A stretch of DNA of 63,874 nt, filler included, from Reticulomyxa filosa (Eukaryota > Protista > Foraminifera), in the NCBI GenBank assembly GCA_000512085.1. It is 17 parts of 17 records of this genome, joined end to end, with 100 filler letters (N's around TTAATTAATTAA, not from the genome) between each part and the next. Parts side by side here need not be neighbours in the genome. Positions count along the whole stretch, not along the records: positions 35,374 to 41,178 come from ASPP01009746.1; 16 more parts are not named here. One strand, written 5' to 3'. Under the pieces are notes generated by a model. That model saw nothing but the letters and a program-made list of their open reading frames with translations, did not search any database and was not told the DNA's origin. Position numbers and translations under genes: made by a program. Numbering within the stretch: the first letter of the stretch is position 1; each line of letters opens with the position of its first letter. Below, in pieces: positions 1 through 63,874 of the stretch.

Positions 1-66
1 AACCACAACAATAACCACAATAACAATAACCACAATAATAACCACAATAACCACAATAACCACAAT
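1..66 (+). repeat. AAC/CAC/AAT coding trinucleotide repeat (Asn/His-rich)
   Basis: aaccacaacaataaccacaat... is open in frame 1 and continues into the TBC gene's first visible exon. Confidence 0.7.
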
Positions 67-3000
67 GGCAATGATAACAACACACAACGCACAAACAAAC
101 CCATTCCAATGCCTTCTTATCAAACCATTAGCTATTTACCTCTCTTGCAAGATGACTACGCCGATGAGACAGAAATGCCGAGACATCGATCCACTACTGA
201 TGCACAAGAGGTGTTTTCTTCTTCCTCCATCCTTGTTTCTTGTTGTGTTTTGACTGTAGTCTGTGTGCGAAATAGCAGAAAGGCAGTAGAGTCATCGCGG
301 GTGACGGAATGGGTGCGAATGTCAATAGCAATGGCAATGTATATATTCCTCCTTTGTCTACAAGGAATGGCGCGAGACTCAGTGACCGCCAACAACTGCC
401 AGGGACAAGTAACAACAATCCAACTTCTTTTACGTCGGCATCACCTTATGCCAGCATCGTCGCACTCCAAGTACCTCAAAGGAGACGCAAAAAATACGAC
501 TTGGGCACTCCTTCTGTCGAAACGACGTTGCGAGGGAAGACATGGAAAATGATGCTGGGCGTCGGACATATTAGCAGCGAAGAGTATATTTCTTATTGTA
601 AAAAAAAACAGTTTTGAGATAACTTTATATACATATACTTAACCTATACATATATACATATGTATATGTACGTATATGTTGTACCTGTGTCTTGTCAAGA
701 TTAAAATGTGCACGTATACGTATACGTATACATATATATAGTATGCCTTTTTTTCCTCCTCCCCCTCCCTCGCTCCCCTAAAATCAAATCGAATAAAAAA
801 AAAAAAAAGGAAGTCCGTGCTATTTCAAAATTCGCAAGGACACAATGCGCACGTTCAAAACGAATGGCTTTTTCAAAGCGCGCGTGAGTGAGAAGGCGTT
901 GATTCGAGTAATAAACGCGTACTGTCACAAAACGGGATGTAGATACGTGCAAGGTATGAATGTGATTGCAGCGATGTTGTTGTTGAATATGACAGAGTTG
1001 GACGCGTTTGCAACATTTTACACGCTGCTGGAAAACTACTTGCCAACATATTGGGTTACGTTCCCAGCCGATTATGGATTGGCCGGAGCCTATGCCAGCA
1101 CCATGTTAGTGTGGGAAGTAATTAAGCTGGTGGACAAAGAGCTGTCGCAGCATTTGGACGATATGCACATCCACCCCTTTGCATGCTTCTTCCCGGCCAT
1201 GCCCTCGTTGCTCGGCATTACCAAGCCCATCGTCGAGGTCATACGTCTGTGGGATTTCCTGTTCACCTTTGGCTTGCATATGATTGTGCCTTGCGTTGCC
1301 GCTCAAATCATTGGAATGAGAGATGTTATTTTAAAAGAATCACCGTTTCAAAAAAAAAAAATACACACATACAAATAATAGGCATCTTTATCAAAAGAAT
1401 TTTTTGAAATTGAGTCTTTTTTTTAAAAAAATGAAATAAAATTGTAAATGTGCATGTGTGTATGACCATCTGAACAGGGACCTGGTTCTCGCTCGGGTGA
1501 TCAACCAACGCAACTGGCCTCGACTAAAAAGCAGCGAGGTGATCTCATTGGTGATGGACGTGGTCTTACCGAAATTGAAGAAAGACAAACTGACGTGGCA
1601 ACAAATACTGGATCACGGGAAGAACTTTGAGACGGCCAATGGACTGTTGGCGCGAGGAAAAAAACAATTAGAGCAGCCCAAGCGCAAACACTTTTCCATT
1701 CGCAAGATTTCTACTCCTCTGACAAACAATGAATATACGAGCTTAACGCCATCCCCTCCTCCCCCTCCTCTTCCTTCTTCTTCGAGCGCACAAGCGCATG
1801 CATCGACGATCGGTGGTGTTGGTGGCAGCAGCACGAGCAGAGATAGTCATCACGAGTCCAGCTCGATTTACGACGAGTACATTTCCTTTCCTCGTGCCCT
1901 TACGGCGCCCAATGCCGGAATCAATGCCGGCTTCCATCGCAAAGCTCCTTCCACCATTCACGACTTTGAAACCAAAATATTGCCATTGTCGTCGCATCAC
2001 GCCGGAAATCTCGGCGTCGTTTCCACAAGATCCATGTCCGTCTCACTGGGAGACGCCGGCGGACCTTTTCGCGACTTGCTGCAAAAAACTTTAAATTCCG
2101 TCTCTGATGATCAATGGTTTGCGTCCATTGCGAACGATGAAGACCTGAGGTTCTTTGCCACTGTTTTTAATGTTTATGTATACGTATACGTAATTTTATT
2201 TGACGTATACACTTATTTTTATTTAAAAAAAAAAAAAAATAAAATGCAAATGACATTTAATTCAGCGAAGAAGAAGAAGAAGAAGAAGAAGAAGGAGATG
2301 ATGAAGACAATTCCCCATTGACAACGATAACGGATGAAGATTTGAATGAGGAAACGCAGGAACCCACCTCGGCAGACACGCAGACGGACCGGGAAATAAC
2401 GAGCGCGAATAATCTGACGGCGTCGAATTGCAGCTCGTCAAAGAACTCGCCCGAAGACGTGTTTCAAAAATACAACATCCCCGACAACTTGAAGCACTTG
2501 GTGCACAACTTGAATAGGCCCGGCAAGCCCACCATGGCGCTGCCGCCCAGAGTAAAGTCCCTTTCACCTAGCGAAGACTCCGAATGGAGTTCCATCGCTT
2601 GCAGCGACGCAGAGGAGGAAGAAGAAGAGGAGAAAAAAGCAGTGGTTCAACGCGGACACAACAATAACAATAACAATAACAATAACAACACTGACAACAA
2701 TGAAAATCAAGACACTACAAGAGGTATTTATTTATTTATTTGTTCCCCTTTGGCAGAGAGAGAGAGAGGGAGACGAAAAAGTTCAAAGAAAACGAACAGC
2801 ACATTTAAAAAAAAACAAAAATAATGAATTGAATAGTTGATGAAAGTAGTGATTGGGAAGGAAGTGAGAGTGCGACAACAGCAAATAGTAACAGAAATGG
2901 CAATGGCAATGGGATAAAACAAAGCAATGAAGTGGTGTACAACGCCTTGAATGAGCAAGACGGCCTTACGCCTGAACTGAATGAGAGCGAGATGGAAAGT

Positions 3001-4305
3001 ACGGACAACAGCGAGAGTCCAAAGAAGAGTGGCGACGAGTATAAGCCACTTGGCGCGACTATATCTCCACAAGACGAAGAAGAAGAAGAAGAAGACGACG
3101 ACGACGACGACGACGACGACGATGAGGAAGAAGGACAAGACACAGTGGGACCAGTGCCAATTGTGATCCCAGCCAGCCGGTCATGCGCCCCTCCGGTGAA
3201 CCAAGCCATTGACCCCACCGAGTCGGATGAGGAAAACAGCAAAAAGAAAAAGAAGAATCATTATTCGGCGTCCATCGACCAGGTGTTCATCGACGCATTG
3301 CTGCGAGACATGTCACTCGAGTCAAAGGCTGCGCGACAAGAGGAAGCATTGAACAGCAGTCTTTCTCCTGTCAGTACTTCGACAACAAGCGCTTCGCCGG
3401 TGAATCATAATTACAAGAGCAACAATTATAACAACGAGAACAATAATTATATGAATGGTAGAAGCATGACTCCAACGATAATAATGAAGAACAGAAGCAT
3501 TCCGGTGCAAAGTCCGATGAGCAAAGCGAAGAATGGATTGGACGGCGTCCCTTCGCACGTGTCAGCTCTTTCGCTGCGTGCAAAGCGCCACACGCTGACG
3601 GACATCACGAGGGCGAGGACGAGGAACCAGGAATGGAGACTGGTGAAGCCCGAGACCACGCGCGAAAGATCGCTTTCCAAGATTGGACTTGCTCAACGCA
3701 TAGGCGCGCAAAGCAAGCAACCATCCATTCTGCCTCACGCACAACGTCTGCAACGCCTGCAACGACCACAGCGCAGGTCGATGGACGAGACTACGCATCC
3801 TCAACTCACTCGTCGCATGCAACGATTTGAACGTCTGCACTCACGCACCGGTCGTCCGAAACATGCCCGCGAAAAAATTGCGCATTTTCGACAAGACGAG
3901 TCCATCAAAGAAGAGTCACGTGACTTGTTCGCCACTCCCTATTCTAAACCTTTGTCCTCGTCTCTTGACAGTCACTATCAATCTTTGCATAAAGTGTCTT
4001 CCTCTTGGACCAGTATTTCCAAGTCGAACCATAATTCCTTTTGGAAACATGAACGTGATTGTGCAACTGCACTGCCTATTGATAAGACGCGCTCGGCACA
4101 AAGCCAAAGTCCGAGTCAAAAAGCCAAATACAATGATGAAAATGCAAGTGAGAGGATCACTCAAAACAAAAGTCTTTTCGCCAATGATGTCCATTCAAAA
4201 ACTAAAAGGAACGCCGTTTCACCAGCGCCAATGGCAACTAACAAACACAATACCTTTGGTCAAATTCATAACATCCGACCTTTGTCCTCTTCTCCCTTGC
4301 AATAA
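1..4305 (+). CDS. BUB2: Bub2/Cdc16-like TBC-domain (Rab-GAP) protein with Asn/His-rich N-terminus and very long low-complexity C-terminal extension; 5'-partial, multi-exon
   Basis: TBC motifs LRGKTWKMMLG, KIRKDTMRTF (IxxDxxR Arg finger), YVQGMN (Gln finger) and VIRLWDFLFTFGLHM. RTFKTNGFFKARVSEKALIR resembles the Bub2 RTFxTDxxFxxRVSEDALIR segment. Phase-consistent GT-AG introns at 211-275, ~611-813 (least certain), 1345-1477, 2150-2265 and 2724-2836 link the ORFs through to the stop at 4305. Confidence 0.8.
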
Positions 4306-5359
4306 TTCAAATGCTGAGATTACATACTTATACACACATGTATATGTGTGTATACTATATATATATATACACCTAATATCATTTTGAGATTGATATAATG
4401 TCATACATATTTGCATATTTTGTTGTGTTTTTTATTATATGGCAAGGGCCTTTTTGTGTTGATTTGATTTACTTTAGTTGCCAGTTTATTTTTCTTCCAC
4501 TCTCCATTTTTTTCTAGTGTTGCTCTGATTTGTGTTATTGTTCGAGTTTTATATGACAAGTTTCTACCTAACAAAATTGTTGCAATCAAGTAGAGTTTAA
4601 CAGGTTTTTTGTATTTGTTTGCTTCGTTTACTTTGTTTGGTTTCTTTATTTCTTGTTTATTTCTTTATTTGTTTGTTGGTCTTTTTTTGGCAATTGGTTT
4701 CGTGTAATTGCTTTTCTCCTGGATACAAATTTTTTTTGTATTTTTTTTTTTGGTTGTATTTGTACAAGAAGTGGTCACAGTTTGAGCATTGCAGCTCCAA
4801 CTCTGCAAGTAAGAAAAAATTTTAAGAAAAAAAGCACTTTCTAGAGTTCTTTTGACATAACACTTTTTGTTTTGATGGACAAAACACAAACTAAAAGTTA
4901 TTCTGAATGCATTTCCACATCAAATTGAGAAATAAAAAATGAAAGCAACATTTTTCAAAAAAGTATGTTTCTTTCGCACGCTTTTTTGTTGAAGTAAATG
5001 AAAGTTGATTACATAATAAATATTTTTTAACCGCGACAATAAGAAGCAACCTTTCCAAGGAAGAAAAAGAAAGGGGAACGAGTGTTTTGACAACTTAGTT
5101 CTATCATTTTTTTACAGGTGATATTTTACAAGGTTATTTTGGCACATTTTTTCAAAAATATGCAGTAGATTTTGCTATATTTATCAAAAGGGGAGAAAGG
5201 CAATTTGCTATATCTCCAATTTAATTGAAGATATTGTCAGTGAAAACGTGAAAAAACAGCCTTTTTCATTTATTCGTGCCATAGGCTCTTTTTCAAAGGA
5301 AAAAAAAGTTTTAATTTTTATTCGTTTATTTTTATTGACGGTCCGAGCTCTTACATGGT

Positions 5360-7680
5360 TTAATCATCGGGTTCATCATCAGCAACTGCGTGTGCCTTGG
5401 TTTCGATACCTCCATTTTGATCCATCAATTGATATTGTTTCATGATATTAGTGAACCGTTGATCGACCGCTTGTTGCTTCGTCCATAATCGGTACACAAT
5501 AAAACCACACAGCACAATGACTAAGAAGGAAACAACTGACAAAACGATGACCAAAGTGAGACTGGTTGACGCTTTGCTGTTTGAATCTCCTCCTCCACTC
5601 GAGTATTTGCAAGAATTGAAATTTTCATCATTACTGCTCAAGCAATTTCCGCAGGAATCAACAACATAATCGCCACCACAAATTCCACGACAATCTTTGC
5701 CTTCATCTTGCCATCCTTCCGTAGTGTTTGACAAACAATAGCCGCAATCGTTAAATTTTTTACCACTGTAAGGAACTCCATCGCATCCAACACAGCTGTC
5801 CCATCGAGAATCAGTTTGTGAAGGCAAGCATACCCCACAACGATCAGTAAGCGACTGTCCATTACAAATACCAGCACAATCCTTATCGCTGTCTGAGCAA
5901 TTTACTGCAGGAACCTGTGAACATTGTGAAGGAGCACTGCCTTCCACAAACCCAGCACAAATGGCGTCCAATACTTGGCATGTTTGCTCGGTAATTTGAT
6001 TGCAATCAATGTTACCGCGAACAATAGCCGCATTCACTAAAACCGTGGGTAATGTGTATATGTGACTTTCTTCTCGGAAACTTGTCTCTTCTTCCAAAAT
6101 GGTGTTCACACCTCCGGTGTAATTATAACCACCTGATGATTCGATGCATTGTCGGACCCATGCAGTCATGTTGGAATCCAAAGAGTCCATCTGTGTAAAA
6201 CTGCACGTCTCGGTGAACGTTTGCTCTACATTTTCTGTCAACCAGCAATTTTTATTCCACAGGTTGGAATAATCCCACCACAAAGATTCATTCAACTTGG
6301 TTGACGAGTTTACATATCTATAAAATACCGCCAAGGCAGATTGCATATAAGTTATATGTTAGTTGTGCCAATGCCATGTTGGTGTTGTATTTCAACTGTG
6401 CTTACACTTTTCAGTTTGTAAATACACATATACATATTCACACATATGAATTTATCATTATTTAATAAGTTAACCTCCATACACAAATACTTCTCAAATT
6501 TTCTTGAACAACACTCATGCCACTAATTCCGATCTCGTCGTCATATTCTGGATCAGGTCGCAATATCTAAAAAAAGCCATACAAAGGATAGAATGAAATA
6601 AAAAGCAAAAAAAAAAAAAATTACAACAAATTGCAAACCTGCCAGCATTGGTGCATTGATTGCCGCAATCATAATGGCCATCATCACAGCCCCAGTGAGT
6701 GCCATTAAGTATATACACGTGTGGTGTAAACAAGGTGTAGTTATTGTAATCAAAAGTGAGCGCGGTGTTGCGCCAGTTTTGTTTAAACTTGACACTGGCT
6801 TCGTCGTTTGCGCTTGTCCAGATTTCGTACTCTACGCGGTCGTCTGGATGAGGGAGGCCCCATTCCAAGCGAGCAATCGTCCAGTTCATCGCATTCACCT
6901 TGGGGTATACTGCCTGCGATGCTCCCCAATTCTTTACTCCCAATTGTTGCATCAATATCGATGCATAGTTGCGTTCTATTATTATCATTATTTTTTTTGT
7001 TTTTTTTTATACGTGGTTCTTTTTTTTTTGTAAGAGAAATCACTTAACGCAAAAGGACAGACGGGATTGTAATGTCATCAGTCCAACCTTCAGGTGGCCA
7101 CATAGTGAATAAAGACTCTTGAATAGTGTCCAGGACGATAGCAGCAGCAGATCCCAAGGCTTGTACGTTTTCGACTTTGTTGACGAAGTAACAGTCCCCT
7201 CGATCGATTAAAAAAATGAATGACGGGTTGTTTGGGTTCCAATCGTCCACAGCGTGAATATACTCGTTGCTTCCAGAGGGCTCTTGTGTACATTCCAAGC
7301 GATATGATACATTTGCCGGTAGCACGAGATAGCCTTCCAAACTTCCTCCGTAGTTGTGATACCCAAATTGTGATGGTGCGACTTCCCACGATTTATTGTA
7401 TAACGGGCTACTTGAACTCACGTACGGGAAGCGCAATAACGCTCCTATTTTTTTTATTGTTGTGTCATTAAACGTTTCAAATTACGTCAAGATTAAGGAA
7501 ATTTATGTAAAACAAAAAAAATTTCATTAATTTTGCTGTGGCATATTTTGTGTCCGTTGCCAATGGTGTTTTCTCTTTTTGTTTCATACATCTTTTCCTA
7601 CCCGTTGAAGACTGATCTGCAGTCTTGGCCCATACAATACCCACTAAAATAAATAAATTGCCAATAATTTTACTCAACAT
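5360..7680 (-). CDS. Vacuolar sorting receptor (VSR/BP-80-like): signal peptide, PA domain, VSR central domain, Cys-rich repeats, TM helix, YxxPhi tail
   Basis: PA motifs FLIDRGDCYFVNKV and DDITIPSVLL. VSR motifs WGLPHPDDRVEYEIWT, LFTPH, QCTNAGRYC.PDPE and VVQENLRSICVWR. TM helix followed by IMKQYQLMD. GT-AG introns at 7445-7601, 6976-7048, 6567-6638 and 6318-6474. One 1-nt frameshift at ~6556. Confidence 0.88.
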
Positions 7681-8088
7681 GGTTATTCGAACTAGTTTTT
7701 TATAAATATACTTAAAAAGTGCTAGTCCGCCAGCACACTTATTTATTTTTTCTTTGCTGTTTATTTTCTCACTTTTGTGCTCAATTTATCAAAAAATAAA
7801 GCAATAGCGCAAGAAAACGTAAAAATTTCTACAAGTGAATGGTAATAGTATTTTGTATTTGCCTTTTTTTGCAGCTATGGTATATTTAACATTTCCTGTA
7901 AAAAATATGAAAAATGATTAAACAGTAGCAAAAACTTTGAAGAAATAGGAAAAAAAATGTAGAAAGCCAGAGTGATACCAGGAATATTGAAAAAGAAGCG
8001 TTTTTAAAATTCGAAAAAGCAGCTAATCATGCAAGGAGAATATGTTACCAAAACAATTAAAAACACTTTCAATTAAAGTACACAAATG

Positions 8089-8816
8089 TTATCTTCTTCT
8101 CCTCTTCTTTTTAAATCGAACCAGCAGGCAGCTTTGCAGGAACTCTTGTATTGGAGTAGAAAGGATAAAAAATGAAATACTTATTGGTATCTTTTGCTTG
8201 ATACCAATGCATGGAGATTCGAAAGAACTCGTCAAAGCCAAGAGTGTTTTGTAACGACCACACAAATGTGACAAAGTGATCAAAGCAAAGCAGAGACGCA
8301 TAAAGAGATAGCCATCGCAGTGATATGACAGACCGGCCTTTGTTGGTGTGATGCACTCCAATGGCCCAACAGAACACAGTGTAAAACACACAAAAAACAT
8401 GCCAAATAATCCGTTGTACACTCATTGGTTTTTTGAGGGATTGCTTTTTTATTGTAGAAGCGTCTTCCATGTCCAATTCTTCCTTTGGCAGGCGAACAGA
8501 TCGAAAACGAAAATATTGTGAACGATGCAATCTTTGATAAATACCAAAAACCAATGCCAAAATTATACCATGACTCTACTCCATGTGGGTTTTCAAACAA
8601 CTGCAGCAAGCAGACCATGGCCAAGAGGACGCAAGAAATTAGGGTACAGACGAAGCAAGCACAACACAGCATTTTGCTTTCTTTCGAAGGTAGGGGACGC
8701 CGGTGGGTTGTTCTCTGTGTCTCAAAAAAATAACCCACAATAAGCCCACAAACAATTAAAAGTACACAGAAAATAAAGGAGACACAACACAGAAGAGCAT
8801 TGAAGACCCCTATCAT
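8089..8816 (-). CDS. Multi-pass membrane protein of unknown family (frameshifted)
   Basis: Several hydrophobic helices are spread over three overlapping ORFs, with frame changes at homopolymer runs. Confidence 0.45.
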
Positions 8817-9058
8817 CGTTTTATTTTTTGTTTACATCCAAGGGGCATGAACCACCAAAACTGCTTTTACGTGTCTAATTTTTCAATAAAAACGAGAATC
8901 GGATTTTACAAAATAGATTTAAAAAATGTGCAAAGTCTTATTGTTAAAAGGCTGGTGTTATTCCGAAAGAAGCTCTGGCAAAAAAAGGCTCTGAACTGTT
9001 GCTAGGACTTGCTGCCTCTCCACAAAAGGGCCCACAAACTAGGCCAAAGAAACTAAAA

Positions 9059-10100
9059 ATGGCCTGGGGTTATAATTTTTTGCTTTTTTATCCTGTTTTG
9101 TTAGCAATACTTTTACTTTCCCTCTGCTTGTCATTTCATGGTTTACAAAGCATTTGTTCCAGTACTTTTCATACTCCATCCTACATTGCTCACGAATGCA
9201 ACAGTTGAGCAGTCTTTTTCTTTGTTTCGTGAAAAGGGGCGGGAGGATACAACAAATCTTTTGGGAAAAAAACAACACAAACAAAAAGTTCATGTGTCAT
9301 TACTTTTGGAGGAGCTAAGTTGTGAGATTGAATGCCCATCACATTTGCAAATCGACACATCGGAATTGAATGTCGTATGTATATCAGTGCACAATGCCGT
9401 GCATTGGTATGAGAAATGCTTGTGGCATCAGTTAGAACGGCTGACCACAAACTCCAGTGACTCGGAACCAAAAGCATGGTCAAAAGGGAGAAAAGATGTC
9501 CAATTGGAACCAAAAAATAACATGCTGATATTGTCATCGCTGTTATTATTATTTCTTATTTATTGCGCGATCGAAGGCGAAGCCTCAATTTACAAAACCA
9601 CCACTTATCTGTTTTTGCTACTTGTCGTTATTGCATTACTGTCCCAATTCTTTTCCTTTCGCTCCATCAACAACTCTGATTCATCCAGTGCCATCAATGA
9701 CAAGACTTTTCAGCCATTGTTTGTTCTTTTACTTGCAGTTGAACATTTCAAACTTTTTAAATACATTTATAAACATTTATATATGTATATGTAACTATAA
9801 TGTAACATATGCATAGTTTATTGATATGTATATGTGTAGACCTTTCCTTTGGCTTGGATGGCTGTTTGCTCGAACTGTTTAGTGAGACAAAAAAGGACAA
9901 AGTATTATGAAAATGATTGTTTTCAGCCGTCTTTCAATGATAGTTGTGACAGTGGCGTCAGTTATTTGAAACAACCCTTATTCGATACTGCTCACAAATT
10001 CAACTTTCAGTCAGTGCTGCAAAAGCTATCCTCCCTTTTCAGTTAAATTGTCCTTTTTTTCTTTTGGTTCCGATATATGTATACACTTTTTGTGCCGTGA
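9059..10100 (+). CDS. Hypothetical multi-pass membrane protein, divergent from the 8089-8816 gene
   Basis: ORFs 8999-9208, 9138-9794 and 9849-10046 carry hydrophobic segments; intron-like TA-rich gap at ~9760-9839. Confidence 0.35.
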
Positions 10101-11199
10101 TCCGTTACAAAAGCTTTTGACCAAAAAAAAGAGGAGTTGTGTTGGATCAAATTTGCACAAAATTGTAGGAGAGGAAGCAGAGGGGAACAAATAAAATAAT
10201 CGAAATCACATAGATATTTCAACTACAAAAGACAAAAAGAATGAATGCAACGATACGTTTCGCTCTTATCACCAATCGAATAAAAAATCATTAAATCGAA
10301 AACGATTCGTGCACACACTTCCACAACATAATACCTGTATTTCCAACTCTACACAACGAAAACGAGCGAGAAAATGATTGACGTTTAGCATATACACTCC
10401 GAAAAGTAAATTCTTACAAATGTCACGCGATCTTAACACTTTTATCCCTTATTTTATATTTATGTTTTCTCTTTCAGTTTGCTTTTCGAGTTGCTGATTG
10501 TATGTGAGCCGTTAGTGCATTTTCTCGCCATTTATTTTTTGCAATCAATATTGTCCAAATTTTCTTTTCTCAGCTTTTTAAATAGCTATTGTAACACAGT
10601 CATTGCAAAGTTTTTTTAATTGAGCTTGTTAGCCCAACATAAAAAGGACCTAAGTGTTTTATATTAGTATAATTAAAGATAATGCCAAGATATTCTGAAA
10701 TGCGTGTTGTAAATTATCACGTTGCTGTTGTTCTACATTACTGTGAAAATTTTACAAGTGTATTCTTACTGAACACTGAACTAACATAAAATTTCTCTTA
10801 GATTTCTACTTTTTGTCCATGTATACCTTTCAATAAAGAAATATTTTTTTTAAAGGGAAGGAAAGTAGAAATTTATTTCCTTTTGTGATGAAGGTTTTGA
10901 ATCTATCTTTATTTGAAAGTGGCAGCGAAGCTACGCTGATAATATTTTACTAAGTCTAAATTTTTCACAAAAAAAGAAATTAAAAATCTATTAAGACAAA
11001 AAGAGTTTTAAAAGGCGAAAAAGACGTTAAACAACTGCGAAAGTTGTACGGTTCTGTTCAACGAGAAAATACAGAAAGGCGCATTTAATGAAATTACTAT
11101 TACAAATTGGTTTATATTTTTAAAGAACTTGCTAATTCAAACTTGTCTAAACTGGATTTTATAGGCTACTTAGTTGGTAAATCACATATAAGAAAATAT

Positions 11200-11620
11200 A
11201 ATATCATTTGAAAAAATTTATGCAAGTCGTATCATCCCCAAATTCGAATTGTGTAATCACCGGAACATGACACAATGATATTATCATCTGATGACACATC
11301 CAATTTCTGTATTTCATTCCCTGATTTTACATCCCATAATCGAATTGTTTCGTCATCTGCACAAGATATAATAGTTTGAAGATTTGGAAAATATTTTACA
11401 CTATTTACAATGTCTGAAGTCCTTGAAATATTTGTAGCTCTTTTCCAGATTTAATATCCCATAATCGAATAGTTTTATCTGCTGAACACGACAAAATAAA
11501 TTTACCATCCGGAGAAAATTTTGCACATTTTACATAACTTGAATGTCCATTAAATTGTTTCTTTCACATGATTTTACGTTCCATAAGTCAATTGAATTAT
11601 TAGATGATGACAAAATATTT
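11200..11620 (-). pseudogene. WD40-repeat pseudogene fragment
   Basis: Minus strand reads [43 protein letters not shown] and IVSCSGDYTIRIWG, with frameshifts. Confidence 0.75.
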
Positions 11621-12139
11621 AGGTGGTATTACAGTTTTTTCAGCTTTAAAGATGGTGCCCATTTATTCAAGACAATTGTAGATAATTTAAAGACAGATTC
11701 TGAACTTTTCTTTTTTTATATTTTTCTAACGATCATCAAATGATTGCGTTTGAAACACATAAACCAGTATATTTTTAGGATAATTGTGCTATTATCTTTT
11801 TGTTGTATTCATTTTAATTGTTTTTAAAGTTCTCCTAAATAATGACGGATTAATTTCAGATATTGAAAATTTTGTATAACTATTTTAAAAGTTGTATGTA
11901 AGAACTCAATGTATATTTTAAATTATCTAATATTGCTTTGTCATTTACATACAGATAAACAATGAAAGAACGAAATGAAGTGACAAGACCACAATTGGTA
12001 AGATTCCTTCAAACATTTTAGAAATGTTCTGTTTTTGTGGGCAACACACAAACGAATTTGATTGTTGTAATGAATTAGTCAGAAACAGATATCAAAGTAA
12101 TAATTTTTAACTAATACTCAAGCACACAGGCGGAATATT

Positions 12140-12420
12140 TTGATTATTGAAAATATTAGAAGGGCATGGCAATTCCATGTTTAGTGTAAGATTTTCAGAT
12201 ATGGTAATTAGATTATTACGATGAATCAGTTCGAATATAGGATGTTGTATTTGGAAACAATTTCAAACTTTCGGAGAATATTCTAGTTACTTTTATGTTG
12301 CAGAATTTTTTCTGATGGTAATAATATTGTTTTATGTGCAAGAGACAAAATCATTCAATTATAAGATGCAACATTATGAAAAGAGTTAATGAAATTGCAA
12401 TCGGTTTATGGAATGTAAAG
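12140..12420 (+). pseudogene. Highly degraded WD40 fragment
   Basis: LEGHGNSMFSVRFS and SVRI*DV remnants with stops and frameshifts. Confidence 0.5.
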
Positions 12421-13219
12421 TCCGAAAAAGCTAAAAAAATATATCAGTTAAATAACACATGCGAGATTTTCTATAGGTTATCGATTTGCTGTGTCTAGTT
12501 CAGTTAATAATAAAGTTCGAGTATGGCATAGAATCAAGAAAGAAGTAAAAATTTAATCTTATATAAATGTAAATATTTTTTTGATGTGTTTTCTTCGGAT
12601 ATAATACTTTATGCTTGTGGAGTGTAAGCTCAGAAAATAAAAATAAAAATATTTTAACGTAATCCTTCATCAAGATCAACTTTTGTAAAAAAAATTGTAT
12701 TTTGAAGGAGATTGAAAAAAGAAACAACTAGATACTGCAACATCTTGGCAGTATCTAAAAGAATTTTAAAGTATCATTCAAAGATTTTCAACGATTTTGT
12801 GAACAAAGTTCGTAGCGAAAGCAGCGCAAAGACAACATCAAAAGAAAACGAAATAAAATTTTTTTTAAATAGTAACATAAATACTAGTTGAAAGTATCAA
12901 ATATCGTAAAATGTAAAATATCTTTTAACACTAAACGAAATTGCAGGAAACATGATGACAACCAGAATATAAACAACAAGCAAAAGAACACACTTGGAAT
13001 TGTAAGTCAGACATGTTAACTACACTTACGGTATGGTGGTGTAAAGAAGGCAAAGTATTCTCGACTAGACATCCAATAATTTGATTAATAATGACGAAAT
13101 AATGATTGACAATGCAAACAAAAGAAGAATATATGCCGAAATCAAACAGATTGAGTGATGGAGTTTGAAAAGGTCAAAACCAGATGATAGCAATTGAAAA
13201 TTGCAATCAATTATGGAAC

Positions 13220-13625
13220 GGTTCAATTTAAGACCGTGAAGTGGAAGAAGTGGACAGATTTAAGGGCATGACAGTTGTGAAAGTGATATTTTTGAATGCC
13301 AAAGATGTTCAAAGGACACTTCAATGACAGTACAAATGCTTGGACTATTGATGATAATTCTGCAATGTTGTTTCTCTTTGTTCTGTAAGAATATCTGCTT
13401 TTACTCACTTGATTTTTATGTTTTGATCTTGCTATAACATCTTTGTAATTTGAGAATCTTTTGGATTTGCGTTTGAATTTATTTTCACTTGTCCCTTTTT
13501 TTCGACAAATTTCTTTTCTCTTTGAGATAAGTTCACATCAATTGTGTTTTTGGATTACATGACACAATATTGAATCATTTGCGTGTTGTCCTTTGCATAA
13601 TACACATTTCTGAAATCTTGGAGAT
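13220..13625 (-). mobile_element. Non-LTR retrotransposon ORF1 (gag-like) remnant with zinc knuckle
   Basis: Minus strand reads KCVLCKGQHANDSILCHVIQK (C-x2-C-x3-H-x6-C), followed by a basic region. Confidence 0.55.
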
Positions 13626-13767
13626 TCAATTCACAGAAAAAGAAAGCAAATCAATCGATTGAAAAAGAAATAGAAAAAACAGAACATAAACATTACAAAA
13701 AATATAGGAAAAGCAAGAATATTTAATTAAAAGCATCAAATCGTTGAAAGAGGGAAATACAAGGAAG

Positions 13768-15725
13768 TTTTTTGTTTTTGTTTTTTTAGATGAGTCGCAG
13801 TGGGCTCTCTCTACTTGCACAAACTCAGGTCTTTCAAGTTAAAAGAGCACCTCGTTCTAAGAAAGGTCCACACAAAAGTAATTAAAGACAAACATTCAGT
13901 TAATCGATTTAGATTGAAATTTGTCCTGAAAAACTTGAAATTGTTCAAATCTTTCTCTTGGTACCGATAACGAACTTGGCTGCATTAACAACCTTGATCC
14001 TAATGTCTGGTTTCCACGTTCGATTTCCAATGATGAAATATTTCATCGACAAGGACAATACATTGATATCTGGAAGCAACCAACTGCGACGTAAGTCTTG
14101 ATATTTCAAACATTCTATCAGGAAATGCTCGACAGTCTATTCTTCTTCACCAAATACAATCAGGAGAATATGATTTTGGATGTTATACAAATAATCATTC
14201 AATCCAACTTTGACAGTGATCAGTCGACAAATGATCTTGCGTTCACTAAATGTTAATGAATGCATAACAATCTTCTCAAATGATTGTGCTTCCACCAGGG
14301 GCATTACATGTCTTGGATTATCCACTCCTTCACATATCCAATTCTATTCAATTGCTTTGTGAAATAGGAAGTCAATCAGATCCACTTTAACCATATGTTG
14401 ATGTTTCTCCAATAGTGATTTCCTTCGCAATTGCTCAGAAGCTTTCTTGTACAGCATCAAATTCCTTGGTGTTCTTTGTTTACGAAATATGTTCTTTGAT
14501 TTTTGAACTATCTTTCGTAATCGAGATAGACTATCACTCCACCATGGCTTGTTGTCTTTCAATATCGTCCTGATACCAATTGTTGCTTCACCTGCATCAA
14601 CAATACATTTGGTCCAAGATTCGACAGCTTTATCCAATGTTCCTGTATTGTTCAATACAATAGAATCAATGGATTGCATCCAATTGTCAATATTTCTTTT
14701 CAATATCAATCTAAATTGTTCCCATTTATTGCTTCTCAGATTCCATGTTTCAATCTTTTGTCGTTCAATTCGTGGTGATGACCACGTGGTTTTGATATTG
14801 AACGTGATTGGGAGATGATCTGAATGAACATCCAATTCAACATCATTTGTTCTCCAATTGCTAACAAATGGAAGAATAGATGATGTGCATAATGTAATAT
14901 CAATACTTGATGTTGCATTATCTTTCATAAATGTACAATTAAATGGCAATGTGTTAATAATATCTAATCCATTGGACACAATGAAATCGAGAATACAATC
15001 ACCAACACCGTCGGTATTATGATCCAACCATGCAGGATGATGCGCATTCCAATCTCCTCCAATGACTATGTGTTCACTTATTTTCATAGCATGATGTAAT
15101 TCTTGCTCAAATGCTTGAATGTTAGACTGTTTGCATTGCAAATTTCGATAGAAACTGCAGAATAACAATGGTCTATTTTGATCTGGACATGAGACTTCAA
15201 CCCAACACGATTCATAGCCAAATACATTAAATGTATCAGCCATAGTATTAAATGATCGTGAGATGGAATGTAAATCTCTTCGACATAACACTCCAGATCT
15301 TCCTGTCTCAATCCAATGATGAACATAAAGATGCTGGAAATTATAATCGATGCCATTCTTCTTCGACCGAAAACCTTCTTGCAGTAGGCATACATGCGGC
15401 TGCTTATACTGCAGATTTTGCTCTAATATTTGGGAATTGGAATAAAATCCGTTGATATTATTCTGGAAGATCAACAAATCACTGTTCATCATGCCAGTAT
15501 TTGATATGTTGACTTCATCTCTTGATCTGTTTCCAACTCCCATCTGCATCATCGCTTTGAATGATTGACAGAAAAATGGACGTATATTGTTTTGAGATTT
15601 CCAGAGAACGTATGTGCAATGACATTTCTTGACAATTGATTGTTGTTCTTCAAGCCAAGGAACTTAAGTACCGATGTCGCTGACTTAAGATCTTTGGCTT
15701 GAATTGGTGATGATGAACATAAGAA
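13768..15725 (-). mobile_element. Internally deleted LINE: APE endonuclease joined to C-terminal CCHC region, 3' UTR and A-rich tail
   Basis: ORF 14344-15552 has APE motifs QNNING, CLLQE, IGGDWNAHHPAW, SSIDITL, SDHLPI and KPWW. It is followed by RKIICRLITVKVGLNDYL...TVEHFLIEC. A-rich tail AAAAAAAACAAAAACAAAAAA at ~13768-13788 on the minus strand. Confidence 0.88.
14344..15552 (-). CDS. Apurinic-like (EEP) endonuclease of LINE ORF2, truncated
   Basis: Full set of EEP catalytic motifs (N, QE, GDWN, ID, SDH) in a 402-aa ORF. Confidence 0.88.
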   Translation of the reverse strand: MMQMGVGNRSRDEVNISNTGMMNSDLLIFQNNINGFYSNSQILEQNLQYKQPHVCLLQEGFRSKKNGIDYNFQHLYVHHWIETGRSGVLCRRDLHSISRSFNTMADTFNVFGYESCWVEVSCPDQNRPLLFCSFYRNLQCKQSNIQAFEQELHHAMKISEHIVIGGDWNAHHPAWLDHNTDGVGDCILDFIVSNGLDIINTLPFNCTFMKDNATSSIDITLCTSSILPFVSNWRTNDVELDVHSDHLPITFNIKTTWSSPRIERQKIETWNLRSNKWEQFRLILKRNIDNWMQSIDSIVLNNTGTLDKAVESWTKCIVDAGEATIGIRTILKDNKPWWSDSLSRLRKIVQKSKNIFRKQRTPRNLMLYKKASEQLRRKSLLEKHQHMVKVDLIDFLFHKAIE

Positions 15726-15825
15726 NNNNNNNNNNNNNNNNNNNNNNNNNNNNNNNNNNNNNNNNNNNNTTAATTAATTAANNNNNNNNNNNNNNNNNNN
15801 NNNNNNNNNNNNNNNNNNNNNNNNN
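15726..15825. other. Artificial contig spacer (N44-TTAATTAATTAA-N44). Further copies start at 21212, 25633, 32672, 35274, 41179, 46221, 47390, 49419, 50536, 51854, 53180, 54433, 59248, 61032 and 62411
   Basis: Identical 100-bp layout at all 16 sites; the 12-mer gives stops in all six frames. Confidence 0.98.
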
Positions 15826-17714
15826 CACTCCAATCACTTTTGGAGTGTCAATGAGATTGTTTTTTTTGCTTTATTCAATTTTTTAGGACTAATTACTTCA
15901 AGAAAAGTGAAAACAATGATTTATTCGTGTTTGAAGGTAAAAAAAAACCCCTTGTATCATCATTAAAAGACATTATCATATGTTGCACAGAGAAATTGAT
16001 GGATCTCTTTACAAATCTTCTTTCGTCGTTTCTTTTTTGTTATTCTCCAAGAAAGAACAAAGACAGATCAGAATTATCTCACGACTTGAAAGAAGAAAAA
16101 AAACGAAACAATCATTGGATGAAGTCAACATGCCAAAGAGTGCTGAAGCAAATGTGGAAAAAAAAAGAAGCGAAGCTATGGCGATTATTATCATCTCCTT
16201 CTCTTTTCCATAGATATCGATTACGCGTTACTGGTATGAAGATCTCCTATCGACTTATCGCAATCTCTTTTTGTTTGTGTTTGGATTACTATCTCGTGCA
16301 AGTAACCCAAATCGAAGTAATAATTTCAAGGCGGACCCGCCTAAAAAGTAAGAATAGTGCAACTCTGTCGTCCAATGGCATTCTTTTTTACACGATCGTG
16401 GACTACAGTACAAGGAAACAAGTCTACGATGTCATCACATTTCTATCGATCAATCGCAGAGGTATGTGTTCGCATAGAATAATCACCAAACTACGAAGTT
16501 GGACGTCTAAAAAAAAAATAAATAAACAAAAATATAGAGGAAAAAAGCAACAATCAATCACCACGTTTGTTCAATTTTCTTTTCTTTGCTGTTATTGTTG
16601 TTTGCATTGGCGGCAATAATGATTGGATAAACAAACAGCAAAAAAAAAAAGACTTTTGATTTTCAACTTTAACGATCCACAAGTAGGCGTGAGCGCATGT
16701 GCTCATTTCCATTGATTGTACCTGATGTGGTAGATAGCAGCAAATAAACAAGTTCAAGTTTTGTTGCACATGCATAATTTGATCACAGAATAAACGTTTG
16801 AAATTTTATATACTTTTTTGTTTGGATGAAACCATTTGCATAGCAAAAATGGAGAGAAATTGACGAAGAGTTGATCAAGATCACTACTTCGTACAATGAA
16901 CGTTCCGGAACAGAATGAAAGGCGTGCATGCAAAAAAAAAAAAGCAAAGAGTTACCAAACACAAAGAAAAATATTAATTTAACATGCAATCTACTGAGAT
17001 GGTATTAGCGATAGTTTGGATCATTATACAATGTATCAACACGTTTGTGCATAATTGAGATTGCACTTCGCTCATTGTTTATGACTTCTTTGACATATAT
17101 TGACAGTGATTTCACTTTGATTATTTGTGCTCCACATATTTATTCACACAGCACATGCGATTATTATGTTGTATACGTAGTTCATGTGAAATGACATAAG
17201 CACTTTTTAGTATATGATAAGACCAGTTTGCGAAGCATTGTAAGTGTATAAGCATATTTTTATGTTTGCTTTCATTCATTTGACTAAAATGTTTATATAA
17301 TTTCAAACATTGGTTTGAATGACAATAGCAATTGTTTGGATAGTTATTTAAAAAAAAAACAATTTGAATCACATATATCTGTATCGCGAATGATTAAAGC
17401 CATACTGAAATATCCAAAAATTAATTATTTGTGAAATTGTATTGATATGAGAATGCTGAAGCTGGGAAGAAAATTGTCATTAACATATTAATATTATAAA
17501 TTTAAACAAAACATTAATTAATTAAAAAATTTTAACAACAATTAATTCAAAAAGAAAAAAAAAGAATAACACCATAGAATGAGCATGAATTTGGAAAATG
17601 CCAAATATTTGTCCAACTATTCAAGTAAACAAGACTGTAAGTGTGATGATGTGATGAAATGTAAACAACATAGAGAAAAAAATGAAGTTGGAAAAGATAT
17701 CTACAAAACTGGGA

Positions 17715-18885
17715 CAATCGGAGCATCGCGCCGTGACGGCCGTAAGTGTTCGTGTTGTTGTTGGCCACTATGGATGATCGCAAGCGATCCCACAACGCAA
17801 GTGGTTGCTTGCAGATCTTCCATTTATCAAACAAATTGTAGACCACTGAATAATGGGATGCAATGCATCCCTAGCGCGTCAATATCTATCGACACAAGCC
17901 ACATGGCTGGTCATAGATAAGCCGCGTCGAGTCGTCGACATCAATTTGTCCACACTAGTGGACGATTCTCCTTGCAGGACTGGTGGCACAGACGACTCCT
18001 GATGATGCAATTCTTGCATCAAATGATCGGTCTACGGCGTGCGAACAACACATGAGAATTGAGGAGCACACTTATACGAGCAGGAATCAGGAACCACGAA
18101 CCAGGAATAGCATCACATATCCGCTATAACCATTGATAACGGCAGGCAGAATATCAATATCCAATCAGTCCAATGAAAAAAAAATCAACAAAAAAAAAAA
18201 AAGGATTGAACGCTACACTATCAAGCAACAGAAATGGTGATCCTCCCCTCGTCATTAACAAGACAACACGAAAAAAGATTTTAAAAATAAAGGTAAGTGA
18301 AAAAAGTAAATTGAAACAAACTTGACAAAAAAATTGCAACGAGTGCAATTGAGCAACAGGTGAAAAGGTGCAAAGGGGACAACAAGAAGCAAGGGGGAGT
18401 AAATAAGTGCAAAAGGGAAAAGCAATTATTACAATTTAAAAAAAAAAAAAACCAACAGGAATAATCAAAATACGAATTATCGATGCCATGATTCCAAATA
18501 ATAATCCATGCCAATCTAGTAACAAACAATTAATCTAGTATAAATATTGAATGTAAATATTAATAAATAAAAATAACTTTAAATTCGGCTTAATATCATA
18601 AAACGGCCGTCGTCAGCCTGATAATCAGTAGGCGCATTGTTATCGTATAGTCTCTTCGTCCCTCTGTTAACACGGCGCACTGCCAGTAACACCAAGGGGG
18701 AGACTTTATACCATGTCCATCCACAGATGGACATTGCCATCAGTCCTGCAAGGAATTGCTGTCGGTACTGCGATAATGCAAACCTTCAACGTGGCCTTGG
18801 TTTGCCGCAAGTACCGACGCGCCTGTATCGCACGCGTGTAGCGATCATAAATCGCAATCGTAGTGAGCGCTGTAGTGTTGCGCTA
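17715..18885 (+). ncRNA. Candidate bipartite structured RNA/DNA element (two hairpin-dense modules)
   Basis: Many stems, raised GC relative to flanks, no recognisable protein, 20-nt complement between the modules (see findings). Strand is inferred from a G-U pair. Confidence 0.35.
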
Positions 18886-18916
18886 AGGCTGACTTGGCTC
18901 CACCATAATACAGGAA

Positions 18917-18972
18917 CACAGGAGCACATGAATAACTAATACAGCACAGGAGCACAGTAATAACTAATACAT
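18917..18972 (+). repeat. 28-bp tandem duplication
   Basis: cacaggagcacatgaataactaatacag / cacaggagcacagtaataactaatacat. Confidence 0.85.
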
Positions 18973-19208
18973 GATCAACCAATAATAATCAATATCCATC
19001 TGCAATCAAAATGATACGACCACACCCAAAACGATGCCATTCTAAATATCTCAGTATCGAACAATTCTTGCTCCTTTTTTTTTGAAGTGATGTTTTTTCT
19101 CAACTCCAAACTCTTGGTATTTGAAAAAACCAAGAAAAAAAGAAAAGAGTTGTTTAACTAACTCTTTTGAAACGGAATTGATCCAGGAATCAACAATCTT
19201 TTCACCAC

Positions 19209-19226
19209 TGGCGCCGGACACGGGAA
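19209..19226 (+). other. Putative tRNA primer-binding site (PBS)
   Basis: TGGCGCCGGACACGGGAA lies one base after a CA dinucleotide and resembles the Lys-type PBS TGGCGCCCGAACAGGGAC. Confidence 0.4.
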
Positions 19227-19915
19227 CGAACTAGTGCAAAGCTTTAGAAAAAGGGGAGAAAAAGTTCCTCGCAAACACATTCCAATTTTCTTTAGTTGAA
19301 ATGAAAAATGAATATCTGTTAATATTTAAGTTCATTCAATTTCAAATTAGATAACATATAAATTCACAATTTGATGCGGAATAAGTAAGTGTAGAAAATG
19401 ATTTGACTCTGTTGCAACAAAGATTTTTTTGAAAAAACAAATATTAGATATTTGATGCTGTTTGTGACTGTAAATTAATGAGGTTTCAAGAAGATCTTGT
19501 TATCACAGCTTGTTTTTAAGGAATAGTTTTTGCCCATTCCTGTTAGTATTGTTGGTTTTATTGCTCAATGTGTTTTTTCCTTCAACAAAATTTGATAAAC
19601 TCCACTAGTGCAATCCACATATTTGCAAATTTGCTTTAACACTTCAACAAGCAATAATCAAAATGTTCATACTACAACAATAAAAAAAAGTGCGTTTTGT
19701 TTCTCTGTCTTGCTGTTTGCAAAAGGAAAGTTTTATGATCATGTGATACCTATGCAATACAGCTGTGTTTTTAAGAAAGAGCATTGCAAAAAAATGAATT
19801 GAAATAATTAAATTGAAAAACTCAAAAGTTTTAATACTTGTTTGACGTTTGGATTTTGATGGTAGTGTACGCAATGTTGGTATTGTCGTTTTTGCATTGC
19901 AAATAATTTGCAAAA

Positions 19916-20740
19916 TTACTCTTTTTTCAAAGTAGCATTTATATTTGTCGTTTGACGTCTACACTTTTGGATGCACTTGGCACTGTTGAGCTGTCCTGCT
20001 AGTCTCGCCATGATGCATACTGATTCATACGCCGATGATTGGTTGACCACCAATAATCCATTGCATCCCTCGCTCGTTCCATCATTAAAACAAGAGTTCC
20101 TATTAGAACAAAGTGTTCGAGACAAAAACACGGAAAGCGAAAATGAGATACAGAAAACGAATCCAATACAAGAACCTCCAGAGATAATAAAGAATACGTA
20201 CCTCCTCGATCTAAGAATCAAGACAGTATGAAAATGGACACAACAAGTCAATGGCATTTGCCGTGGCAAGTTTGGATTGGAAAAAGAGAGACCATTTTGA
20301 GCGTGACTGAATATGCCACCCAACAATTGTAATCTTTCGGACGAATACAAACTCAAGTTACTTACCGTACGACGCTTTGTGCTTCGACTCAATACACTCG
20401 TGTCATTTCTCTTGTTCATCGCATTATCTTCATCCACATGTCCATATTTCTCCTCTTTTAATTGCAGGTTCACTCGTGGACTTGCTTCACTTTCCTCAGA
20501 TTTCATTGTTTTGTTAGCAGAGTCCTTTTCATTCACAATGTTGTTGATTGCATCCGCAGTAGTGTTGGAAATTGGATTGTTGTGAATGATATAAAAAGAG
20601 ATGATATTGATTGAGTGGACGCACGTCTGGAGTGGTAATAGCGTCTTTGGATGTATCCCATAGAAGCATGCATTCTCTTGTTTTGCGTCATCGTATTTCT
20701 TTTCCACGTATTCGGTGTGGATCTCAAATATCCAATGCAA
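19916..20740 (-). CDS. Hypothetical protein or degenerate gene
   Basis: 274-aa ORF with no recognisable motif and competing plus-strand ORFs. Confidence 0.2.
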   Translation of the reverse strand: MHWIFEIHTEYVEKKYDDAKQENACFYGIHPKTLLPLQTCVHSINIISFYIIHNNPISNTTADAINNIVNEKDSANKTMKSEESEASPRVNLQLKEEKYGHVDEDNAMNKRNDTSVLSRSTKRRTVSNLSLYSSERLQLLGGIFSHAQNGLSFSNPNLPRQMPLTCCVHFHTVLILRSRRYVFFIISGGSCIGFVFCISFSLSVFLSRTLCSNRNSCFNDGTSEGCNGLLVVNQSSAYESVCIMARLAGQLNSAKCIQKCRRQTTNINATLKKE

Positions 20741-21311
20741 CGTCGGACAGTACGTTTGTGAGTGTCAAAAAAAAAAGCTACAACAAAAAAGTGTCCTAGA
20801 AAAAAACAGTAAAGGTGACAGAAAAGTAAAATAAGCAAATTGCAGCTGGTATTTCATATCCCAATTATTCAATCAATGTTAAATTTTTTTCCTTTATCAT
20901 GATTAATTATTGCTTTGATATCAATTTCTAATTTATATCATTTGTTCATAATATTTTTTTGTTATTGCAAATTCATTTTCTTTTTAATTTTTTTATCTTC
21001 ATACAACCTCAATTTTTTGTGTTATGATTTTCGTCAGTTCAAACTTTGACCAGATAATAACTTCAACAAAAAAAAGTTAAATGAATTGTAAAATCGTTAT
21101 GCTTTTCAAAATTCTTCATTAAGGAAAGTATTTAAAAACGACTTACACAAGTTTTGTTTTTTAGATGTCATCTATTTTTTTATTTTTGGAAAATTAAACA
21201 AGGGTTTAAAANNNNNNNNNNNNNNNNNNNNNNNNNNNNNNNNNNNNNNNNNNNNTTAATTAATTAANNNNNNNNNNNNNNNNNNNNNNNNNNNNNNNNN
21301 NNNNNNNNNNN

Positions 21312-21752
21312 CAAATGATCTTTCATTTCACTTATTTTTCCTTTATAATTGCATTCATTTTCGTGTTCTTCTTTTGATTGGTTCTTTTTCAAATCGTATT
21401 GTCGAGGACATGTTATCAATAAATCTGAAACTTGTTGTATCAAAGATTTATTCTTCACAAATTCACAATGATCGTGTTGTTGAATTGGGCATTTGCCATT
21501 GCTTTCCTTCAAGTACATTTGCAAACATTCTTTTCCTACCAAATATATTTGTTCTGCATTTTCATGCTCATTGCATTGCAATTCCACTGCGTTATTTGCA
21601 ACTTGTTTGCAAATGCAGCAGATTAAATGGTTCAATTTCTGTTGGTTGTTAGTTAACAAAATCCAGTCTTTGTTATAACAACCAGAACTGGAAAATGTCT
21701 CTTTTTCATTTTCCACTTTTTTTTCATCTCTTTCCATGTCCAAGGATAACAT
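21312..21752 (-). CDS. RING/TRAF-type zinc-finger protein, N-terminal part (3'-partial)
   Basis: CCICKQVANNAVELQC..H...VGKECL...KCPIQQH...TCPRQY...ECNYKGKISEMKDHL. Confidence 0.75.
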
Positions 21753-22135
21753 TATCTATCCCTTTCTGTATTATGATGGAGTTTTTTTTCTCCAAAAAAA
21801 AATTGTGCTTAAAAGGGGATAACACGAAATTCTTTTTATAAAGTGGTTAACATTATTGAACATCTTTATTTATTTTTAATTTTCTAAGAAAGCAAATGAA
21901 AACTACAGCAAAAATTTAATTCATTGCTTTTTTTTTTTGGAAATAAAAATTTTGTTTGAAGTTTCGAGTGCATATTATTATAAAACAAAAAAAAAAAATA
22001 AAGCAAGCAAAGAGAGAAAGCGCAAAAAATGAAGCAAAGACTGAAGTCCCTTCATTGAACTTGAAAAAAAAAGTTAAACTTTTCCATGTTACATCATTGA
22101 AGATGATCCAAGCAAAAAACAAAAGCAGTTGCAGA

Positions 22136-23544
22136 ATGACAGCTCTTATCAATCATGAACAAACTTTACATCAACTAGTAGTGGTAAGTTTTATTCCAAA
22201 GTTATAAAAAATTGATTGTCTTCAAGTTTGTATTGTATTTATTGTGTGGTCTTGTGATTAATTAGCCAGAGGAAAACGAGATCCAAATCATTATTCAGCA
22301 TTGGATTCGAATATTACACATTAAATTTGGATGGATAAATGATTTTGATAAATTGGTTGTCAATTATGTTAGGTTTTTTTAATTTTTGTCTTTCATTTAA
22401 TTTAAATAAAAATGAACAAATATATTTGTCATTTTTTATCATCTCTGTTAACACAGGCAACTACATCACTTATGTTTGACACATTTCGTTCATCATCCAA
22501 ATTAATCAATACATTCACTAGACATACAATGTCTGTGCGTAGTATTGATTATTCAGCATTTGATGATTGTCAATTCATTTGTTCTGGATCACTTGATGGC
22601 ACAGTTCGTGTATGGGATGTTGATAACGACATACTAGTCCAATCATTCGATGAACATTCAAGTAGTGTAAATTGTGTAAAATTTTCATCATATCATTATC
22701 ATAATTATCGTCAAAATGTCATTTGTTCTTCATCATATGACAAAACCATTCGTTTTTGGGATTTCAAAAATAATGAGGAATTAGAAATATTCAATGAACG
22801 TAATGGTACTATCAATGGAATTGAATTTTCACCATTTAATGGTGGTAGATATTTATGTTCTGGGTCTGGTGACAATACTATTCGTTTATATGATATTGAA
22901 ACATCAAAGCTATTACATATTTTCTATGGACATAAAAGTACTGTTTGGTGTGTTGATATTTCACCATTACAAAGCGATAATAACAACGATAATAATAATA
23001 AAATGAATAATATTGGTGTGATTGGTGGAAATGGATATACTATTTGTTCTGGATCACATGATGATACCATTCGAATATGGGATATTGAAACAACCAAACA
23101 ATTGAATGTATTCAAATGACATAGACATTATATGAGGAGTGTAAAGTATGGATCAAATGAATTAATAAATACAATATTATCTGGATCAGATGATAAAAGT
23201 GTTCGTTTGTGGGATATTCGATCTTGTCAACAAATTCAAGTTTTCAATGGACATACAAATCATGTATGGTCTGTTGAATATTCACCATTTGTAATAAAGA
23301 ATATTATTGGTAATTCGAATGTGATATGTTCTGGTCAGAAGATAGTACAATTCGTTTTTGGGATATTCGATCAAATAAGAAAGAATTGTATTTAATCGAA
23401 GGAGGTGATGAAAAAGATATTGGAATAAGATGCCTGAAATTTGTATCATTGAAAAAGAAAGTAAATAATGAACAAAAATTAAATGATTGTGGTGTTCATT
23501 TATATTATGGCTTATGTTATGGTTTAATTCGTGTTTGGGGATGA
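22136..23544 (+). pseudogene. WD40-repeat protein with premature stop and frameshift
   Basis: Exons MTALINHEQ.., PEENEIQIIIQHWIR.., then about 6-7 WD repeats (SGSxDxTIRxWD). TGA at 23117 replaces the Gly of a GH motif; frameshift at ~23333. Confidence 0.85.
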
Positions 23545-24029
23545 ATATGTATGAATGAAATTTTGTTTTAATTTTCATTTTTGAATTTATTCAATTTATA
23601 CTTTGGATTGTTGTTTAATTTATTTTTTGAAATTTTTGTCATTTAAGATAAAAAAAGGTTTATATTATTTTTGTGCGCTTTTAATAAGATATTGAGAAAT
23701 AATTTGCCATAAAACTGAATTTTGGTATTTGATACTTTTGAGAAGCAAGAAATGCGTATCAATTAAAAAATGTTCACTTAATTATGACAACATTGTCATC
23801 TTGAATAACATCATTATACGTTAACATAAAAAAAAAGGGGTAATAAATTAAACCGAAACAAATAAAACCACTTTGGATGTATGTTTATGCATGAGAGACT
23901 TTTAGGAAATATTGGAAAGATCTCTTTTACGTATTTTCAATTGTTATTGTTATCTTCCCTTTTTTGTGTTTTTGTGTTTTCAATTAAGTATTTTTTTAAA
24001 TATTTATTCATGTCTTTTATTTTCCCTTT

Positions 24030-24978
24030 AAAATAGTATTGATTATCTAACACTTAATGACGACAAATCCATTTGTTCTGAATCAATTGATACAAAAATT
24101 CGTGTATGGGATTTTAACGGCAACAAACAAATTGGATCATTTAATGGACATTCAAATTCTGAGAGTTGTGTAAAATTTTCATCTTATCAATATCATAAAT
24201 ATCGTCAAAATGTCATTTGTTTCATTGTTTTTGGAATATCGAGTGTAATAAGCAAGTACAAATATTTCATGAACATGCTCAAGGGTGTGTGGAATTGAAT
24301 TTTCATCATTTAATAATGGTCGATATTTGTGTTCTGGATCATATGACTATACTATTCATTTATGGAATGTTGAAACATAAAATCATTGCATGTTTTAATG
24401 GACATACAAATGGTGTTTTGTGTGTTGATATTTCACAATCGCAAAGCAAGAATGATAATTGTATTAGTGTGATTGGTGAAATGGATATACAATTTGTTCT
24501 GGATCATACAATTTGAATATGGGATATTGAAACAACAAAACAATTGATTATTTTCAATGGACATCAAAGTAACGTATGGAGCGTAAAATATGGATTATTA
24601 AATACAATATTATCTGGATCATATGATAAAAGTGTTCGTTTGTGGGATATTCGATCTGGTGACAAATTTAAGTGTGTAATGGACATACTGGTATTGTGTA
24701 TGCTGTAGAATTTTCATCATTTATGAACAGTGAAAGTAATAGTTATGATGAAACAATAATGTTTAAGCCAAATATAATATGTTCTGGATCAATTGATAAT
24801 ACAACCCGTGTTTGGGACATTCGAACAAGTAAATAATTACATTTGATCAGATGAAATCAAATGGAAGATAGTGGAATATTTTCTCTTAAATGTTTAACAT
24901 TTAAATATAAACAAAATGGTGATCGTGTTGGTTTGTGTTATGGCTCAATCAAAGGTCCCATTCATATTTGGGGATAAA
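24030..24978 (+). pseudogene. Degraded tandem paralogue of the 22136-23544 WD40 gene
   Basis: Co-linear near-identical blocks (e.g. aatacaatattatctggatc...aagtgttcgtttgtgggatattcgatct) with many indels and stops. Confidence 0.85.
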
Positions 24979-25254
24979 TAATTTGGAAAATGTTTAAAAT
25001 ATATTTTTTGTTTACTTGTAACAAAAGAATAAAAGAGTTAAAGGCAGAACGTAAAATAAAATATAAAAAAAAATACAAACCAAAAGTACAACATTTCAAC
25101 TTATATTGAATATTAAAATAAGATATATGAAAAATGTTTGGACTTCTTTGTGGATATGATTATGCGTTTTCATGTTCAACAATTTTATGTTAATTCAAAT
25201 TTTCTTTTTTTTTTTCCAAAAGTAATGAAAATACACATGTTATACTTAAAGCAA

Positions 25255-25400
25255 CTTTGTTCATGAAAGAACCAGAACAAGATATTTACCATCTGGAGAA
25301 AAAATTGCACCCAATATTGCACCAAAATGTCCTTTTAATTCTCGCATTGTGTTTTCTTTCAAATTCCATAATTGGAGTTTTTTAACTGAAACCAATTTTC
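25255..25400 (-). pseudogene. WD40 fragment
   Basis: LWNLKENTMRELKGHFGAILGAIFSPDGKYLVSG-like reading. Confidence 0.55.
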
Positions 25401-25732
25401 GATTATTAGCTTTATCAAATGTGGTATAGTTGTCTTATTTGTAGCAACGGTAGTTATCCTTTCTTTAGTGTTTTGCACAAAAACAGTTATGGATCTCTTT
25501 TTTTGTACAACTGACCAATTCCAACTTTGCTTATTCGATTGTCTTTCATTTATTTTATTTTTTAAACATAAAGTAGCAAAAGTTTAGTTTTCATAAAGTG
25601 GATGATGGACATATAAACAATTTTCTATTTACNNNNNNNNNNNNNNNNNNNNNNNNNNNNNNNNNNNNNNNNNNNNTTAATTAATTAANNNNNNNNNNNN
25701 NNNNNNNNNNNNNNNNNNNNNNNNNNNNNNNN

Positions 25733-25900
25733 CCAAATAAAGCATTCATGTTTCCATCTTTTGGTGCATCTTTTGGTGTATCTTTTGGTTGCTCTTTTTG
25801 TTCTTCCGCGCCTTTTGTTGCTGCTGGCTTTGCTGCCACAGCTGCTGCACCACTCAAATCTCCTCCCTTTTTTTTTTTTTTTATAAAAAAAAAAAAAAAT

Positions 25901-25942
<42 letters not shown>

Positions 25943-26906
25943 TTAAAACAAAAATGCAAAAGTCAAAACTTTAGGATTCCATGTTAATCCTGTTTTGAAG
26001 TGCTCCTTGATGAAGTCAGTTTGTGTCTTGCAAACTTTTTTCAAGGCTTGCACAAATGCCTTTGTTTTGTCGTCTTTGGCTTCCTTCAACACGCGGTTCA
26101 GGTTGAAGTCACACGCTTGTGTTTGCTGGTCGCAATGGCCCAAAGGCGACCCACTTGGGGGGGTCATCACCACCCATTGTGTTAATGTAAGCACTTCGTA
26201 GCACGCCTTATAATGGTCACCCCACTTTTTTTGTGTGTTGGTTTGTCGTATGTATTCACAAAGTTAGTGATTTAAATAATCATCATTTGACAAACAATTA
26301 CTGTATATAATGAAATGGAAATGTTGAAAAAATTTAACTTTTTTGAAGTCCTTACCACGATAACGGGCGTTATCTGCTTTGGAAATTGCATCACCTGCGC
26401 GACCTAAAAATGCGACGAGATCTTTCTATTTCATTTGTGTTTTGTATACGTAATTTGAACACTTTGCACATTTTTATTTTTCTTTCTCTTCTCGTAATAG
26501 CTAAAAAAAAAAAAAAAAACAACAATATTATGATAAACTTGCTCTGGTTTTTTTGCATTGGGAAGTTTTTGGATGAGTTCCAAAATATTATCGAATCCTT
26601 GCTTAATAAGTGCACCCATGTCAGGAACTCCTAAATCATCAGAAGCTTTTGCTGCTGCAGCAACATCTGTTTGCACAAATTTCGTATATTCGGACACATA
26701 AGGAGGTGGGCCACTTGCCTCATCATCTCCTCCTCCGCCGCCTAATTTACGGGTTGCATTTTCAAGTCTTGTCACAGCCTTTTATTTTTTTTTATTGTTC
26801 TTAGTTCGACACGTTCTTTTGCAATTATTATCCTGAGTGAGTGAACCACAAAGCAAACACAAGTCTATTTAACTGCCTCCAATCGAGCTACAAGTGCTTC
26901 GCTCAT
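25733..26906 (-). CDS. CAP1: Adenylyl cyclase-associated protein (CAP/Srv2), N-terminal half, 3'-partial
   Basis: N-terminal RLE motif (MSEALVARLEA/VTRLE), helical domain with KKP, WV, FNLNRVLKE and FIKEHFKTGLTWNPK, then P/K-rich linker and a WH2-like start (MNALF). Confidence 0.9.
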
Positions 26907-27319
26907 ATCTAATCAATTGTGCAATATGAATTTTTGACTTATAAAAAGACTGGTAACAGCTCCGACAAACATGTACGGATTAATTTGTTGTGTGGAAGTC
27001 TAGAATTTAATTCTCTCTTTTGTGATTTAACCAACAATAAACAAAAAAGCATTTGTAAAATATTACTTGTTTTAGAAAATTTTTTTAAAAACATATTTAT
27101 TAAAAATAAGACTTTGATTAAAAATTTATTTTATTTTTTATAGAATTGATTATGACATAGCTAAAATATTGGCTAACTTTTAAAAAAGAATAAACTTTTT
27201 GCAAAGGGCTAAAAAAAATATCAAAAATCTTCATGCCTGGCTTGCAAATTCAAATTTTCTCAACAAATCAAATTTGAATATTTAATTAATCACTTTATCT
27301 AGACAAAAGGAGGAAAGTA

Positions 27320-29284
27320 ATGTTGGCAGAATTATCACAAAACTCGTCTGCTCAAAACGCAAAGGCCAAAGCACGAGAGAAAATAGAAGATGATGATTTC
27401 AGCGAGATAGATGACGAATGTTTAGAAATCGAAGGCGACAAAGAAGGAGAAGAGGAAATCCAAGGACACATCCGTAGACAATCGCGTGCAACGATTCGAA
27501 GAGATAGAAGCCCGAGCAACATATCAGCAGGCAGTCCAATGAGTGTGAGCAAAGAGCCGATTGAAAACAAAAGTGAAAAGAGCGAACTAACAATCGAAGA
27601 AGCATTATCAAAAATCGAGATGATCATAAGCAGCAAGCAAGAAAAGGGAGCTAAGCCATATCAAGAGGACAGTACATGCATATTTTACTCTCCAGACTTG
27701 ACCGTTCTCATGGGCGCTGTGTTCGACGGTCACGGAGGAATCAATGGTCAAATCGCTTCCAAAAAGCTTGCTAATTTAACACTTGAATACTTTCAAAAAG
27801 TTATCTACACATACATATGTATATATATATATATGTATGTGTACATATGTAATTTCGGAATTATTGTTCAATAAAAAAAAGAGGGGCGTCCCCTCCTTCC
27901 ATGGTGTGAACTTTTTTATGTCAATAGAATTGGCAAAAAATTCGTGACTGGACAAAAGAGGAATGGAAAAAAGAAATGAAAAGTTGGTTTGACGAAATGC
28001 AAACAACAGTAAGAGACTGCTTTGCTGAGGTTACAAGTGTGTGTTTTTTTTGTTTTTTTTTTACATATGTGTACATTAATATATGTATATGTATATATAT
28101 ATATGTAATTGAAGATGGAAAGAGTACGACGACGGAATAATGGACAAAGTGAAGAGAATATAGTGGACAGCAAGGGTGTGGTTCGAAAGTCTTCGGGAAT
28201 GCCGATCCATGGGGGCACGACAGCGACGATCGCGACGGCGATAAGACAGCCGAAGAACACGTGGCAATTGGTATGTGCGAATGTGGGAGATTCCGACTGT
28301 TTGTTGGTGGCGAGAAAGCCACAGCGACTGGCGTCGAACAACGACGTGTACATGCACATGTCCGTGGATCACAGTCCGGACAGTCGTTCCGAGTATTTGC
28401 GAATCAAGGAGTTGGAAAGTAAAGACTATCCGCAAAAGCTGCTGTTTGTGTATGACCAAGATAATGCGCATTGCAAGTATGAGTGTCCATTAGTGTTTTT
28501 AGAAAATGGAACCAAGGATCCCAAATATGCAAATAATCCTTGGAAATACAACCTTCGACCCACCAACGTTCGATATGACCCCGCCGTGTATGCCGTCTCT
28601 CCTTCGGGCGTTTCTCACGACATTACGTGCATTGCGATGACGCGATCGTTGGGAGATTTCTATGCCAATCAGTTTGGACTTTCCCATCGACCCGATCTCA
28701 CCTTTCACCAATTGGACGCTCATCATCAATGCTTCATCACTGTTGCTTCCGACGGAATTTGGGATTGCTGGAAGTGGGACGCTTTCGCTGAGTATTTAAA
28801 CACCTGCTTCATCAAGTTTCAATTACAAACGCAACAAGTTGTTCACGTCGCTTTGCAACATACCGTTGCACGCGCTAAAAGTTGCTTTGGACACTCCTCG
28901 TTTGATGACGCCTCTTTGGTTGTCATCTCGTTACTTCCGCAGCTTTTTCCTTCCCTTCCACAGCCTGTTCCTAATCGCATATTGCCTCCTCTCACTCCCC
29001 ATCCTTTTCATCACAGTAATGTTACAACTAGCACCATGACGACAACTGCGGCAATGACAACCACAACAACTACAGAGGCAGCAACTACCACCATGATGGT
29101 AACTACGGCGATGACAACCACAACTACAGAGACAACAACAACCACCACCCCCACTTCGACAGCAACAACAGATACTATTCTTGCTGCAACTGCTAAGGGT
29201 CTTCCTATTCTTCATGATGATAACGACTCTGAGTTTGGAAAACATGACGACGGTGAAGAATTGTTTGGTTCTTTCAGTGACTGA
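27320..29284 (+). CDS. PP2C/PPM-family protein phosphatase with Thr-rich C-terminal tail
   Basis: YQEDS, AVFDGHGG, GTTA, ANVGDS, DHSP, MTRSLGD, VASDGIWD and DDASLVV. Introns between ~27800 and 28114. Confidence 0.93.
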
Positions 29285-30626
29285 TTCATCATATCCTTTT
29301 TTTTTTTTTTGTGTTTTTGTTTGTTTGTTTTTTCCCTACAAATCTAATTTCAGGCTTTTTCTTTTTTTTTTGTTACTCGTTTCTTAGGTCATTGCAACAA
29401 ACACTTAATTTTATCGGCACAACTTTTTTGTTTTTTTTGACAGTTAGTTATAAAGGGACAGAGCAGCTTCAAATTTGTTATTTTTAATTGTACGTTACTT
29501 TTGGTGTGTAATATTTCAAAACCAATTGTAAACTGTCTAAAGAAAATAAAAACATTTGCGGAATCATTTCAAAAATTTCTTTTCAAAACTTCATTTAATT
29601 CATAGATTTCCATTTAAAACTTTGTGGATTTTTCTTGTTTCATCACAACATGTCATTAGTTCACACAGCTGAACTCACATAAAAGATATACAACTTCAAA
29701 AGGCAATTTATACTTTGAATAGTTTGTTTCTATCACAAAAAAAGATCAATAGAGTATACTGGTAATGTGTTTGTCTTTGAATAAATAAATTGATTAGTAG
29801 TTTTATTTAAATGTTTAAAAAGCTATTTATTGAAAGTTAAATATGAAATGTTCCAGATTCGACGCTATTCTGTTTAGATAACCTTCACACAAACTATTCC
29901 TATTAAATTAAATGTCCAAGCGCTCATTCAAACCGCTTCAAGCACTTACATTTTCAAAAAAAGTATAACAATAGCAGGAACTCCATAATTACAAATGTAG
30001 AAATCTTGTTAATATCCAAATGAATGCTATTTTACAATTAAAAAATGAAACAAAGATTTGCGAGCGTAGTTAAATAGACCAAACAAAATAATGAGTTTTG
30101 TCAGTCAAATTTCATTAAAATTTTTTTGAGTATTCATCGTTTTGTCCATATTTCTGCCAACTCAATGCTTTTGTCCACAAAGGATATCGAAGTTTGAAAG
30201 TAGCGGCTTGTTGAAAACAACTGGTTAAAAAAAAAAAGCGGCCAAATGAAATAAAGTTTTCAGATTCACAATCTATATCCTCTGAAATAACTATAGCAAC
30301 TCAAAATAAAAGTACATCACAATTCAATTGGTTTGATTTTGAAGATTGATTTTTCAAACACTAAATCATCATATAACATTGTACGTGCAATATGTTAGGC
30401 TCACAAGCCCTCTGAGAAGTATTCGTGCAGTTACACGTTAAAAAAACTACATTTTCGTCCAGTTTGAGTGACATTTGATATAAAGAGGAACTTTTTCAAA
30501 TAACAAGCGAAATGTTTATGTTAACATTCTTTTCCAAATGTACATTATTGTTCTAATTTATTTCAATTTATTCAAAGAGTTGTTCATATATAGCTTCAAA
30601 GATAAAGAGAAAAAAAGGTGAAAATA

Positions 30627-32671
30627 TTATTGAGGCTCCAATTCAAAAATAAGTCCTTCAAAGGCAATTTCTTCAACAACATATCGTGAGTATTGCTCTT
30701 GGGTACATCCATGATTGTCCAAAAACTGAACTCGAATATATCGTCCTCTTCGTTTGATATAATCAATACTCTCCAAAGTGAAGTCCTGCCATCCGTGTTT
30801 TTGTCGGCTTTGAATCCTGCCCAGAGTCCTCCAAACATTGGAAGGCTGTTCAGCACCATCCTCTCGTTTATTGTTATTGCTACCCTGATCTTTTTTAATC
30901 TGTTGTTTTAGTTTTTGTGTAAATTCGTCAGTGCTATTTTCGTCATCGTCCTCTTGCGATGACTTTGGCTGCTCTTTGGCCTGATTGAAGCTCGAGTTAG
31001 TGAGAGGAGTGTCACTCAAGTGCAATGCGATATCATCATGGTCCGATGCTGGTTTGGGTAGTTTGTGATGATAAACATGTTTGGGGTCAGTATCAACATC
31101 AGCAATTTGCAAAAGGATATTTTTGGGGATATTGCCATAGCGTGTGGAGCGCATATCAAACTTGATTCGAAACGTGGAAAGTTCGACCAGTCTGCTCAAG
31201 TCAAATGCAATCCAATCGACAAAGTCAGCATTTTCACTCACACTGAGCGATGGATTTTCTTGTTTCATGGCATGGTCCACAATGAACTCACTATTCAACA
31301 ATGACTGATACAATAAGTGTTCGTTCGACACTAACAAATTGTCGGGATGTCCGTCTTCATTATGTCCCAAGTGCGAAGCTACCTTTACTCCACTTACCGT
31401 TGTTGGTTTTCCTATAAACATAAATAAATAAATGTACGTATACAATAGATATATACATATATGTATATGTATATATAGTATATAAGTGTGACTAAGCTCT
31501 TTTTTTTCTTTTTGGTTTTACAAGTGGCAATGTCACTGAATTCCCCCCATCCATTTCTGTTTTTGGCTCGAACGCGAAGGGCATAGGAGAGGGAGTGTTG
31601 AACAAATCCGCACAAGAGTACGTATTTATTGACAACATATTTGTTAACAATGTATTTGCCCTTTCGAATGGCGTCTTGTTCGCTGCCATTGGGAGTGATT
31701 TTTTTGCGAGGACTTTTGGACTTGCTGGTTTTCTTTTGGCTTTGGTTATTGTCATCATCATCATTATTACCATCATTTTCGTAATGATCTTTCTCATTGT
31801 CGTTGTTATTGCTATTGTCCAGATTGTCTTGCAACTCTTGTCTTTGCTGTTGAGCAGCAACATCTTGAAACTTTTGCACCAAATTCTTTTCTTCATCATC
31901 GACGGTGAGGACCTGGACCTGATACACCATAACGGGGTCTCTCAAAACAATTTGGTCATTAGCAGCGCCATCAGCAATGCGGTCAGCCCATTGAGCTTGA
32001 ATGGACCAATCAGTGACGATGACATTGATAAGAAAAGGAGCGTCGGGTGGATTGCCCCACGTGACAATGCCCAAGTCGTGCAAGTCGCGTACCATGGGCT
32101 TGATATTGACATGGAAGCCAATCAAAGGAGTACACACAGGGGCCATATTGGGCTTTTGTGCCAAGGCATTGTTTACAATCTCAGCTAATCGCTGCGTGCG
32201 CTTTTGCAGGTTTTCTCGTGTAGAGTTTTGGTTCTTTGCCAAAATGCGATTGAATGTAGCCATGGTCTCCTGGTAGTTGGCCATGGCTACTCGAAGCGCT
32301 TCGCTCTGTTCTCCCAGCGCTTTGAACTTGTCTTGGGCTACGGCCTTGATCGACTCGACCAGCTGTTGCTTCCTCTCCTCCATCGACTTGATCAACTCCT
32401 CAAACTCCTGTGTCACCGCCGCGACCGCCGCCTTCTCTTGCGTGTCCACGCCGACGATGCACCTTTGAATGCGCTCCAGTCCGTCTTGGCAGTTGATCAT
32501 TTGGATTTGCAAGTCGTTTAAGTATCGACTCTCCTCTTCTTGGATCATGACCACTACTTGTCCGTCATTTGCTTTTTTGCCTTTCACTCCAGATGAGGAC
32601 GACGCTTTTATTTTGTTGTCATTGCCATTGTTATTGTTATTATTGCTATTATTATTATTATTATTATTATT
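30627..32671 (-). CDS. TRIM-like protein: B-box C-terminal coiled coil, FN3 domain and a discoidin/galactose-binding-like beta domain; 5'-partial
   Basis: Coiled coil (EFEELIKSMEERKQQLVESI), FN3 (PPDAP..W..YQVQ..YALRVRAKNRNGWGEFS), C-terminal WIAFDL...GWQDFTL..RYIRVQFLDNHG. Confidence 0.65.
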
Positions 32672-32791
32672 NNNNNNNNNNNNNNNNNNNNNNNNNNNNN
32701 NNNNNNNNNNNNNNNTTAATTAATTAANNNNNNNNNNNNNNNNNNNNNNNNNNNNNNNNNNNNNNNNNNNNCTCCTTCTGACGTACGTATG

Positions 32792-32824
<33 letters not shown>

Positions 32825-32899
32825 GTATATGTGTAACATATGCATAGGAGGAGTTGCTGTGCAACCAACACACACACACACACACACACACAAAAAGTG

Positions 32900-33500
32900 G
32901 CAGGACAATAACAATGGCGACTCAAGTGTGTATGGATTGGTTAGCAGTGCAGTGTCGATATTTTTCTTTGGAATGCTGCAAGTGATGCTGAAGTATATTG
33001 GCGAAACGTACTTGTCGCAGCTGCAGAGGTTCGAAATGACGACGCATGCGTTGCTGTTTCAAGCCTTTGCAGGAGTTTGGAGTGTGTTGCTCGGATGGAT
33101 CGGACTCGTATTTTTGCTGGTGGTGTTGCACTCGGAGCCAATGTCTTGGAGTGACTTGGCAGAATAAGCTTGAGTGAATGGCTGCAAATGATTGGCTTAG
33201 GCCTCGTCGATCTAACTTTGGTTTTTGTTTTTCCTTATTGTTTCTTGTTCCACTCACACGGTTACTCTCATTGTTCGACAGGCCCTTCTTGTGCCTGTTA
33301 TCCTCTTTCTTCATCCCTGGTGGGAAAAGTCGCAAATGTTCAGTGCTTTCTCCATCGTTGGGATATTGTTTGTCTTCTTTGCCTTTTCTTTGGTACATTT
33401 GCCAGTCTTTCAGTACATATCGCATTTGTGCTTGACCAAATGCAGATGTCAGTGCTGATCTTTTTCATCTCCTCTTAGTTAGCTTATGCCATTGCTTCTT
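32900..33500 (+). CDS. Multi-pass membrane protein fragment (possibly drug/metabolite-transporter-like)
   Basis: Consecutive hydrophobic helices in ORFs 32829-33167, 33170-33478 and 33225-33458, with a stop or frameshift between them. Confidence 0.4.
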
Positions 33501-34192
33501 TTTTATTTTTATTTCATTTTTTTAATTATTGTGATTGTTGATGTGACATACCTATATTTGAAATGTGGAGCGTTGAATGCCAAGTGTGGAGGGGTAAACA
33601 AACGCCCAACCAAAACCATATCACTTTTTAATCGTGTCAATAATTAAGGCAACATCAAACATACCAAAAAAAAAAACAAAACAGACATCTTTTTTTCCCC
33701 ATCTATTTTGTGTTCGACAAATACAAATTTTCACTTCAAATATTGAAGCAAATCTCCAAAGTGCAACTTGACACTACAAAATTTGATAACATTTTTACGT
33801 CATTTAATTTCCTCACTGAAAAGTCGTACATATTCTCTAACTTTAACCGAACTTTTATGAAAATTTCAAAAATGGAAACACTCGGATCAAAAAACAGTTG
33901 CTAGTACTTGGAAAAAGCAAGGAGCCCCGAAAAGACTTTGAGTTCAGTTGGCAATATGGTGCCATATTGAGCCGCCTTTATTTAATATTATTAAAAATTG
34001 GATGTTGAACACAGTCAAGTTGTGTAGTGTGACTGAGTGACGAACAACGTTATAGTATATATCACATAAACGGGGCACAGCTTGGACAGCAGTTGGAGTT
34101 TATCTTGTCAATTTGAATATTATAAATGAGTAAAAGAATCGAATTATAATAAAAAACCATGACCTTTAATCAATTGTTTGTTTGTTTGCTTG

Positions 34193-34617
34193 CAGTATAT
34201 TCAAAAAAACTGACATACATAAATGGCACGCTTATGAAGAGATAGATTTTCTCCATGAAAAGTTTAAATCAAATTTTTTTTCATTTAAAAAAATCTACAA
34301 AAATTATAGTTTTTAGATGTAAACATTTTTTTAGGTGTTTGACTTGTTCTTTTATTGTTTTGTTTTTGCTTGTCATTTTAAAATTTGGATCTTTGACTTA
34401 GAAGAAAAATCTAATACAGTTTTGATTTATATGCATTTCTGCGAAATTTTCAAAAATCATATGAAAACACGATATTTTTAATCCACCTCGAAACAAGTAT
34501 TTAAGAACTACAAGCTTTGTAGGCATTTTTAAAAATTAGGTTAATGTTTATTTTTCATGGAGAAAATCGATTATATGAATAGATACCATTTTGGTATGTC
34601 AGTTTTTTTAAACAGTG
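34193..34617. mobile_element. MITE copy (degenerate)
   Basis: Inverted arms ctgacatac...gattttctccatgaaaa / ttttcatggagaaaatc...gtatgtcag, shared with the 61415-61727 element. Confidence 0.65.
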
Positions 34618-35439
34618 GAACCCCTTTTTCTCAAACTCCTCACCTTCAAAAAAAAAAAGGCGCTCCAAAAATTTTCAGTTGTTACTTTTTATTATTTGTA
34701 TTAATTTCTATCAAAGTTCGAAAAGAAAAAGTTAACATCTTTTTGATTCTTTGTCAATTTGGATTGAAATAATGGAGTTTTTTTTCCACCACTCCGTAAA
34801 ACCAAAAAGACAGCTCATGACCGACAAGAACGTAGTTAAAGAGTTTCAAATGGCTAACCACCCAATTTTGGCGAAATGTAAATAAACTAAAACCACTCAT
34901 TTTACTAAAAAAGAAATAGGATACGTTTGAGACTTTTTGTTTTGAAATAATCAAAGTAGAAGAAGAATACATGTATGTGATAATAATGATATAAAAAGGG
35001 CCATTGCAAAAGTTGAGCAGCGAGAGTGTTAATGACTACAAGTACTTCCAATCATCAGTAACAGATTTAACAAAATTTATGCAAGTTCTGAATTGAAAAA
35101 CATGATACTTACTTAAAAAAAAAAAAAAAAAACCAATAGAGGGTAATACTGTGTGTATACGTATCTGGTTTCAATGATGTTTTCTTTGCGCTTGATCAAA
35201 AGGAGAATTTAACAATGCAATTCGTTGAAGGGACGCAATGCAAATCCAATAAAAGCAACTATTCAATAGAAACNNNNNNNNNNNNNNNNNNNNNNNNNNN
35301 NNNNNNNNNNNNNNNNNTTAATTAATTAANNNNNNNNNNNNNNNNNNNNNNNNNNNNNNNNNNNNNNNNNNNNAAAAAAAAAAAAAAAATTAAAAAAAAA
35401 AAAAAAAAAAGGACAATATATTTCAGTCATTTGATGTAA

Positions 35440-36693
35440 ATGAATATGTGTGTATGCATGCCCGTGGAGAAAGTGATAGAAACGGAGAAGATATCGGGAA
35501 CAGGGAAGAAAACCAGAACAGAACCAGAAAGTGAAACAGGAACAAAAGCAGCGAGGATAAACTGGCCTTCATATGTAAAAGAAGGACAGTCGATTCGCGT
35601 ATTGGCACCCATATGTGCGACAGAATTCCGAGGACGTGTGCAACAGATGAATGGCTCGGATATCATCGTGAAACCTCTGGATGGTCCATTGCTCGGTCGT
35701 GAAGGATTCGATACAGTGAGACTGCATTCCGCTGCATTCATTGTCGGTATTGATTGGCAATACTCTCAACATCCAACTCTTCAGTCCTCGCCGTATGTCC
35801 CTATCCACTCCATTCCTTCCGTCACCTCGGATACGTTACATGTCAATCCGATTTTTGAGACCCCGAAAAAAATAGAATCGAATGCACAAGGGTATGCACA
35901 TTATATACACATATACATATATATGTATGTATATATTTATATATTTTGTTTTATATGTCTTGGATTCGGTACAGAAGTAGTGCGATTGATGCAGGCAAAA
36001 CAACAGTGATTAAACAAGAGCCAAACAACACATTCTCCAGCTTTAAGAGGAGTCTGAAAAACATGGAGAAGGAGGAAACAGAAATGAGAAGAGAGGTGGG
36101 CGAAAATGTTCAAACTAAGATTGAAATGGATGCTTTGATTTCAAGTAAAAAAAAGAGAAGAAGACACACTACAGGTGGGAGTCAGATCAATTCTGACCAA
36201 AAAAAGTGAGCCTGACTATCAAACACCCCAACGTCATCACAGACCTATCCAAGACGCCACACTGCCATTGCGACGTTCGAAACGATTGAGTACTTCTGCT
36301 CGTCACTATCGTCATAGTCATAGTCATAGTCATAGTCAGAGCCAGAATCAGAGCCAAAGCAAGACTTACAGTCAGAGAAATGATAGTCAAAGACGTAAGA
36401 GCGCTTTGTTGGCAACACGCAAATTGAATGCAAAAGAAGAGACACATTATCACCGATATAACTCATTCACTTCCAAAGAAAATGATGCTTTGTTGGCAGG
36501 ACTTGCCAAATACAAAACACTCCATAAAATGTCTGGGAAAGGCATGTATCATTATATGAAATTAGATCCTGTGTTTGGACCCATTCTTCATTATAAAACT
36601 AATGTACAGTTAAAAGATCGGGTTCGAGTTTTGCGCAAAAATAACGACAGTCGTCTTTTAGCCCTTTTTCCAGAATGGAAAACTATTTCCTAA
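35440..36693 (+). CDS. Protein with C-terminal telobox-like Myb/SANT domain (TRF-like)
   Basis: FTSKENDALLAGLAKY...LDPVFGPILHYKTNVQLKDRVRVL resembles the telobox consensus WTxEExxALxxGxxKY...DPxFxxxLxxRTxVxLKDKWRN. Intron at ~35892-35975 and a likely frameshift at ~36200. Confidence 0.7.
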
Positions 36694-37198
36694 ACATCTT
36701 CCAATATTTTTGTATGATATTCTCCCTTCTCACTATTCTGTTCATCATCGCGGTATCCTTTCTGCGATACAAACATGCCACTTTCTTTATTGTAATTAAT
36801 GGCATTTGCCCATTTCAATAAAAAAAAATTTTCTCATTTGTTTACATTGCAGGTCAAAAAAATAAAAACAGACTATTTGTAATCTGCAATCAGAAGAAAT
36901 ACAATTTATCGAAATTGCAACTTTTTTCATAGTTTCATACATACACTTGGATTTCTCCACAACTTAAACATTATTTAAAAATATAAAATATTGTTTTTTC
37001 ACGTAAAATTGTCTCGGTTCAGCAAAAAGTCATATGATAACTCTTAGAGAAAAAAAGTAATGTGTAAGATACCGAGAGAAGAGTATTGTAGAAATTTAGC
37101 GCAATAGAAAAAGAAATTTCAATTTGCGTTGTTAAATAAGAATAAATAGATGAACAAGTTACATACACGAACACAAACCACAAAAAAAACATCAACAT

Positions 37199-37561
37199 TT
37201 ACGATGCACCCTTTCTGAACCTCCTTGATCTTATATGGCCTGTTTGGAATTGTACGGGTTGCTTGGCTTTGTTAGACATGCGTGAGCTGGCCCGATAGTT
37301 AGTTTTGACAGCGGTGTCATCAAACGCTTTAGATTCGGTTGACACTCCATTTTCCTCATTGTTACTATTATCATCCGAATTGTTCTCGCGTACAACTTTT
37401 CTTTTGACGACGGCGACGCTGAAGCGATTCACGAGAAGAAGGCGAAGAAGATTTTGATTTGGGTGAAGAAGATTCCTCCTTTGGGGGCTTTGGATATTGG
37501 CAAAATTTATGACACAAGCATTGACAAAAAACATATTTATCAATTTTTTGTTTTTTCCCCT

Positions 37562-37592
<31 letters not shown>

Positions 37593-40500
37593 GTGTATAT
37601 ACATACAAACCGACTGCAAAATAAGTTGCAATTTGTGCACATCATAAAAAAATCTTGTAAAGTAAGTGGTGGAATCACGTTTACGAGAATTGATGGGAAA
37701 TTGGGAATGATGAACAACCTGAATTTTTTCGCGAAGTGAACCGAGAAGATTGACATCAGGACTGCGTTGGATGCACTCAAAAGTTTCGTACGGAGAAATT
37801 TTTTTAGGGAGATCTGCTTCATTGAACCCATATTTAATTAAGTCTTCACGAGTCCAGTACCAAATATTTTCCATATATTTGTTTCCCGTTTTGTTTTCTT
37901 CGTACATTCCAACGATTTTGCCAAGCCAAAATTCGCCATTGCTTGCCTCCACTCGGCATTGATCATTTAGTTGATATTGACAGCCATCGACAATGACTTG
38001 TCTGTAATAATTTTTTACTTTGGTTTCTTTGATTGGCTCACCACACCATTCGATTTGTATTTCTTTTGGTGCATCGGCCGTACCTTCATCCTCCATATTT
38101 CTATTATCTATGCTCTCATTGGTTTCTGCAGCGGCGTAATTGGTTTCGGTCATGTGTTGCAACAATCTTTCTACTAACTCCTCTTTTTTCCCCCGTGTTG
38201 TCAATCCTCTTTTTTTCAATTTCGGTCTCAAGTCCACCAATCGCAGTTTTTTTAGTCCCGTTTGTGTCAATGGTGTGGTACCAACTCGGTCCATTACTTT
38301 TGAATTCAAAGGAGTGCTTATGCTTGCTTTTGATAACACTATATATTTTCATTCCATTTTTTTGTTATCATATATACATATATATACTCTGCACATATTT
38401 TTTTTGTAAAAAAAAAAAACACTTTTGGGGAATTTATTTTCTTTGTTTGCATCGTCTTCGTCACTTTCTTGCGGTGCTCCTCTTCTTCTCTTTGGTACTG
38501 GCTCAGGTTCAGGCTCAGGCTCCGGTTCACGTTCTGGCTCTGGTTCGGGCTCTGGCTCTGGTTTAGGTACTTCCTCCTCCTCCACTTCTTCTTCTTCTTC
38601 TTCTTGCTCTCGGACTCTTCTTTCGTCAACTACCGGCAATCGACTCTTTGACTGAGTCTCAATATCAGACTCGCTTTCAAAACGTTTTTTTGCGTGCGAC
38701 TGCTTTGTGTCTACCCTTCGGATTTTTGGATTGGGTAAGTCTTCGGTCATTTCTCGTTTACGCTTTTTTTTTTTTAACAATATTTTGTTTTGTTTTTTTT
38801 TTTTAACAAAAAAAAGAATATAATTGAGTTAACCTTACGAGCACCCCAGTTGAATATGTGCTCCTTCTGTTTACGACGTTCTCTGTTGTCAAAGGTTGGG
38901 GCCATTCTTCTTCTTCTTTTTCTTTTTTTTTTCATTTTCTCTTTCTCTTTCCAGTTCCTTTTCTCTTTCTCTTTCCCTTTCCTTTTCTTTTTCTCTTTCC
39001 ATTTCTTTTTCTTTTTCTTGCTTTGATGTGTGAGCCTTTTTTTTTTTGATGTGTTGTTTGATAATGAGAAAGAAAGTCAAAATTATTTGTGATTTTTTTT
39101 TTTTTTTTTTTACTTCCGAAAGCTTGCTTTTGAGTTGTCCAATGTCGAAGGTGAATATGTTATTTTCATGTCTGAATTTATTCTTAATCTGGACAATGTT
39201 GCCACGAAGTGCTCGGATTCCATCTCTTAAATGTTTCCATTGTTTCAATTCCGTTTGCGATTTTTTTTTTCTCTTTTTTTTTTTTTTTGTTGTTGTTGTT
39301 GTTGATTCATTCCAAAGGCTTTCAGACAAATAATAAAAAAAGGGAGTGTTTAACAGTCGACTGTGCATTAAGCTTTTCAAGCAAATTTTCCTTTTCAATG
39401 TTTTGCTTTCGTAATTCAATTACTTCTTTTTCCAATGATGTTTTTTCACTCACCTTTTTTTTTTAAAAAAATTAGTTGGTTGATTTCCAGTTGTTATTAT
39501 TAATTTTTTTTTTTTTCAAAAAAGAAAAGCAAACCAAAGAATTGAATTTTTGGGACATTTCGTTATGTTTTACTTCCATCGACTTCAATTTGGAGTGAGC
39601 CTCGTTTCTTTCTCTTTCCAGTTTTTCGGACTTTTTTTTTTTTTTTTGGTGTTATTTCATTAGCAACAAAACAGCCCAAAAATAGGTGAATGAGTGAATA
39701 AGTGGAATGAAATAATATAAAAATGGAAAAGCATAAAAACTCGGTCAAATTCCAATTCCATGATTCTGTTATGTTCCAATTGCAAGTCGCAAATTTCTTC
39801 AAAGTGGGCATCTACTAATTTGTCCCTTTCAATCTGTTTCATTGCCATTGAAAAAAAAAAAAAAAAAAGGACGCAAGGTTACAAAAACAAACAAACAAAC
39901 AAACAAATAAATGAATGAATGAATGAATGAAGGAACAAGAATAAACTCGCATTTCATCCATCAATTTGGAGGTACTTTGATGAGCCGACGTGACTAAGTT
40001 TCGAATTACTTCAGAGTGTTGCTAAGAATGGATGTGATTGTTGCAAAGACGTTGGGAAATGTATTGATTTGTCTAAAGCTATGCTAAGGGATTAAATATA
40101 TATACATGTGTGTATATATATATATATGTATATAACCTGAATAATGTTGTTGTTTTCAATTTCCAATTCTCGACAGCGCTTCCAAGCATCGACAGCAAGT
40201 TTGTACAGACTATATTTATTGAACTCTTGCCACGACACGTCTTTCCTTCGAGCGCTCGTATCTTTTCCATCGTCTGTTTATGTTTGATGAGATAAGAAAA
40301 GGAGGGTTAAAACTCACTGGTTGTCAAAGCCCCTTTCACAGCAAAGGGAGGGAGGAGGGGAGGGGAAGGGAGACGACGATGACGATAGAAGACACTCAAC
40401 AAGGAATGGCGGGTGGTTTCTTAAGCGCCCGATGGGAGTTGACCATTGGCTTTACAACAATGTCGCTATTTTCGGCGCTGAAATTCAACGAATCTAACGT

Positions 40501-41128
40501 TGGCATAAAGTCCTCCCTAGTGTGTGTGTGTTTGTATATACATATACATATATATATGTATATATATGTATATGCATATATGTATATGTATGTATTATAT
40601 GTATCCACCGTCCATTGGCACGACATACAAGGGAGAGACATGCACAGAGCAACAACAGAACTGAGTAAATTGTGCAGTGGCAATCATGGAAATGAATGCA
40701 TGTCCAGTGAAATAGTCGGCTAAGATCCTTGTCAATTCACAGTCACGAAAAGGGATATGAACAGAAGAAGAAGAAGAAGAAGAAGAAGAAAACGTTGACG
40801 TCGATGTCGATGTCGATGTCGATGTCGATGCAGATAACATAGACGAAGAAGAAAGAGAAGAAGAGACAGAAGAAGAAGAAGAAGCAGCAGCAGCATTGTT
40901 CGGAATCAAATCGCGTTGTCTCAATTTCATCAAGCATCGTCTCAAACAGGTCAACGACAAATTGATATTTTTCGCTTCATTGTACTCGTGTGAGTTGACT
41001 GCCGCCGTAGTGCGTTCCGCGCCCGCCAAATCACACAAGCATACCTTGCCAACCACCTTCGATTCGTAGTCATGCTTTATCACTTCTATCACGCAAAGGC
41101 TGTGACTACGGCTTGAGTTCTGTTCCAT
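37199..41128 (-). CDS. Kinesin-6-like motor with coiled coil, EP-rich linker, SAP domain and BAH domain; 5'-partial, multi-exon
   Basis: Switch I NSSRSH, LCDLAGAER, EAKNINLSLTCLRRC, HIPFRDCELTRIL.DYFTG and TLDSLNFSA. Phase-consistent exons lead to SAP (~38154-38255) and BAH (~37635-38009). Confidence 0.8.
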
Positions 41129-41278
41129 TGTTTTTATTTCACGTTTGTATATAATACATAATACATATATGTATATATNNNNNNNNNNNNNNNNNNNNNN
41201 NNNNNNNNNNNNNNNNNNNNNNTTAATTAATTAANNNNNNNNNNNNNNNNNNNNNNNNNNNNNNNNNNNNNNNNNNNN

Positions 41279-41470
41279 GCAAAACAAAATTTTACAGCGA
41301 TAGCTACAGCTACAAATGGCCGATGCGAACAATTGGACATTAATTCAAATAAAGGCTCAGATCAATTGACTGATCTAGTCTCTGAGGAAGTTCTCAGGAA
41401 CGCAGGAGGTGCAAATGGAAACGAGTTTGTGGAAGCATACAGAGCCAAATTCTCGAAATCATTTACTTGA
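41279..41470 (+). CDS. C-terminal exon of an unknown protein (possibly a vWA-type tail)
   Basis: Open frame from the contig start: AKQNFTAIATATNGRCEQLDINS...AYRAKFSKSFT*. Confidence 0.45.
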   Translation, partial: AKQNFTAIATATNGRCEQLDINSNKGSDQLTDLVSEEVLRNAGGANGNEFVEAYRAKFSKSFT

Positions 41471-41689
41471 TTCATTTTATCTTTTGGATAATCTCTTTTG
41501 TACATCCCTGTGAACATAAGATGTAACTTTCTATTCAATGCCTGATTTGTTTTGGTAAATATGATATTATTGCCCCAAGAATTGGACTTCTTTTTTTGTT
41601 CCAGAAGAAGAGAAAAGTGTGAAATTTGTATGCATTTTTTCTTTGTTTATCAGTTTAAAAAAAAGAATATGGTGGAACATTTAAAAAGT

Positions 41690-42721
41690 TGGTTACGATA
41701 CGGCACGATTGTCAACTTTTTCTCAAAAATTTTCAAAAATCAATAAAATATTCAAATTTTTCAAACGATTAGGTCTAAATGTCGTTTCATATGAAGAAAA
41801 TCAATCATTTCTATAAGATGCTGCTTTAGGTATTAAATTTTGTCATTTTCTGCGAATGATAAAACTTACAAACAAAAATGCAAACTTATCACAAAATACT
41901 GAATGATTTTGGAATTATTTTATTGAATTTCAGCCATAAATATTTTGCGTCAATTTTTCCAAAAAATAACAAGATTTTGCAATGAAAACGAATAACAAAC
42001 ATTTATTGAAAAAATGTGTTTAAAATAAAAATTATTAAAAAAAAGAAATAAATGATGGCAAAATAATTTTATGTTAAGAATATTATAATTTAAATAAAAT
42101 CTTTTTTAAATTTGATTTGTTAATTTTTTTTTGACTTTAACATTGTGTTTAATTTAAAATTACTTATTTTTGCATAATCTATGCTCAAGCTACTAGCAAT
42201 ATTAAATGAGATAAATGTTGCTAAAAATAAATTATTATGAAGAAAATCAATCATCTCTATAAAGTGCCGTTTTAGGTGTCACCTTTCTTTTGAATGACTG
42301 ATTCATGTGTATTCATGCGAAATCTTCGAAAGTCATGTGAAAAAAAGATATTTTCATCCAATTTTTAAAAAGTATTATAAAACCAATTTCATATTTTAAA
42401 ACTACAAGATTTGACCTTGTTTTACATCAACTAAATAGCATAAAGACTAAATAATGGAAAACATAGTTACATTAGAATAAAAAAAAGTTGGCACCACTTT
42501 ATGAAGATTGATTTTCTCCATAAAAAACAATATTCAATTCAATTTTTTTTAAAGAAAAATGGTACTTTTTCAAATTTCTAAACTAAAAACTAATTAACAA
42601 ATTTATTTAAAAAGCAACAAGATATTGTTAAAAAAATTATGATCAAATATTTATTTTTCGTGGAGTAAATTGACTATCTTCATAAAGTAGTATATGTGTT
42701 CTATTTTTTTGCAAACTACCG
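41690..42721. mobile_element. Cluster of MITE copies and fragments (~41690-41852, ~42236-42300, ~42468-42721)
   Basis: Recurring ttaggtctaaatg..catgaagaaaatcaatcatctctata..gtgccgttttaggtgtca terminal arm and its reverse complement. Confidence 0.65.
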
Positions 42722-43149
42722 TATTGTAAATCAGAAAAAGTCAACAGTAACATGAAACATATTTAAGTTTAAAAGGAATCAAAAAAGAATGAGAAAATTG
42801 CATGGTGTTAACCAATTTTTAAAAAAATGATTGAAATCATTAAAAAATCATTCAGTATTTTGTAAAAATACTTTTTTTTTTCACTTGTGCAGAGTGATTA
42901 TGATTGGTGCTATTCAGAGAAAATGACGCACCTACACCACAAAGACTATCCTCTCTGCAGCCAGAGCAAGTTTATCGACCTGGTCCAAAAGGACATGGCA
43001 CTAAACAAGAAACGAAGGAAAAGTGAACAAATTGTCACTACAACAACTTTTGATAAATTTCTAAAAAAAAAATAAATTTTTCTCTTATAGTCGCTGGTGA
43101 TTGCTGCCACTCTTTTCAAAAGATTGCGATTTAATAATCTTACATATAA

Positions 43150-44590
43150 ATTTTTTGTATGCTTATGTTGATGATTTTCATTTTATTCATTTGTCAAATG
43201 TCTGTTCCATACTAGTGTAAAATATTGATCCAGACAATCTGCATTCAAAAATGATGCATTTTTATGTCTTTGATATGATTCATATTGATTGTCTTGCTTT
43301 TCTTGCTATTTCGTCAGCTTTCTCATTTTCTGTGATTTCAGAATGGCCTTAATCCAGTATATTTCTGGTACATTTTCAGGTCCCATTTGTAACATTATTT
43401 TTGTATATCAGAATCACATATACTTATAATGGCATTTACTGCAAATTTGCAGTCATTCAGTATAATTACTCAGTATTTTTTATTTTGATAATATTTTATA
43501 TGTATTACAAAGCAATTTTGATTGACTCAATTTCACTACAAATACTTGTTGTAATGCATTGAATCGGAATTTGTAATTCCATCCATTTAGGCATAGAATT
43601 TTCTTGAATCACCATCCAACTACTCCAACACCTGGTTTGGGCATTGTACTACGATCTGTAAATATAATCACATGTATCATCAAATGATGCTAGAATTTGA
43701 CTTGTGTTGGCTCACTCTATCTTTCGAATGGTGACTTAATTGGATGTGGTACAAATTTCAAAAAATTTACTAGTATTACTTGCAATGGCCCCAAACGATG
43801 TTCAACATAATTCCATATAAAGTCAGTTCTATGTTAATGCATACACGTGATAATGTTGATAATTTACCTAACCAACAAAAATATTCATCATGTTTAAATT
43901 GGCAATTGTTTTTAAATAGTCGATATGCTTAACTGAGATTGTGTTTTGGGAATTTTTCGATAAACCTTTCAAATTTTTGAAATAATTTTATTTCTTCTTG
44001 TTGACTACTAAACTCCAAAGGATGCATTTGAGATATGATATTGACAGTGTAGTGATACATGAGTCATAACTGACTCCAGAGTTATAATAACTCAACCCAT
44101 CAAACATTCATTCTCTTTATTCTCAATTTTTTTATACGTTTAATTTAGCTGAGCTCTCTTTCTTGCATCTCTCTACAACAGTATCATATACATTGCTTTG
44201 CATTACTGCCAATATTCTGAATATTGCAACTCGTTGAATTTTTTCTAACTTTTTCTTATGTGATTTAGCAGCACCATTCCAAAACGCACATGCATATTCT
44301 AAATTTAGTCTAATTATTGTTTTATACAGCAAGTTGCAAACATCCAAGATGGGCCTAATTCCTTTGTAGGAACGTAAGATCCTTTATACGTTAGACTTAA
44401 GTCCATTATTAATACTAAGTACTTTACTTTATTTGTTTCTGAGATTTTTACATCCCTAAGATGAAGAGATAGTGCAAAATAATTTCTTTTATTTTTATTA
44501 CGAAATGTAATGCATTGTGATTTTTCTGAAGATAATACTAACTTCCATTTTGATGATCATAATGTAATCCTATCAAGGTTTTGTTGAAGT
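43150..44590 (-). mobile_element. Degraded LINE ORF2: RT C-terminus and RNase H
   Basis: LQQNLDRI..SKWKLVLSSEKSQCITF; LYKTIIRLNLEYACAFW; RNase H motifs IFTD.S..KPGVG, NDCKFAVNAI and YWIK.H...ENEKADEIAR; many stops. Confidence 0.8.
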
Positions 44591-44591
44591 A

Positions 44592-44900
44592 CAGTATAAT
44601 GCAAAGTAAAGTTGACACCTAAAACGGCACCTCATGAAAAAACAACATTCAGACTTAATATTTTTAAAAATATCTACAAATTGTGTAGTTTTTAATATCA
44701 TTTTTAATTTAGTTTTTTATCACATCTTTCCTAATTGTTTAAAAAATGTGAATATTTTTGATAGAAAGTTGGCAATTGTGCTTACGTCGTAACCATGAAA
44801 TTTACCAACTTTTTTTAAAGCATTTTCACAAAGTCCTCAATGTGTAGATATTTTTTTAAAAAAAGATTAGTCTTCTACGTTGCGTAGTTTTTGAGAAAAC
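44592..44900. mobile_element. MITE copy abutting or interrupting the LINE RT remnant
   Basis: TA|CAGTATAATGCAAAGTAAAGTTGACACC left arm; internal segment (cgtaaccatgaaattt.ccaac) shared with the 61415 copy. Confidence 0.75.
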
Positions 44901-46320
44901 TCAATTTTTTGTTAACAAAATAAATTTTTTTTGCAGAATTTAATGTTATTTTCAAAGTTTGTACATTGTGAAGGCATGATTGTTTTTGTCTACTGTTTGC
45001 TTTGTCTTTACTTATTATTAGTTTTTTTACTTTTTTTTGTATAATGCCAAACAAGTCAAGTTAATTCAAAAGCATAAGAACTAACATTTTTTTTTATGAT
45101 AAGATTGTTTTTAATGAGTTACCATTTGATTAAATCACTTTTTGCATTTTATATACTTGTATTTTTTCTAGTATTGATTTTGTTAATTTTGTGCATGTTT
45201 CTTTGTCAATTTTTTTCCATTCTAGTTCAAATTATTTACAAAGTCGACCAGCATATCAAATTTGCATGGGTGTGGGCATAACAATCTTTTGGTTGAATAA
45301 AGATCTCTTATGCAAAGAATTCCAGTACTTGCTGTTTCAATCCAATAATGATTATACAAATATTGAAAGTGATAATCTGTATTTTGCTTTTCAGAACGAA
45401 AATATAATTGAAGCAAACAAATAATGTGGTGAATGATATAGATTTTGTTCTAAAATTTGTGACTTTGAATAGAAGCCATTTATATTGTTTTGATATATTT
45501 CAAGATGATTTACCATTGATCTATGGTTTCATCTGCGTTTCATTTGCGTTAACAGGTGCATATTTGAAAATTTAATGACTATAAACTTTGATTTTTGTTC
45601 AATCAGTAGCACCACTTTGTCAATGAATATATTTAATTTTTCAACTATAATTTTTAAGCTTGCAACTTCTGACTGAATAGCAGACAGTTCATTATTTTGA
45701 TATAGAACAATTATTTGTATTTTCTTTTTTGTTGGAGTTTTTGATTTGATTTTGGACTCATCATTTAACAGATATGCATGTGTATATGTAAATGGTGTTG
45801 CATTATTGAATATACCTCAATTAATACAATTTAAATATGAAAGATATGAACATTCGAATAATGTGAAAGACGTAAAAATATCTTTCGCTTAATACAAAAT
45901 TCGTTCTACGGGAAAACGGCCTTTTTTTGCTTTTTAATTTTTGTATGAAATAAAAAATTTCAGTATCCCCAATCGTAAAGAGTCAAACATGTCAAACCAA
46001 GTTTGTCAGCAAACCTGCAAAAAAAAAAGAAAAAGGGATATTGGAGCAACTGTTGTACGTGTTTAAAAGCACATGACTAACAAACAAAATAAAAGGTAAA
46101 ATGTTTTGTGATTGAACCTTATGGCAACGAAAAAGTAATTTTTATAGCAGTTGATCTAAACGATAAAGGACAAATAGAAAGATCAAAAGAGGCAAATTGG
46201 AAACAATTATTGAAAATAATNNNNNNNNNNNNNNNNNNNNNNNNNNNNNNNNNNNNNNNNNNNNTTAATTAATTAANNNNNNNNNNNNNNNNNNNNNNNN
46301 NNNNNNNNNNNNNNNNNNNN

Positions 46321-46810
46321 CGGGTTGATGGTGCTGGTGGCCGACGAGGCCGTGGCCCAGCACAAATACTTCAAGAGCCTGGGCCCGGAGCCGCTGGACG
46401 AGGCCTTCACCGGCGATGTCCTGGCCGCGCGCCTCACCGGCCGCAAGACGCCAATCAAGGCGGCACTGCTCGACCAGAAGACCCTGGTGGGCGTGGGCAA
46501 CATCTACGCATGCGAAGCGTTGTTCCTGGCCGGTATCTCGCCGCGCCGGTCCGCTCACACGGTCAAGGGGGAGCGCGCGGGTCGCCTCGTCGACGCGATC
46601 AAGCTCGTGCTGAACCGTTCGATCGCGGACGGAGGGTCGACCCTGCGCGACCACGTTCAGCCGGGCGGCGAACTCGGCTATTTCCAGACGCGCTTCAATG
46701 TCTACGACCGTGCCGGCATCGCCTGCCCGACGCGTGACTGCGGCCATACGGTTCGCCGTCTCGTGCAGGCCGGGAGATCCACCTTCTACTGCGCACGCTG
46801 CCAGCGTTGA
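46321..46810 (+). CDS. mutM: Formamidopyrimidine-DNA glycosylase (Fpg), C-terminal part; bacterial
   Basis: [27 protein letters not shown] (H2TH), GGSTLRD, and zinc finger CPTRDC...[11 protein letters not shown]. Confidence 0.97.
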
Positions 46811-46820
46811 GATACGACCC

Positions 46821-46828
46821 GAGGAGGA
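46821..46828 (+). promoter_or_regulatory. Shine-Dalgarno sequence
   Basis: GAGGAGGA ends 8 nt upstream of the ATG at 46837. Confidence 0.7.
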
Positions 46829-46836
46829 AAGAACAA

Positions 46837-47389
46837 ATGACCACGGCATACGAGAACATCCAGACGGAAACCAAGGGCCGGGTCGGCATCATCCGGCTGA
46901 ACCGTCCGAAGGCACTGAACGCGCTCTGCGCCGATCTGGTGCGCGAGCTCGGCCAGGCGCTCGATGCGTTCGAAGCCGATCCCGGCATCGGCTGCATGGT
47001 CCTGACCGGAAGCGACAAGGCCTTCGCAGCCGGCGCCGACATCAAGGAGATGAAGGACAAGACCTATCAGGACGTCTTCCTGCAGGACTTCATCACCGTC
47101 GGCTGGGAGAAGGTGAGCCAGGTGCGCAAGCCGATCGTCGCCGCGGTGGCGGGATACGCCCTGGGCGGCGGCTGCGAGATGGCCATGATGTGTGACTTCA
47201 TCATCGCTGCGGACAACGCCAAATTCGGCCAGCCCGAGATCACGCTCGGCACCATCCCCGGCGCGGGCGGCACCCAGCGCCTGCCGCGCTTCGTCGGCAA
47301 GTCGAAGGCCATGGACATGGTCCTGACCGGGCGCATGATGGATGCTGCCGAAGCCGAGCGCTGCGGCCTGGTCAGTCGCGTCGTGCCAC
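46837..47389 (+). CDS. Enoyl-CoA hydratase (crotonase family), 3'-partial; bacterial
   Basis: [46 protein letters not shown]. Confidence 0.96.
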
Positions 47390-47789
47390 NNNNNNNNNNN
47401 NNNNNNNNNNNNNNNNNNNNNNNNNNNNNNNNNTTAATTAATTAANNNNNNNNNNNNNNNNNNNNNNNNNNNNNNNNNNNNNNNNNNNNAACAACTATAT
47501 AAATATTAAATGTCTTTTTTGTTAATAATAATAGTACATCAAATGCTATTTGTTTTACTTTTAGAGATAAAAAAAAATTATAAATTTTAACAATATTAAT
47601 TCATTTTATCAACAATCTCTTATTATTAAATATTGCGAATTTCTCATTAAAAAAATTATAGTACCCTTTTCTGAAGATACTGAACTAAAACATAAAACAT
47701 TGTAATTGTAATGTATTATCCAACTATTTTATAATTATAAAATTAAAACAAAACAAAAAATAAAAAAAGCTAAATTTATAAAAGTAGTT

Positions 47790-48455
47790 TATAATATTCT
47801 TGCTCCCGTTTTAGAGTAATATCTATGGTTGCCATATCGTTTCAAAGTTTCCCACTCCTTTTCGAATAATTTTCCATTTTTATCTTTGTTAATGATCGTT
47901 GATAAACTCTTGTACATTTCCAATTTGTTGTATTCGCATTCCAAAGAACATCAAATTGAGCTTATCTTCTTCAATAAACACATTGATCAATACCAAAAGC
48001 ATTAAGATGGACCCATCCCCTTAATTGCAATGCAGCATAATTCACATCTCCAATCACAACTAAATTATCGATATCACTGGAAAGCGTTATAAATTCGCAG
48101 AAACCAGATCCAAAGAGAATATTACCAGCATCAATATGAACAGGAGTAAGTCTTGTCCGCCTTGCCTAAATTACATATATAGTAATCTAACTGACCAAGC
48201 ATAGTGAAAAGAAATTTGAGTCAATTTGAAGAAACCACTGAGCGAGGATATATTCAAGTTTTTGGAAGGATTGGTAACGTTGGATACATTTGCTATAAAT
48301 AAAAAGAAAGATGGATCCATACAAAAAGTCATAATTGAAAAAGTCCAAAATTCGCCACCGCATTTGGCTTGCCACGACACGCACTCCAATTCCGACGATG
48401 GTTCGTATGTATACACCAGGAAATACTCTTTGCCATTATCATTAAAGTCTGACAT
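47790..48455 (-). pseudogene. Degenerate unknown gene (contains TPVHID, a possible 2OG-Fe(II) HxD motif)
   Basis: Partly open frames with stops; the single motif is the only clue. Confidence 0.2.
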
Positions 48456-49381
48456 GTTCCTTGTTGTTGCACTTTTTGATTTATCGCAACTTTTTTATTC
48501 AAAAAAAAATAAATTATTTTTTAAAATATGTTTAAAAAAAAATAAAATACTGTTTGCAAATTCTTGGTTGATTTGCATATATTTATATGTACATTTCTCC
48601 ACTGTCAAGCGATTTCTTATTGCTATTTTTTTTTTCAAAATAAATCTTTGCTCGCTCTCTTTAAAAAAAAATATGTGATACATACAATTTAAATAAACGG
48701 GGTATCGTCGATTCCACGATTGAGAGCAAACATAATTAAAAATATGAAAAACTTGATGCGTACCATCTTCGCACTCTTTTTTCTTTCTTGCTTTTTGTTT
48801 CATCCAATTTTTGAGTTTCATTCCAATCTTTTTCCACTTTTATTTCTTCACGAGTCTGTTTTTTTTTTTGCAAGTTTGTTTTATACCAAGGTTGTCAATA
48901 TAGCAAAATCTTAACTGGCTGTGGGTCGCTTGTTTGAGTTTTTAAGTTTGTCGCTGGCGAGACTATAGTGAAAGAAAACTCTGACATCGTTGTAGTTTGA
49001 GCATCGCTTGCTTGGCCTGCTGCGCCAAGTTTGAAATTTATCCTTACTGACATAATTCAATCTGAGACAAAAAAAAATGATAAAGCTTACTATGATCAAA
49101 GCTCAATTTTTTTTTTTTGTATTTTCCCCCAAATTTGGATAACAATAAACACAATAATAAGTACAATCAATAATTTGCACTTTTTTTGACACCGTGACTA
49201 AAAAATTTTTTTAAATAAATTTTACTTTGTATTTTTTTGTTTGAATACATTTTATGAATAATAAAGAAAAAAACTCTTATAAGCTTTTCTAATCTAAAAA
49301 AAAAACAAACTAATCAATGTTTGATAATAATTTTTTTTTTGCAATATTCATATTGTGAGAAATAGCATATGCAAATAACTA

Positions 49382-49418
49382 CAGTAGAATGCAAAGTAAA
49401 GTTGACACCTAAAATGGC
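49382..49418. mobile_element. MITE left terminus at contig end
   Basis: TA|CAGTAGAATGCAAAGTAAAGTTGACACCTAAAATGGC. Confidence 0.75.
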
Positions 49419-49518
49419 NNNNNNNNNNNNNNNNNNNNNNNNNNNNNNNNNNNNNNNNNNNNTTAATTAATTAANNNNNNNNNNNNNNNNNNNNNNNNNN
49501 NNNNNNNNNNNNNNNNNN

Positions 49519-50495
49519 ATAATCGACAAAACTTCGCTGGCGAAACATTTGACCAAAAATTGCGCAAACAAATTATATCGCTGTGGACCTCTTTTGAGAT
49601 AATCAATCAATCTCAGAGGCAACTTCTCTTCTGAATCGGTGGCGCCACTACTGGTACTGATGATTTCGATGGTGGTCGCAGGTGTCGAATTGGACGTGCT
49701 TGGGAGTTGGGGATGGATGCACCAACAAAGTCGTTTTTTATAAGGGTTGAGAGTGGCTTCCACTTGGTAAAACATCAAGTTTGGTGTAGCGCCATTGATG
49801 ATTGCGATAATCACGGAAAATCCATTAGCAACGACCAATGTACGAATAAAACTGCCTCGCGCTACAAGCATCAATGGAAACATTGCAAACACTACCAAAA
49901 TGGTGAATATCATCTCCAAACGAACTGCGATGATATCCTTAATCGTCAACGACAAAAGTATACTCAAACATCCGTATACGGATATCACCGAGAATAAGAT
50001 TGTCAAAACCTGTGTATACGATGACTCACTTAGAAACAGCCCACATAACAAAAATAATACCAGCACAAATACACTTGTAATTATAAAGTATCTTGACTTA
50101 GTACATACACCCTTCTCTGTCGTTGAACAATTACTTTTGCAAATAATTTTGTTATCCCAAATTTTGTTTTGTGTTCGCCACTTGCAGTACGTATAAAATG
50201 CTCGTGAAAATATCAAAAATACTGACGAGGCCGACGCAGACACTGCCAAATCCGCTATTTTGACGACGATGGTTGCATTCCACACGAAAACTTCAACAAC
50301 AAGTCTACAATAACTCGCTGTTGAAGCCAATAACCAACATGCTATCAATGCCATTGTCAACGTGTACCCTCGTGCGCGAATGGCAACGTGCTTTCTGTTC
50401 GTGTAAATGCCCCACATTGTCCACAAAATGATCAACCATGTTATTGGAAAAAAGACAATTCCAAAGATACCAACGACAAAATCCTCTGATTTCAT
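49519..50495 (-). CDS. 7TM-RGS-like protein (about seven TM helices followed by the start of an RGS domain); 3'-partial
   Basis: About 7 hydrophobic helices, HVAIRARG after TM1, then LIDYLK..QRYNLFAQFLVKCFASE, which resembles RGS helices alpha2-alpha3 (F..FL..EFS.EN). Confidence 0.7.
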
Positions 50496-50635
50496 AAGTC
50501 GGTACTCGTTAAAATTGCAAACTAAAAAAAAAAAANNNNNNNNNNNNNNNNNNNNNNNNNNNNNNNNNNNNNNNNNNNNTTAATTAATTAANNNNNNNNN
50601 NNNNNNNNNNNNNNNNNNNNNNNNNNNNNNNNNNN

Positions 50636-50858
50636 TTTTGTTGGATGAAATCACAATTCTTTCAAATGATTTTTAAAAAAATGGTGATTTCATCCAACAA
50701 AAAAAAAGTTATTAAAAAACAAATTTCATATTTAAAAACTACAAGATTTGTAGATATTTTTTAAAAAAATTAGGTCTAAATGTTGATTTTTCATGGAGAA
50801 AATCAATTATCATCATAAGATATCGTTTTATGCGTTTAGTTTTCTTTGCGACCTACTG
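50636..50858. mobile_element. MITE right half
   Basis: ttaggtctaaatgttg..catggagaaaatcaattatc...cctactg. Confidence 0.65.
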
Positions 50859-51381
50859 TGCAATAGTCGAAATTTCTAACTAAAATTTTTCTGTTGTCAG
50901 CATATTCTTTTTGTACGTTTTTCAGTTTTTGGTTTATTTATAAACAAATATTGTATTTTTATTTTTAAGACTATGTTAAATTAACTTACTAACTTGCATT
51001 TTGATTTATTTCTTAAAATCAAAAGATCACATAATGCTATCATATTGCAAAAACGTAATTGCTGTAAATGGGAAAAATTTCAATCTAACTGCAAAAACAA
51101 CTCCAATTTATTGGATTCAAGTGATCAACTAGTGCATCATTGCGATAAATGTGAAAAAAAGATAAATTTATCACATAATGACTTTTGTAACTCACTGGAT
51201 AGTCCTTGTCTATCATTATTTGCTAAAAAATTTAAGTGTTGAAAGCAAAGTAAAAACTATACAAATGGTTATTGTTGATAAGAGCGTTAAGACTATATCT
51301 TCAAAGATTAAGTATATTTTATTAGTATTTGCAATCCCTTGGTGCGGTCAAGCAAAAAAAAGTATAATATAATAATCGAGG

Positions 51382-51800
51382 ATGAGATCTTTTCGACCAA
51401 CTTCTCGTTTTTTGAAACTTTGGCCTCATCGAAATCCCAAGCGATTATTTTCACAATTTAGCCTTGGTCCAGATCTGCAACCGTTGCCACAGTCAGTTTT
51501 AAGCTATGAGTTTTTGGAATCGAATCCAGAAGAAGGCAGCAAAAAGAGTGAGAAGAAATTACCACTGGTGCTGACACATGGACTCTTTGGTCAGAAAAAC
51601 AATTTGAAAGGAATAGCTACGCGTGTGCAAAAGACATATGGTGTAAACAGGGATTGTGTGTTGATTGGACTTGCGAAACCATGGACGAAGTTTTCACTCC
51701 CCTGAAATGCAAATGGTCCAAATGGCAAATGACGTGATTGCGACCATGAAGCATTTGAACATCGATAAAGCTGTCTGGTGTGGACATTCGTTAGGAGGTG
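51382..51800 (+). CDS. ABHD11-like alpha/beta hydrolase with putative mitochondrial targeting peptide; 3'-partial
   Basis: Arg/Ser-rich N-terminus; PLVLTHGLFG, DLRNHGRS (after a frameshift at ~51666), MANDV and the nucleophile elbow GHSLGG. Confidence 0.85.
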
Positions 51801-51953
51801 CATTGTTTTGTTCATCCGGCAATATAACTATGTAAACTTTTTTTTTTTTTTTTNNNNNNNNNNNNNNNNNNNNNNNNNNNNNNNNNNNNNNNNNNNNTTA
51901 ATTAATTAANNNNNNNNNNNNNNNNNNNNNNNNNNNNNNNNNNNNNNNNNNNN

Positions 51954-51985
<32 letters not shown>

Positions 51986-52013
51986 ATTATTATTATCATT
52001 ATCATTATTATTA

Positions 52014-52054
<41 letters not shown>

Positions 52055-53089
52055 GTCACGGCTGTCATTGTTATTGCTATTGTTCATTAAAATATTGATC
52101 TTCACATAGCGTGAATAACTCGCCCCACTTTTTTGTGCTTGCACTTTTTTCTTTTTCGCACCTTTGTTTTTTCTCCTTCCTTTTTTCTCATCATCGTCAC
52201 TGTCATCATCATTATCCTCACCATTGTCATTGTCATTGTCAGTAGCATCCTCTTGCTCTTCTTCTTCTTCTTCTTCTTCTTCTTTTTCTTCTTCTTCTTT
52301 TTTCTCCCCCCTTTTTTTTTCTTCTTCTTGGTTGTGACCATTCCTTTCGTCCCCTTTGCTTTCCTCCTTGTTGTCATGAGCCACCAACAACGCGTCGCTT
52401 TCGTGGACGCGTCGAACCAACTGATAGTACTGCGTTTCGACGGGGCTATGTTTGCCGTCATTTGCCTTTGCGGCTTTGCAATCGGCCCACAGGATTTTCT
52501 TGAAGAACAACAAGTCGCCGAGCGAAAGGTACACAAAGTCGTCACGCGGAGACTTGGCACGAATCTTGCGGTCGACGTCCAAGTAATAGGTCAGCGGGGG
52601 GACATTACAAAGCTCGGTGAAGAATGCTTGGACCTTGGCGATTTCTTCAGCGATCAGGTCATTAAGCGATGCCATGAATGGTTCTTTGATCCCTCCCATG
52701 GTCTGGTTGCTGATGTTCTGTAATATCTTGGCGATCAATGTAAACCTTCTGCGAATCAGCTTGGCGTGCTTTGGGTTCAGTCTGGCTTGCTCGTGGCCAT
52801 AGATTTGGATCCGCGGGTTGAAGATCCTCAAAAACAAAAATCCTCCGAGCAGCGAATTTGCGATTTTGTCATTATCCTGCTCGTATGTTTTGCTCTTCGC
52901 TAACTCCATCAAATAGCTGCTCAGCAGACGCAAGCCAGTGGGATAGCTCTCCGCATTTGTGATTTGTGATATTATGTGTCGGATGAAGCCGCACAGTCGC
53001 TCTCGTCTCTCCGCACACAGCTGTTGGATTTTGGGATCATTGGGGTCTTTGATGTTTATCTCTTCTGAGTTTTCTACTTGAATAAGCAT
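51954..53089 (-). CDS. RasGAP-domain protein (IQGAP/GAPA/NF1-like), internal fragment
   Basis: YPTGLR, LLGGFLFLRIFNPRI, RRRFTLIAKILQNISN, KEPFMASLN. Confidence 0.88.
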
Positions 53090-53279
53090 GCCCTCCCATA
53101 CCTTTTTTTTTTTTTTTTTTTTTGAGGTTGAAAAATTTTTTTTTTTTTTTTTTTTGTGTGTATATGCGTGTACGTGGTGNNNNNNNNNNNNNNNNNNNNN
53201 NNNNNNNNNNNNNNNNNNNNNNNTTAATTAATTAANNNNNNNNNNNNNNNNNNNNNNNNNNNNNNNNNNNNNNNNNNNN

Positions 53280-54390
53280 ACTACTACTACTACTACTACT
53301 ACTACTGCTACTGCTGTTGCTGTTGCTGTTATGTGCTTCTTTCTGCTCTTTGCGCTCTTTGCGCTCTTTGCTATCATGAGGAATCACATCAATATCGATT
53401 CGAATCTCATGGATTTGCTCCAATAACTTTTCCTGCGTCATGAGACTTTTAACTCCATGCTCGACCTGATCTTGTCTCCACAGATGTCGATCGTCGTCAC
53501 CACCACCACCACTTTGACTGTGCTTGGTGCTGTTCGGAACATTCCAGGAACAAAGTTCCTGGAAACACTGCAAATTGGCATTGTCATCCAATTGCTGCTG
53601 CCACTCGAATTTGAACTTGTGCATCTCCTGATAGATTTGGTACGTAAAGATTTGTTCAATGTCTTGCCACACAAATGTGTGATTGGACATGGCTAGTCCT
53701 TTCCATTGACTTTGCATTTCCATCACCGCCATCATTTTCATATCAGTGGTATCATTCTTATTTTTATCCATATGTATGTCCATATCCATATCCATATCAA
53801 TGTCCATTTTTGATTCTTCTTTTTTCACATCCAAATCCAAATTCAACAACGACGGATCACACATTTCCCACCAAAGTAACAGGTCGGTATTGTCCACTAC
53901 GTACTCTTGTAACCATTGCCAATCGTTGGGTCTCTGCGCCAAAGTGTCGGAATGAAACAACAGCTCCTGACATTTTTGCACCATGGCGGTGGCGATTTCC
54001 TTTCGATCGAACAGCCAACAGAGATTGAGCACTTGATGACTGACAAGCTTGCGATCTTTGATCAGCTTTTTCATCGTCTTCATCAAGGCGTTCATCACCG
54101 TGGCCAACTCCTTCTCTGTCGTCTCTTGCTTCAAGTACTCCAACAGCTGCACGCTGGTGCTCTTCTCCTTGCGGTACTTTAATGCACTCTCTCTCATCTT
54201 CTCCTTGCTCTGGTCCACATACTTGGTCTCCACCAACACGCTTATCCCCGCTTTGTTCTTGTACATTATCGCCACCTCCAACGCCTTGTTCAAGTCCTCC
54301 TCGCTCCATTTCATCAGTCCCAACTCCAATAGATAGCATGCACATTTCACATTATTCCCAGACAACGGGCATACCATATGCGTCAACAGA
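53280..54390 (-). CDS. Hypothetical protein fragment, possibly with an ankyrin-like N-terminal segment
   Basis: Long open frame; GNNVKCACYLLELG and ALEVAIMYKN resemble ankyrin helices. Confidence 0.5.
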
Positions 54391-54401
54391 TCATACTTTT
54401 C

Positions 54402-54432
<31 letters not shown>

Positions 54433-55499
54433 NNNNNNNNNNNNNNNNNNNNNNNNNNNNNNNNNNNNNNNNNNNNTTAATTAATTAANNNNNNNNNNNN
54501 NNNNNNNNNNNNNNNNNNNNNNNNNNNNNNNNATTTTATTTGTGTGTTAGACACGCTGTTTAGAAAAGGATGCCATTGGTTTTCTTTGCTTTCGGGACTA
54601 ATTCTTCAAAGTCTTTTGTTCAATGTTACTGAACAACAATTTCTTACGTTAAGACGAAAGCTAACGCTAACAATATAAAAAATAAGTGTTTTCCATGAGA
54701 ATACCTCAAGAAAGGTGTCTCCTACTTTATGGCTAAAGAAACTAAGTTTTCGAGAAGGAGAAAACAAGAAACAACTTAAACGTAACAAGCGGAAAAAAAA
54801 AAGAAAGCAAAAAATTTAAATTGATCTTTTTTTTGAACACATACCAAATCCAGTTCACATCAGATTACAATTCACATAAACTTAAATCAATTTTTTAATG
54901 ATACACTATAACTTGAACAATATTTTTTTTTTGATGTTCAACAATTGATCATCTTTTCAAATATTAACAAATATCTTGACTTTTTTTTTTGCAATAAGTA
55001 CAAACAAATAATAATTTTTTAAATAATATTTTTCTTTGAAAAAAAATATATAAATATACTTTTATTGACTTGTTTTCATTATTACAATTACTCACAATTT
55101 GATTAATCGAATAACGAATAACAAATTTGCGGACGCGACAAATGATTTCTTTGTTGCTGGATAGCAAAATTTCCAATGTTTGTCACTGTTGATACGTGAT
55201 ATTTTTTTTTAAGAAGATATATGTACATATATATGTATATGTTAAAAGAAAGAAATTGCGTATATATTATAAATAAATATACTATGTATGGACAATAAAG
55301 TAGTTAATACAAGTCGTCATTTTTTTTTAATGCTCACTTATATCTTTTTTTAAACTATTTTTTTCACAAAATCTTTTTTAAATACCAAATCATAATAGTA
55401 TATATTCAAATATGTCCACATACATCATACACATAGATATATCACAATCAAGTATATTTAATGTTATAAACATTAAATCAATATCTTTTTAATTTTTTT

Positions 55500-56240
55500 T
55501 AAATACTTTGTTTTTTGTTATTGTCGTTACGACTGTCGCTGTTGTTGTTGTCGATATTGTTGTTGTTGTTAATGCTGTTGTTGTGGTACCACCGCTGTAA
55601 TTGTAGTTGTTGATGTTTCAACTGATGCAGTAGTTACTGATATTGTTATTGTTACAGTTGCTGATGTGGCGGTAATTGTGATTTGAAAGCTGTGAAATTC
55701 GCATATTGGCGTAGTATCTTAATTGATAATTACACAATATAAGATCTTCCTTTTGTGTGTAGTCAGAATTATTGTACGATACTTTTGTTCAACACATGGA
55801 GTACATTAACCTTTTTTGTGATTATGTATTGTCACTTCTTGTGGAAATTGTCAGTATAATATGTTCCACCAACTACTTATGTTGAGACTGCGTCATTGGT
55901 TCTGTTTGTGACTTATTGTTGGAATTTAGTCAATGTCAGTGTCTGCGATCTATGCTTAAATCTGTGCATTATTATGGCGACAGCAGCATACAATCATCAA
56001 CTATGATTTAGTGAGTATGTGTTTCAACAACATATAATATCTTTGAGTTGGAAGTAGTAATGTTGAAGTTGCATATTGGACATCGTCCACAACAACCCCA
56101 TGGATCAGTTGCACAAGTTACAACTAATGAAGTCCAATCACAAAGTCACTTGCCGATGTATTGCATACACTTCTTTCTTATAAGCTAACTGCCAATTGTC
56201 TTTGTGGTGGCATGTGCAACTGATTGTGTCATGTGGTTAT
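55500..56240 (-). pseudogene. Degraded gene for a secreted or surface protein with a Thr-rich stalk
   Basis: CDWTSLVVTCATDPWG-like segment and a poly-Thr tract, with many stops. Confidence 0.3.
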
Positions 56241-56939
56241 GCTTTTGCCATTTGCGACGGCATTGCAACCCCTTTTTCTTTTTTCCCAAACTTCAAGCAA
56301 TTCGTAACAATCACGTTTTGTTCACTAATTTTGTATTTCGTAAATTTGATTTTGTTTTTTTTGAGTGTTTTGATTGCAAAAAAAAGTAATACTTTTGAAA
56401 ATGTGGAAATATCTTTGAGATTGCTTACTTTACAAAAATTCATTTTGAACTTAAGAAATCTATAATTTACAAAAAAAAATTAACGCGAGTAACATCATGA
56501 TTCTTTCTATTTTTTTTGGAAACCTTACAAACAAGTTAATTTTCTATTTTGATAATAGACTCACAAATTGTAAAATCTTGTCAAGAAAAAATATATTACC
56601 ATCAACGGAAGTCCTCCCAAAAAAAACGCAGTAAGTGAGCATTCATGCACTCCCCTAAATAAATTTCGCTTGTTTTTATCTTTAATTTTTATTTGATTAT
56701 TTTTTTTTAGCTTCATTTCTTGAGCCAAGGATATGAGTACCCCCTCTCAAATGCCCTTGCAGTCACAAAAAAAACACAAGAGCCAGCAAAACAAAACATC
56801 GAACCATTGGCCAATTCACTCACAAGAAAACATCACACATCAAATGCACACTCACTGACTTCTTTGACCAATGCAAAATAAAAACAAAAGTTGATTTTTC
56901 CACCCTCTTTCTCTTTTTTATTTGTTGGCCTTGTATGCA

Positions 56940-59205
56940 TCATTTATTGTTTAGTAATTTTGCAAAAGAAAAAGGTTCAAAGGCACGGCCATCTCCATAA
57001 TAGAATTTGCTTTGAAATTCCACCCAATGCAATCGCAGGGCATGCAAGAAACATTCCAGCACATCCATAACCAATAAAACGCCTGCCGTGAACATGATGA
57101 ACATAAAACAGGAGGCCACGTTCATAACAACAGCAGTTGCTCCAGTGCCTGCCAGAGTTGATCGCAACGTTTTGCCAAAGAATACCTCCGACAGCTGAGC
57201 GTGAGCCAAACTCAATGCCCACAAGCGCAAGTATGAGGCAGTATTGGAAATGGTCCCCAACACGTACTCGATCGTGTGAATAAGTTGATGGATCACAATG
57301 TCGCCAAAAGATTCATGTTTGTGTCCTTGTCCGTGTGAATCCGATGCATGTGCATGAGAGTGCTCGGAATCTTCGTCATGTGTGGTTTCTGCGTGTTTTC
57401 TTCGGTAAATTCTTTTGTGGTGGTCATTTGAACCTCTGCGGAAGGATGTTCTTCGTCCTCCAAGAGCTCGTGTGAAGAGCTAAGATGTTTTAAGCGGTGT
57501 CGCAAAACGAGTGGCTTGACACACAACATTATCGGAATACTGAGAACCAACAAAAACAAAAAGGCCAATTGGAGCTTGGCTTGTCCCTGACTGCTCGAAT
57601 ATAGCTGGGCCGAAGTGTCAACGGTTCCAGGAGACAAAAACATTTTAATTAGTACGGTAATCAGCGAGGGGGTATCAGGCAAAGTGGACGTGCTCCAGTT
57701 TATGCACCATTTGTAAAAGATCATGAATACCATGTATCCAAAAAAGCACAACATGAATACAAGCTGTGGAACAAATTCGAACCAAACAGATAAATAATCG
57801 CCCTCTTGCAAGTGATTCGAGAGTTTCAAGAACAGCCCAAACGTCATTTGTGTAACTCCAATGATCACAGACAACTTCATTTTCAAACTGTTTGCAAACG
57901 CCAATTGGTTGTTCACTCCGCCCCAAGCCGGGTCAAGTCCAAATGCATACACGTTTCTTTGTATCATCACAGCGCGTCCATCGACTTCTCCGTGTTGCCA
58001 TTGCATGCTATTCCAGCCGTTGATCATAATGGACAAGCAATCGTTGTACACCAAGCCACAATAGGTGCCAAAGAATCCCATAAACAACAACACGTATCGT
58101 GCAGAATACAGGGGGCTCAATGCTGTCTTATTGATATCCGTCAGTTTTCCAATCACAAACAGCGACGATGCAAACAAAACAGGCAGCTTCCGTGGAAGAT
58201 GTCTCCATACATAACACCAAACAAAAAGGGAAACGTAATGATTGTTGGAATGGCCGGGTTGAATTCCTTGTATCTGGGAACACCGTACGTATCGACAATC
58301 TGTTGAAACGCCGCTGTCAACTCGTTTGTTTCAAAATACGTCGGGGGTTGTCTGTGTTTGGGAGACAATTCCGACATAAACCCTTGGCCTACTCCCTTGT
58401 CACGAACAACGCCTTCGAGTATCTGTTGGATACGTTCTTTTTGATCCGACGGACACCAGCCCTCTGCACGCAATACACTATTGCCCTGATGCGATCGAAA
58501 TCGGTTCATCGTGATGCGAATGCCTTGTTCTTGTGCCAAGGTTAACTTCCAGTCTTTCAGCTTTTCCGCCACGTCTCGCAACAATTGCATCAACAAATTT
58601 CTCGTCGCGGAATGTGCGCGCTTGTCTTCAGCCCGCTCGTTCTTTGCTTGTTCCAACAATACTTCGCGTGGAATTTCACTGTCCGACTCGTAACAGATTT
58701 GGATGTTCATGAATTGACACAGTCGTCGTAACGATCGTTGCAATTGGCTGCCCAAGAAAAACACGGCAAATACCATCGAGTCGGTGTTCGTTTCTTGAAA
58801 TCGGATCAATGAGTTGCCGCGACTGGTCAAGTATACTTGTCGTTCAAACGACACTCGTTGAGCTGCCGTCACGACTCCGGCTATGAATTTGAATGCCACC
58901 TCGTCTCCGCTTTTTTGACCATCTGTATCACAGCGTTATACACATACAATAAACAATGTATGCATAAATATATATTTATATACATACTTATGTATGCCCA
59001 ACATAAAATATTTGTTATACTTCAAACATGTAAAGAAAAACATTGCCCAAAAAGCATGGACTAATACTACTTTCAACAATATAATTTTTTTTTAATCCAC
59101 AAATATACTTTTTTTTTTTTTTAACCGTTGAGTTTTTCTTCGACTAACGCTCGTCGTTCTTGCGACAAAAATCCATCCATTTGGGTCAACACTTCCACCT
59201 TGGCC
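56940..59205 (-). CDS. V-type H+-ATPase V0 subunit a; 5'-partial
   Basis: [68 protein letters not shown] (essential Arg) and [16 protein letters not shown]. Homopolymer frameshifts at ~58175 and ~57400. Confidence 0.96.
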
Positions 59206-59399
59206 TGTTTTTACCACCCCCCCCCCAAAAAAAGGGGGAAAAAAAAANNNNNNNNNNNNNNNNNNNNNNNNNNNNNNNNNNNNNNNNNNNNTTAATTAAT
59301 TAANNNNNNNNNNNNNNNNNNNNNNNNNNNNNNNNNNNNNNNNNNNNCACGTCAAAAGCTAAAAAAAAAAAAAAATAAGTTTGAAATGAAACAAAAGGT

Positions 59400-60984
59400 A
59401 CGAAGTTCCAAGTGAAGATCCGATATGGAACGGACAGTATGGCGCAATGTACAGCTTGGCGTTGCAAAAGGGGAGCAGCAGCCTGCCTTATTACGACCAC
59501 AGATACAACCTAGGGATAGTAACATTGAAACACTTTGACGCGTATTCGTTGGAAAGCTACAATGGCACGACGCGTTACAACTTCAATGCAATTGTGTCGC
59601 CTTACATGTTTTCGGATACGTATTGGCCGGCATTCCGCATATCGGTGCAGCACGGAGGAGCCAAGGGAGTGATGTGTTCGTACAACTCAGTCAATGGCGT
59701 GCCCTCGTGTTGCAACAATTACCTGTTGAATCAAGTGTTGCGAAAAACGTGGGGATTTCAAGGATACATTGTGTCGGACAGCGGCGCCATTGAAGACATT
59801 TACACCTCGCACAATTACACGACGTCATTGGGACAAGCTGTGCAATTTGCACTCGAAGCCACGTGCGACATGGAGAGTTGCTTGGGCACCTCGTGTGGAG
59901 GCTTTGGAACGGACTACGGAACTAGCAGTGCTTATCAAAACTTGGCCCCTGGTCTTGTCTTGTCCGAGCAAATGTCTGAAAGTTAGTTACATGTTTGTTT
60001 TTTTTATTGAAAATATGAAATTATATAAATGTAAATATATATATAAATATATATATAAATATAAATATAAATATAAATGTAAATGTTTTTATTTATATTT
60101 ATATCATTTCATATTTATACATCTCTTTCACATTTTTTATTTTTTTTTTTGTAAAATAGCAATCGTCGATAATGCATTGAAAAACACATTGAAATTGCGA
60201 TTTGAATTGGGACTTTTCGATCCGATTAGCAACCAGCCTTATTGGAAAGTTCCCGGAGGTATCGTCGGCAGTCAGCCTATTCGAGAATTGAATGAATTTG
60301 CTGCGAAACAGACAATGTGAGTTTCCCCTACTTTGACTTGTTATCACAAAATAAATCTTTCAAATTTTTTTTTTTTTTTTTTTAAAAAAAAAGGAACTCT
60401 TTTGAAGAATGATAACAACACGCTGCCGTTTGATTCAACCGGACCACTTACTCTTGCAGTCATCGGTTTAGTTTCAAATTACTTTTGGTTTTCATCTCGG
60501 ATCAACACAAAGGTCATCGTCTTTGCTTTTTTTTTTTTGCGTGTTGCAAACAAATACAGGGCCTCATTACAACGCCTCGCTGGCATTGTTAGGCGCTTAC
60601 ACAGGACAGGTCTGCCATTTGGAAGGCAGCTACGCTTGTGTTCCTACGGTGTTGGATGCATTCGAAGCGCGCTACACTGCCGTTGGACAAAATGTGGTTT
60701 ACAGCGAAGGTTGCGATGTATTATGCAACTCGAGTGCAGGGTTTCCGGATGCGTTTGAGGTGGCGTCAAAGGCAGATGTGATCGTGTTGATGATGGGAAT
60801 TAACACGCAACAAGTGGAAATGGAAGGCCAAGATCGAGTCAGCATTTCTTTGCCTGGCTTACAATATGATCTCGCAATGCAAATATGCTTGATGAATAAG
60901 CCGACTGTCTTGGTTTTGATCAATGGAGGCATTGTCGCAATTGACCATTTGAAATACATATGTCCTGCCATTTTGGAAGCATGG
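59400..60984 (+). CDS. Glycoside hydrolase family 3 (beta-xylosidase/glucosidase-like), internal fragment
   Basis: KHFDAYSLESYNG, VMCSYNSVNGVPSC, WGFQGYIVSDSGAI (nucleophile Asp), LLKND..LP, EGQDR..I.LPGLQ. Confidence 0.93.
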
Positions 60985-60994
60985 TTATTCCCCC

Positions 60995-61031
<37 letters not shown>

Positions 61032-61131
61032 NNNNNNNNNNNNNNNNNNNNNNNNNNNNNNNNNNNNNNNNNNNNTTAATTAATTAANNNNNNNNNNNNN
61101 NNNNNNNNNNNNNNNNNNNNNNNNNNNNNNN

Positions 61132-61158
61132 GTGTTCAGTTTTTTTTGCAACCTACTG
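61132..61158. mobile_element. MITE right terminus at contig start
   Basis: ...ttttttgcaacctactg|ta. Confidence 0.5.
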
Positions 61159-61414
61159 TATCATGTTGAATAAATTGAAATGTATTTAAATCAATACACT
61201 AATATTTTTTTCCCAATAAGTGAAAAATAATAAATTATTGTTTCTTCCACCAATCACCGCACACGCTCCTTCATAATCGTGATTTTTATCTTTTCGATGA
61301 GTTTCAATATACAATGTCCCGTTAATTCAACATCACTTGGATATTCACATATAAACTTGTATTTATCTAAATATATGACACAGATATTTGAAAGCAATAT
61401 GACAAACACATATA

Positions 61415-61727
61415 CAGTAGAATGCAAAATAAAGTTTACACCTTATATAGATGATTGATTTTCTTCATGAAAAAACAACATACAGACCTAATTTTTTAAA
61501 CAAGATCTACAAATCGTGTACTTTTTAAATATCATTTTGGTTTTTTATTTCGTGCATGTGCCGTAACCATGAAATTTGCCAACTTTTTTTAAAGCATTTT
61601 CATAAAGTACTATGCGTAGATTTTTTTTAAATAAATAAATTATGTCTAAATGTTGTTTTTTCATGAAAAAAATCAATCATCTCTATAATGTGCCGTTTTA
61701 TATGTTAACTTAATTTGCATTACACTG
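61415..61727. mobile_element. Complete Tc1/mariner/pogo-type MITE with TA target-site duplication
   Basis: TA|CAGTAGAATGCAAA...TTTGCATTACACTG|TA, with about 100-bp imperfect inverted arms and no ORF. Confidence 0.85.
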
Positions 61728-62510
61728 TATAACAGTTACCAAATCAAAAATATTACATGATATTAGTCTAAAAATATCGAATTTTTATATTACAACGCGG
61801 AAAAATTGAAATACAAATAATTTTGAAAGCAGACTTTAAACATGAAGCAATTAGATTACAAAAAGGTCAATCTGATTAAATCAATATTTAATCTTATTAC
61901 AAATTACCTTCGTATTCGACTTTTGAACAAAGCATATTTTAGCAACAAAATATGCTAATATGCACATCCACAAAAATTACAATACATTATTGAATAATCT
62001 AAGTCTACAATAACAATAGCAAAAAAAAAGTACGTCGAAAAAATATTACAACACATGAGAAACGAATAATAATTGCGATTTGTAAAATAACAAGCCAACA
62101 AAATCGATCAGATAAATGCTACGTAACACTTATATTCAAATGGAGGACAATCACCCGCTAAACGCTTTGATTACACAAAAAATTCATTTATTGAGGAATA
62201 CTTATTTCCAGTACTCGCCTTCATAGAATAAAAAAATATCTACAAATAGAACAAAAACATTTTTTTTTGTCCATTTAAGAATTTCGTATACGTCACTTAG
62301 ACGAAAAACAGTGCATTTAAAAAAAGAATGTCACATTCGGGTATATTTTATCATCAAAAATAACTAAAAATACAGTAAGATAAAAAAGAAAGTTGATACC
62401 TAAAATGCCANNNNNNNNNNNNNNNNNNNNNNNNNNNNNNNNNNNNNNNNNNNNTTAATTAATTAANNNNNNNNNNNNNNNNNNNNNNNNNNNNNNNNNN
62501 NNNNNNNNNN

Positions 62511-62707
62511 GGTCAGTTTGCAGTGGATTGCAATCGTGTAATATCACTTTTGAGTCTACCGAACTCTTCCATCAAATCGATTATCTTTTGTTGCGGCTGG
62601 TAATTTTCCTCCTCCCATTTCTTCTTTTCTTTTTTCATCATTTCTGCAAATTTTGCTTGTGCTTTATCCATTTCTTTCTTGTGTTTTTGCAACGCGTCTG
62701 TATACAT
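62511..62707 (-). CDS. Coiled-coil exon fragment
   Basis: DALQKHKKEMDKAQAKFAEMMKKEKKKW... open to the contig edge. Confidence 0.35.
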
Positions 62708-63249
62708 TTTTTTTTTTTTTTGAAGTAGTTTGGAGGCAGAAAAAAAGATGGGGTGAAGTCATCAACATGACATATCTTTGCTAAACGAACAAAACTTTGC
62801 ATTTTGAAAATACTATGTATATTGTGAATTTTAAGCAAGTTAGTACATATATTTCGTGCATTCAATGAAATTAGTTATGATTATATATTTGATAGTCCGA
62901 ATTACCAAAAAAAAGAAAAGTCAAGTCGCAATCGATAAAGAAGAAATCTGAATATTAAATGAAATGAAATAGAAATAAATGTGGCCACAATGTTGGACAG
63001 AATACATTTGAAACTAGTATAAACTTTATCAAGATATCCAATTTTTTTTTTTCTCATAGAGAAAAATGCCAATCTTTGCAAGATTCACGTTGGAATATAC
63101 TTTTATTTCATTTCTCATTTGTAATATAGTAAGCTAGTGATTTTATTTGGAGCACAAACTCCGCAATCAAAGCGGATTCAAACAGTACTCAGTGAATCAA
63201 GTTTCACAAAGACAGCATTATTATTTGGATAACAAGATACTTTGCAAAA

Positions 63250-63750
63250 CAATTAAAAACCACTAAAATTGGTCCCAATTGAAAAAGGTAAATATCCAGT
63301 GTTGTTGCCAATGGAAAAAGTGTTCAAGCGCGTGTCGTCTTCAACAGTTCTTTGAGTATTAGTTTCTAAGCGATTCCAGAACCGAGACTTGCAATCCAAT
63401 CTGAAGCAGTGAATATATAAACAACCGAATGCATTAAATATTCAACACTTGTATAAGAGATCGTACACAAAACCATACCCTCCAGACATAAAGCAAGTAT
63501 CGACTGGAGATGATGCTATTGCTGTGACGGGTGATTTATGGTCTTTGCATTTTCCGATCAATTTTCCACTATTTGTTTCCTTTTTGTTTGCCGATAATAA
63601 AATGCATATTATTAATTTTCGTGTATCTACTTGGGACATATGAACAGAAAAGAGACATACAAATATGAATATTCTATTGGTTGTATCAGAGGAGCAAATT
63701 ACTTGCTCGTCATTATGGGAAAATATTGCCTGAGATGGAACATTCTATGA
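63250..63750 (-). pseudogene. Degenerate WD40 fragment
   Basis: GKLIGKCKDHKSPVTAIASSPVDTCFMSGG. Confidence 0.45.
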
Positions 63751-63874
63751 ATATGCAAGTTCACACACACACAATATAATGCATATGAACATACATATAT
63801 AGTCTTTTTTTTTTAATCAAATAAAACAACAAGATATATAAATATATACCAAAAAAAAAAAAAAAAGAGATCCA

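What the first reader, a model, noticed from the sequence alone, without database searches (positions are those of the whole stretch)
37199..41128. Kinesin-6-like motor fused to SAP and BAH chromatin domains: a candidate chromatin-reading kinesin
Seen in sequence: the motor C-half (NSSRSH, LCDLAGAER, EAKNINLSLTCLRRCL..LR, HIPFRD.ELTRIL.DYFTG, TLDSLNFSA) links by phase-compatible GT-AG introns through these exons: YDGKDTSA..NNNIIQ | QHSEVIRN..DEMR | IERDKL..EFDR | SEKLERE..FNSL | VSEKTSLE..AQST | RKKKSQTE..KLSE | AHTSKQEKE..TGVL | RKREMTED..(EP)n..KFPK | MLSKAS. The path needs one indel in the A-run at ~38925. The last exon encodes LKKLRLVDLRPKLKKRGLTTRGKKEELVERLLQH (SAP) and YYRQVIVDGCQYQLNDQCRV..FWLGKIVGMYE..IWYWTRED..YFTRFFYD (BAH). 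Established: the LCDLAG/FFTG/FSA signature is typical of kinesin-6 (MKLP1/MKLP2), SAP domains bind DNA, and BAH domains bind nucleosomes or methyl-lysine. Inference: a spindle motor that attaches directly to chromatin or marked nucleosomes, for example to move chromosomes in a multinucleate cell. The chromokinesins I know use other tails (kinesin-4 Cys-rich/ZBZ, kinesin-10 HhH); I know of no kinesin-SAP-BAH architecture.
Basis: partly seen in the sequence, partly recalled or inferred. Interest (0 to 1): 0.85.

Follow-up and report, generated by a model that had tools for sequence, protein, structure and literature searches.

The report
Foraminiferan kinesin with chromatin-reader tail
A giant amoeba (a foraminiferan) and some marine relatives carry a microtubule motor protein whose tail holds a DNA-gripping SAP domain and a BAH domain of the type that reads methylated histones, a combination I found described nowhere, which suggests a motor that can hold marked chromatin directly.

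Summary
The piece is a whole 5.8-kb contig of the Reticulomyxa filosa assembly. It carries the 3' part of a 12-exon gene: kinesin motor C-half, coiled stalk, SAP, BAH. NCBI splits it into four short genes and misses the motor exon. The fusion is confirmed outside this contig: P0008 (1741 aa, mRNA-like) has complete motor + SAP + BAH in one ORF, and metagenomic contig L009 runs from switch I to BAH in one unbroken 1890-codon frame. An R. filosa paralogue shares the intron positions. The motor falls on the kinesin-6 side of three trees (100/99; 94/96 mixture model) but lacks the animal loop-6 insert. The BAH fold is solid (pLDDT 94, TM about 0.74 to BAHCC1). Its three cage positions are all Trp in the orthologues, and the cage decays in the paralogue, whose motor motifs also decay. 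The single frame break in an A10 run is probably an assembly slip; no reads were available. SAP-bearing kinesins are known (kinesin-13C); kinesin-BAH was absent from a 1624-kinesin survey and from my paper searches. Likeliest role, inferred and untested: a convergent chromokinesin linking methyl-marked chromatin to spindle microtubules.

The parts
40662..41119 (-). Exon 1 of the piece: kinesin motor C-half (switch I NSSRSH, switch II DLAGAER, alpha4, poly-Ser insert in loop 12, alpha5, last beta strand); N-half lies off the contig
   Evidence: Pfam PF00225 1.5e-24; KIF20A among best PDB hits; boundaries from homologues
40517..40661 (-). Intron 1, 145 nt, phase 2; same position in paralogue L002
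40401..40516 (-). Exon 2: helix alpha6 and neck-linker-like strand; its 3' donor is the least certain junction
   Evidence: 36% identity to P0008 neck, E 5e-7
40137..40273 (-). Exon 3: start of neck coil
   Evidence: 50% identity to paralogue L002, E 7e-9; alignment
39114..40021 (-). Exons 4-8 (40021-39947, 39833-39741, 39630-39535, 39453-39355, 39272-39114), all phase 0: coiled-coil stalk
   Evidence: exons 4-7 have no Pro/Gly; a/d positions enriched in hydrophobics; exons 4, 5, 6, 8 match paralogue in order
38839..39035 (-). Exon 9: E/K/R-rich charged helix; contains the frame break
   Evidence: length mod 3 = 2; no GT donor before the stop at about 38891; downstream-compatible frame has no ATG
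38923..38932 (-). A10 run at which the reading frame breaks (probable homopolymer assembly error; not verified by reads)
   Evidence: no runs listed
38423..38762 (-). Exon 10: disordered linker with EP repeats and NLS-like basic patches
   Evidence: weak match to paralogue P0002
38154..38255 (-). SAP domain (in exon 11, 38338-37611)
   Evidence: PF02037 35.8 bits > cut-off 23.9; 38-50% identity to orthologue SAP regions
37611..38057 (-). BAH domain with Trp at all three cage positions (codons at 37928, 37862, 37856)
37488..37610 (-).
37199..37487 (-). Last exon: Ser-rich, basic tail; stop at 37371 as assembled, or at 37199 across a second A-run (37397-37400)
   Evidence: GC 0.37-0.50 to about 37200, then 0.27; orthologues end in acidic/basic tails

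Best explanation
One gene encodes an N-terminal kinesin-6-like motor, a coiled stalk, a disordered linker, SAP and BAH (shown, by homologues). The protein most likely dimerises through the stalk and walks to microtubule plus ends (inferred from the N-terminal motor). Its tail binds chromatin twice: SAP on DNA, and the triple-Trp BAH cage on a methylated histone lysine (inferred from structure; which mark is not predictable). It would then act as an independently evolved chromokinesin. It tethers marked, probably heterochromatic, chromosome regions to spindle microtubules and moves or holds them during nuclear division in multinucleate foraminifera. The A10 break in R. filosa is most likely an assembly slip in an intact gene.
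For: Single-ORF orthologues: P0008 and L009/P0033; both have an intact P-loop, switch I and switch II. Motor trees put window, P0008 and L009 together (99/98; 83/99) on the kinesin-6 side (100/99; 94/96). BAH fold: pLDDT 94, best Foldseek hits BAHCC1, DNMT1, ZMET2, TNRC18, ORC1, all methyl-lysine readers. Cage spacing +22/+2 equals SHL Y41/W63/Y65 (PMC6013494). W/W/W holds in the window and six related BAHs. In paralogue L002 the motor switches, SAP and cage are all decayed, suggesting motor and reader work as one unit. NLS-like patches in all three tails. The neighbouring gene on this contig also breaks at an A-run.
Against: No binding, motility or localisation data. No RNA or DNA reads for this locus. 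BAH domains also bind non-histone partners and nucleosome surfaces. The His that gives H3K27me3 specificity is Arg here, and the DNMT1 acidic pair is missing. Animal kinesin-6 proteins act at the midzone and in cytokinesis, not as chromokinesins (own knowledge). Kinesin-5 grouping was not rejected (p-AU 0.079). The P-loop of the R. filosa copy is not on the contig. Co-decay in the paralogue could be plain pseudogenisation.
Confidence: 0.5

Rival explanations
1. Conventional kinesin-6 job (spindle midzone, nuclear fission or cytokinesis). SAP-BAH parks the motor on chromatin or in the nucleus until anaphase, or the BAH cage binds a non-histone partner (e.g. a chromosomal-passenger subunit) rather than carrying chromosomes.
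For: Kinesin-6 placement. Several Aurora-type and minimal CDK sites in the orthologue tails. BAH domains can bind non-histone motifs (ASI1-SUVH6, abstract of PMC9910501). MKLP2 moves the passenger complex from chromatin to the midzone (own knowledge).
Against: No MKLP1 Arf6-binding tail or loop-6 insert. A complete methyl-lysine-type cage plus a DNA-binding SAP is more than parking needs.
Confidence: 0.25
2. Bulk chromatin transport outside mitosis: after nuclear-envelope breakdown (Zerfall) the motor drags chromatin threads or genome units along cytoplasmic microtubules to partition them into gametes.
For: Foraminifera release endoreplicated chromatin into the cytoplasm as threads that resolve into haploid units without visible mitotic figures (PMC10936158). 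Orthologue stalks are long, about 1000-1400 aa.
Against: Zerfall was described in Allogromia and a few other genera. I saw no report of it for Reticulomyxa, and there are no stage-expression data.
Confidence: 0.1
3. The fusion is real in the lineage, but this R. filosa copy is truly frameshifted: a pseudogene, or a motor-coil protein plus a separate SAP-BAH protein from the ATG at 38750.
For: One, possibly two, frame breaks. NCBI splits the locus. The genome is repetitive and fragmentary (PMC13746701). The paralogue is decayed.
Against: Breaks fall only in A-runs, as in the neighbouring gene. No nonsense codon in about 880 codons. Switch motifs, SAP and cage are intact. The gap holds a canonical intron whose donor is shared with the paralogue. 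The downstream-compatible frame of exon 9 has no ATG.
Confidence: 0.12
4. Chance adjacency of a kinesin gene and an unrelated SAP-BAH gene.
For: Short SAP-BAH proteins occur in the databases.
Against: Two unbroken ORFs join motor and SAP-BAH. The short ones are open to their contig ends (L005, L006, L010) and share pre-SAP motifs with the full proteins.
Confidence: 0.02

Closest known systems
Kinesin-6 (MKLP1/KIF23, MKLP2/KIF20A, KIF20B); Plasmodiophora brassicae P0027 as nearest named rhizarian
   Same: Motor groups on the same side of the tree; FTYG before the P-loop (P0008) and aromatic-x-x-G end of alpha5 (DYFTG, QYLHG) rather than SLGG; N-terminal motor plus coil
   Different: No loop-6 insert (40 residues from P-loop to beta4 against 105-137); no MKLP1 Arf6-binding domain; has SAP-BAH, which P0027 lacks
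Chromokinesins kinesin-4 (KIF4) and kinesin-10 (Kid/NOD)
   Same: N-terminal motor, long stalk, C-terminal chromatin-binding tail: the likely working principle
   Different: Grouping with kinesin-4 rejected (p-AU 0.002); tail is SAP + BAH, not Cys-rich/ZBZ or HhH (own knowledge of those tails); a histone-mark-type reader is built in
SAP-bearing kinesins in PMC2867816 (ciliate kinesin-13C SAP-KISc; one divergent Chlamydomonas KISc-SAP)
   Same: Kinesin motor and SAP in one chain
   Different: Other family, or unclassified; SAP is N-terminal in 13C; no BAH in any of 1624 kinesins
Methyl-lysine-reading BAH domains (BAHCC1, SHL/EBS, ZMET2/CMT3, DNMT1 BAH1, ORC1, TNRC18)
   Same: Fold (TM 0.70-0.76), cage positions aromatic, conserved Asp after the cage
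   Different: Cage is W/W/W rather than Y/W/Y or Y/W/F; specificity residues differ; attached to a motor instead of a methyltransferase, ORC or repressor

Membership tests
Kinesin superfamily | Motor domain with switch I, switch II and P-loop | tested here: met
   Switch I/II in window; P-loop is off the contig but intact in P0008 and L009
Kinesin-6 | Motor groups with MKLP1/MKLP2/KIF20B | tested here: met
   100/99 (LG+G4), 94/96 (C20 mixture). References lacked kinesin-10, -13, -9, -12; window row is a half motor; kinesin-5 union not rejected, p-AU 0.079
Kinesin-6 | FTYG before the P-loop; aromatic-x-x-G at end of alpha5 | tested here: met
   (FTYG seen in P0008 and L009; DYFTG in window)
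Kinesin-6 (animal type) | Long loop-6 insertion | tested here: not met
   P0008 40, Plasmodiophora 38, animal kinesin-6 105-137 residues from GKT to beta4; region not on the window contig
Kinesin-6 (MKLP1) | Arf6-binding tail PF16540 | tested here: not met
   Not found in P0008, P0033 or window exons
Kinesin-6 | Midzone localisation; CYK4 or CPC binding | not testable with these tools
   needs cells
Kinesin-4 chromokinesin | Motor clade with KIF4/KIF27 | tested here: not met
   AU test p 0.002
Kinesin-10 chromokinesin | Motor clade with Kid/NOD | not tested
   no kinesin-10 among the fetched references
Kinesin-10 chromokinesin | C-terminal HhH DNA-binding motifs | tested here: not met
   no HhH Pfam hit in window exons, P0008 or P0033
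SAP domain | PF02037 above gathering score | tested here: met
   35.8 vs 23.9 bits; also P0008, P0033, P0004, P0010
BAH domain | BAH fold / PF01426 | tested here: met
   Window 16.4 bits, below cut-off, but orthologues P0008 and P0004 pass; AF2 pLDDT 94 and Foldseek E 2e-9; ESM features 0.95
Methyl-lysine-reading BAH | Three aromatic cage positions | tested here: met
   W49/W71/W73, spacing equal to SHL Y41/W63/Y65; by alignment, cage geometry not inspected in the model
H3K27me3-reading BAH (SHL/EBS/BAHCC1) | His-x-Asp that reads H3P30 | tested here: inconclusive
   Asp kept; window has Arg where four related BAHs (P0008, P0004, P0010, P0011) have His, one residue off the usual spacing
H4K20me-reading BAH (DNMT1 BAH1) | Y772/W793/D799 plus E816/E818 | tested here: not met
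   first three positions matched (W/W/D); the two Glu are Arg and Pro (residues from PMC9329655)

The most novel reading that the evidence does not exclude
Foraminifera have a kinesin that reads a histone methyl mark directly and couples marked chromatin to microtubules without adaptors. It could be a lineage-specific chromosome-segregation or Zerfall-partitioning device in cells with thousands of nuclei.
Probability: 0.35. Interest if true: 0.92.

Novelty: new variant of a known kind. Interest (0 to 1): 0.8.

Why it matters
Known chromokinesins bind DNA or condensin without regard to histone marks, and kinesin-6 reaches chromatin only through adaptors (own knowledge). A motor with a built-in methyl-lysine reader would tie an epigenetic state directly to force on chromosomes, and would be a separate origin of the chromokinesin design. 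How foraminifera segregate highly endoreplicated genomes among thousands of nuclei is almost unknown at the molecular level (PMC10936158). This gives a concrete protein whose two halves can be tested in vitro. It also shows that the R. filosa annotation hides multi-domain genes by splitting them at A-runs.

Tried and rejected
Single-sequence folding of the BAH failed (pLDDT 36); folding with an alignment worked. Word-based homologue searches with the SAP-BAH exon and with the P0008 tail returned only the query itself. Two metagenome-contig scans found nothing. The PDB ranking of the full P0008 motor does not separate families. The BAH tree does not resolve whether the R. filosa BAH pair is sister to the marine group. 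In one quick mixture tree the window half-motor sat among animal kinesin-6 rather than with P0008. The genome paper and the EBS paper were not held. Paper searches for kinesin + SAP + BAH, kinesin motor domain + BAH domain, and kinesin-6 + foraminifera gave zero hits; the library lacks most subscription papers. I could not reproduce the exact NCBI 207-aa model, so junctions around introns 2-4 keep some uncertainty.

Full report
Source. The piece 35374-41178 is the whole 5805-nt contig ASPP01009746.1 of assembly GCA_000512085.1. A protein from another contig of the same assembly is named Reticulomyxa filosa, taxid 46433, Foraminifera. That assembly is very fragmented: 50,809 contigs, N50 3.6 kb, intron length about 87 nt, median intergenic distance 426 nt (PMC13746701). 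NCBI calls four short minus-strand genes here (207, 159, 133 and 307 aa) and an antisense ORF over the motor exon, so the architecture is invisible in the annotation.

Observation. Exon-by-exon Pfam scans give kinesin (E 1.5e-24, model positions 195-307), SAP (35.8 bits, above cut-off) and a weak BAH (16.4 bits, below cut-off). Eleven GT-AG introns link 12 exons; most are 14-29% GC against 31-47% in exons, and introns 3-9 are all phase 0. No gap is long enough to look intergenic. Exons 4-8 are coiled-coil-like. The only internal break is the A10 run at 38923-38932. No GT donor lies before the resulting stop, and the frame that leads on into exon 10 holds no ATG. Three corrections follow from homologues: exon 1 begins at 41119, the first donor is at 40661, and an eleventh intron (37610-37488) follows the BAH. 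Coding-like GC continues to a stop at 37199 in another frame, reachable across an A4 run, and the neighbouring plus-strand gene also changes frame at an A7 run. Three breaks in A-runs on one contig point to assembly slips. That is inference: no sequencing run was listed.

Method note. The joined-protein search and the joined fold were left out. In one search five exons were concatenated inside a script only to compare a length with the NCBI model; only the length and a few terminal residues were printed, and nothing joined was saved or searched. The frame break was never read through.

The fusion is real. A search with the BAH alone against 1.84 billion representatives gave 20 hits. P0008 (1741 aa) carries kinesin 47-393 (E 2.5e-75), SAP 1426-1460 and BAH 1519-1643, all above Pfam cut-offs. 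It is one ORF on a 5489-nt JGI contig with short flanks and an upstream in-frame stop, as an mRNA would be. A motor search with P0008 then found P0033. Its metagenomic contig L009 has the motor N-half in upstream exons and a single stop-free frame of 1890 codons from switch I through SAP to BAH. Further SAP-BAH proteins (P0004/P0021, P0010/P0024) are C-terminal pieces: three of their four contigs are open to the 5' end, and they share two pre-SAP motifs with the full proteins. P0006 has a weak SAP and an alignable BAH but was not shown to be such a piece. R. filosa itself has a paralogue (L002) with a kinesin gene call directly before a coil-BAH gene call. Window exons 1, 3, 4, 5, 6, 8, 10 and 11 match it in order, with introns at the same places. 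The intron just before switch I is shared by the window, L002 and L009. The organisms behind P0008 and L009 are not named. A foraminiferan origin is inferred: their motors group with R. filosa, and their BAH groups (96/99) with a Nonionella stella protein. The R. filosa stalk and linker are shorter, about 450 residues against 1000-1400.

Motor family. In three trees the window half-motor, P0008 and L009 lie on one side of a branch with animal KIF23/KIF20A/KIF20B and a Plasmodiophora kinesin: SH-aLRT 89, 100/99, 94/96 under a mixture model. Union with kinesin-4 is rejected (p-AU 0.002); union with kinesin-5 is not (0.079). Kinesin-6 sequence signs are present, but the animal loop-6 insert is not. 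Kinesin-10, -12, -13 and -9 were not in the reference set. I call it kinesin-6-like, probably a divergent rhizarian kinesin-6. The Plasmodiophora protein has no SAP or BAH, so the tail looks like a gain within or near foraminifera; this rests on one outgroup.

The BAH is confirmed by PDB sequence hits (DNMT1 BAH1, E 4e-5), ESM features (0.95), and an AlphaFold model (pLDDT 94) whose best structural matches are BAHCC1-H3K27me3, DNMT1, ZMET2-H3K9me2, TNRC18-H3K9me3 and ORC1-H4K20me2. The cage positions are W49/W71/W73, with the same spacing as SHL Y41/W63/Y65 (PMC6013494). All three are Trp in the window, P0008, P0033, P0004, P0010, P0006 and P0011. Residues that select H3K27me3 or H4K20me3 in known readers are not cleanly kept, so the mark cannot be named. 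In the paralogue the cage is R/W/C, the SAP has decayed, and the motor switches read NSDSSH and DLAGAN. The window copy is therefore the likelier working one.

Mechanism. Shown: domain order, intact catalytic motifs in orthologues, conserved cage. From established knowledge: N-terminal kinesins move to plus ends, SAP binds DNA, caged BAH domains bind methyl-lysine. Inferred: a dimeric motor whose tail grips DNA and a methylated histone together, pulling or holding marked chromatin on spindle microtubules in nuclear division (0.5). Rivals: a midzone kinesin-6 that uses the tail for parking or for a non-histone partner (0.25); chromatin transport during Zerfall (PMC10936158; 0.1); a broken R. 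filosa copy of a real fusion (0.12); chance adjacency (0.02). I put the existence of the fused architecture in the lineage above 0.95.

Novelty. A survey of 1624 kinesins from 45 eukaryotes lists SAP-kinesin (ciliate kinesin-13C) and one divergent Chlamydomonas kinesin-SAP, but no BAH (PMC2867816 supplement). Three full-text searches found no paper joining kinesin with BAH, or kinesin-6 with foraminifera; subscription papers are not covered. It likely works like a chromokinesin but is not a member of kinesin-4 and lacks the kinesin-10 HhH tail. Verdict: new variant of a known kind, interest 0.8.

Noticed in passing
L002:1490-6234 (ASPP01008503.1, R. filosa): Degenerate paralogue, split by NCBI into a kinesin gene and RFI_11664: switch I NSDSSH, switch II DLAGAN, decayed SAP, cage R/W/C, same intron positions. 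A pseudo-kinesin or a decaying copy.
   Followed up: partly
window 35458-36693 (+): Convergent gene with a C-terminal Myb-like domain that resembles telomere-repeat factors by eye (ESM 0.84, lead only; no Pfam or PDB hit); its frame changes at an A7 run, 36199-36205.
   Followed up: partly
P0011 (Nonionella stella, EukProt): F-box protein carrying the same triple-Trp BAH at its C-terminus: the reader module is re-used on a possible ubiquitin-ligase adaptor.
   Followed up: no
L008:406-884 (JGI 3300030594): A third Reticulomyxa-like BAH (45-50% identity to the window), broken into several frames on a 933-nt contig.
   Followed up: no
window 40760-40900 (-): About 45-residue poly-Ser/Thr insert in motor loop 12, a microtubule-facing loop; P0008 has a short poly-Gln there.
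   Followed up: no
window introns 5-9 (39740-38763): Introns end in A9-A16 runs directly before the AG instead of a polypyrimidine tract, mostly with T-rich 5' halves; could pair into stems.
   Followed up: no
window 40400-40274 (intron 2): GC-rich (0.48) for an intron and contains a consensus GTGAGT donor near 40315; may hide a mini-exon or a longer exon 2.
   Followed up: partly
P0020 (Balamuthia mandrillaris): RCC1-repeat + chromo + BAH + ankyrin protein, another unusual chromatin-reader combination.
   Followed up: no
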